From Octopus vulgaris (Eukaryota): DNA of 64,000 nucleotides. Location: assembly GCA_951406725.2 (NCBI GenBank), contig OX597814.1, positions 83,514,001 to 83,578,000 on the forward strand, in the 5' to 3' direction. Below, piece after piece: positions 1 through 64,000 of this stretch. Numbering within the stretch: the stretch's first letter is position 1; every line of letters starts with the position of its first letter. The notes under the pieces were generated by a model. That model saw nothing but the letters and a program-made list of their open reading frames with translations, searched no databases and was not told the DNA's origin. The position numbers were made by a program, and so were the translations under genes.

Positions 1-62
1 AGTAAAAGTAAAAAGATAAAGAGATATAAGTAAAAAATTTCAAATATAATATGCAAATAAAT

Positions 63-180
63 CAAAACTGACAGCTGTTTCGGCAGTGAGGACAGTCATA
101 CCTCATTTAACCTATAAGCCATAAAGGCAGGTATAAATGAGGCATTAACAAGGATGCCCCACGGCCTCTTCAGAGAATTA
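63..180 (-). ncRNA. Type I hammerhead ribozyme motif with long stem II
   Basis: Reverse complement: CTGAAGA-GGCCGTGGGG...CCTCACTGCC-GAAAC-AGCT-GTC; palindromic stem III ACAGCTGT; weak stem I. Confidence 0.7.
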
Positions 181-522
181 AATTAAATTTGTTATAATAG
201 TGAAAAATATTATATAATCATATACATATAAATATAAAAATATAAAAATGTAAAATATAAAAACTTATACATCATAATGCTACACTTATATAATATAATA
301 CACATTTGTACAAAAAGGAAGGTAAACAGAACAAAATAAAACAAAATATATAACAGTGTATATATTAATATTAATAAGTACCGATATTATACATATTTGG
401 CTAATAGTTTTTTTTATAAAAAAAAAAAAAAAGGGCTAACACATATGGAGATGAAAAATAATAATTAAATCCGTGGTACAGTTCATAAAATTCTAAAGCT
501 ATAAAAGTTAATAAAAATTACT

Positions 523-566
<44 letters not shown>

Positions 567-789
567 TAATAATAATAAAAAATACTAAAAATAGATACAG
601 TTAAGTTAGCACCAAGTCCATCCTTTCAAGATCGAAATAACTATGAGTTAAGAAATGCTGACCACTAGGTAAAGAAAATTTAGATTAATTCGATTGGCTA
701 TTGGTTTGAAATTTAAATCACAAAAGAAAATTATACGGTTGGTTAGTCAAGGAACGCCAATATTCACACACGCATCTACAGATCAATCG

Positions 790-844
790 CACATACACAC
801 ATAGTTATATGTATATACATATATACACATATATACATATATAC

Positions 845-875
<31 letters not shown>

Positions 876-910
876 CATACACATACATACACATACATAC
901 ACATACACAT

Positions 911-951
<41 letters not shown>

Positions 952-1005
952 CACATACACATATATATATATATATACACATACATACACTTATACACAT
1001 ACATA
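790..1005. repeat. Compound (TA)n/(CA)n microsatellite
   Basis: Direct observation; similar tracts at 1620-1675, 34385-34640, 35579-35990, 37027-37105, 47395-47457. Confidence 0.95.
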
Positions 1006-1363
1006 TTCACAAGCAACAACTAGCACTTAGATAAACAAAAAAGGGAAGCAACTATGCTAACATTTAGTCCTTCAAAATTATAACTGAGCCTCAATAACAA
1101 AAAAAGAACCATCCATGCATTCTATAAAATATTTAATTTAGATATAAATATATTTAAATATCAGTATGTTACTAATTCAGATAATTATTTCATGGGTAAC
1201 TTAAAATTTATAACACCGGTTTGTTACAGAGTAAACATACGGTTGTTAGGTTTATCGTAAGTTTGTTATGATTTTAAGTACGCTAAATTATAAAATATAA
1301 AATATAAGATATATATTAATTTAAATATTATAAATAAGTCACCTGTAAATATAATACGTGACA

Positions 1364-1456
1364 ATTATTCAGTGGCCATGATAAAACTCCAAGTTTCAGA
1401 TGTCGGGGCAGAAACTCACACGGGCATCTCTTCAGTTATCAGGCCATCAAAATAAT
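1364..1456 (-). ncRNA. Type I hammerhead ribozyme motif (long stem I, one extra nt before GAAA)
   Basis: Reverse complement: TGGCC-TGATAA-CTGAAGA-GATG...CATC-T-GAAAC-TTGGA-GTT-TTATCA-T-GGCCA. Confidence 0.65.
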
Positions 1457-1634
1457 GCTATGAAAATTATTGTTAAAACAAAGGGAAATTACTGTGTGAT
1501 TCACCATTATTAAGACAAAAGAGCTATTAGAATGACCGCTAAGGGGAGGGAGTAAAAATGGTCATAGTAATCGCATAAGCGCACATGTCCATACATACAC
1601 ATGCGCACCCACACACCCACGTATATATATATAT

Positions 1635-1682
<48 letters not shown>

Positions 1683-2659
1683 ATTTCGGGATGGTCATTT
1701 TTTTTTCTTTTTGGCCAAATAGACACATGCACTATATATTTGTTCTTCACTTGTTTATTACTGTTCTTATTCTAACTCATGTCCATTGTCCAGGAATTTT
1801 TCCTCACACATCTGTAACCTGTTCAGTGACACTTTTTGTCTTCATGTGTGCACTTTCTCCACTTATTTCATTCTGCTCTTCTATGATGTATATCCTTATG
1901 TACACATGCATTTGCATCCTTGTTTGTGTGTATGCTTGTGTGTGTCATTGTTCTTAGTAGCAGTATGACCTTCCCCTCAGCCCCATCCTCTCCCTCTGTT
2001 GTTACTGCTGCTGTCCTATAACCCAAAAATTTGGTATAGTTCCTATATCTCTCTGTGTTTATGTGTTCGCCCACGGTGCTGCCATCATGGTAGTTGTTAT
2101 TGCCATCATTGTCACTGCCGCTGCTGCTGTCATTAGTCATGTTGTTGATACTGTTGAAGCTGTCTTTGAAGTTATTGTGTATGTGTTTGTGTGTGTATAT
2201 GGGTTTGCTTCTTATGTTGTTTGTATCCATGCTCTGTTTATAGATTTAATTTTTTTTATCTCTATTTCTTATATTTATCACAGGTTTGTGACAAATATAT
2301 ATATATTTTTTTTTATCTGTCTCTATTATATGTATCACAGGTATGTGTATATATGTCTCTTGTATGTGTATTACCCTGTTTGTATCTGCTTTATTATCAT
2401 TTTTTCTCCTCTCTCTTCTCCTCCCTTCTGTCTTTAGTCATGTGGTGTGGTATGGTGGTGGGTGTTTTTTTTCCATTCATGCTTTCTATTGAGGCTCAGT
2501 CTGTCTACTGCTATGTGTGTAACCTCTGTGGTCTGTCTAAGTGTTGTGTCAGTTCTAGGACAGCAGCAGTGACAACTTTTCCTTCCATCCTTCTCAGAGC
2601 TATAATATAAAGTACAAATCAAGGACTTGAGTCATCTAAATATTACTGTGACGCAGTGA

Positions 2660-2970
2660 ACCTGTGTAGCCTAGTGGTTGGGGTATTCAGCTCATGGTCA
2701 TAAGGTCATGAGTTTGACTCCCAGTGGCACATTGTGTCCTTGAGCAAGACACTTTATTTCACTTTGCTCCAGCTGGTAAAAATAAGTAGTACCTGTATTT
2801 CAAAGGGCTAGCCTTGTCACATCTTGTGTCATGCTGAATCTCTCTGAGAACTACATTAAGGGTACACATGTCTGTGGAATGCTCAGCTACTTACATGTTA
2901 ATTTCATGAGCAGGCTGTTCCATTGATCAAATGAAGTGGAACCCTCATCATCATTATCAGTGGAGTGCCA
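2660..2970 (+). mobile_element. SINE (family C)
   Basis: tRNA-like head tagcctagtggtt...gtttgactccc, then ttgagcaagacactttatttcac; a related copy lies at 50940-51220. Confidence 0.7.
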
Positions 2971-3309
2971 ATTTATCCTATGCTGTGACACATACTAGTT
3001 TCAAATGGAATTATAAAATAAGGGGGAAAGTATGTAGGTCTAAGAAATTAAAAGGAATATCGAGTTGGTTTCTTTTAGATTTGATAAATTGCCCTTTATT
3101 TATATTTAAACAAAGAAATGGTTGTTCTAATGTTCATGCCTTTCCTATTATAAAATAGGATTCATATCAAACCAAAAAGGGAGCCTTAACAGTCATTTAA
3201 TCAACTTGAAATAACAGCCAAATATCCCTACTATCTTATCTTATCTTCTTAAAAATCCTGCCCTACCATCTCAGAAAAATAGTAATGACACACTGTTAAT
3301 ATATTCCTA

Positions 3310-3500
3310 AGCAAGCTGGGCAAAATGCGTAGCAGCATTTTGTCTGCCTTTGTGTTCTGAGTTCAAATTCCACCGAAGTTGACTTTGCCTTTTATACTCT
3401 CGGGATCAATAAAATAAGTACCAGTTGAGTACTGGGGTTGATGTAATCAACTTAACCTTTCCCCGAAATTGCTGGCCTGGTGCCAAAATTTGAAACCAAT
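3310..3500 (+). mobile_element. SINE (family B)
   Basis: gttctgagttcaaattccaccgaagttgactttgcc...aataagtaccagttgag...gtgccaaaatttgaaacc; copies at 5500-5712(-), 18302-18510(-), 47940-48150(+). Confidence 0.8.
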
Positions 3501-5932
3501 ATGTTCCTAAGTATACAGAAAACGGGATGGTCATAGCTGGAGTACTTTTCAGCATAAGTCTGCTTGGGTGAAGATGACTTAGAACTAACAACATCATGAA
3601 TTATAGTAAATAATTGACAAATATATAAAATCACTGACACACACACACACGGATGGATAGATGGGTGGGTGGGTGGATGGATCACTTGATTGATCGATCG
3701 TCGGAACTGCTCCATTAAAATATATATACAATGTTTTTTCAAAATATTGCATATTACCGGAACTGCCCACTCATATGTATATTTTCATCTCTAGTGACCT
3801 TTTCCCGAAAGCACGCTCCTTAAACATTAAGGAGACGAGACATTTCCTGAATCCCAATTACAAATTATGGATTCTTTACTAGATTCAGATTCATTTCACT
3901 ATCACATAAACAACATCCTCCAAAATCATCCACCTCTAATAACAACAGTATACACTGCTCTGAGGGGAGTCAAAACTTTAAACACCTGGGCTTATAAGTC
4001 ATCTCATTTGAGTAATACCTAAAAGTGAGTAAGGCAATTACATTTAAGGCCCTGAACTGCATGGTCAGTGTGTGGAATTCTTGACTCTGCTGAAATATCA
4101 AGTTCAGTTTCTTCTATGTGACTGTAGGACCCATTCTTCTATGTGGCTGGGATGCTAGATCTTGAAGCATACCTTGCAAAAAAAAAATACATGCTTTACT
4201 GAACATCAGATAGAACAAGTACCTTAGCAGCAAGCATCTGTATTGGGGGTTACCAGTGTTGAGTAGGAAAATAGCTATCAGAAGAACGAAGTTGGCTGGT
4301 CACTACCAGAAACACTGGGAGCTCCCAGTCATCAAGCTGGTATTATATAGGTATTGAAGGAAAAGGCCTTATCAACATACTTTGATATAAAAAAAAATGA
4401 TACAGAAGCATAAATTACTGGCAAGTTAGCAAGATGTATGGAAGAAGCAACCCCCAGAGAATTTGTCTGAAGGTATCCTAAACATGATAATCGTATAAAT
4501 TAAAAGGGTTGTCATGGCTACAATAAAAAGCTTCATATGAGTATTCTTCAAATAACACAATTGACTGCATTTGTGTTCTTTTTTTTTTTTTTGACACATG
4601 AAAAGATTTGGTTTCAACACTACAAACTCAACAAAACCTTGCTAATTATACAACTCACCAATTAGAGTAATAAGCTGTATTTCACCAAGGTACTAACATT
4701 GAAAATTAAGTGATGATAATGGAGCATTACTGATGGTACACTATCACGTCACTATTTTCTCTTACTCCTTATTTGAAATAATCCCCCTGACTTATTCAAT
4801 TAAACAACAAACATATTAAAGAAAATACCATTTACTTGATTATGAAACTCATCATCATCATCATCATCTTCATTATCATTTGACATCTGTTTTTCATGAT
4901 GGCATGGGCTTGACAGGAGCTGGTAAACCAGAAGACTGCACAGGCTTCACTGTCTGTTTTGGTATGATAGTTTCTACAGCTGGATGCTCATCCTAATGCC
5001 AACCACCTTACAGAGTGGACTGAGTTCTTTTTACAAGGCACCATTAGCTCTTACACTTAATAGTTCCTATGCTCATAACTCTATTGCTTTATGATCACAA
5101 TCTCTGCTTCTTTGCTCTAAATTACGTTCACTTAATCAATTGTAGCTAAATTTATGTCATCCACACAACCACAGCGTAATGTCCATTCCAAGAACCAATA
5201 TTAAACAAACTGTTTTCTTCAGAGGTACCTCCCTAAACTCATATTCATTCAATCCATTTCTACCTGCCTACTACATATTAACTTACAATTTAAACTAATT
5301 AAACATATTTGTTACAGTTAACTATCCCACAACATTTTATCTATCAGAGCTACTATGGTGCCATGCCTTCTGCTCTTCCTCCCTTGGTTAGCAAATAACA
5401 AAAAAAAAAAAAAATAGTAAAATTAGAAAATATATTATATTTCAGTTTAAATTCAACAGAATAGGATTCATACATATGTATGATAGCACTGTAAAATATT
5501 GATTGCAAATTTTGGCACAAAGCCAGCAATTTGGGAAAGGTACTAGTCAATTACACCAATTCCAGTACTTGACTGGTACTTATTTATCAACCCCATTAGG
5601 ATGAAAGGTAAAGTTGGCCTCAGTGGTATTTGAATTCAGAATGTAAAGACAGATGAAATGCCACTAAGCATTTTCCCAACATGCTAATGGTTCTGCCTGC
5701 TCGACACCTTACCTTATAGCACTGTAAAATATTGAGATAAAGTAGAAATATGGAACACACTAAGTATTTATTAGGGAGTTTAAGTCTGTTTTAGTTTTCA
5801 AATTAAGTTGATCAGACATCTTCTTAAAGATTAATGTTAGTATACACAGCTCAGTTGCATGTCTGTTAGTTTTAAAATGATACCTGTAGTTGTTGTTTAG
5901 TTTGAGAGCAGACATAATTGAACAAATCTATA

Positions 5933-6428
5933 ATACTGTGTAATACGATTTTTATCCTTGAGTAGCAACTGGTATTTCCTATTTGCTTACCCATAGAAAG
6001 TATGGAAAATGGTGAATATTTCCTTCAAACTTTGCTTTTGTTATATTTATTAAACCCTAAAGAATCTCTCTCAACACATGGCTATGATGCTCCCTAACTA
6101 CTCCTGCTCTTGATCAGAGATATACATTTTGTCAGCCACTAAGAGACATGTTCATACTAAGGAATGAGGTCAAGCAACTGACAAGCAAATCTGTGGTATT
6201 GAGCAGAATATTTGCTATAACAATATTTCTGCTTCAGCAACTCATCTCTGAATCTGTTTGAAATGTAATGGAAAATACGTCAGTTTCAAAACATTGATGT
6301 CCAAGTCACAAAAGCAAAGTTTGAAGGGAATAGTAGTCATCTCTTTCGATTTCTAGTGAGAGGGAAATAGGAAATAACACTTACTGACCAAATACAAAAA
6401 GAAATTTTAAAAATTTGGTATACAGTGT
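5933..6428. mobile_element. Foldback/MITE with long imperfect TIRs
   Basis: tatttcctattt...ttccttcaaactttgcttttgt pairs with acaaaagcaaagtttgaagggaa...aaataggaaata. Confidence 0.65.
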
Positions 6429-7529
6429 AATCTAAGGTGTTTTTGTCATGAACATTCCATTATTTTGGTGTTACATAGGACTACATAAGTTAATGAGTCC
6501 TGTTATTACATGTGTTAGGATATAATTTGAGAAGATAGAATGTCTCTGTAGACACTCCTTCATTTATTCAAGTTGTCTATTGAAGTAACCGTTCACTAAC
6601 CAAAGTGAAAAAAAGCAAACAGTTACTAGCCTATCACCATGTTAAAGAACAATGTTAGTGTATACTGATCTAGTATCTTTTCAAAAGCAATCATTGTGAA
6701 TATTGGATTGTTATTTGTTTGACAAAGAGCAATGTTGGTAAACATTGGTGAGTTCCTGGAGTGTTGACTTATCAAAGAAATTGTTTGTGTATACCACTCT
6801 AAGGTCTTTTACTGGTCATATATTGTACTCTCTCATATTGTCAAGGAGAAATATTGGTGTATAGGGATCAGTTACTGATGTCATTTTATTAAAGTGCAAT
6901 ATCAGTATTTATTTGTCAGTTATTGGTTTGTAATTTTCTAAACAAATCAGAAAACCAGATGGTGAATGTCTCATAAACATAAAACTGTTTGCCTTACCTA
7001 ACTTTGGTAAGTGAACAGTTACTTCAACAGAAACAATTTGAACTAATGTGGGAGCATCTATGTAATTATTTGATATTCTACAATTAGCAGCTGAATCTCC
7101 CTTAAAGCACACCTTCATCATCATTCAACGTCCACTTTCCATGTTGGCATAGTTTGACAGGATCTGGCAAGCCACAAGGCTGCATCAAGATTCAATATCA
7201 GCTTTGGCATGATTTCTACAGCTAGATACCCTTCCTAATGTTAAAAGTTTACAGAGTGTATTGGGCACTTTTTCATGCCACCAGCACTAGTGTAGTTTCC
7301 AAGTAATTTGCAAGACAGAAGGACAGGAAGAGGAAAAGAGGAGAAAAGCTTACACTGTTAAATGGAGAATATTTGAGAAGGGAAAGTGGCTTTATGCTGG
7401 GTGTTGTAAGATAGAGGGATAAGCACAGGCATCTTCCTATTGAGGAAATACATAGCTACCCATATTATATATAGATGTGGGTGGAATTCATCCCAAAATA
7501 ATTATATAAGATGTTAGAGTAAGACCACT

Positions 7530-7868
7530 GACCAATAATTCACCAATATACACTAACATTGTTTTTTAATAAGTCGACATCAGTAAATGAATAGTAGCTG
7601 GATGTCAGACATAAAATTGACCTGTATACACTAATATTTGCCAGTAACTCACCTCTACATACTAACATTCCTCATTGATAAGTTGACAACAGTCAATTGA
7701 TCAATATGCACTACTGTTGCTTTTCCATCGAGATGACAGAACAGTAAATGAGCAGTATGCACTGACATTGCTCTCTGGTAACACATTACCAGTAACTGAG
7801 CAGTATACACTATTGTATATTCCTAGACAAGATGAGAGATGAGTAACTGAATATTACACTAACAAGTA
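7530..7868. repeat. Degenerate ~50-bp minisatellite
   Basis: Recurrent cagtaa(a/c)tga.cagtat(a/g)cact(a/g)acatt at ~7532, 7581, 7641, 7690, 7741, 7789, 7841. Confidence 0.7.
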
Positions 7869-7912
7869 CATTTCTACATGAACCTTCAATGCAGGTAGTT
7901 AATCAACAAGAA

Positions 7913-8160
7913 CAGTGTTACTCAACCCTTGGAGGTCCATGGAAGATTTTGTTGTTAAAATTTATGCACAATAAATTGGTTATACATCTACAATACACAA
8001 ATTTTTTTTAACAATTTTTTATTAATCAGTTCTTAATAATATTTAATTGTAAAAATATAATATGACTTTTTAAACAAAAAACGACTAGGAGGGTACATCT
8101 GAGTAAAATAGGAATCAAATGAGTCCAAAGATTAAAAAAAAAAATGGTTGAGAAACACAG
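7913..8160. mobile_element. hAT (Charlie-like) MITE
   Basis: TIRs cagtgttactcaacc / ggttgagaaacacag; 8-bp TSD aacaagaa/aactagaa. Confidence 0.75.
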
Positions 8161-8312
8161 AACTAGAACTAGCAAGCAAAATCACACTAAAAGTAGAACA
8201 TGTCCTGTGCTGTTTTCAGAGGTATTCAGTGTCTGAAAAAAAAAAGACAAGTGGTGGCAGCTTGATAATACTCAACAAAGTTGGAAATAAATATTTGTGT
8301 GTGTGTGCATAG

Positions 8313-8570
8313 TGGAACACTCCAATGAAAACAGCAACTCTGTACAAACATAACAGACCTGATATTGTTTTGTGTGACATGAAACAAAAGTCATGCATTG
8401 TAGAGGTCAGTTGCCCAGTAGATATGAATATACATTCAAAAGTCCAAGAAAAATAGAATATTTATGGCAAATTAATGCAAAACTTTCAGCTCTTGTACCC
8501 TGACTATAAATTCTCATTTGCACCTATCATCATATATGCACTTGGCTGCATACCAACAAATTTACACAAA
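8313..8570 (+). mobile_element. Non-LTR retrotransposon fragment, restriction-like endonuclease domain (R4/Dong/NeSL-type)
   Basis: WNTPMKT...HNRPDIVLCD...IVEVSCP.D.NI..K..EK*NIY...FAPIIIYALGCIP, with one stop. Confidence 0.7.
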
Positions 8571-9702
8571 AACTAGGAAATACAAGGGTTTTTTTTTTTT
8601 TTAAAAAAAAGGACAAGAGAAACTGACACGGATTCTCCAAATCCAATCTATTACTGGTTTGTAAGATATTCCAAAGATTCTCTATCAGAGATTAGTTAGG
8701 TAAATAGATGCACACACTTGGGTGTATGCATTGAGAGCTTAATCTAACACAACAACTCAACAACATATTTACAAATACCAGAAACTCTCTTAACTTCAAA
8801 AGTCTTATTGCTTTGTTAGTGACCAGCTTGAACTCTCTTAAAAAGAACTACAATAAATCTCAAAGAAAAACATATATACATGCATACACATGCACGCACG
8901 CACACACACATACATACATACATACATACATACATACATTTTTGTATAACTTTCCAGAAGTTTATCATCTAAATATATATGAGCATTTCTAGATATGCAA
9001 CTGCATGCATGAGAATACATACATAAAGCAAAACATACAAATCTACCCATACATACATACACACATACATACGCACACATACATACATACGTACATACAT
9101 ACATACATACATACATACATACATACATACATACATACATACATACATACATGTGTGCAGGCATACATATGTAATCATCTACATGCATTCACATGTAATA
9201 TGCACTTATTGGGTGGCTCCTTTAGTAACTTGTACCTGCAGTTAAGAGACATGTGTTTATCATTACCATCACCTTCATCATTATTGTTATTATCCATTCT
9301 ATTCCCATTGTATCAGTCACTAGTGAGTCTCAAAATCTGTAACTCTCAACAGTATGACTCCCTCTTATCCATTAGTTGCCCTCTGTGGGTTGAGAGTGGT
9401 TACTATCCATTTCCTGTGATGTCAACTCTGCCAGAGAATTGTGATAACATACACTATTCCATCTGTTCCAACTCCTCTTCATAATCATGATCATCATCAT
9501 CATAACATGAACGTTAACAATTACATATCAAATCCCAAACTTAAATATTGGCTTTAAATGTAAAGGGAAACAACTCTTAGCTATGTGTTACCTACAGTAG
9601 TGTTAATGTTAAAAAAAAAACGTTAATATACATATATGCTTTTATTTAGAAAGAGAGAAGGAAACAGACAGTGCCTGACAAACACACACACACACACATA
9701 TG

Positions 9703-9744
<42 letters not shown>

Positions 9745-9863
9745 CATATGCATGTGAGTGTATGTATATTTGCATAGTTATGCATATGTAACAGATGTGA
9801 TCCAGAAACAATGTTGTTTCTAGCCTTCCTAATGTCTGATTAAATTTCTATTGATTTCTTCAG

Positions 9864-9928
9864 ATTCTAACATTTTGGGAATTCTACGAGCGTTGTGATC
9901 AAGCAGCTCGGTCAGCTCATGCTGTGAG
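9864..9928 (+). CDS. CNGB: CNGB exon (S4-S5 linker: [22 protein letters not shown])
   Basis: ttcttcag acceptor, AG|gtaagt donor; matches the CNGB FFEF..RL region; ends in phase 2, matching the next exon. Confidence 0.9.
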
Positions 9929-10186
9929 GTAAGTTCTCCTATCCCAAATGTGTGTGAGTGTGTGTGTTTGTGTGTGTGTACAGGTAAGGCTGTGTGGTGA
10001 AGAAGCTTCTTCTCAACCATATAGTTTTGAGTTCAGTCCCACTGCATGACATCTTCAGCAAGTATCAAGGATCTTCTACAACGCTGGGCAAACCAAAGCC
10101 ATGTTAGTACATTTGGTAAATAAGAAACTGAAAGAAGTCTGTTGTGTATACTAAATTAAATGATGATGATTAAATGATGATGATGA

Positions 10187-10225
<39 letters not shown>

Positions 10226-11773
10226 CACACACACACACACATGCACGCACACCTACAGACTTAGATATACACACACACATGTGTATAGTGCATATGCTTG
10301 AGTGTAACTTTGTCTAGACATCTTGTAATGGTTGTAAATGAGTATCATTGTCATACAAGTGAAATAATTTATTTCTAGTCTTCCATGAAAATGCCTGGCC
10401 TTGGGAAATTTTACCTTGCTTGAGAACAGGTGAGGGTTAGTGAGGGGAAAAGTGGACATTAAAGAGGATGATGATGATGACAGTAATGTAGTGCATATAT
10501 GCACCAAGTTGCACAGTAGCTAACTGAAACCTGTAGCTAGATGACAAAATACACTGCCATCATTAATACTTCAAGCGTTTTTGTTTAAGTTATTTTCATT
10601 CATTTTGTGAAAGTTTAGCAAATCAAACTAGCTGAAGAATAAACACCACTGTTGCAGTCACAAACACCTAAAAATTGAAATTGAATCACTATACAAAAAC
10701 AATCAAACAACATGAATGCAATTTGCTCAAATATTGCTGATGTCATCAGAACACTAACCATCTAGACTTCTGGTGCTTTTTCTGACAAGAGCATGTTATA
10801 CATTTAGGGTATTTTAGCCACTAGCCTGCAGAAGCAAAGAGTAGACAAACAGACCAAACTAGAGCAAGAGTCCATGAGACAGTAGCAGCACACACCTGAC
10901 CATAGCACCAACGGATAGCAATTATTTTATTGTGGCAGTGACACAACCTAACCAGCTAACTCCAAGAAACACATTACGGTGACTACTGTTAAACCTGATC
11001 CATCATTTCATATTAAATTCAGACTATCTTACTTGTGTAAACATCTTTTGTCATTTGTAGCAGCAACAACATTTAGTTGCTAATAAGGATAAATATTTTT
11101 GCATTTAAAATCTCAACAGAATATGTGTTCGTTCAATTGTCATCAGTTTGATATCAAACTGTTAACCTGTTGACCCACACACAGAAACTTCTTATCACTA
11201 CATTGGTAATTCTGAAGAAAAGAACAGTATACAACCTAAACTTCAAATGGCTCAAACACCTGAATATCTGCCAGTAGTCTACCATAAATATATATATAAG
11301 TTTATATATGTATGTACACTAGGCATGGCTGTGTGATTAAGAAGTTTGCTTCCCAACCACATGGCTTCAGGTTCAATCCCACTGCATGGCAGCTTGGGCT
11401 CTATAGCTCCAGGCTGACCAAAACATTTTGAAGAGATTTGGTAGAGAGGAAACAAAAAGAAGCCTATCATTTGTGTGGAGGGGTGCATGCATACATGTGT
11501 GAGAGAAAGACAGAGAAAGAGCAAATGTATGAGTATTTCCTTATCCTAGCATTGCATTTTATTTGTAAATGAGTTTCTCTGTTATACAAGCAGTGTTCAT
11601 TGTTTCCAGTCTGCTTTGTAAATGGCTCTGGCTATGGGAAAATATTAACTTAGAGAAACAAGTGAGAGAAAAAATCTGTCTCAACAAATTCCATTCAACT
11701 CATGCAGTCATAGAAAAGAAAATGTTAAAATGATGGTGAAACAAAGTAGAGAAATAGAACTCAATGCATAAGA

Positions 11774-11814
<41 letters not shown>

Positions 11815-14502
11815 CATATATTTATATATATACAAATCGAAAATAAAAACAACAAAAGTTGAATGTATTGAATGTATTAATTTAACACTGAGTTTAAGAT
11901 GGAAAAATGTTGGAGTGTGTGACATCTTGAGCATGGCTCTTCATCAGAAAAAGACAAGATGAAAGGTCTGAAGAGAAGGAAAAGAATAGTCCAAGAAAAG
12001 ACCTTGTGTTGCTACATGGCAGAAGTGACCAGAAGTGTTTATATATTCTTTTATTCTTTTACTTGTTTCAGTCATTTGACTACAGCCATGTTGGAGCACC
12101 ACCTTGAAGGATTTTCATTGAGCAATTCAACCCTAGGACTTATTATTCTTAAGCCTAGTACTTATTCTATCACCACTATGTAACAGGATGTAAACACACC
12201 AACACCGGTTGTCAGTTGGTGATGGGGTGACAAACACAAAGACACACACTCACAAATATATACATATGATAGGTTTCTTTCAATTTCTGTCTACCAAATT
12301 CACTCACAAGACTGAACCCAGAACCATGTGGTTGGGAAGCAAGCTTCTAACCACACAGCCACGCCTGCAGCTATATATTTACTTGTAGAAATCAACTGTA
12401 ATATTACATCAAGTTTGATATTTATTGTGCATGAAACTATTGACTCTTGGGTCAGTTGTGTAAGTTTACATCCAATTTAAATATGCATACATAAAATATT
12501 CATTATATGTACATGTGCATACATGTATGTATATATTTATATAGATGAACAGACACAACACACAAAGTACCACTTTCTTTAACTTCCCATCAATAGTAAA
12601 CCTATGGTTGTTTTTGGAACAAAATAACTGTATCAGTATATCTTTCTCAACTTCTTATCATCATCATCATCATCACCACCACCTTACCATCACCATCATT
12701 GTTTTCATCTGCAATTCATTATCTCTCTCATGAGTATTGAACCCATATCACATCATGAGAAAAACTTGACTTACAAAAGCGGTTAGACACTAGAGGTATT
12801 AATGTATATTTGTATGTATATGCATGCAGGCCTATCTGTGCTAGAGAGTAGACACTATTTGTAGAAACCTGGAATACAAACTAGTGTCACATGGCTGCAA
12901 TCCAATGATTGAAACTAGTAAAAGTATAAACATCAAAAGTTTTCAAAAAGCATCCCACCCATGTTAACATAAAAATATCGATAATTTCCAGACTTTTTAC
13001 TTGTGACATAATCGATTATATGAGATGTTAGTGTGGCAGTCATGGAATGTTGTATACAATTTACTGTCAAGTTTGTTTTTCTTATCCTTATCTATGCTAT
13101 TCAGTGTGTGAGGAAAAAAAAGTGTTAAAGACATTATAGAGAAAAAAAATTGTTGATAAACTTTTTTTTTTCTGTTAAATATAAAGAAAACTGTTTTCAA
13201 TTTTCTATTTTCAGAATTATCAAAACGATGACTTACATGTTATTCCTTATTCACATTGAAACATGTGGTTACTATGCAGTGTCTGATTATGAAGGAATTG
13301 GTAGCAACCGATGGGTTTACAATGGCACTGGAAATGCGTGAGTTGATAAAACCTTTTTCTTCTTTCTCAGATATATCTACTATTATTTTGTTATACTTTT
13401 ATTATCTATTATTGAAGCTTGTGAAATGGTGGTAGAGTAGATTAGAAAAATACCCTTGCTTATTTAGTAGTTATCTTCTCTATTTTATGAATCCAGACTG
13501 TACCAACTGCTGGCATATTTAATTTTAGTTTCCTTTATATTGAGAGTTCAAATCTTACTGACTGCTGGCTTGCTTTTCACCTTTTTTGGTGAGCAAAATA
13601 CACACCTATCATATCCAGGAGATTATGTCAATTAAATATTTTCTTCTCCTACAAACGTGTGGCTCTGTATTACCATAAGAAAACATTATTAATATTACCT
13701 GGCTCTTTGGATTTATTTCTGCTGTGTTCCTTGCAATAATATACAGTAATCCTCTCTAGGCCTTTTTTTTTTTGCTTGGTAGTTCATTAGAGCCTTTCTT
13801 GCCTGTGGTTAGGTTCCATAAGTCATATAACAAATTGAAAATGCAAGTTTGTTCTGATAGAAAATCTCTATCATCACTGGGGTGTCTCTAGAATGGACTT
13901 GGTTCATGATAGTGTTTGAAGCAATGATCTGTTGATAATATTTTTATTACACAACTTTATACAAGAGTCATTTTTTTACTTCCAGTAATGTATATGTTTA
14001 TGTGTGTGTTTGTATACACACATATAGAAATAGATATTTATATGTATGTGTGTTGGTATGTATTCCATTAAATTATTACTACTTTACTGAATTCCATTTT
14101 ATCTTTTCCAGCTACATTAGGTGTTTCTATTTGGCTACCAAAACAGCAACTTCTATTGGTAATAACCCCAAACCCACCAATGAGCTAGAATTTGTATTTA
14201 TGACATTCTATTGGCTATCGGGGGTTTTTGTTTTTGCTCTTCTTGTTGGTCAGGTAAATGTTTTTCTTGTTTCTCTTTTCCCCTCTTCAAAGAATTTTAT
14301 ATGTATCTGAACTCTGATATTCTTAACTAGCTAAATATAAACAACTAAAAACTACATCCAAGAAACTTGTTAGTGGTTTGCATTGGTAAAAGTTGCACAG
14401 TGAAGTTTATATGCCTTGGAGAGAAGCAGATTGCAAGTCTGTGTTTTCTCCAAGAAAAAAGAAATGAAGTTTGCTCTCTCTCTTTCTCTCTATCTCTCTA
14501 TC

Positions 14503-14533
<31 letters not shown>

Positions 14534-14551
14534 TTTCTTTCTCTCTATCTT

Positions 14552-14588
<37 letters not shown>

Positions 14589-17500
14589 ACTCTCTCTCTC
14601 TCTCTCTCTCTACTCTCTCCCTCTCATTTCCTGCAGAGACAGAGGTTCAACTATGTTTATTTTGACCCTCTGTCTCTGCAGGAAATGAACCATGTCTCAG
14701 AAAAAGGTGGTAATCTGATGGTGCAAAGTCTGAAGTGTAGGCAAGGGTGAGGCAGTACTTCCAGCCCCTCACGTTTGCATTTGATCACATTGGCAGTGCA
14801 TGCTGGGACATTGGCATGCTGTAGGAGTGCACATCTTACATTGACCAATGCCCAGAAGAGGGCTTTTAAAGCATCAATATTGACTGCAGTTGTTGAGCGT
14901 AAAGGTTAGCATTCATAGTATTACCATCTTGGACAAACTCAAAGTGCAACATCACCTTGAAATTCCACCAAACACCCAACATGATCTTCTGTTCAAATTG
15001 CCCTTGTTTGACAACAGGTTCTGAAGCCTGACCAGAACAAGGCCACTGATTTCTTTCATTAGGAAAAAAAATAGATCCGTTTTTCATCCCCAGTTGAGCC
15101 TAGTCATTCATCAGTTCCTGAGGAGCTTCTTGACTGCATCTGTTGACAAGATTGAGCTTATGGAGGAGTCAATTGATAGTCCTTTGTGAATGACCAAGTT
15201 CTGCCAACAATGTACAAGCGCTTGTGCTTAGTTGTTGTTGAACCATTTCAAGTAAGGTCTCATCTTCCACAACTGAAGATTTCTCTGACCTTGGTTTGTC
15301 TTCGAAGCTGGTATCACCTTCTTTGAAAGATCTAAAACAGTTTTGTACCACATGTACATTGACAGTTTCTAGGCCTTCCACATCATTAATTTCTTTTGCT
15401 GCTGCCCTTGCACTCACTCCTTTTTTCCACAGATAGTGTAAAATGGCTCTAATTGCAATTTTTTCACCACTCATTATCAAAGTTGTAAAATAAAGAATAA
15501 GCAATTAATGTTTATCTGTTATATATGGAAATAAAAAATAAACAGTTCAGCAAAGGTTGGATAAGGTGTGTCAAATTAATGATATAACATAGTGATATAA
15601 GTTGCCAAAAATCATTAGTGAAATCAAAAATAACTTTTGACTTAATGTGATAAAAGAACAATCAAATTAATCATTTTGTTGGCTTTTCTGAATATTACCA
15701 TTCTGTCTTAGTTGTAAACATGCTTCCCCATGATTTATGTCATAAAATTCACTATCCTTATTACAAATGTTATGTCAGTTTATTGAGAAACATTTGGCTG
15801 CTACTATGCACTGGTTATTGCTGTAAAACCTTATTCAATAGTTGCATACAATCACTATTAACAGTATAAGCACTGTAAGATCAGGAAGTATATTGTTTAT
15901 TTAACATACTAAATTCCCTCCTGTAGGCCTCAAGAAGATAACAGAAACCCACTCCAGTATTTCTTTCCCAAAAAGTGCTTGTTATAGAGTCACCAAAAAC
16001 TATCTGCAACTCAATTTTGAAATCAAAAACTAATAAGGTATTTTTCAGAGCAACTAATGCCAGCTATTACAAAGATAGATTTCTACTCTTCCAAATTCCT
16101 TCCTCTTCTTTTCCTCATCACCCCCATATCAGAAATTATTTAAATTTAACATCAACCTCATTTCTAGTTTGAATTAAGGTGGGCCTAAAAACCTCATAAA
16201 TGCCACTTGAATCTTCCTTATAGTTTATTGATCTGTTTAATCTCCTTGCTGTCTATATTGACTGGTATCAGTCACATTTTATGACTTAACTCTTAAGATA
16301 GTGTGTCCCATAATAAATATTTAAAGACCACAATTAGAATATCAATCATGCAATGGAATTCAACTTAAATCAGTCACGTTTTATGTATCTCTAATCTGTA
16401 ATAAGCTTACCAGATATCTTTGTCTATTTGCACTCAGTTCACTGTGCATCATACATACATATATATGTATGTATGTGCACACACACATACATATATATAC
16501 CCAGTAAAAACATTAATTAATTTGAGAATGTTAACAAATAATGAATTGCTTTAAAAATTACAGAAATTATAGCTTATATGATTTATTCTTTTTTTAGTTT
16601 GTTTCAGGTTTTAATGTTTTTCTTCTGAAAAAATCTGATATTTGAGTTATTTTTCCACCATCAGTTTCCAATTTCTTCATCAACAGATCCGTGATATTGT
16701 ACATGCTGCAGGACAAGTAGAGGCAAGTTACAGAAAACAGATGGACATTACATCGTGGTACATGCAGTCTATAAATTTACCAAAAGAAGTGCAGGGAAGA
16801 GTCCGGCATTGGTTTAACTACAATTGGGAACAACAAAAAACTTTAGGTATATTCTTCACAGTTCACTATTTTACAGTTTTCCAGGATAGTTTGCCTTGTA
16901 TGATCATGCGATGTGTTGTGCATTAGAAGACATGTCATGTTAAGTAAAATTTTGGTTGTGGCCAGTCCCGGTGACACATAAAAAAGGCACTCATGCTGGT
17001 GACATATAAAAGACACCCACTCTGTAAAGTGGTAGTCATTAGGAAGGACATTCAGCAATTGAAACCAAGCTAAAATGGACTGGAGTCTGGTGCAACTCTC
17101 TCGATTCCCAGCTCTAACCCATGCCAGCATGGAAAATGGACGTTAAATGATGATGATGATGATGATTCAGTATTTATATTTATAGATTTTTGGTGTTAAT
17201 TGGTTTTGTAGTTATATTTAAATTCTTGCAGCTAACCAACCCAACTGTAATAACATGTGGATAGTATGGAACCTGTTTCTCAGCCCATTAGAACTAAAGC
17301 ATTTAGAATTCTGTATGAGTATTAGAAAACAATGTATAATCATTGTACTGGACTTCTATGTAAATAACCAACAATGATAATTTACTGGGGTCAGATAGAA
17401 AATGTGTCTAGTTCTTAGCTAACGACTTATAAATCAATGTTGGGTTGATGCCATTATTCTATATATAATTTTATTAGAACATTTAAATACAAAGAAACAT

Positions 17501-20500
17501 GAAATAAGAAAGAGAAGAAAAGAAAGAAAAGGGAAAAAAGTTGGGGGTGAGTAAAGCAACAGGAGATGGAGAGGGAATGGGCAATGAGCCACATACCACA
17601 GAACAAACGGTAATGACTGTGGTGGCATTGCCACAAAGAATGGCCTGTGACATTCATTGCAGCAGCCACTTCACTTCACAGGGCTTATTTCTCCAATGGG
17701 CCACCATTATCCCTATTTTGCAGATGAAATCAGTAGTATGGGGTCCTAGAACACCAGACTTCTCAACAGTGACCAGTACAAATTGATATTGCCTCTGAAA
17801 TACAAAATTAGACACTTGCCACTCTATTTAACCTGTAAGCAGATAAATGGTGACCAAGATGGTGCAAGAGAGATTGTAGTAATGTGGTGCTAATTATTGT
17901 GAGGAGGAGATGGAAGGATACTTGTAGGAAAAGTGGAAACTATTGTGGTGTAGTGTTAGTACTTACTATGGTGATGTCTTATAGTAGTGTTGTGGTACTT
18001 ATAGTGGTGCAATTGTACCCTTGGTAATGAAATGAGACCTATAGTAATCTCATGTTATGTGATGTAGTGTGATAGAGTCTGAAATGATAATGGAGAGGTT
18101 ATAGTGATTTCATAGTAACTGTAATGATATACTGGTTGTTTTTGTGGCATGGGAGTATACTGGTGTGGTTTATATAGGAATCAAATAATGAGAATAGAAT
18201 GAAATTGCTCTATACAAAATGCTGTAGTCTGCTGTTTAGCTCTGTTTGCATGGAAGAGATGAATTGCCATATAAATAAGTCACAAGTCTATCATAGGTAA
18301 TATTGGTTTCAAATTTTGGCACAAGCCCAAAAATTTTGGAGGAGGGAATAAGTTGATTACAGTACTCAGCTGGTATTTATTTTATCGAGCCCAAAAGGAT
18401 GAATGGCAAAGTTGACCTCAGCAGAATTTGGACTCAGAATATAAAGATGGACAAAATGCCACTAAGCATTTTGCCTAATGTGCTAACAATTCTACCAGCT
18501 TGCAGCCCTATCATAAGTAATATTTTTAGATCTGATATCTTTTCTACTTTCCATGTCTGTTTCTATCAGCAAGGTAAAGTGAAGCATATTGGATTATTTG
18601 TTGAAGCAGAGACAATGAAATGTTTGGTATCATTTTAATCTCATCATCATCATCATCGTTTAACATCCGCTTTCTGAGGTCTGGCAAACCAGATGGCTAC
18701 ACCAGGCTCCAATCTGATCTGGCAGAATTTCTACAGCTGGATGCCCTTCCTAACGCCAACCATTCCAAGAGTGTAGTGGGTGCTATTACATGCCACCGAC
18801 ATGAGGGCCAGTCAGGCGGTACTGGCAACAGCCACGCTCAAAGTATACATATACCTTATCCACTTGGACTGTTATCATGAGAAAATTCCAAGAGTGTATC
18901 TGTGTGCAGCAGTCAGTTACAAAGTTATCTAGATTACTTAGTTCTTGATAACTACTGTGGGAATTTTGAGCAAACTTACTCTGGCACTTGATGCTGATTT
19001 TACTGCTTAAACTGTATTGTTTACAAAGTTGTTAACTTAGGAAAGGCATGAATCTGAAGCAACAGAATTATCTATGACATCATAATTTTTATAATGCTTA
19101 TAGTTATGATGATGATTGAGATTTTAGAGAGCTAACCTAATTGTTTTACAGTTTCTAGTTTAATTCTTCAGCATCCTAAGCTAAAATCATATGAAGCTCA
19201 GCATCGCCCATCATCTTTCTAGAATCAGTAAGTTACCAGTAATAAACTACAATAAAATTGGTTAACTATATATAACTTTTTCTTCAAAGTATTTACCCTT
19301 GAATCTAGGAATGAAATCCTTATTTGGATGGGTCCACTCTTTATCTCTGTGATAAACCAGATATATCAAAATCATCTTTTGATGTACTGCTGACATTATG
19401 AATATCATCAAATGCTGTTAACATTTGGTACTAATATTTTTATCTATTTATTTATTTATTCTTAATAATGACTAAATATGTGTCTTTATATTTCAGATGA
19501 AAATTCTCTGATTGAGACTTTACCCCGGAAGATGAGAATAGACTTAGCAATTCATGTACATTATAGCACATTAAGCAAGTTAAAAATATTTCAGGTCTGT
19601 ATCAGTTTTAACTGAAAATTGTAAAGAGCTTTATGTTTTTAACATTGATTGGAAGTTTTACTTGCAATCTACAACCCTAAACCTAAAGCCTGTAGCTTCA
19701 TTTCTCAAACTTGAAAAAATGAATTTTTCTTGCAGTTTTCATTAAGATGAAATTGTCCTCAACTAAAAGCCAATATATTCTATAAAAATATTAAATCTTA
19801 CAAACTCCATTGACCACTCTAGATGATCCCAGATATTTAACATAATCCAGAATGTATCATAAAGTTTTGTTTCTCTAACAAGAATATACTTTGGCTGACT
19901 CTATGCAAAGCAAAACTGTAACATACACACAATAAAATATACTCAACAATTAGTATGACCTCCATGACATATGTTCCTCCGGATTGTATCCAGCTCTGCA
20001 CTATTAACCTGTCTTTATGGAGACCTGCTGAAAGTTAGCAACATCAGGCAAAGATGGCTGCAACTATCTGGTCACTGCTTGCACCACCCTGAACTAAAAG
20101 CATCTAAATTAGTCTTGTGGAACACACTCCCTAGTGATGTAAGAAGCGGAAAATCTCATCACACATCAACAACTTAATTGTAGAAACTGGTCTGAAATGT
20201 GTCCAAGACCTCAAGGCAGTGATAGTGATGTTTGACCGAGAAATGTGGCAGGTAGACTCTGTTGTTGTAGCCCAGGTTGGAACCTGACCATAATAATAAT
20301 AAACCTGTTTGGCAAGGTTTTATTTATAAGCATGTTACAATACTGACCAGTCATCAAAGCAAGTCTTCACTTTGTTTTTTTTTAATTAACAGTACAACCA
20401 CCTCCAGTCATCTGAATTACGAACTCTTTAACAACTCTGTTTAAAGGGACCTCTATGTCGTCACTCAATCTGCTAAAAAGTGCAGCCAAATCTCTCTTAA

Positions 20501-21873
20501 ATCAGACCCTACTACTTAAAAAAAATCAAATGATATACTGGATAATATAATATTAGATACACTATAGTTGAAAAACAAAAAATGAGTTAGGAACAGTTTG
20601 AGTACCTTTGATTATTGATGTACTGGATCAGGTTTCACCTGGGGATAAAGAACAACTCTCATTCAGTTCTCCTACTGCCCTTTATTGTCATCCATTCCAT
20701 ATCACCCTACTCCCAAATCCATACTTATACAAGTACAATCTTTTCTTCCAGCACTGCATCTTGTTAACTTAATTATCTCTAGTCTTCAGTCTTTGAAAGA
20801 TCAAAAGCACCCCTCCTCTTCAGATTATCAAAAGTACTTCTACACAACTAAGCATTATGATAAAGTAGATTTGGGTGAAACTTTAAAAATAAATGTCCAC
20901 ATTTAAATGATAATATTTAAATATATGTATGTAATATTTCAATACATAACATTGTAGCTCAATGCAGCCTTGTGAGTCACCAGATCCTATCAAACTGTCT
21001 AACCCTACCAGCATAGAAAATGGACATTAAATGATGACAACAATGTGTAGAGTTATTTGATAAAAATAGTGTATCAGTGTATTGGTGACATGCTCTAAGT
21101 TTACCTACCCTCTTTTCTCCTCTTTTTACTTTGTGAAAACTTTCATAAGTTATAAGCAAAGTTTCTATCTTCACTCAGGTGGTAAAGTGGCAGTAGAATT
21201 GTCAGATCATTGAATACCTTTCAGTATTTGTTTCAACTCTCTGTTCTCCATGTTCACAATTCAATGAGGTCAACTTTACCTTTCATCCTTTTGTGGGGGT
21301 CAGTAGAAGTACCAGTCCAGGGTAGTGGATCAGTAAAAATGTTAAAGCATCAGATGAGAGGCTTTGCAATATTTGTTCCAACCCTTTGTGTTCTGATAAC
21401 AATGCTTGCATGTCACGAGTACCAAGTTGTCTCGGCGCTGAAGTGCTGACTTTTCCCTCAAACAATATTGGCAACACAGAGAGGGGATACTCACATACAC
21501 AGGCAACCACCAGCCTTCCACAAAAACAACTTGCTCAAGCATGCTTATACAGATAGAGATAAATGATCAACCCTAACCAACAAAATGTCCCTCCCATCCT
21601 CTCTGGAAAATAAATAAAAGCAAGTATGCAATTTATAACTTCCACCTGAGACAATTTGTTATGTAAACTTACCTCAATACGAAATCTGTTTCATGTATAC
21701 ATTATTAAATAACTTTTAAACCATTTTTTTTCTTTAATAGGACTGCGATCAGAACTTATTATTTGATTTAGTTGCCAAGTTACGACCCGTACTTTGTCTC
21801 CCAGGAGATTTTATTTGTCACAAGGTTAGTCTATTCTCTAACTTCTACTTGTCTTTTAGTAGTCCATATGTCA

Positions 21874-21907
<34 letters not shown>

Positions 21908-24900
21908 AATATATGGTGGAGGTATCTCCTGCGTTCATTGATGAAGATTCAGTTGTTCGATCAACTGAATAACTTGCTGCTGAAGTAACATGTAAGTAGC
22001 CAAGCAATGCTTAGACATGTATATCCTTAACATGATTCTCAAGTAGAGTCAGCATGACACAGTCTGTGAGAAGGTTGTACCTTTTGAATTACAGGTACAA
22101 TCCACCTGCTGCACAGGCTTCTGGGCAGTTTATGCCGACCCAATTTCACACAGATTAGGTTTGACTAGAGTCATAATAATATTTGCCCAAAACACAATGG
22201 TATTAAACCTAGGATGTCTTGATTGCAAAGTGATCTTCTTAAAAATTTGACAATACTATATATTTATATATATATATATATATATTTTTATATATATGTA
22301 GAGAGAGAGAGAGATTGATATATATTTATGTGTGTGTGTGTCTGTATACACATACTTTTATTTTGTCAAGTATTATATTCCTGGATATGGCATATAACCA
22401 GTCAGAAAATTACCATTGGTTTCACATCTGCTACTGCACTTGGCTTATTAAAGCATGAAACCAGTGGTAACTTTCAGACTGGTTATGTGCCATATCCAGG
22501 AATATACTACTTGACAAAATAAAAGTATAACCTCTCAAATTCTTTTTTAGAGTGTGGTTTTTTCTAACTTATGGACAACTGATCCAGAATATATATAAGT
22601 ATATTCATGTGTGTATGTGTGTGAATATACAGGGTGGTCTGAAAATCTTGTTACCTCCTACCAAAAAGTAATGAGAACAATAGAAGAACAAGTAATGCAG
22701 TAATCTAAAGCACAAACTGGATTTGTTTATTCACTTTCATTGACACTGTCACACATCGAAAAGGTCTGTATGAACACCATTATTTTCGTGGCACAAAATG
22801 ATGCAGCACCATGTCGTGTGATATTTTTCAAAGCTATTTTGGTGATTGTTGCAAAGGCTCTCCGAACAGCGTCCTTCAACTGATGGGTTTTCTGGTATCA
22901 TTCATGTGAAATTCTTTCCTTGATAATACCTTACAGAGCATTATTGTAAGACATGAGGTCTGGACTTCTAGGCAGCCAGTCAACAGGTGCTGGAAGTTGT
23001 TGCAATCCTTGCCCTATCCATCTATTTCGCGGAAACTTCATTTAGGTATTCCTAGACAGTGATAGCATAGTGGAGTGAGGGCACCATCTTGTTGAAACCA
23101 ACAATCATTCAGCTCAACAGTCAACTTCTGGAGCTGTGGAACAAACCGTTCTCTTAACATGGCCAAGTAAGATTGCTGGTTAACAGTGCTCTCAAAGAAA
23201 TAGGGTCCTATCAGATGTTTACTTGATATGGCAGCCCAAATCATTACATGTGGGTGGGGGTTGTACTAAAACAAAAAAATAGTGATAATAATGACAATAA
23301 TAAACAATATGTAGGGGGTAACAAGACTTGGACCACCCTGTACTTTCACCAGTAGCTGTACAAAATATTTGATGAATCTTTTGCAGTCATGTTTTTTAAA
23401 GATTTTTCATCATATTTGCAATACTTGCAGAATCAGTAGATCATCATGGCAAATATCATGTGGTTGTTTACTTACATCCTTTACCTTCTGAGTTTGAATC
23501 CTGAAGATGTTGATTTTCATTTTTTTTCATTCAACATCAGCAAAATAAATACTGGTCAACTGTACCTCCCTCATCAAATATTTATGGCATTACATCTTAA
23601 AGGAGAAGCTTGCTCAGTGACACAACTAAATGGCTAGTGCAAGGTTTCAACTCATATCACCATATTTGCTTTGTAGTCTAGCACATTAACCTTACAGCCA
23701 TGCTATTTATTGTTCCTCTGAAATTGCTATTGTACATGAAGTATATTTTCTAAAATATTTTTGTTGTATCTCAGGAGGGTCATTCTATCAATAATCAACA
23801 TGCACTGATTCAGATTCACTTCTTTATCATTTCTCAATTCTAATTAATTGTTTGATTAATCAGTCAGTTAATTAATTAATCAATCAGTTATATTTGTCAG
23901 TCTTTTCATTGCCATTCACAACTTCTAGAGGGAGCATATCTTTGAAGAGGTCACATATGGTAACAGAAAGGCTTTCATAAGCATAACTTAGTAATTGATT
24001 AGTCAAAAATCAATTAGTTAATTTGTTAAATAGTTAACCAATTGTCAAATAATAAAGAAGTGAAATAGAACCAGTGTGTGTGTTTATTATTGGTATAATG
24101 AGCCTCGTAAAATACAGCAGAATCTGTTTCAATGAATGGCGTCACAAGAATCTTGCAAACCAAATACAAATGTGAAGAAATATTATTTTAGTCCTTGTAT
24201 TTACCATTAAGTTATAATGCTTTTTTACATTTTGTTTGGTGTTTTCATATGTGTATTTTGATAGTGATTTATTTTGCCTATTCTTCCTAGGGAGAAGTCG
24301 GTAAAGAGATGTACATAGTAAACAATGGGCAGGTGGAAGTAGTTGGAGGTTCAGATAACAACACAGTTTTGGCAACACTTCATGAAGGCAGTGTTTTTGG
24401 AGAAATAAGGTAAAAAAAATCTCTATGTTCTGTGTTTAAATGTGAATGGGTTGACTTTGCCTTTCATTTTTGTAGGTTTGATAAAATAATTACCAGTTGA
24501 GCACTAAGCTGATATTATCAACTAACCATTCCCCTAAAATTTCACTCCTTGTGCCTAGTAGAAAGAATTGTTTTGTTGTTCTACTTCTATTACCACCATC
24601 CACAAGAAAAATAAGAATAGTGTTTCACTGAAATATTATTACACTACTGCAATCACTTAAGATTGGGGTCATAGAATAGACAATTGAGGTTTGGTGTCTC
24701 TGATGACAGAATATGATCATTTCTTTTAGTCAGCCAGTATTAAGTATAAGTCATGGTTGATTGACTCAGAAGAGTAATGGCTCAATCAATCATGACCTAT
24801 AGTCAATATTTAGACATCTTATAATCTTTAATAGGTTGTAATTGCCATCAAATAATTCATCTTCTACTATGTCATAGGCAAATCAGCATGAGATCTTTCT

Positions 24901-27900
24901 GGGTTATTTACCTGGTGGTTAACACAGGGATGAGAAGTAAACGAAGTGAAATAACATGGCTTTACCAGAAACTGAACATGCAAACACAGACTTGGTTTGC
25001 CACTCTACAGCACTGACACCGCTTAACACTATACAATAAGAAAGTCATGAATAGTTTAAATCAGACCTGTTTGTTCCTCCCAAATGTACCTTAATTCTTC
25101 CCTTAACTCTTGCCACCTGTCATCTAATTTTTATACACTTTTGCCAATATCCAAAATTATCCTCTTTTTTATTGCTTGTTCTAGCTTGTTGGCGATATCA
25201 GGCAGTCGCAGAACAGCTGATGTCCGGTGCAAAGGCTATGTTAATCTGTTCATTCTATCAAAAGCTGATTTCAATGAAACAATGAATGATTACCCAGAAG
25301 CACAGAAGCTGTTGAAGAAACGGGCCAAGTAAGAAAACCAGATTCTATTGGAAAATGTAGAGGTAGTGTGAACCCATTGTTGTTAAAGTAATTCACTTTT
25401 AGATATTACAAGCTAGTGTTCAAACAAATATGAGTGAAGTGTTGTCTTCACACAGTGTTTTTCTGGTTTGAACTAATCCAAATAAGACCACCAGGTCTTC
25501 CTGAAAGACATAATGCTAAAAGCAAACTGTTATAATTGAATTTTGGATTATTTTCTAGTCAAGGTACATTTTGCTTCCACAGACTGCCTGTTTTACATCA
25601 TATACTTTTCTTACATCTTTACAGTGATATAGTTACCAGAAAAAGGCTATCCATTTATTGATTTATATGCTCCAAAACTATGTAAATTTGTGATCAGTTT
25701 CTTTCCCATGTTAGCATGGAAAATAAGCATAAAACAACAAGTGTTTGATCAAAATTATATCATTCATAGAAAACAGAAACACACTTTCATTCCAAGAGTG
25801 GAAACCAAAACATTCAGATGGTCCTGAGATTCAAATATACCTACCAGGCTGCGTGTGTTCTTAGCAGAGATACTTAACACTCTGTGGCACAGACCACCTA
25901 GCTATACAAAGTATATTCAATATCATAACTGAAACAGAATTGTGAAGCTCACAAAATTTTTCTTGCATTAAAGTGTTGGAATGAGAGCCCCTCTTAGACT
26001 ACTGGAGAAATGAGAGATGTTACCAGTAATATTATAGGCATGTACCATCAATAGAATTGGATTTCACCAATCCAGATTTACAGTCCAATTACAAGACAGT
26101 TTCATTTGTATTATATTATTATGGTTTCCTGGTGTGTGTCACTTGTCATCCTTACTGTATATAACTCTACTTCAGTTTTCTCATTTACTTTAATCACCCT
26201 TCCCAGACTAGCAGACCACTGAAATTCTCTTCCGTCCACACTATCCTATACATATCAACCTACAGAAGTTAGAACAATCTCACCAGTTCAAGAATTCCTA
26301 CAAAAACCCTGATCTCTGAATCTCTTCTGATTAATTGATACAAACAAAAAGCTCCATATTTTCTTCTCTAGAAACATCAAATTTTGGGGGTTAAATGAAG
26401 AGAGGAAGAAGTTATGCCAGAAGTTGTAAGTTTGGTAACAATACTAATAAGACAGTCAGCATAATGCCATGATGAACATTTAAATCTTCCTTATTGTCAT
26501 AATTTCTAACCTTGTCATTATTTTAGAAATTATTGTCATTATCATCATCATAATCATGCTGTTTTACTTTGCTCTAATCTATTGGACAAGCTTTTTAAAT
26601 ATCATCCCTCAAAATTTCTTGATCTTGTATTATCTTTGAGGCTTAATGTTTTCCAACTCCCTACTCTTTCATATTCAGCTTACTGCTGCTGGCTCAAGGG
26701 TACTGGTTGCATTTATTAATGTTCATTTAAATTATCTGTTGTCAGACAAATTAGCCAATTATTTTACATAGCATGATCAAAAGTATCTATCAATGGAGCA
26801 ATCAAACCTTCACTGGCTTACCTATGATAACCAATGGAATTCTACTTGCACTTATCAGAGGAGTTAAACTCAACATTGCAAGCCAACAGGGTACAGTTTC
26901 TTCTTAAACATGTGAACCATTCACTCAGTGGTACCTATTCAAAGCTGGGTGGACTGAGCTGTTGTGAGTTAAATGGCTAAAGACAACATAATACAGGCTA
27001 CACCACTAGTCATCTAATATCACTGGTATAATGCTAGTAATATTAGATGAGTAGGTTTCTCATGTAGATTTATGTCTAAAACAGATTCACTTAAACTTCT
27101 TCATTGTTATTTTCTGGATTTTGTTTTTGTTGTTTCCTTTTGTTTTGTTTTTGTAGGAAGCTTCTTAAAGAAAATGCCCGTTTAGCCAGACAAGAGGCTA
27201 AACAGGAATGTGAAGCTATCATCAAAAGTCCGAAAGAAACACCAAAATTTTTAAAAACTGTAATGAAGGTAACTATTTACATACCTGCCTTTTATAGTTT
27301 TATAAATTTTAATTTTTATTTCATTTTTCAGATTTAACCTTTTTCATACCAACCCAACTCTGATCACCTCAGATTCTATAATACAAAACTTCTCATTTTT
27401 AAAGCAGTCATATTTAAATTTAAAATTTCCACCATAACTTCATATAGGTATCTTTTAAATCATGTTCCATATACCAGCTCAATAACAATGAAAATATTCA
27501 CTAAATCACTCAAAATTCTTAATTATTTTCAAAGTTGATAGGCAGAAATACAATAACAAAAGAATTAAACTTTCTAAATTTTCATTGAAGACTGATTTTA
27601 CACACTAGCTATTTCTTACTTTCTTTGTATAAATGTGTGTAGATTTAAATGTATATTCATATTCATGATCTTTTACATTTCCACATATATTCACTAAGAG
27701 GGATATAAACATATATGTGCATGTGTGTAGCTAATTATTTATTATGCTTTTTGTATAGTAATAGTTTATATCAGACAGTTTATAGTATTGTTCATACAAA
27801 AGTTAGAATACTACAAAATATTTTAGAGTTTTTATTATCAATTTGCAATTTGGAAATTAAAATTTTACCACATTATTACAATTTTTTCAGTGAGCAGTCA

Positions 27901-30900
27901 TCAGATAACTGGACATTAAGAAATCTTCCAAAACTTTAATACTAGTTGGATATTATCACAGCTCTATAGAGACTTCTGTGATAAATTTCTTTATGACTTT
28001 ACCTGCAATAGTTTCATGTTTGCTCTGCCTGCACTTAAACAACAGTTATTTGAATTTTGTTAAGGATTTTGTAAATCTGAATGGCCAAGAACATTGTATA
28101 TTTTTCAGGTTATGAATCCTGAATCTGAACTGATGCAAAAAATTGAGTCTAACCAGGTTAATCTTCCAAGATTATCCAATAGCAACAACAGTTTACAACG
28201 AGACCCTCATATTGATCTCTCTTCATCAACAGACCGGACATTAAGTGATAATCAAGTCAACTCTTTGTCATCAGGAAGTGTGAGTGAAATATAATTACCA
28301 ATATTTCATACAAGTTGTTGATGCTGATTCATTAATATATGTCTGCTTGCAAGATTATTTTTCTTGAGAACCTTTTAATGTATCTAAATAAATTACCAGA
28401 ATTATACAGTTTGGTTGAATAGCATTTGCTCCGACTCAATAACTCTGAACATTCTTAGTTTGCTATCTATGGATGATATTCTGATTTTATTGAATCTTTC
28501 TTTCCTATAACTATATCCTTCTGAAACTTCTCAGCTGTCACATTTTCCCTCCAGCCATTGGCTTCCAAATGTTGAATCTGAACATCACCTACAATACTCT
28601 GACCAAATTATCCCTCTCACCCACCTTACTCTAAACAAACTTAAAAAGGTTTTACTTGCAACCCTTTTTGTCAGACTAAAACATAAAAAAAGAATATCTA
28701 CTGTATTCAAGACATACAGGTCCAGTTTGAAGGAGTCAAAAAGATCTGGTCTAAAGAGATTAAAAAGGTGTGAAGAAACAAACCCCATCAAAATTAATTT
28801 AACTGATCCAGTCAGTCAGATCTTTCAAAATGTATAGACTTTGGGATAATATTTTTATTTTATAATCTTTTCCCATTACAAAATTAAACCCAAGAATTGA
28901 AATTGCTAAATAAGGTATCAGACCAATAACTCCCTAGTCTTTAGTTTAGTCTGTAATTACTGTATCATGTCCCTCTGTAAGAGACATTATTCTATCTTTT
29001 TTTTTATTCCATATTGTTACCATATTTAAGAAATTGTTAATTCAAACAGAAGTTACATGAAAATTTGCTGTTGCCACTGCTGCTATCGGCAGAGGCAGTG
29101 TTGATGATTATTTATCTTCCATTCTCTAATTTGTTTTATTCTTTCTCTTCTCCATAGCTGTCTCTTTCAGATATTGCTGATGATTATTGTGTTGAAGACA
29201 GTTTGTTTGGTGATGATGATGTTTTTGAAGAAGATCTTCTAGATTTGGCAGATGATGTTTCCAGTCCCTCGTCTGACAACAACTCTAATGTATTTCTGGT
29301 TAATGTTGAAACCAGCCAAAGTACTAGTAAGTATTCAGTCTGGAAGTATATGAAAGTGTATTTTGTTGGTGTGAAGAGAGTGAAAGTGTATACTTCAAGC
29401 AGTGCTTTTCACTAAATAAAGAATATTCCTCAGATATACTTTGCCATTATAAGGTCACTTTGTTATAGCATCAGAGATGATTTTCATCTTCATATAGAGT
29501 TTTAATGAATAAATTAGCTGAATGAGAGCCAAATCTTGACCACAATCAAATACATGTGCAAAAACATCATTGAGTTTCAGGAAAGGAAAATGTGAAGTTT
29601 TGACATTTAATCTTTATTTCAAGATTTTGGAATCTCGAAAGTAATGGTTTGACTATGGATCAAAACTGATTCATGAACTCAACTTGCTGGGAACTTCCTG
29701 TTGTGGCTGAGTGGACAGGGTATTGAACTGTCTGTTCATACTTCTTGAGTTTATGTCTACTGCAGGCATTGTAATGTGATTTTGGAAATTATATTTAATT
29801 TTAAAAACCCTAATTCACCTAGCCATTGAGAATAAGGACCAGGTGATGTGTAATATAACATCATTCTAACCAGAAGGCAATTTCTCTTGTCACTTTACCT
29901 GCATGAAGCCAGAACCAAACCTTTCAGTATTATGAGCAGCATTCTTTTTTACTAAACAGTTCAATGTGATATTCTACAACTAACAGAAATAACAACTAAA
30001 TCTCCTTCATGTCACATCCTACTGTCTTTATAAACATTAAATAATATAGTCCAACATATACTTAAAAAAACCAAGTTGATCATAGCTAGAATGCTTTAGA
30101 TCATATATTTGCTCAGTCAGATCAGACCTGGGGTTGAACAGCAACAACATTATATTGGTCTTGAAGTACTGTCAAAGGTCGTCAAGCATGTTCTGTTTAA
30201 ATTTCTGAGATTGAGGACAGTACAAAAATTACTAGTAGTGAAAGAAAAGGATTGCAGCTCTGGGAAGGTATGATTAGGTAAAATGTCCAGATTAGTATCT
30301 GGTTTGGTGAAACAAAGTTGGAATGACAAGAGGACAATTGAAGAATGAATCAGGAAACTGACAGTGGAGGTGGTATGTATGTTTGCTTCTACAAAGAAAC
30401 AGAAACAGTAGTAATGGTTTTGCAAAAAGAGGGAAGGAAGAGACATCACATATGTGGATGTGTAACTAGAGCATGTTGATGTGTAAGTATTTGCCAATGA
30501 TTAAAATGAGTTTCTTTCAGGTGTCAGCTAGAATGTTTGTGTGTGTAGGAATAGCGCTGAGCCAGATATCTGAATAATATTTCAATGTTGCTTACACTTT
30601 ATTGTTAATTGAGTGTTAGTAACTATTCAGAGCTGGATAGTTTTTCTACATCAAGAGGAAGTCTTATCTTTGAGACACAAGCTTGGCAGTGTGATATGAG
30701 ACCATGGCAAATTGTCAAAGATTGTGAGGCCTAACCTTCGTATTGACTTCATAGGATTTAGTTGCATGCTGGTTTTATTGTACTCCCAACATATCTTGAT
30801 TTTATTTTTGTATATTTATTTCTCTTTCTTTTCTCGCAGACCAGTCAACAAGCAATCTGTGTTCTCATGTGAGTTCCCAGGGACTTGGTTCTACATCTAA

Positions 30901-31411
30901 CAACAACAACTTGCCTGAAGTTGAAATTCAAGCTGTTCCAGATAATCTGCACGATTTCTGGCCTGCACCGAACTTAGTAAAATCTTGGTCACACAATTCC
31001 ATCAATGTAATGAGTCATTTATTGAATACAGAACCAAGGAAACGGAAAATTTCTATACATTCAATGAGTAATGATAGTATCCCTAATGCTTTGAAAACAT
31101 GTTCAAAAATATCTAATATTGTCCCAGTGAAAGACATAAGCATTCCAGTTGAAAACCGAGTAACATGTGCAGTTGAAGTTCACCAGCAGGAATGTATAAG
31201 TAGCCCTGTACAAAAAAGCATCAGCTGTAACCAGCTTTACAAAGATGAAGAATTGTCCACAAAACTACATTTAGTTAATCCATCTAGTCAGGAGACGTTG
31301 ATTTATGAGAATAACAATCAAACACCAGATCTCCTTACACAAATTTATCGCAACAAAGACTCAACGCCTTCACCGAAACAGTCAGAAAGTAGTCAAGAAA
31401 CAACTTGTTGA
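9864..31411 (+). CDS. CNGB: Cyclic nucleotide-gated channel beta subunit (CNGB/TAX-2-like), 5'-partial; join(9864-9928,13215-13337,14112-14253,16687-16846,19497-19594,21741-21824,24291-24409,25185-25328,27157-27268,28109-28279,29158-29326,30840-31411)
   Basis: All exons are AG/GT-bounded with compatible phases; 1959 nt = 652 aa + TGA. Translation follows CNGB landmarks: [25 protein letters not shown], pore [11 protein letters not shown] (no Glu), [15 protein letters not shown]-linker, [14 protein letters not shown]...FGEISLL...RRTADV, and no recognisable CLZ. Confidence 0.95.
11830..11990 (-). mobile_element. Degenerate Penelope-like pLTR with a decayed minimal hammerhead (11921-11947)
   Basis: Reverse complement CTGATGA-A-GAGC-CAT-GCTC-AAGAT-GTC, versus the minimal HHR pattern CTGATGAA-stem-GAAAC-GTC; abuts (TA)n. 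Confidence 0.45.
13215..13337 (+). CDS. CNGB: CNGB exon (S5: [41 protein letters not shown])
   Basis: tttcag acceptor, gtgagt donor; S5 and the WVY.G.GN motif. Confidence 0.95.
14112..14253 (+). CDS. CNGB: CNGB exon (pore helix, filter, S6)
   Basis: [47 protein letters not shown]; ttccag acceptor, CAG|gtaaat donor. Confidence 0.97.
14866..15645 (-). mobile_element. Truncated mariner transposase pseudogene
   Basis: ORFs 15169-15504 ([30 protein letters not shown]) and 14866-15087 ([17 protein letters not shown]...NANLYAQQL). Confidence 0.85.
16687..16846 (+). CDS. CNGB: CNGB exon (C-linker)
   Basis: [20 protein letters not shown]...[23 protein letters not shown]; caacag acceptor, gtatat donor. 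Confidence 0.95.
19497..19594 (+). CDS. CNGB: CNGB exon (C-linker)
   Basis: [33 protein letters not shown]; tttcag acceptor, gtctgt donor. Confidence 0.95.
19950..20300 (+). mobile_element. LINE 3'-end fragment
   Basis: [30 protein letters not shown] resembles the post-RT R..RL..AGHC motif; (TAA)n tail. Confidence 0.55.
21741..21824 (+). CDS. CNGB: CNGB exon (CNBD start)
   Basis: [28 protein letters not shown]; taatag acceptor, gttagt donor. Confidence 0.95.
22630..23340 (-). mobile_element. Internally deleted Tc1/mariner-superfamily element
   Basis: TIRs cagggtggtc..tcttgttacctcctac / gtagggggtaacaagacttggaccaccctg, TA TSD; catalytic fragment IWAAIS...IGPYFF...WFQQDGA...WLPRSPDL. Confidence 0.88.
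23755..24130. mobile_element. Foldback/MITE with long imperfect TIRs in a CNGB intron
   Basis: ttgtatctcaggagggtcattctatcaataat...ttcacttctttat pairs with ataaagaagtgaa...attattggtataatgagcctcgtaaaatacag. Confidence 0.7.
24291..24409 (+). CDS. CNGB: CNGB exon (CNBD beta-roll)
   Basis: [40 protein letters not shown]; cctag acceptor, gtaaaa donor. Confidence 0.97.
25185..25328 (+). CDS. CNGB: CNGB exon (phosphate-binding cassette, B/C helices)
   Basis: [48 protein letters not shown]; ttctag acceptor, gtaaga donor. Confidence 0.97.
27157..27268 (+). CDS. CNGB: CNGB exon (end of C-helix, post-CNBD)
   Basis: [37 protein letters not shown]; long pyrimidine tract + tgtag acceptor, gtaact donor. 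Confidence 0.92.
28109..28279 (+). CDS. CNGB: CNGB exon (C-tail, Ser/Asn-rich)
   Basis: tttcag acceptor, gtgagt donor, open in phase 0; no homology support recognised. Confidence 0.8.
29158..29326 (+). CDS. CNGB: CNGB exon (C-tail, acidic)
   Basis: Pyrimidine tract + catag acceptor, gtaagt donor; phases 0/1 link the flanking exons; [33 protein letters not shown]... Confidence 0.78.
30840..31411 (+). CDS. CNGB: CNGB terminal coding exon
   Basis: Strong acceptor (tttcttttctcgcag); phase 1 joins into the 180-aa ORF 30869-31411, which ends QETTC*. Confidence 0.82.
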
Positions 31412-33102
31412 ATTTTTTTTATTAACTTTTTTGAGGCAAATACTAAATCGCTTGTAAGATTCTCAGTCTGCATTCTGCACTGGTCATCCCTAGTCACCAC
31501 AAGGTTTTTTTTTTAATTCTCAGCCTAAATCATTTGGTAATCTTTAATATTCAGTACTTAATAATCTTTTTTTTAATTATCCCTAATAACAGAAAACTCA
31601 TAACAACTGTTATTATCCATTATCATAAAATATAATTTAGTATTAAATAGTAGCAAGCAAGAAGTAAGCTTCGTGAAGGCTACATATCTTTGATAGCCAG
31701 TTGAAGATAATTCATTTTCATTGATTATACCTCTGGCTATATCACAAAAGGCCAGTTTGCCGTTACAGTAAATCTGAGGCTTGTACCTAATCACAAGGAA
31801 TTCAGAATTATATAATATTTTAAACGTGGCAAGTTGTAGGACATGAAAAATGTCAGATTAGATGACTTTTGTCTTGCTATATAAACTATGATTGGTGAAA
31901 TATCAATGTTATGCCTTGATCAACTCAAATTTCCCCTTATGCTTAATCAGAAGAAATTTATGTTATTCAGTATCTCATCTAGGTATTAATATCTATATTA
32001 GAGATATAAGATAAAATTCCACCATGTTTGTTGTTATATTTCACTGATATTATAGCTAGAATTATTAAGTATTATGTCTATATAATTACATGTATAAAAT
32101 TCTATATTCATTTGGTTATTATACATATATTTAGATGTTTTACTTTGATGATACTTCTTTAAGACAACCATGTCATTTCATATTGAGTATAAAATGTAAA
32201 ACAAAATTTGAATACATATTATATTAGTAGAATTATAAGATTTTCTTAAGAAAATGTTCTAATATTGATTAAAAGAGTGAGAAAAATATTTAAGATATAA
32301 GTATTGTATGAAATGTATGAGAACAAAAGAGATTCACTGCAATTGTACATACACTCACACACACATATATGGTGGCCTCAATAATGTTGGTGCCACAAAA
32401 AAATGCACCTGTCAGGAAGGGTATGCATGACATAGCCCTATCAAATCATTCAACACATGCTGGCATGGAAGGCAGACATAAAATACTGATGTCAATTATA
32501 TAAATATCATCATTGCTTTAACATCCACTTTTCTGCGCTTGTATGGGTAGAATAGAGTTTATTGAGACAGATTTTCTATGGCTAAATGCCCTTCCTGTTA
32601 TCATCTCTCACCTGTTTTCAAGCAAGGTGATATTTCCCCCATAGTCAGACATGGTTCCACAGAATGTTCGGAATGAATGACACTGCTTGTATGACAGTGT
32701 CACTCATTTACAACTATCATTCAGTGTCAAGACAATGGTGTATCTAGATTTGGATTCGGCTATGAATATAAGCCTGTAATATATTGGGTTACAAAACCCT
32801 TAAGTGGAAAAAAATAAACCAAAGACTGGGTTCATGTCCTACATGTAACCCTCAGTCTTTTCTCCATCCATGAGGATAACCCAGTACATTACAAAGTATT
32901 ATTTATAGATGTGTCAGCATCAAGATTCACCATTAAAATGATTATTTACATAGTTTCTTGAAGTTTCCATATTCTCATAATACAAACACACTGACATATA
33001 TATTAGTTGTATATATATTTTCATTATTTATGTGTGTGTGTGTGTGTGTGTGTCTCTCTCTCTCTCTCTCTCAATATATATATACACACACACAAACTGG
33101 CT

Positions 33103-33605
33103 CTAAAAGTGACTAAGGGTGCAAGTCAGCATCAGCATTGCTAGAAATAAAGTCAAGACAACTCTTAGTCATGAACAGAGCATTTTCTGTTCAAAGAGCA
33201 CTATCCATTGGCTGACAAGGGAGACAGCCTCCCTACTGCAAGTGACGACACCAGATCACCAGTGATTTCAGATCAAATTAATCCTCATCAGTGACTAAAA
33301 TGGTAAAGTGATAATTATCATTTTACCATTTTACTGAATCAGCCACTGATTTGTATGGTATTTTTTATAAACTGACAAGTCAAGTTAGCTTAACCATAGG
33401 CAATGGAGTAGCATCACCAATGAGGATTAATTTGATCCAACATCACCGATGATCTGGTGCCCTCGCTTACTGTAGGGAGGTTATCTCCTTTGTCAGTCAA
33501 TAGATAGTGTGTTTTGAACAGAAAATACTCAGCTCATAGCTAAGAGTTGTCTTGACTCTTATTTCTAGCATTGCTGTGCTGATTTGCACCTTTAGTCACT
33601 TTTAG
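33103..33605. repeat. Long inverted repeat (192-bp arms 33103-33294 / 33414-33605), each arm with a hammerhead motif; putative inverted Penelope-like pLTR pair
   Basis: Arms align end-to-end as reverse complements (~85% by eye); a 38-bp near-perfect hairpin at 33296-33333 lies in the spacer. Confidence 0.9.
33248..33295 (-). ncRNA. Hammerhead motif in the left arm of the foldback
   Basis: Reverse complement: GTCA-CTGATGA-GGATTAA-T-TTGATCT-GAAA-TCACTGGTG-ATC-TGGT; AUC triplet. Confidence 0.65.
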
Positions 33606-33670
33606 TGATGATTTGTACTTGTGCCTTTTGGTTTTAAATTGTGACTAGCCACATTGATAATTTATATAGA

Positions 33671-33736
<66 letters not shown>

Positions 33737-34112
33737 TATATATGTCATCATAATCATTTAATATCCATGTTCCATGCTGTTGTGTGTTTGATGGTTTTAC
33801 AGGATCTGAAGGAGTGTGGTCGTTGCCAGACTGGCCCTCATGCTGGTGGCACATAAAAGCACCCACTACACTCTCGGAGTGGTTGGTATTAGGAAGGGCA
33901 TCCAGCAGTAGAAACTTTAGCAGATCAGATTGGAGCCTGGTGCAGCCTTCTGGCTCGCCAGTCCTCAGTCAAACCGTCCAACCTATGCCAGCATGGAAAG
34001 CAGACATTAAACAACGATGATGATGATGATGCATATATGTATACATAAGCATATATATGTGTGTGTGTGGGTATGTATATATATATATGTGTATGTGTAT
34101 ATACACTATCTA

Positions 34113-34150
<38 letters not shown>

Positions 34151-34153
<3 letters not shown>

Positions 34154-34383
34154 GGTTGGCCAAAAGTCATCTGACAGTAAATCAAAACCATTTAATTCCA
34201 AGATTTATTTGTTTAGCTACTGAATGAGACTTCACTAACAAATACACAAATGTTGAAAAAATGGTGATTTTACCTCACAACATTCAATTATAAAACATTC
34301 ATAACTAGAATGAATAAATATAATTGAATATTAAGTATTTATGGAATTTTGATTTACTGTTGGGTGACTTTTGGCCAACCCTC
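34151..34383. mobile_element. Tc1/mariner-type MITE
   Basis: ~40-bp TIRs cagggttggccaaaagtca... / ...tgacttttggccaaccctc, flanked by TA, inside (TA)n; non-coding. Confidence 0.85.
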
Positions 34384-34590
34384 TATATGTGTGTATATAT
34401 GTATATATACATATATATGTATATATATATATATGTGTGTGTATATATATATATATACATACATACATGTGTGTATATGTACATATATATATATATCTAT
34501 ATATGCATACATATATGTATATATACACTTATATATACACATGTATATATGTATATATACATATATGTATATATACACTTATATATACAC

Positions 34591-34638
<48 letters not shown>

Positions 34639-34639
34639 A

Positions 34640-34725
34640 TTCCCTGATGAGAAGATTGCATTGTATTACACCATTTTATTCCTTTTGGAATAATATCAAT
34701 GTTGTCTTCGAAACATATGTCGGAA
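34640..34725 (+). ncRNA. Type I hammerhead ribozyme, core intact, extended stem II
   Basis: TTCC-CTGATGA-GAAGAT...GTCTTC-GAAAC-ATAT-GTC-GGAA: stem I TTCC/GGAA, stem II GAAGAT/GTCTTC, palindromic stem III ACATATGT, GUC triplet. Confidence 0.85.
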
Positions 34726-35575
34726 GTAAAAGAATTTGTATAACACCTGCATTTAACTCCATTTATTTATTTATATATGTATATATTTTTATACATATAT
34801 ATACATGTATATATTTATACATATATAAAACACATATATGTGTGTATATATAGATATGTGTGTGTGTTTGTGCATTTTGTGGAAGAAAACTATATACAAG
34901 TGTTTGAATGAGAGCACATGAATGATTTTTTTTTTTTCATTTTGATAATAAATAATTTTTAGTCTTTTAAACTTTTAATCTATTTTAACCAATCTAATTT
35001 TAATAATCAAGAATTCATTTGGTAATCAAGGTGCTCAAAATATCCAAGGTACCGTACCTGCTTTGTAGATGAGGTGAGTTGGTATCTCACTTATGCCACT
35101 GTATTATATACTGTAAGGCAGTTAAACTTTTCTTTCCTTACTTCTTTGTAGTAAAAGAGATGAAATTTCTTGTAGTTTGCTGAGACAGGTAGTTTGTTAA
35201 GCTCCATCACTCAGATTTAATGCTCTCGCATGAAGAATAGCATAAATAATTAACTCATAATTTTAAATTGATTTAATAAACTAATCAAAGGTGTCTACAT
35301 TTTTGACCAATATTTTTGCAGCACTGACCGCACTGTTTCTGTACACAAAAGACATACGTATTTATAACCACCAATGCAGACAAATATGAAAGCCAGTTTC
35401 GCACCAAGCCTCTGCTGAAACTATATATTTCCTCAGCTATACCAAAAACAAAATTGTTGAAAGTGTTTTTTTTTAATTTTTCTTTTGAAATGAAATATTC
35501 GCAAAGTGATTTTATTTCTGCAACATTTGCTCAGGAAAATCTCTTACTCTCCTTTTCCACATTCCATTTTTCTGT

Positions 35576-35651
<76 letters not shown>

Positions 35652-35896
35652 ATGTTTGGCTGTTGGGCTCTGTCTGTTTGTCTGTCTCTATTCTACACCT
35701 CTCATTCACTGATACCTATACGTACATTTATATATCTTACTCATTCTTTTCTCTTTTGTTTTCTTATACACATTCCATTTCATTGTGTATCTTTCTTCTT
35801 CAATCTCTCTTTCATACACAGATTTCTTTACTCTTGCATTCAGCTTTTTCGTTTTCTGTGTTCCATTTTTTCTTTGCCCCAATTTTATATCTATCC

Positions 35897-35961
<65 letters not shown>

Positions 35962-36849
35962 CATATATATATATGTATGTATGTATGTATCTTGATTTTC
36001 CTTTCTTTCTCTCATTGATTTCACTGTTTCTTTCCCCTCACTGCTCTTTCTACATTTTAGCACTTCTCTAGAAAATTCCATACAGATTATACAATCTTTC
36101 CTAATTCACGATAAATTTTCTGCCCATATTTCTAGAAATATTTTCAAGAACCTTCAAATTTTGTATCAGCTGGAGATATTTCAAGGATTTTCTTAATTTA
36201 ATATGTCAATTTTAGTTATATTTTCCTACAAAATATTGAATTCCAAGGAATGCTGAAGATTGAAACCATGACTTCTATAGTTCAGCTAAAAACACTTTAC
36301 CTCCCCCTTTTTTTTTCAGATAATTGTATTTTTACTCTCTCTCCCTCTTTCATACATGTATGCATGTGTGTGTGTATGTGTGTGTGAATATTTTTATGCC
36401 TGTCTGTATTTGAAGTTGAGAAATTCAACTTAACCTATTCACTCTTCCATGTGTATATATATGTATACATCATTACCATTAATACTGTCACATTACCAAA
36501 GACTTAGTCTTTGAATTTACTTCTGACACATTCCTGGCAATAACATCTGTTAATTCTCTTCCTGGCCTTTTTTTATCTTCAGTGAGACCTTATAAGGTAA
36601 AAATAAAATGGATATTTTTTTTAAGGCAAGAATGTGAAGAAGCCATTGTAAGTGAGTGGTGTTGACCATATCAAATAACCTGTATATGTATCTATGTGTA
36701 TATCTTTTCGAATACACTCTAACAGACCACACACTTATTCTTTGAATCATTCACTTTAATCTGTATATCCATCTTTTTACATATCTCTCTTTTTATCTTT
36801 CTTATTCTCTCTCTCCTACTCATGTTATTTATACATACATAGATACATT

Positions 36850-36881
<32 letters not shown>

Positions 36882-37023
36882 AGCATACACACCCACACAC
36901 ATGTATGTATGCATGTATATGTATAATGCTCTCTTCAATTCTTGGCCTCTGTCACATTTTCTTTCATACTGCACATACATCTACAGTGGTTCACCTTGCT
37001 ATTAAAATGTCTTATTTATCTAT

Positions 37024-37108
<85 letters not shown>

Positions 37109-37292
37109 TTGGTTGTCCTGAATCAGGAAAAAAAGCATACTCTAAAATAAATTTTGAGCAGTTGTATTTTTATGTATTTGAGTCATATAACCTTGATTTA
37201 TTGAATATAACCTGTCAGAAAGTTACTATTGCACCTGGCAATGTAGACGTTACATCAGACCTGCTAGCCAGAAGCACATAGCCTTATTACTG

Positions 37293-37650
37293 ATGGAGGC
37301 AAATATACAGTCTCAGTTTGATTATGCAAAAACCAAAATGAATAAAGACGTTTTTGATGCAATGGCTCCCTATTACAATGAAGCTCTGGTAGCTAGTGGG
37401 TTTACCGTGTCACCTATATGCCAGGACCTAACACCCACAAAAGAATGTGCTGATGTAAAATCCTCTGGTTTGCTCCACTCTTCTCATTCAATGTCAAGAC
37501 CTGTGTTTTCTTTTGTTTCAGTTTATACTAGCAAACTAAAACTATACTTAACTCCATCAGTATTAAGCTTATGTGCTTCTGGCCAGCTGGTCTGATGAGA
37601 CAACTATACTGCCAAATGCAATAGTGGACATGAAATCAATGGTTACTTTC
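37293..37650 (+). mobile_element. Penelope-like element remnant (RT C-terminal region plus degenerate hammerhead)
   Basis: NKDVFDAMAPYYNEALVASGF and frameshifted KILWFAPLFSFNVKT resemble the PLE RNIIWFNPPFS.NVKT motif; followed by CTGATGA at 37592 and GAAA at 37632. Confidence 0.6.
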
Positions 37651-37911
37651 TGACTAGTTATATGGCAAAACCAATGATGTACTTGATTACATAAAAGTAT
37701 ACATATAAATCATCAAAATCTCTTTTGAACTGTGCATGTCTCACATATTTTCTCCCTCTCATGCTACACATACATATACATTCATTCATATGCATTTTCT
37801 CATTATATAATTTCAATGGAATGCCCAAAATTAAAAAGACATACTTTAGCTGCCCAGAGATAGAGCAGTTAGATATTACACTTATACTTATGTAGAATGG
37901 TTAGTGTTTGA

Positions 37912-37952
<41 letters not shown>

Positions 37953-39700
37953 TTGATAGATATAGATATAGGGCATATTTCAATTTCAGCATGTACAATC
38001 TTTTCTATATCTGTTGTATTTTCTGGCATACCAGTCAAATGTTTCTCACCAGAATTTACAACCAAAAAAAGCAGGTTGATATATATACCAAGACAACTTT
38101 GGAGGACCAAAAATTCCATGTGAAATGCAGCAGGATTTGGAAGGATAGTGACAATGTTGTAATGTTTACACTACATTATATACTACATTAACTTGTATGC
38201 CAAAAAATAATGATGCTTTTCATCAGTCAACATTTTTTCCTTAATTCTTTTGATATATATTCAGTATAGTGTTACCAGTGAATCCAAACTGCTGCAAGTA
38301 CCCCATAAATTGCTAGGGTCAAGAATCCTTGTTTGCTAAGCTGAATGCTGGGACCTTAACCTGCAAAGCTATTTTCATGATATCTGTAATAATATTCAAC
38401 TTGTGACATGTTGATCACTGGAACAATTTTATGCAAGATTCATTTTTGTTTCTTTTCCAATTTTAGATAGCATAAATCATTGATAGTTATATAATGGGAA
38501 ATATATAAACATGTGTAATAAATACTAAATTTTTTACAAATCTTGAATAAAATTTTATAATTTTTTTTAAATAACACAAGTTTATACAAACAAAATTATT
38601 TAAAAATAGGTAATTTCAATTTTACCATATCTTGTTCATTGGATATTGTTGATAGGTTGTTCCTTCCATTGGGTGCTTCACTAGTTCTTGCAAAAATGGT
38701 TGAACAATCTAACAAATTTCTTTGAACTTTCCAATGGTTGAAATAAGTTAAACCAAAAACAAAACTTAAACAAACAAAAAAAAAAACAATGATTAGCAAC
38801 AGCTCAAGCAAGAAGTGATTCACCTTGCTATGGAAATGTCACATACAGATCAACACAGCAAGTGTCATTCTAGAGGAAAACTTACATATTATAACAACAT
38901 ACAACAGCAGAAAACATTCATACAGTGAGAGAAATAACGCATGATAAAGTTTCAATATAAAGCAGTTCCTGATATCTCCATAAATTTAAGAAATGTTGAT
39001 ATCTGAAATATCATGTTTAGTTTTGTTTGTTGTTTTTTTTTTTATCTCATTCCCTTTCCTCTTGTATTTTATATAACAGAATATTTCCATTTGTTTTACA
39101 TGTTGATGTGTTCTTTGTAAGTAGTGTCCATGTACTTGTTACTGTAGGACATGTTACTATTGTGCCAATTACACTGGCTATCCTTTCCTTATATAGCCGA
39201 ACCCTCTTCCCTTCCCTCCTTGACTTCTTTAACAATGTTATACTCCCATAACCACCACCACCATAACTACTACTACTACTACTACCACCACCACCACCAC
39301 CACCAAATTCCTCAAATTTGTTTCTTGTTTTTTTTTACTGCATCTTCTTTCATTCATCTACTTGTTTTATTTTTATTAATTTTACTCTTCTTGTTATTTG
39401 TTGTTGCTGTTTTATTCTTCCTCTATGCAATAAGTTTTATTCAATTCCATCCATACCATTCTATAATCATAAGAAAAGAAAACCAAAATAAAAGAAAAAA
39501 ACAAAGTAAAAATCATCAAAACTTTCTTTCCTGTTTTAAAAGGAACTATTAAAAAAAAAAAGAATCACAACTTTTAAATAAATTATTACTTTTTTCTTTT
39601 TTTTTTGTTTCAAATTTTCTATTCATTTATTTATTTATTTATTATTGAGTTTTCCCATCACTTTTCCCAAATGTGTGGCTCTTTTGCAGAATACAAGTTT

Positions 39701-40763
39701 TCACATTTCTGGTTTCCTGGTCGAAGTTATTTCTCCTCTGTCTATCATAAAATCCCTATTGATTGAAGATGAGAAATTGTAAAAATAAAGAATAAGACAA
39801 AATATAAATTATTTTACAGTTTAAATATAAATTGTTTTAATTTCTTGGCCTTAATTAGGAAAATATCCCTCAGAGGATTGATACTGGCAGCAAAGGGAGA
39901 TAATTCTGAATAAATTTTGAAAAGTAATTCTGAAAACTATTGTACTCTGACAAAATAGCCAAACAGCATTCACAAAAATTTGAGATTATCCAGAAATAAT
40001 CGGATGATCTCTAACTATTAGCCCTATTTCTACGAGTTGATTGTCAAGATGCGAGATAGATGTTGGATGTGAGTTAAAATGTAACTAAAGGACTGTTAAT
40101 ATGACTATGAACTATTCTACATATCAAACTAAATGCACCAAATATATTAACTGTTTTTTATTGCCCACCCTTAAATGTTCTTTTAGACATTTTTCCAGCT
40201 AAAAAAAAAACTACAATAATTATTTTATATATATATGTATGTGTGTATATATATATATATATATATCATAATTATTTAAAATATTTTTAACTATTTAAAG
40301 CTGAATTGTATAAATATAAAGAGAAATTATTTTGTCACCTGTTTTCTATATTACCATAAACTGTGACAAATGCCATTGAACCAGAGATAAACTCCTATGA
40401 AGTTCACACCTCAAACCAGTTTCAGTTCTTGGTTGAAATGAGTTTGTTTCACTTGCACTGCTAAAGCCCCCGGAAAAGCATGACCGTCTCAATATCTGAT
40501 TTCCTCACCACCACCACCACCACCACTTTCCCTGAGATAGAGGATTTTTGTACCTAGTAAAAACTATATCAACGTTATGATGATCTGCAGTTAGTAGAGT
40601 CAAGCTAACCATGTAGCAAGCTAAGTCAACAATTTGTAGTTATATCCCCATTGCTGCTGTTTCACTTCTCTTCATTTATATCACTAACACTTTGAGAAAG
40701 AGAAAAGCTTGATCATCACAGGAAAGCTTTGCTGTTTTCCTCCATGACATACATAAATATATT

Positions 40764-40808
<45 letters not shown>

Positions 40809-42163
40809 CTTCTGTTTATCTGATGGTAACAAATTAGTTTTCCAGAAGCTATTCCTCTCTAAATCATTGCAAAGTAACAAAACACTTGACAATTTTAGTG
40901 TGTATATGCTACTTACTGCTCTAAAATGTATGTCCCATGATGCCTATTTACAGCCATGTGGACTGAGGTGTGGAAAACTGTTTTTGCATAAGATCTAGGA
41001 CATTGCTGAATATGGGCTGATGTCTTTTCAGTTAGCAGTGGTCTGCGGTTAACACAGTGTCTATACAAGGAATCTAACAGGGAGGCAGTCAAACAAAGCA
41101 ATAGAATTGCATTACATCTTGCTTTCACAAAGTCAGTTTTTCACAAAAATAAAATTTGTATCAAAATTAAGATTTGTGAGGAAAGGTACCAGTTTGCTGA
41201 TCCTTTCATGGTCATGTTTTCAAACTTTGCTATAGCCATTACTGTATTCTTTCTCTTTGCTTCAGTTTTCTTGACTCACAGCAATTTCTCCACTTCTACT
41301 TCACATTTGAGTATTTAATAGTGGGAAGATTATCTAAATCTAAAAACGTGTGCTCCATCAAAGATCAACCACTCACATATACTAGTATGGAACAAGAACA
41401 CAATATGTAACACACACACATATAGACAGACAGATGTGTGTGTCAAGGGAAAGAGATACAGCTGAGTATCAAAATCAGGTGGCAACTCAGCTCCCAGGAA
41501 GCTAGTCTATGGAAAACATCCAAGAGAAACACAATATTACATATACTAATGGATGTAAATAGCAGAGATAGAAAATTTGGTAATATGTGAAATGAAATTA
41601 TGAAATTACAAAATTACATATATTCTTGATATGTGTCTGCAAATATTTCAGGTGTGTGAAAGATGTAAAATATCTGCCATTTCAGCTAAAGCATGGAAAC
41701 AGCTAAAGATGTTACTTAAAGTTCAACTCTTTGTATCTGCAAGTGTGTGTGTGTGAGAGAGATAGAGTGTGTGTGTATGCTTTTTTTTATTTCATTTATT
41801 TGTTGTATGTGAGACAAAGAGAGTCAATTGCTTGGTGTTCTGTATCTGATATCTATCAATGAGAGATATCTACTACTAGCTTGAAGTGAAATGTTAATCT
41901 ACTTTCTGTGGAAGATATGCCTCTGTTATATCTTTTGTCCTCCAAGCCCATCATAGCATTTGGATCCTACATCACAAGATAAGAACAGTAACCTTTTTCC
42001 TTCTTCAAATAGCAAACTGTACTTTATTATATTGCTTATTAATGGTTTACTAAACTTAGCTTTTGAGAAATTAATGGTTTTAGTTCTTTTTCTTCAACTG
42101 AACCTATAAAACTGCAAATTAAACATTTATTTTAATATCATGACAATATCCTATCAACTCTTC

Positions 42164-42208
<45 letters not shown>

Positions 42209-43732
42209 ATATATATATAATGTTTGTGCATGTTTAAGTTGTCCTTAATCCAACCCTGATTTAAACATAGCATAGGATTAAAGAATAGTAGAACCAACAT
42301 TAGACATTATTTCCTCTCTTTGAAGACTAAAATAAGCAAGTTTAGTAATTTGCCATCAAGCTTTTCCTACTTCCTGCATTTATTGTTTATTATAACCTTC
42401 AAAATAGTAATTAGTGTCCTATATTTCAGCTAATATTTGTGTCATTATACTTTTTATATCATATACTTCATGTGTTTTAGTCTGGGCCAGATCAAGACCA
42501 AGTGAAGCCCTAAGCATAACCCAGCAATAGTGTCCCACTCCCCCAATCCTTCTAATGTCTAACTGTCAAACCATAAATACAGAAAGTAAAATAATTGAGT
42601 AAAAATTCAGTCTTCTTCCAGACCAACACTCAGGCCATACTACTGCATTAAATATTAATCTGCTTAATTTATTAATTTTACTAAATAATAAATAACGCTA
42701 AACAGTTATGTAACTTGTTATATTTTGGGATGGTCTTCCTTTGGGGTTTTTTCTTGACAAATAAGCACACACACTATATATTCGTGCTTCACTTGTTTAT
42801 TATTGTTCTTATTTTATGTCCATTGTCTGGAAATCTTTCATCACACACCTGTGACCTCTTCAGCGACTCTTCCATTCCATGTTTCCTCCTGTTCTGTTTA
42901 AAAACAAACATAAGATAAAATTAGAACAACAATAAAAAATGAGTGACGAATGAATATATAGTGCATGTGTTTATTTCTCAAGAAAAAATTTACTATGACC
43001 ATCCTGCAATATAACAATATCTGTTTCAACACACAACATCACATCAGGAATCTTGCAAAACAAATTTATAAATGTAAATTATGTAAATCATTTATTTATA
43101 ACTAAGGCTACAGAAAAATGCAAATTTTCAACACATTTTTATTCATTTTTAAAAAGATGTTGTATCATGTTAAATACAGCATTGGAAGAAAAACCCTCTG
43201 GTGTTACCCCTTTGCTATTGTGCCCTAAGCACATGCTTATTTCTTCTGTTGATCCTGGATTTAACCCTTTTGTTACCATATTTCTGCCATTACTTCAGTT
43301 AATTTTGAAAATAATGAAGAATTTAGTAAAATAACTGTCGTTATAAAGCTGGTATTTGGAACATAAATTTAACAAGAAATTTCTATAGAATGTTTTAATT
43401 TAGATAACTTTAAAACAGTCTGTGTGTCATAGATCCAGAGATGGTACCAACCCGATGATTAACTATGTCCATTATCACTGTTCATTGGTTCATATTTGAT
43501 GTCAACAAGTTATATGATGGCTGTTGTAAAATTTCTGCTGCTGCATTAGTCAATGTACTCACACACATACACAGTGGTAGGTAATGTGGAAGCAAGAAAT
43601 AATCTCCCAGTGACCTTTATTTCGATTCCCAGGTGAAAGAAATTCATTTCAATTAAGCTGCTGATGCTCTTCAGAATTGTTTCATCATCTCTACTTTCCA
43701 TTCTTCTTCGTTTGGAATAAAGGTCTTTGTGC
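39701..43732 (-). CDS. Putative orphan gene, three in-phase exons: 43732-43563, 41073-40917, 39755-39701
   Basis: AG/GT boundaries (donors gtgagt, gtaagt); phases compatible; open for ~126 aa (HKDLYSKRRRMESRDDE...YSLYRHCVNRRPLL...EQDFMIDRGEITSTRKPEM*); no family recognised. Confidence 0.35.
42715..43020. mobile_element. Foldback/MITE with ~100-bp inverted arms; a single-arm copy lies at ~1675-1860
   Basis: ttgttatattttgggatggtc...cactatatattc pairs with gaatatatagtgcatgtg...gaccatcctgcaatataacaa. Confidence 0.75.
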
Positions 43733-45952
43733 CTAATCAATGAAAAAAATCTATTTTATATAAATTAACATTGATAATCTGAAATATGTTATGCTCAAAC
43801 AAAAGACCAATTCTTCGAACTGAACACTAAAAATATGGAATCATTAAATAATTATTCTGATGTTCCCCAGATACATTTCCCCAAGAATTCTACACACCAA
43901 AACAATGCTTTAGTATTTATTTACATTTTTTTTTAGCTTATCATTCTGTTCAGTTGCTGATCTTGCAAGCTAGAACTATTGTTACTTTCTCTATATATGT
44001 AAATGACAAATAACATTCTATAGTGGGTAAACTGTCAACCTGGTCTATAGCTTGGTTTTGATTCCTATTTAACTGTTTGAAAATATACCATTAGTCCCTT
44101 AGGAAGGGTGAGAATATTGTATACCATTTCCCTCTCTTTCTCTCATTCCCCTTCCCCTCAACTCATTTGATCTCTTCTAAGATCATTATAGTTGATCACC
44201 CATTGACAGACACTTCAAACTGCAAGCAATTGACTCTATTTATCACTACTTGCATTAAATAAACATTTTTTTTTCCTACCTCTTTGTGGGTTTTTGATTG
44301 TTGCTTTTTGTTGTTTTTCCTTTCTTTCTATGGATTTTAAAAATCTTATATTCCTCTACTGTTTTTTGATGCTTGTATCACGAATCTGTTTGGCCATCAC
44401 TTCATCATCTAAGGTTCCCCTATTTGTAGGTTCAACGCACAATAATCCCCACAAAATATCTATCGTTGTGATGCTGGTTACAGTGTCATTCATTCATAGG
44501 ATTGGTCAACAGTAATCGGTTTTGATGTGTTTCATTATTCCTCTGGCCTTAGATGTCCCAGTTAATTTCACTTGCACTAACTTTGTGATAAATATTTATA
44601 GCTTTATGCACACTACAACCCCAGTGTTTACATTCATATTTTACTATTTTATTTTCAACAACAAATGTAGCATTTTGGTAGAAATTTGGAAAATCTTATA
44701 TTTTGGAGATTCATCTTTTTCTTTTTATATATATATATATATTTTACATAGTTTAGTATGTTGGTAGAAGATGTAGAGCACTGATATGAATGCTTTACTG
44801 TATTTAGTCTTATCTCTTAATGGGTTGAGTTCAAATCCCACGAGGATCAACTTTGCTTCTCATTTGTCCAAGATCAATAATCTTCCATGATACGATGATA
44901 CCAATCCAATTGGCTCACCTTGTGTAAAAAGAAAAAAAAATTAGCCTTGTATCCACAGTCAACAAAAGTTATTTTCCCACTTCTAATATCTGTGCCGTAA
45001 AGATGTAATGTTGATTCAAGAAAAGTCATACAATCACTACCAACTTCCTTATGTTCATAGGAAGAGAGATTTGGTGAGTACGGTGTAACAAAAGGTAAGA
45101 TCCTAGTAAGCCAAGTCATTCATCAAACTGATTTTAGTCTTTGGTTGAAGCTCTATTCATACCACTACAGCATAGCTATCATAATTTCATTCATACTCCA
45201 CAACAAATGTCACAGCAAAAGATAAAAAATTTTGAGATTTAAGAAAAAATGAAATTTACATATCTTTATCATATATTTAATATATTCTTTTTTTCAATTA
45301 TTGGTAAACTAACATCTGCTAATACTAAAGCAAACCAACTATTTGTAATGATATAAATCAACTGACTTGTTAGCTCTATGATCAACCAAACCATTGATAC
45401 TAAGCTAAAACAATTTGTTGGTAATAAGGTCAACAAACCAATCTTTTTGCTAACATAAACCAACTTAGTGGTACTAAGGTAAACCTGCCAATTGTCACTA
45501 AGAGAAACCAATGTGTTGGTACTAAGATACATATACACAAATGCATTACATCCACGTGTGTGTATGTATGTATACATGTATGTAAATATTTGATGGATCT
45601 GGCATCAGTTTCAATGATAAGCATTCAGTTATTCAATCAATCGATTGCTCATCATTTCATATATATTTGTGTGTATGTATATATGTATGTGTGTATGTAT
45701 ATATGTGTGTGTAAAATCGTTGTCATCATCAACATCATCATTTAACATCTGTTTTCCAGGCTGGCATGGGTTGGATGGTTCAACAGGTTCTAACAAGTTA
45801 GAGGACTGTATCATACTCCAATATCTTTAGTATGGTTTCTTTGGCTGGATACCCTTCCTAATACCAACTACTTTACAAAGTGTGCAAGGTGCTTATGTGG
45901 TACCAGTATTAGTGAGGTCACCTTGCAACTGACAATACTTAAGGGTCTAAAG

Positions 45953-46260
45953 CAGGGGTTTTCAACCATTTTTTATCTATGGACTCCTTTGGTTATTTTT
46001 TTTTTCTGGTGGAACCCCTTAGCCATTCAATGTTTAAAAACTAGTTTTATAGAAACTTCCTTCATAAATCTTATTTTGTTTTAAACACATTAACTTGTGT
46101 AGTTGAACTATGTAAAACATTCAAGAAAGAAACCTAGATGTTTCTTGCAATATATACCAATACACGCATTTTAAGCAAAAGTTTTTTAGCAGCCCTTAAA
46201 ATACTATTGTGGATCCCAAATTTACTAATTTGTTTCATGGACCCTTGATGAGAACCAGTG
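45953..46260. mobile_element. hAT (Charlie-like) MITE
   Basis: caggggttttcaacc...tgagaaccagtg; 8-bp TSD gtctaaag/gtttaaag. Confidence 0.7.
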
Positions 46261-46984
46261 GTTTAAAGGAAGCCTTCTTATTGAAGGAAAATTGAGGATA
46301 AAGGTTTAATGATTCATGTCAGGTTAATGCAAAGATAAATATGATAACAGATTTATGGCTGTGAAAGGAGAGTAGGGAAGAGAGCAACAGTGTAGATACA
46401 ATTGGAGAAGAGAATATGGAAGGGAAAGAGATTAGTATCGTAAGTTAGTGAGAAAGGGAGGAACAGAGTGGTAAGAGTAATGAAGTGGGGGCTCAGGGTT
46501 ATACGTTGTAAGGGCAAATATGGATGGAAGGTGTGAGGAGAATGTAACATAAAAGAGAGAAATAGATGAAGTGGTGAGGAACCACAGAAAGACAATGAAA
46601 GGAAGAGAGGTGTAAGGGAGTAGGGGAGAGATGAGAGGATATTGAGGAGGCAGAGAAGATGTGGGGAGAGGACAGTGAGTGAGTGCATTTAAAACAGTGA
46701 GAGTAAGAGATGCAGAGAAAGCATCCCAGACAGGAGAGCTAAGGAGAGAAGATAGTAGGGGGCTGTTAAATAAGGGAAGAAAGGTTGAAGAGCATCCTAG
46801 AGTGTGAATGCAGCAAACATTGAGGTAAAAAGCAGTTGGAGGAAGGAGAATTTCAGAGGTTACAGGGGAGGAAAGGATAAAAGCAGTGATAGGATCCTGG
46901 GCAAAGGTGGAGCAGTGTGCAAATGCTGCAAGAGAAACAAAACCATCAATACTCTCCTTACTAGCATTCTTTCTGCCATCTTTG

Positions 46985-47195
46985 CCTGAGAGGATAGGTT
47001 TTGGATTTCAGCTATACAGTTTGTCATCTGTTTTGTGAGGTTCAGAATCTTGAGATAAGTTTTCACCACTTCATCCCATGTCTTTCTAGGTTTTCCTTTT
47101 ACACAGAGACCACCTACTTTGAGTACCCAGCACATATTACATGGCCATACCAGCATACTCACCTTATTTCTTTCAAATCCTTCACAAACGTATAA
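46985..47195 (-). mobile_element. LINE 3'-end fragment
   Basis: KGKPRKTWDEVVKTYLK motif typical of RTE-like ORF2 C-termini. Confidence 0.6.
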
Positions 47196-47396
47196 CATCT
47201 GTGTGTGTAGATATATATATGTGTGTGTGTGTTTACATCACCGTAACTTAGTAGTTCAGCAAAAGAAACCAATAAAATAAGTATTGAGAATAAGTCCTGA
47301 GGTTGATTTCTTTGACTAAAAAACCCTTTAAGGTGGTGCTCCAGGATGGTCAGTCAAATGACTGAAACAAGTAAAAGAATAAAGAATATATGTATG

Positions 47397-47457
<61 letters not shown>

Positions 47458-48784
47458 TTGCTGGTACTAAGATAAATCAACCAACCTAAGAGAAGTCTCA
47501 ACTAATTGTTAAATTCATTCTTATTTTCTTATGTTAGGCTGTATGATGTTACAATAGGTTTCTGCTGAAGCATGTCCATAATATAATTGGAAACAAACTT
47601 TAGGAAGTCCTATTTAGTAACTAAATGAATAATCTCTTGTATTTAATAGTTTTCATTTGATCTAAATAGTGCCCTGTATACATAAACACATACCCATAGG
47701 CACAAACATACATGCACATGCATATTTCTAAACATTACATTTTAGTGTGAGTGATTTATATTTTATGAGTATATATACATACTGACACACACACATCTAT
47801 ACATACATCTGTAGAGTAATGTGTGTCAAAACATCCCATTTTCCTTCCTTCTATACTGATGTTAAAGCCATTGTTCTTCTGCCAGAAATTATTTCTCATT
47901 TAAATAAAATCCGCACAATCATTATTTGAACTCATAAAAGCAGCAAACTGGTAGAATTGTTAGCCCACTGGGCAAAATGTTTACTGGCATTTCATCTGTC
48001 TACATGTTCTGAGTCCAAATTCTGCCATGGTTTACTTTATCTTATATCCTTTCAGAGTCAATAAAATAAGTGCCGGTTGAACACTGGGGTCAATGTAATC
48101 AACTAAACCCCTCCCTTAAAATTGCTGGCCTTGTGCCAAAATTTGCAATTAATATTTGAACTCATAAACTGTTAATACTAAGGTGAACCCAGAATTGTAA
48201 GCTTACCAAATTGGAGACATAAAACAGAGTACTCTAAGTTTACATAGAGAGATATAGTTAGGCTATTCTGAGCTTATAAAGAAATATTTCTCTCCAAAGA
48301 AAAAGATGTGAAGTGTTTGTAATGAGATTTGCTGTCAGTTTCTATAAAATTCTTACATAAAACTGGCAAAGTATCAAATGCGATGATAATCAGATAAAGA
48401 AATGAAACATTGACCCTTGAAATAAGACCACAATCATCTTAATATCATGCAGCTGCTAAACCAAGAAAATGTTCTTTTGGGAATTTTCCCCTTTCTATTT
48501 ATTTATTTATTTGTTAAAGACAAATCAGACTTCAGCATTAATTGATAAAATATGAAAATTACTTTGTAAATAACTGTATTAACCAATTAGAATCTGGTCT
48601 AAGTAGTGCCATACATACATATACATAGCCAAGTCTAGAAATTTGTAGGTTTATTTTATGACCATATATACCCATGCTCACTTAGACTCATATACACAGA
48701 TGTATGTTAAATGATGATGATGATATACATGTACAAATCCTCCTCCCCACACACACACACATATATGTATGTCATATACTCTTT

Positions 48785-49168
48785 ACTCTTTTACTTGTTT
48801 CAGTCATTTGACTGTGGCCATGCTGGAGCACCGCCTTTAGTCAAGCAAATTGACCCCAGGACTTATTCTTTGTAAGCCTAGTACTTATTCTATCGGTCTC
48901 TTTTGCTGAACTGCTAAGTTACGGGGACATAAACACACCAGCATCAGTTGTCAAGTGATGTTGGGAGGACAAACACAGAGACACAAACAAACAAATTACC
49001 TTACTTACGACAGGCTTCTTTCAGTTTCCATCTACCAGATCCACTCACAAGGCTTTGGTCAGCCTGAGGCTATAATAGAAGACACTTGCCTAAAGTGCCA
49101 CGCAGTAGGACTGAACCCGAACCATGTGGTTGGTAAGCAAGCTACTTACCACACAGCCACTCCTGCAC

Positions 49169-49170
<2 letters not shown>
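48785..49170 (-). mobile_element. tRNA-derived SINE (family A)
   Basis: Reverse complement of gtggctgtgtggtaagtagcttgctt...ggttcagtcc...; internal microsatellite; other copies at ~9985-10150, 11322-11680, 12050-12370, 52700-53140. Confidence 0.85.
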
Positions 49171-49201
<31 letters not shown>

Positions 49202-49284
49202 GGATCCAGATTGATTTCAATGATGAGAATTCACCTGTTCAGTTAAGGGATTGTTCATCACTGAATATATATTTATGTGAAGGC

Positions 49285-49670
49285 GTAGGAGTGGCTGTGT
49301 GGTAAGTAGCTTGCTTACTAACCACATGGTTCCAGGTTCAGTCCCACTGCATGGCACCTTGGGCAAATGTCTTGTACTATAGCCTAGGGCTGACCAAAGC
49401 CTTGTGAGTGGATTTGGTAGACAGAAACTGAAAGAAGCCAGTCGTACATATGTATGTGTGTGTATATGTTTCTGTGTCAGTGTTTGTCCCCCCAACATCG
49501 CTTAACAACCAATGCTTGTGTGTCTACATCCCCGTAACTTAGCGGTTCGGCAAAAAGAGATCAATAGAACAAGTACGAGGTTTATAAAGAATAAGTCCTG
49601 GGGTCTATTTGCTCGACTAAAGACATTGCTCCAGCATCACCACAGTCAAATGACTGAAACAAGTAAAAGA
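49285..49670 (+). mobile_element. tRNA-derived SINE (family A)
   Basis: A/B-box-like head tggctgtgtggt...ggttcagtccc; ends gactgaaacaagtaaaaga. Confidence 0.85.
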
Positions 49671-49982
49671 GTATGTGTGTGTATACACATATATGATGGC
49701 ACTCTGTCAGCTAAAATGATGAGCGTTCCAGTTGATTCAATCAATTGAACAGGCTTCTCATGAAATTAATGAGCAAGTAGCTGAGCACACCCTTTACATA
49801 ATTCTCAGTGTGATTCAGCATGACACAGGGTGTGACAATACCAGCTCATTTTTGTCAGCTGAGTGGACTGGAGCAATGTGAAAGAAAATGTCTCGCTCAA
49901 GGACACAATGTGCTGCCAAGAACCAAACTCACAACCTTATGATTGTCAGCTGAATAACCTAACCATTAAGCCATACACTTTC

Positions 49983-50138
49983 TAGCTGTGTGGTAAAAAG
50001 CTTGCTTCCCAACCACATGGTACTGGGTTCAGTCCCACTGCATGGCACCTTAGGCAAGTGTCTTCTACTGTAGCCTCAGGCCAACCAAAACCTTGTGAGT
50101 GGATTTGGTAGACAGAAACTGAAAGAAGCCCATTGTAA

Positions 50139-50176
<38 letters not shown>

Positions 50177-50395
50177 ATCTTTGGATCTGTGTTTGAACCC
50201 CACCACCACTTGACAACCAGTATTGGGTTTTTTTATGCCCTTGTAACTTAGCGGTTCAGCAAAAAGTGACCAATAAAATAAGTACCAGGCTTTAAAAAAA
50301 AGTAAGCACTGGTGTCGGTTTTTGGACTGAAAATTCTTCAAGGCAGTGCCCCAGCATGGCCACTGTCAATTGACTGAAATCTGAAACAGATTAAA
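49983..50395 (+). mobile_element. tRNA-derived SINE (family A)
   Basis: Same consensus as 49285-49670. Confidence 0.85.
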
Positions 50396-51476
50396 AAATA
50401 AGATGTGTGTGTTTGAGTCTGTGTGTGTGCGTGTATATATATACACACACAGATATATATATATATTTGATGAACACACAAGAAACAGCATTAAATTTAA
50501 ATTGTCATCTCTGTATCATACTAAATGTATATGCGCTATTGAAAGGTGTGTTCTGTGGTTTTTGTCTGAGAGAAAATCCCACAAGAAAAACAACTGCATT
50601 TTACACTACTAGGGACTTGTCAATGCTGTGTACCCATTTATCACAGATGTATTTTACCTTACTTGAGGTTTGTTAATGCCCTCTAAGCTTTCTGTAATAC
50701 CAATGATTGAATTACTTACTGTTTCCTATATATCAAAGCATAAATTTCACCTCAGCAAGTAACAAACAGATGCACAGAAATAGAATGAAATGCCTTTGTT
50801 GTTCTCATTAGTCACTGCTGCAATGATGTTCACCTCTCTCCAATATATATTGCATTCCCAAGACGTGTGAAGAGATTTTCTCTCAGAAACCACAGCATCA
50901 TGCCTTTCAATAATGTACATGCATTTAGTATTATACACACCTGGTTAGAGTGTCAGGCTTATAATTGTGAGGTTGTGTGTTCTTGAGCAAGACACTTTAT
51001 TTCATGTTGCTCCAGTTTACTTAGCTGTAGAAATGAGTCAACATCACTAATACCAAGCTGTGTCAGCCTTTGTCTTTCCTTTGGACAACATTGGTGAAAC
51101 GGAGAGAGAAGACTGGTATGTATGGGCAACTCCTAGTCTTCCACAAACAGCCCTGTCTGGATTTGTGCCTTGAAGGGTAACTTTCTAGGTGTAATCCCTA
51201 ACCAAAGGGGGTCTTTACCTATTACCCTATATTTAAGCTATGTATGTATGTATACATACATTATGTATATGCATCCATAAATATATTCTTTTGTGTTGTG
51301 TTGTGTGTGTGTGTGTGTGTGTGTAAGTGTGTGGCAATTGTTAAATAACAACTTAGAACAATTAAATGCTAATATCTACCTGAAATCAACAAGTCAAGCA
51401 ATTAGACCTTACTTATCAACTTATGAACTCAGTATGTGATATCTATAATAGGGAACACATAACTGTTATCCAATGA

Positions 51477-51539
<63 letters not shown>

Positions 51540-53229
51540 TTTGTATACATATACATGTACACATATTCAATCAGCAGAAGTTACAAAATGATATAAATAT
51601 ATATATATATATTTAGGTAGAACTTATTTAGCAATATATGTGTATATGTTCAGATGAATAATTTCAAAATAGCTGTGAGGTTAAGCTGCATGACTGATGT
51701 TGGTGGTAGTAGTAGTAGTAGTAGTAGTCAACATTTCTGTTAATATTATCATTGCCTTAGTTTTAATATTTGTAAACCATTTACTCCAGGTTTAACTTAT
51801 TATAGGTCCAAACAAACATAATTTCAGAAAATTAGTACCATAGTCAAATATGCTCAGACAGGGTTGTTTTTATCAGGCTTTCATACTTAGGCACAATCAG
51901 CAAGTTACATATTCAAAATGCAGTCAATAGAAGCTATTCATGCTGTTCTGATCTGTGTTAAAATTGGAAACCAGTGGCAACGATGACAAAAGTGATGATG
52001 ATGATGATGATGATGATGGCATTGGTTCTAGCTGTGGTGGTGATGTTGGTGGTGATTATACTGAAGGCTGCATGAATGATGACTGGACAATCAGTATAGG
52101 GTTATTTAAATGTTCAGCTGGGCCTGAGGTTGTTGGGACATTATGAAACATTTTTGTGACATTTTTGGATTTTTTCTTTTAATGGAAAAATTAAAAGTTC
52201 TTGTTGATCAACAAGTATGAAATAAAATATTTATAGAAAAATTTCTCATTTGTCTCATTCTTTTTTTATTTTTATTTATTTTTTATTTTATTTTTTATCA
52301 TTTTTTTTTTTTCATATATCTCCTTAGTTGAGTCTCACAGTGGGTCAGAAGATGTCAGGCTACAAAATGTTTGTTTACCTGCTAGAAGCTAAACAAGAAG
52401 ATTCACTTCAATCAGTTTAAACATGTAACTTTCTCAACATTCACTTTCACATCATATACTCTTCTGTAACTGAATATATCCTTTATCACCTACTTTCTTT
52501 TCTGTAATTAACTATCTCACTACTTTTAAACTTTAATCCCAGAATTATACCTTCTTGTCATTTTTACTCACATCATTAACTAGATGTTTGTTTCTTCTCA
52601 ATTTCTCTTGCAGTTTTTTGGATTGGTTTTGTTTCTTTTTTCATACTGTGACAGACCACATCAATAATCCATATCTAATTTTGGTTCATAAAAGATGCAG
52701 ACATGGCTATCTAGTTAAGAAGCTTGTTTTCCAACCTCTTAGTTCTGGGTTCAGCTCCACTGCATAGCACCTTGGGTGCGTTTCTTCAACTATAATCCCA
52801 GGTCAATCAAAGCTTTGAAAGTGGATTTGGTTGATAAACACTGAAAGAAGTCTTTTGTGTGTATATTTATATACGGGTGTATATGTGTGTGTGTGTGTGA
52901 GAGTTAGTGTCTCCTTTTTTATTTTGACATTACAGGATTGTTGTAAGCAAGTGTTACCAGTATACAAATGGTATCCTTCATTTTTAATCTTCAGTGAAAA
53001 CATGTCAGCCCATGGAGACAAATTACCTTACTAAGAAACACTTGAAAGGTGGTGACAAGAAGGGCAACCATAGAAAATCTGCCACAACAAATTCTGTCTG
53101 ACCCATGCAAGCATGGAAAAGTAGGTACTAATAAAATGATGATTCAATAAAATTATATTTCACCTTCTTGCAGTGGTGAAGCTTGATTTACACACATGAT
53201 ATTTTTCCCACCAACATAAAAACAAGCTA

Positions 53230-53830
53230 ATGTTAGATGATAATAACAGTGGTAATTTCCTGGGACAGTCATACATCATGATCTACCAAAGGCTATCTTT
53301 GCCAACAGTATCAAAGGCCTTGGACAGATTGACATATGTAGAGCTCAAGCCAGTATTCTATTCTTGTCAGTTCCCTAAATGCTGTCTAGTAGCAAACACC
53401 ATGTTGACAGCTTCACTTTCTTTCTGCAGGCTACACTGGCTTCATAGCAAGAGGCCTTGCTCAAGGTGTATGATGAGGTGATTGAGTAGAATTCTAGCTA
53501 GAGGATTGCATGCAACAAACAGCAGGTATATTCCAAGTGGTTGTTGCAGACCTGACAATTTCCTCTGTGCTTGTAAAAGTGTATTATAGAAGCATCCTTG
53601 AAGTCTGAAGTCCTGAGAAACTATCTTATGCTGCCATATGAGCTGGAATAGCTGTTGTAGTTTCTCTGGTAAAGCCATGCTGCTTTCTTTGTAAACTTCA
53701 GCTATGATGGAATCTGAGCCAGGTGCCTTGTGAATGGACAGCAGACAAACTGCTTTTTGTATCTTCTCCAAAGTTGGTATTATATCCTGCATTTCATCAA
53801 TTAGAACTTGAGGTAGCTGACCCATGTTTT
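53230..53830 (-). mobile_element. LINE (RTE/BovB-like) RT N-terminal fragment
   Basis: PTLEKIQKAV..LS.HKAPGSDSIIAEVYK...GIYLL...LARILLNHL. Confidence 0.8.
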
Positions 53831-54136
53831 TCTTTTTTTGTGAGATATTAGGGATATATTTTCTGGGTAAACTTACCTCATGGTGAACTTTCCTCATGGT
53901 GAACTTTCTTCACAATGAATTGATGGCAGTAAACTTTCCCTGCGGTGACTTGATGGCAGTGAACTTACCTGTAATCAGCTGACCAATGGCTTTCTCAATG
54001 ATAACCACAAAAATGCTGCTATGGTCAGTAACAATGATGCAGTTTCGTTTTCCAATTATCAATTGTGATCCCATTATCTCATTTAGTTCTATACTAGCCT
54101 TTCAACTAATTCTTGCTTTGTCCAAACTACCTTTCG

Positions 54137-54323
54137 CCCTTTAGCATTTAAACCAGTTATTTCTGGTTCATTCTTCTTATTTTATATTCAGACAAACCAG
54201 ATCAGGCATCTCACACCTACCTTACAATGTCATTCTAAAAATATGCAATCACATTATTGAAATCTCAAAGCTATGAGATAATGCACAAAGAATTTAAAAC
54301 AGAGTAATCTGAATGCTAATGGG
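54137..54323. mobile_element. piggyBac-like MITE (reverse orientation)
   Basis: ccctttagcattt...gaatgctaatggg|ttaa. Confidence 0.65.
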
Positions 54324-55103
54324 TTAAAACATCCAATACATTGTCATGCTTTTAACATAATCAAAATTCCCAGAATGTATTTGCTTGCTAGTAGTTGAGC
54401 TGTTTCTCTGTTATTTTTATATATCCTGCACAAGTCTGATGTCATTTCTACTTTTCTCTATTTATTCCATACTCTTCTGTAATATATTTTTATCTAAGTT
54501 GTTAAAAACTTGACTGTAGAATTATAATTCTACCAAATTTCTCTTTATGAGCCATTCATTCTGGTTTCATCATCACAGTCTTCACCTTTCTTTTCAATGC
54601 TGAACATTGTATCTTCTGATTTGCTTTTAACAGAACAGTATTCTTTTCTGCTATATCTCTCCCCCATGCAGTACTTACCCATTTGCACTTTTTCGACACT
54701 TGGAAACGTACCACTCTAACATTTGTTTCATTTCATAGTCATGACATCATTGCCTCCCTTTGTTCTTGTTGAGAATAATCACTCACCACTTCTCAACTGA
54801 GTATAAAAGATTATCTCTTGGAATTCTCTTAATGGTTCCATTTATCTTCTCTTAATCTATTTTGATTACTTAAACCATACTTATCACAGTTCTGTTAATT
54901 GAAACTAATTAACAATTTATGGATTTCACAAGACATTTGTTGAATAGTTCCAATTAAACCTGAGTATTTATTCAGATCTCAAACTAATGTGACAACTGAG
55001 TGGAAATGGTAGTTTATAGAAAAGGTTGTGTGATAGAAGCAATAGTGGTAAGAACAGCTCTTTTCTTTGATGCCAAAAGCCAAATCTGTATAGTGTGAGT
55101 TAA

Positions 55104-55323
55104 CCCTTTAGTATTCAGATTACACTGTCAAATGTAATACTTATTTAACCATATTGTTTTGAATTAATCATGAATTATTTTGTAGCTTCAAGTGTTTGAT
55201 GATATGATGGTTTATTTTTGTAATAACATTGTAGAGAAGGTGTGAGGGCACCAGATTTGGCCGTTTGAACATAAAGCAGGTAGAATATTTTGGATAGATA
55301 TAGCTGGTTTAAATGCTAAAGGG
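55104..55323. mobile_element. piggyBac-like MITE
   Basis: TTAA|ccctttagtatt...aatgctaaaggg|TTAA; related copies at 54137-54323 (opposite orientation) and 61126-61346. Confidence 0.8.
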
Positions 55324-57199
55324 TTAATGATTTCATTCTAAAATATTGCAACAACTCCAGTTATCTCAACATAAAACATTGTTTATTAAGTGTCATCCAA
55401 TCAATGGACACAATTCTATCATGTGCCGTTTTTCACTCCCACATCATCTATTATTTAAGTTTACATCGATTTGTCCAGTGGGACACTCTGTGGGCTCTAC
55501 AAGGTGATGTTAGATATACATGGACTCATTGTTGTGGCTTTACTCTTTTTTGACTTAGCACACTGACTGAGGTACATTTGGTTCATTTTACATCATGGAC
55601 AATTGAAGTTACATTTTGCCATTTTGCACTTCAGTTTGGAATCGTTGCAATGTTTTCTTCATTATTTGTCTTATGTTATAACAGATATGATTGTTGTTAT
55701 TGGTGTTTAGCACCAGATCAGCCCTAATTAAGCTGACCTAGAAAGGCTTCCAGACATTACCATCCAGCTTTTTTTACATGTAAAAATATATTGTCCTACT
55801 TGATTTTCCCGGGATGATAAGGTGTGATTAGGGGAAACTTGGTTGCTGTTTTTTGCAGGCTCAACAACCATGTACTTGGCTCATGCTAAGACATCAGAGT
55901 GTGAATGCTACACTGTGATCTATGACAGACCCAATAAAGCCCACAATATTTAACCAAAAGGATATGTATGAGACCTTCCAATATAGACTTTGAAGCTTAC
56001 AAAGAGTAGTATGAAAATTCCCTCAGGTGTAAGATATGGATGGTAAGGTGCTGTGAAAGGAACAGATTACCAGAACTGGATAGACTGCCCTGTAAATTTA
56101 AGAATATCAGTTAAAGAGGAGATCTATCTTACACATTACACTGTTGAAGAATTAAGGGCAGATTTGGCTTTGATTAATCTGAACCAGTTAAATCTGTTGA
56201 AATGAAATGCCAACCAGTATCTAGTGGCCTTCTTTAGGCCAGAAAATATTTCAGCACTGAACTACATTGGAGCACTGTTCACATTTCTAGAGTGGGGAGC
56301 TTTTCAGTAGAAGAAAAAGCAAAAATAAGGAAGCTTTTACCTCAAGATGAATTCAGAACAAAGTATCCAGTTTCACTTCACAAGGATCAGCAGAACTTGG
56401 TCATACCTACATGACATCACTTCTGCTTGCTTCCAGTCCTGACATCACTCTTCCTCCCTTGCTTTTGGTCACATTTCCCTTCACTCCTTCACACATTCAC
56501 AAATATTTTAAATCACACATCAGAAAAATTGTCATTTGGCTATCTGGAAAACTTTCACTAATAAACTATAATTAGCTCATCAATATCCTGTGCTTGTAAC
56601 AGTTTCTGCTCCAGAAAACTGTCAAAATCCACCTAATGAGCTTGGATTTTTTATTCCTCATATTACTGCTGTTTCTCTCTAAGGAACTGTACTTCTCCCT
56701 GCTTTTCCTCCATGGAATATTATCCCTTTCAAACTTCTTCTCAACACACACTTTCTGTGTAAATATTAACATATCAAAGTTCAAATTTAATGATTGCATT
56801 AATTCCACTGAAAAGGCTTATAAATACCATGGCTACTGCCCACACACATCCCATCATTTATCTACATACTAGAAAAATTTAAAAAAACATTAGATAATTG
56901 AAAGTTGTAAACAGGCTCTGCTAATAGTGCCAGCATGGAACATGGACTTTGAATATATTAATGTGTCTGTGTGTATTTATATATTCATAAATATAACAAA
57001 ACAATCATAATGTCTCAGCTTATTCATAAATAATTAGCAAAATAACTTATCTTCATCAAATCAATATGTCTTATCATCTCCACTATGGAAAATAGCCAAC
57101 CACTTGATCACTTGCCAATAAAGGGAACATGTGATCCAGTTAGATTAGAACAGTATAAATAGATGGTTATAAATACTAAGTTTTTCTCTGTGAAGGATA

Positions 57200-59270
57200 G
57201 AGTATAGACTAGTAAGTAGTGGCTTCTGAGTAAGAGTTAGATGGACCTAGATACACAAGATAATCTAGAGAAGGAAGGTGTGAAAACTGAAAGATCCCTC
57301 TGCAAAGCATAGATTCATAGAGTAGGATGTGATAGAGATTACAACACAGAGGACAACTGTGAATTCTACAAGAAAACCTGTTGTAAGTCATAGACAGGAT
57401 CTGTGGTAGAAGTAAGGTACCAGCCAGGTAGACGAGGATATGGTAGTGGAATGGTACAGTAGACAGAATCATAAAAACTAAGAAAAAGACTGATCCTCTG
57501 ATAGAGGATGTATAAGAAACATTATCAGGTGGCCAGGTATCAGGTGAACGTAGCACAGAGAGAAGATGTGCTACAATGAGGATCAGAGGAATGAGATGTT
57601 CCAGACTATGAAGCAGTGTGTCAGTTTGAATGCAAATATTGTTGGAAAAAATGTTTGAATGACAGTGGTGCATTTACACTCATCAGTATCAAGAATAAAG
57701 AGACTTGGAATGTTAATGCCAGACGTTGAATATGAAGAATGTTTGGTGGGAAAAAAGTCAATCCCAAACAGACCCAACAGAAGGACAGCTCTTGATATTG
57801 ACAGTGGCCTGGTCAAAAGTGCAATTAAGGATATAAAAAAGCAGGGAAAGCTGCTGGCCAATCAGGGATAGTTACTAAAACACTGAAAACATCTGTTGAA
57901 GTAGGGCTCAATTTAGTCACTCTTGTAATTAGCCAGGAAGTACAGATAAGGGCCATACACAATGATTGGCATAGCAGCAACATCTTGAACTATTACAAAG
58001 GCAAAGAAGGCAATGCTTTAGAACAAAACAACTATAGTGGCATCATATTAAAGGATGAAGTTATAAAAGTAGTAGAAAGAGTTGTGGCTCAACTCATTAA
58101 GAAGTAAGTTAGCTTAGATTTGCACCAGGTCTGGATATGGCACATACTCTCTTCTTAGTGAGGCAACTTCAAGAGATGGGCTTGACTAAGTATAAATCAT
58201 TGGTATTTGTTTATCTGTAGGAAGCTTTTAAAAAGGTTCTACACTCTATAACTTGAAGGTATTTAAGAAAACTAGGTATAAATATATGACTTGTGAGAGC
58301 TGTACAAGCAATATATTAGTAAAGTGAGAGTCAACATAAGTTAAGTGAGTAATTTTCTGTGAAGGTAGGTGTTTGTTAAGGCTCAATTATTAGCTTGCTT
58401 CTATTTATTGCAGTTCTCCAAGCCAAAAGAAATGAGTTTAAGACTGGTTATTTATAGAAATTCCTGCATGCCAATAACCTCACTCATATTTAAATCTGAG
58501 AGATTTTAGTGAATAAATTCCAGATTGGGAAGTAAAATCTAAGTCTTGATTAGCAGGAAAGAAAATAGGAAGCCACTGCCATAAAGAAATGGCTGTGAAG
58601 GGTAGTAGGTAGAAATTCCATACAATATGCCATCTCTAGACTACAGGTACACATAAGATGTAGTGAGATCACAAGTAGGCTGGCAAAAAGAAGACTTTGT
58701 ATGTGGCAGATACACAAAAATAGAAAACATGAAATAAATTCTTTCAAATACTCAGAAGGCTTCCTAGAAGTAGTAGAGATTTTGTTATCCAGGTGACATA
58801 ATTATTAGTGGAGAATAGTGTTCTCTGAAAGCATAGTAGCCAGAATATGAACAGAATGGAAAAAAGTTTAGATAATTAATAACTCTGTTGACATCAAAAG
58901 TATTCTGTCTTCAAAGGAAGGATAGATTATATGATGCTTGTGTATAAAGTGCTATGTTGCATAGTGGCAAAAACGTAAGCATTAAATGTGGAGGATGTGC
59001 AAAGGCTGGAATGAAATATAGTAAGTATGCTCCACTGGATGCATTGTATTAGTGCGCATGAATGACAAAGTGCAAATGAGCAGAGAGTAAAACTAAGTAT
59101 AAGAGGAATAAGATGCAGTAGACAAGATTATGCTTGTACAGACATATAATATATATGGGTGGGAATCATGAAAGCTAGTTTCAAGAGGATGAATCTCATA
59201 AAATTGATGACAAAGGAATAAAGAAATTGGCAATATTGTGTGTTTGAAAAGACCCATTCAACCTATACGT
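57200..59270 (+). mobile_element. Older, more decayed copy of a related RTE-like LINE
   Basis: Colinear similarity to 60040-60880 (e.g. gtgaggcaacttcaagag, gagagctgtacaag, gagtttaagactgg); many stops. Confidence 0.75.
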
Positions 59271-60039
59271 AAATAAAAACGATATAAAAATAATGATGAG
59301 ATGACAATATAACCATCAGGACTTCATTGTATACAATATTTCACTAGAATGTTCACAGACTAAATTGAAAAATAATTATAGTCATGAATATTCAAATATG
59401 CATATGTTGTGCCTAAATATAATTGTGTTTCTTAACACAAATGTATATAATAAGTAAATTTGAATTTCTGTTTATCTCCAGCTGAGAATGTTTAGGGTTA
59501 TATCCATACAAATATAACAAACATCAGTTGGAGATTAATATGCAGAGTTCTAATTCACTCAATTTTTTTAAACTCTTGACAACATGATCATAAGCTATCA
59601 GCTTTCATAATTCAGTTTAAACTAATTGAATTAAACATACATAATGATTGCATTCATACAAACAAAACTGGTGGTGTCTGTATGAGTGCAAAAGTGAGGT
59701 ATGCCAGCTTTGGAAGGCAGCCAGAAAGACAACTCCAGGAATAAACCTTTTCTACCCATGAGTGCATGTGAAAAAGCAAAAGAAGTCAATCTCATCAACA
59801 AATCAGATAGAAAGATTACTCAGAACCCTCTGATCCTATTTATCCTGAAGAGAAGAGGAAGACACAATCAATGGAAAAATAGTGGTTGTATCAGAGGCTC
59901 CTGACACCTCAAACATAAGGATATGAACATTCAAATGAAGGAATCCAAAAAGACAATTGTGTCCCATTATAATGTGTATATATATATATATCCATTTAGA
60001 GGCTTATAATATCTGGCAGTGTGGGTTATAGTCTGGTCA

Positions 60040-60880
60040 CCCATATTGTAAATCAGGTGATTCATGAAGGAGCTATACCCAATGAATGGTGAGGCAGCAC
60101 CATAGTCAACTGCTACAAAGGTAAAGATGATGCCTTAGACAGAAATAATTTCAGAGGTATCAAATTGCTGGATCAGGGGATGAAAGTTACAGAGAGAGTC
60201 ACAGCCCAACTTAGGGAGAGAGTTAGCTTAGATGAGATGCAGTTTGGTTTTGTGCCAAGGAGAAGCACCACTGATGCTATATTTCTGGTGAGGCAGCTGC
60301 AGGAGAAATACATAGCCAAAGATAAAATTCTGTACTTGGCCTCTGTTGACTTAGAGAAAGCCTTTGACAGCCCCTACCCACCCTGCAATCCCTTATTTGG
60401 TGGTCAATGAGGAAACTAGGGATAGATGAGTGGGTTTGAGAGCTGTACAAGATAGGTACGGGAATACTACCAGAAAGGTGAGGGTTGGCAATGAGTACAG
60501 TGAAGAATTCAGGGTACAAGTAGAGATTCACCAAGGATTGGTCCTCAGCCCCCTATTGTTCATTATAGTCCTCCAAGCAATCACAGAGGAATTCAAGACC
60601 GGCTGCCCCTGGGAGTTCCTCTACGTTGATGACCTTGCTCTTATAGCTGAATTATTACCTGAACTAGAGAAGAAGTTCCATCTATGAAAGCAAGGTCTAG
60701 AATCAAAGGACCTTAGAGTAAACCTAGCAAAAACCAAAATCTTAGTAAGTAGGAAGGCAGACAAATCACAAATCCCTTCAAGTAGATGGCCCTGCTCAAT
60801 CTGTAGAAAAGGTGAAAAGGTGTAGGTAGAAACTCCATAAGATTCACCCAGTGTAAGCTTTGCACACATAAAAGGTGCAG
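60040..60880 (+). mobile_element. LINE (RTE-like) reverse transcriptase fragment
   Basis: RGIKLLD, QFGFVPRRSTTDAIF, DLEKAFD, QG.VLSPLLF, LYVDDL across frameshifted ORFs 60165-60410 and 60430-60687. Confidence 0.92.
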
Positions 60881-60929
60881 CATAGACAACAGATGTTAAA
60901 TGATGAAGATGATAATAATAATGATATAC

Positions 60930-60960
<31 letters not shown>

Positions 60961-61055
60961 TGTATGTATGTATGTATGTATGTATGTATGTATGTATGTA
61001 TGTATGTATGTATGTATGTATGTATGTATGTATGTGTGTGTGTATGTATGTGTGT
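60930..61055. repeat. (TATG)n microsatellite
   Basis: Direct observation; (TACA)n also at 9047-9152. Confidence 0.95.
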
Positions 61056-61125
61056 ACCATGAAGTGTTTTGTGTCTTAATTCAGTCTAAATATTATATAC
61101 ACAGAATGCTACAAAGTTACTTTAA

Positions 61126-61346
61126 CCCTTTAGCATTCAGATTCTTCTGTCAAATGTATTGCTTATTTAGTCGCATTATTTTGATTTACTCATGCATTAT
61201 CTTTTTGTGTTGAGATTCAATGATGTGCTTGTATATTTTTAGTATGGCAACATAGGGTGGATGTGAGAGGCTGAAAATGGCCTGAAAATGGCCATAGAAC
61301 AGGTATAATATTTAGGCCGGATATGACTGGTTTAAATGCTAAAGAG
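61126..61346. mobile_element. piggyBac-like MITE
   Basis: TTAA|ccctttagcatt...aatgctaaagag|TTAA. Confidence 0.8.
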
Positions 61347-61932
61347 TTAAAACTAAGATAACATTTTTAATAAAAAAAAAAAATTAAAGGTGAAAGTGAG
61401 CTTCCAATTCTACACACCAATCATCAAATTTAAGTGAAGTTAAATCTGAGATTATTGATTATTGGCAACAACACCCTAATCTTAAGAAAGTCTTAACAAA
61501 AGTCATTTACACCAAAAGAAAGTAAGAATGCAACCCAATATATGAAACTTGTTGCAGAAAGTGACTTTATTGAACAGGATGAAATTATAAATTCAACAAT
61601 GGAAAAGTTCAAAGCTAATGCAAATATGAATTGCAAATCAAAAAATCTAACTTTATTACATGATTGCAATGCAAGGAAAGGGAACTAAATCAGTCAAACA
61701 GGAACAAAGTGAATAAGCTTAGAGTACACATGTAGCAAATCATGGATCCATAAGAATGCTCACTGTATTTTTGTATGTACAAATGCAAAATCTAAAATAT
61801 TCCCCTTTATCAAAATATTTTATAAAGATTTTTCATCTGAAATTGAACTGGAAAGAATTAGTGATAATTACTACAAAATATAGATGGTTACTGTTTGAAA
61901 AGCTGACACAACAGCTAACAGTTTTCATTATA

Positions 61933-63193
61933 TTGGGTTGTCTGCAAAGTTCATGCCAATTTTTAAAGGAAAGAAAAAGGTCAATAAATACTTGCCATTA
62001 CATTTTTAATCAACCAAATATGAACCATTTTGTTGCACAATGCATCTCCATCTTTCCTTTAACTTGAAAATACCCTCTTCCCAGAATTGAGGTGGTTTCA
62101 TGGCAAACAATCCATCAAGGTATCTTTTTACATCATTCAAGGAATTGAAATTTTTACCATTAACACTATTCTACAGAGACCTGAATAAGTGGAAATCTGA
62201 AGGAGCAATATCTGGTGAATATGGAGGATGGGGTAACATATCCCAGCCGAGCTGCAACAATTTTTGCCTAGTTCCCAAAGAAACGTGCAGTCTTGCATTA
62301 TCATGTTGGAAAACAAGACCCTTCCTGTTGGCCAATTCTGGTCATTTCTCTTGAATTGCTGCGTTTAACTCGTCCAGTTGTGTGCAGTATTTCTTAAAAT
62401 TAATTGTCTGGTTACTTGGGAGAAGCTCATAGTACAGAATTCTTTTCCAATCCCACCAGACACAAAGTAAGACTTTTTTAGGGTGAAGACCCGCTTTTGG
62501 GGTGGCTCATGTCGCTTACTTCAGGATTGCTTCCTCTGAACATTTTGGTAGATAATCCATTTCTCATCACCTGTCACAATTTGCTTTAAAAAAGCACGTT
62601 TTCATTCCGTTTATAAAGTGAATCACAGATGGAAATGCGAGCCAAAAGATTCTTCTCACTCAACTCATGTGGTACCCAAACATCATAGTGATTTGTGTAC
62701 CCAAGCTTTACCAGGTGCTCATGAATGATGGATTTTGATAGGTTGAGGGTTTTTGCCAATTATCGGGTTGTGCAATGTGGGTTATTCTCAATTAATGACT
62801 TGATTTGGTCATCATCTGCAGTGGATAGTCTGTCTGATTGCTCTTTATCAATAAGGCTACAATCTCCAGCTCAGAACCTTATGAACCACTTCCATACAGT
62901 TCTTTCGGATAAAGAAACATCACCATAAACTGTGTATATTTCTTTGGTTGCTTGTGAGGCATTTTTCCCTTTACGGAAAAAGAAAAGCATCAAGTGCTGA
63001 AAATGAACTTTCTTATCTTCCATCTTAAAGGGTTACAGGTTATAGGAACATAAACCTTCTTCCACAAAAATATAGCTTAAACTATGCTCTAAATGGAGGT
63101 GTAGTCAAATCCTATTTTATGGTTCAACCATGTTCTAAAATAAGTCGAAAGGTAAGATATTATAAATTGGCACAAACTTTCCGGACAACTTAA
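61933..63193 (-). mobile_element. Full-length degenerate mariner (DD34D) transposon
   Basis: ~30-bp TIRs (ttgggttgtctgcaaagttcatgccaattt vs reverse complement of aaattggcacaaactttccggacaacttaa), TA on both sides, 1261 bp; transposase pseudogene ~63023-62006 with MEDKKVHFQHLMLFFF, WVPHEL, YSPDIAPSDFHLF and internal stops. Confidence 0.93.
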
Positions 63194-63369
63194 TATCATT
63201 CATCAGAGTGGAGCCAATCTGTTTTACTAATTTCCTTTAAATTTTTTTAAATTGTAAAATTTTCTAATGATTTGGGTTTTTCAAATATTGGGACTACTTC
63301 AATAACTTACTTTTATTTTAAATCTCTGTGTGGCTGTGTGTGTGTGTATGTAAATAGGATCTTCAAGAA

Positions 63370-63551
63370 CACAACAAGAAGCTTGTTTCCCAACCACATG
63401 GTTCTGGGTTCAGTCCCACTGTGTGGCACCTTAGGTAAGTGTCTTAGCCTTAGATTACCAAACCTGTGAGTGGATTTTGTAGACAGAAACTGAAAGAATC
63501 CCATCGTATATGTATATATATATATCATATACATATCTGTGTGTGTGTGTG

Positions 63552-63600
<49 letters not shown>

Positions 63601-63790
63601 TGTCTGTGTTTGCCCCCCATCACTGCTTGACAACCAGTGTTGGGTGTGTCATATCCCCCTAAACTAGCAGTTTGGCAAAAGAGACCAATAGAATAAGTAC
63701 CGGACTTAACAAACAAGGAAGAAAAAAAAATAAGTGCTAGGGTTGATTCATTCACCGAAAAATTCTTCAAGCCAGTAAAAGATAAAAGAT
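63370..63790 (+). mobile_element. tRNA-derived SINE (family A), 5'-truncated
   Basis: Same consensus with a (TG)n core. Confidence 0.8.
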
Positions 63791-64000
63791 TTTTAAATGA
63801 AGAATAATTCACTGAAAATGCTCAACAGATAATTATAAATAGTAAGGAATTACTCTGGGCAATAACATTAATCTAAAATGTACACATATATTTATGACTG
63901 CTGATGATGGTATGTTCTCTGAAAATTAGTCATGGTTCTGCATATGAATTCATCTGCAGCAAGCTTTGCTTATGAAGAGTTATTACAACTCTGGACATCA

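Follow-up and report, generated by a model that had tools for sequence, protein, structure and literature searches.

A likely ADAR-edited foldback of head-to-head, hammerhead-bearing repeat copies in the probable 3'UTR of an octopus CNG channel beta-type gene

We identified a foldback of two hammerhead-bearing repeat copies downstream of the stop codon of a CNG channel beta-type gene in a window of 64,000 nucleotides from Octopus vulgaris (contig OX597814.1). The locus is likely the product of an old, single Penelope-type retrotransposition into a microsatellite of the probable 3'UTR, which left a monomer together with an inverted copy of it, and the duplex that the two are predicted to form in RNA is likely edited by ADAR. 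It adds to two known kinds of system, the retrozyme-like non-autonomous Penelope repeat and the repeat-borne 3'UTR editing substrate, and is no new class of system. The features discussed below are the following (window coordinates).

30840..31411, plus strand: final coding exon of the CNG channel beta-type gene (GT..AG joint 29326>30840 in runs X1, X3 and X4; ORF 30800-31411)
31412..33573, plus strand: putative long 3'UTR, through the right arm at least (tiling RNA contigs; X5 contig 33326-33573)
33030..33097, unstranded: left flanking microsatellite (TG/TC/TA/CA)
33092..33310, minus strand: inverted 5'-truncated monomer copy (model positions ~103-310) plus ~15 nt of inverted monomer head (nhmmer, family profile)
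33156..33543, plus strand: 35 clustered A>G sites, likely due to A-to-I editing, in the RNA-type contigs
33248..33297, minus strand: left-arm remnant of a type I hammerhead, on the strand opposite to the CNGB transcript
33296..33333, unstranded: hairpin of two monomer heads (monomer positions 1-23) back to back, with the self-complementary centre ATAATTAT
33311..33666, plus strand: single complete monomer of ~345 nt with an AT-rich head/tail junction at its end (profile match 33312-33654, model 2-345)
33411..33460, plus strand: right-arm remnant of a type I hammerhead, on the CNGB sense strand
33670..33742, unstranded: right flanking microsatellite (TG/TA/CA)

CNGB1 and CNGB3 were the top PDB matches for the exons at 14116-14256, 16684-16848 and 25180-25329, which identifies the gene as CNG beta-type. 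Its stop codon lies at 31409-31411 and the foldback starts at 33103, 1.69 kb further 3', in agreement with the 1.7 kb given in an earlier reading of the letters alone (hereafter the sequence-only reading). RNA contigs of runs X1, X3 and X4 tile from 30840 to 33419-33482 with small gaps, a continuity made up of overlapping or adjacent contigs, no one of which covers the whole of 30840-33573. In X1 and X4 the introns are covered sparsely or not at all, unlike the last exon and the stretch 3' of it. The foldback is therefore likely located in the 3'UTR of the gene, a placement that had been considered, since it is present in RNA contiguous with the last exon. Two very high-copy repeats (32560-32740 and 33745-34030) also lie in the UTR or just beyond it, the first of which causes large depth spikes in all runs.

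The two arms (33103-33294 and 33414-33605) are inverted 192-bp repeats, as originally described, with 84.5% identity over 193 columns. A 38-nt hairpin (33296-33333, self-complementary at 36 of 38 positions) is indeed present between them; they had been placed around it, but it lies off-centre, because the 119-nt spacer that separates the arms contains, besides the hairpin, ~80 nt that belong to the right monomer. By alignment to the family profile described below, the window holds one full plus-strand monomer and one truncated, inverted minus-strand copy, head to head; this anatomy follows from the recurrence of the monomer 3' end upstream of the monomer start. The left copy lacks monomer positions ~24-102, and no target-site duplication could be discerned at the left flank (33030-33097). 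In another family locus (L118:1971-2239) almost the identical segment of ~65-80 nt, from between the head and the ribozyme, is missing, with a different junction, beside a short repeated motif. The minimum free energy of 33103-33605 was -289.8 kcal/mol compared to -117.5 ± 6.6 kcal/mol for 30 dinucleotide shuffles, and the two arms are predicted to pair as a duplex of ~190 bp in CNGB RNA, the length of dsRNA proposed earlier.

The foldback was used as a query in its own genome (2.8 Gb in about 30 large contigs, microsatellite-rich). The search gave 727 first-look candidates; the best matches among the 40 that were scored start at query position ~209, in the middle of the hairpin, and extend to the right end of the foldback. 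The mobile unit is a dispersed, non-coding and non-palindromic monomer of ~345 nt (347-position profile) and not a palindromic element, as the sequence-only reading had it. No ORF of the element was found in the family loci. The monomer 3' end is found again directly upstream of the monomer start, forming a head-to-tail junction. After removal of re-fetches and of one copy of a segmental duplicate, 70 distinct loci remained: 26 solo, 21 with a partial tandem, 14 with an inverted piece and 9 with both. Same-strand pieces, mostly partial, thus occur at 30 of the 70 loci and inverted pieces at 23. The inverted pieces are on the 5' side of the main copy in 26 of 26 cases and the same-strand pieces in 30 of 32, the anatomy of a non-autonomous, ribozyme-bearing Penelope-type insertion that had been foreseen. 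Three loci (L036, L055 and L059) have two hammerhead-bearing units each, and no long tandem arrays were seen across the 70 loci. Neither the window nor any locus of the 15 copies with an intact core holds two or more consecutive units with a complete hammerhead. A microsatellite was present at the end of 48 of 60 strong pieces, compared to 434 of 1750 distal-flank control windows. Self-pairing of the decayed window monomer is weak (z -1.73) and structure in the family consensus is almost nil. A 20-letter fixed pattern had 17 matches genome-wide and its reversed control none. Since 9 of the 17 were already among the ~60 loci from the DNA search, the genome is suggested to hold ~100-200 hammerhead-bearing copies, an estimate that is biased low.

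A FastTree tree of the copies was star-like and poorly resolved, and subfamilies were therefore defined by stem III of the ribozyme, an assignment that is ambiguous for 17 of 72 pieces, the right window copy included. In overall identity the window arms resemble each other no more than they resemble further family copies, so that they could also stem from one subfamily by two separate insertions. The two window copies have 10 of 10 minority states in common, compared to at most 7 for any other copy, and this sharing fits one insertion event. Two inverted matches 9 kb apart on C2 (L079 and L080, G000:C2 ~183.0 Mb), considered as a Penelope-like element (PLE), are rather a 3.3-kb inverted duplication with 99.5% identity.

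Partial tandems at the 5' end and inverted 5'-truncated copies are the anatomy of EN+ Penelope-like elements in the available part of one report (PMC8557442). As far as the accessible portions of the papers go, the octopus family shares with these elements its 5' partial tandems, the 5' position of the inverted 5'-truncated copy, microsatellite or AT-rich targets and the lack of a clear target-site duplication (PMC8557442; PMC4209133; PMC11167929), and differs from them in having no RT/GIY-YIG ORF, a hammerhead of canonical rather than minimal size and no PLE found that shares its sequence. Pairs of hammerheads on opposite strands, 100-700 bp apart, are already on record for Schistosoma in the part of PMC4209133 that we could use. 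The repeat is likely a Penelope-mobilised non-autonomous retroelement, judged by this anatomy. Attachment to PLE ORFs, which had been raised next to occurrence as inverted pairs, yielded no partner in the two PLE families sampled; the inverted pairs were found at the 23 loci mentioned. No PLE protein match (ORF with RT plus GIY-YIG) was present in the window, and the monomer was absent as a pLTR from 30 GIY-YIG loci (30 of 6136 candidates), from 30 loci of a second PLE family and from 16 extended 3' flanks, one of which, in the second family, contains a small monomer fragment. Monomer fragments adjoin PLE sequence at three loci (L131, L113 and L169), and shared microsatellite targeting can explain these. 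The L038/L131 PLE was rejected as a partner, as the monomer piece is in none of the fetched flanks of the other 29 copies and the 3' ends are unrelated. At L131:7578-7884, head-to-head monomer pieces run into a 5'-truncated PLE ORF with no microsatellite between, possibly a template-switch chimera. A young, apparently intact Penelope-like family with many copies and a 781-aa RT+GIY-YIG ORF was found at L114 and L115 (G000:C16); its 456-bp pLTRs are 99.3% alike, its 3'UTR has internal tandem repeats and inspection of its pLTR by eye showed a hammerhead-like motif of the minimal type, with U3-A8. It too was rejected as a partner, its pLTR being unrelated to the monomer. Right behind this PLE, at L114:6531-6953, is a separate foldback of ~420 bp with CTGAAGA..GAAA, possibly another hammerhead-like palindromic repeat.

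The insertion could have arisen as follows. A Penelope-like RT/GIY-YIG protein would act in trans on repeat RNA of more than unit length, and both target strands would prime its reverse transcription, for which priming of cDNA from both target strands in L1 twin priming is the analogy. Joining of the two cDNA ends would place an inverted, truncated copy at the 5' end in head-to-head orientation, and a short snap-back at the palindromic monomer head would give the 38-nt hairpin. In the available part of a study of a purified PLE protein, both strands were cut and extended at AT-rich DNA and ribozyme cleavage was not needed (PMC11167929).

Compared to the metazoan non-LTR retrozymes, as described in the accessible parts of two sources (PMC7229834; bioRxiv 10.64898/2026.07.22.740005), the octopus family is alike in having a GC-poor, non-coding monomer of a length within 150-450 nt (the mussel repeats measure 350-390 bp), a type I hammerhead of canonical size whose helix III is palindromic, head-to-tail junctions, monomers that are dispersed and now and then located in a 3'UTR, and a proposed PLE origin. 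It differs from the retrozymes of those accounts by the lack of long tandem arrays (70 loci), by 5' inverted copies in about a third of the loci, by being old and decayed, by a U4C core in one branch and by a monomer that is only weakly self-paired. A PLE-mobilised, "retrozyme-like" family would be the safe label on these sequence features. Our literature searches found no description of a cephalopod retrozyme; supplements and TE libraries may list the family.

Each arm carries a type I hammerhead remnant at its inner end, where it had been recognized, with the AUC triplet in both window copies. The family fold has a helix I of 6 bp, a helix II of 4 bp and a palindromic helix III, in agreement with the canonical metazoan type I hammerheads in the part of PMC4209133 at hand. 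The stems hold across copies: helix cells were paired in 87% of 379 cases compared to 14-37% in slid controls. Covariation was modest, as 5-31 of 500 shuffles reached three of five measures and 171 and 302 reached the other two, and in stem I the apparent compensation can be mimicked by CpG decay. No Rfam hammerhead match was obtained for the window or for L026, L014, L072, L120, L128 and L129; Rfam e-value matches in the window and the loci were microsatellite/miRNA noise. Among the subfamilies stem III takes the form of three different perfect palindromes, with the loops TCGA, CCGG and GGCCGGCC, which suggests, at the level of sequence, selection on the masters for dimeric cleavage. Position 4 of the core varies with these classes: copies with the TCGA loop have C in 4 and T in 23 cases, and those with either of the other loops have C in 13 and T in 5 (P=1.5e-4, for copies that are not independent and with 17 of 72 pieces ambiguous in stem III class). 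Among the 17 fixed-pattern matches it is C in 9, T in 6 and another letter in 2. A natural U4C core, CCGA for CUGA, is described for a viroid in the available part of PMC3088659, weaker in vitro and sufficient in vivo. In that text the viroid case concerns a single isolate, whereas in octopus U4C would be the master state of two retroelement subfamilies. The G8A change occurs in 5 of 26 C4 copies (L013, L020, L021, L022 and L123) and in none of 35 T4 copies (P=0.011 in a post hoc test; P=0.046 when compared to the background); it might be a sign of masters whose core was weakened once more. The subfamilies offer a ready test of whether dimeric cleavage is supported by U4C cores and by a palindromic stem III, a matter of relevance to whether Penelope-associated hammerheads are required for spread.

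In the RNA contigs of the five RNA-type runs (four studies), the element contained A>G changes at 16 (X1), 9 (X2), 3 (X3), 13 (X4) and 21 (X5) sites, all on the plus strand, and no other change type was listed. These counts come from assembled contigs, several at depth <5, of 5 of 14 RNA-type runs with two organism labels, and 3 of 6 untyped runs were also covered; no run is recorded as RNA, and the RNA type is presumed, backed in X1, X3 and X4 by splice joints. Together they amount to 35 distinct sites, 13 of them in at least two studies and 7 in three, the right-arm sites being mostly from one contig (X5). All are located in the duplex (35 of 114 adenosines, compared to 0 of 26 in the spacer; P=3e-4). 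ADAR avoids a 5' G neighbour and favours a 3' G and A:C mismatches. Here, a 5' G was avoided (2 of 35 sites compared to 28 of 105; P=0.008), a 3' G was favoured (15 of 35 compared to 23 of 105) and 10 of the 13 adenosines in A:C mismatches showed A>G. In octopus the 3' G preference of editing is weaker, according to the accessible part of PMC5625713. The changes were absent from DNA contigs of other individuals than the RNA: X16 (33121-33573) and X17 (33373-33568) had 0 differences from the window. The foldback is thus likely an ADAR-edited 3'UTR hairpin, given A>G changes that are clustered in RNA and absent from DNA, and both the ADAR substrate and the A-to-G clusters in RNA had been anticipated. 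Outside the foldback, A>G changes were seen upstream at 32771, 32894 and 32907 in X1 RNA contigs (32907 also in X4), and in the coding exon at 29292, in X1 only, at the synonymous third position of a Val codon.

In its long, imperfect 3'UTR duplex and its clustered sense-strand A>G changes, the locus resembles repeat-borne A-to-I hyper-editing of the inverted Alu type. Hyper-edited repeats are known from Penelope in lizard and X. tropicalis and from a palindromic Harbinger (PMC5625713, PMC10636886, in the parts available). Unlike in the cases covered there, the octopus duplex likely stems from one head-to-head insertion and not from chance neighbours or a palindromic consensus. It is compact, locus-specific and heavily edited, resides in an ion-channel mRNA and could serve as a natural reporter of ADAR. 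The simplest account of the editing is that ADAR acts on dsRNA supplied by the repeat. The foldback could in addition have been retained as a regulator, its editing or dsRNA binding tuning CNGB mRNA through nuclear retention, stability or poly(A) choice. Strong editing that recurs in four studies and under two organism labels would suit such a role, as would the poly(A)-like hexamers at 31642, 32268, 32813, 32932 and 33146, which could yield isoforms with and without the duplex. We nevertheless regard exaptation as unlikely, because the arms have diverged by 15.5%, with transitions at 25 of 33 mismatches, as in unconstrained copies, and because editing of repeats is widespread in cephalopod 3'UTRs, to judge from the accessible text of PMC9068888. 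An equally doubtful, wider speculation is that Penelope-type head-to-head insertion provides ready-made ADAR substrates in one step, at a third of the family loci, that the window copy was co-opted for control of CNGB mRNA via an edited long-UTR isoform, and that the family is a retrozyme lineage which spread after a U4C switch of its master while the dimer-forming stem III palindrome was remodelled.

The sense-strand ribozyme may also have been inactivated by selection that spared the CNGB mRNA, as the sequence-only reading proposed. In its favour, the letters of the two cores are as reported: the left (minus-strand) copy keeps CTGATGA (33291-33285) followed by GAAA, with C17 at 33254 and stem III ATCA-CTGG-TGAT, and the right (plus-strand) copy, with stems I-III still pairable, has CCAATGA..AACA, altered at G5, G12 and A14. 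Thus there are three core changes in the sense copy and none in the antisense core letters. The left copy is not intact otherwise. The 6-bp stem I that was obtained by combining the two arms applies to the family fold; in the left copy the outer two pairs are gone and two of the four that are left are G-U, with a further G-U pair at 10.1-11.1. Two of the three sense-strand changes, at G5 and G12, are CpG transitions, and at both core CpG sites the right copy reads CA and the left copy TG, so that an ancestor with CCGA..CGAAA explains both copies by one transition each. The seemingly intact CUGA of the left copy is, most parsimoniously, itself probably a CpG decay product of the subfamily-typical CCGA (U4C) core, and the contrast drawn between a kept and a lost core is not supported. 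Moreover, the core is lost in 47 of 62 scored copies and kept in 15 (canonical in 13), or kept in 11 of 51 once pattern-picked loci are set aside, and core letters mismatch in 8-14% compared to 11-13% in the background, a decay at about background rate. Finally, forming the right hammerhead costs 2.3 kcal/mol alone and 30.5 kcal/mol with the left arm upstream; the duplex would block it, and selection is not needed for its loss. Selection on the sense ribozyme is, accordingly, more improbable still than exaptation. Under a single old insertion followed by neutral decay, both window ribozymes would have decayed largely by CpG deamination of the CCGAUGA (U4C) core and are probably non-functional. 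In the CNGB mRNA the left arm would be transcribed first and the right hammerhead sequestered in the duplex. With the left ribozyme antisense and the right one mutated and sequestered, the channel mRNA is not expected to cleave itself.

A reading of the A>G changes as allelic differences, as contigs of paralogues or as chimeras of the two arms made in assembly is very improbable. In its favour, the data are contigs, the DNA is from other individuals, and 10 of the 35 sites face a C, so that the other arm would supply a G there. A further 24 sites, opposite T, cannot be explained by a mix-up of the arms; only a single change type is found and no other arm difference appears. The changes are carried by locus-specific junction contigs, contigs from two DNA runs are exact, and the neighbour bias and the restriction to the duplex also speak against this reading. 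Each DNA run did show A>G at 2-5 places within the element, at a distance of 5-21 letters from the ends of other contigs, and these are read as paralogues.

Least probable is a DNA transposon of the foldback type, or a MITE, that has long inverted repeats at its termini and a coincidental resemblance to a hammerhead, for which the long inverted arms of the window would speak; it was rejected since 47 of the 70 loci have no inverted piece and hence not every copy has terminal inverted repeats, since the piece, where present, is of variable length and always 5', and since head-to-tail junctions are common and the ribozyme stems hold across copies. An element of ~224 bp with terminal inverted repeats, MITE/Tc1-mariner-like and within a TA run, is located separately at 34152-34375.
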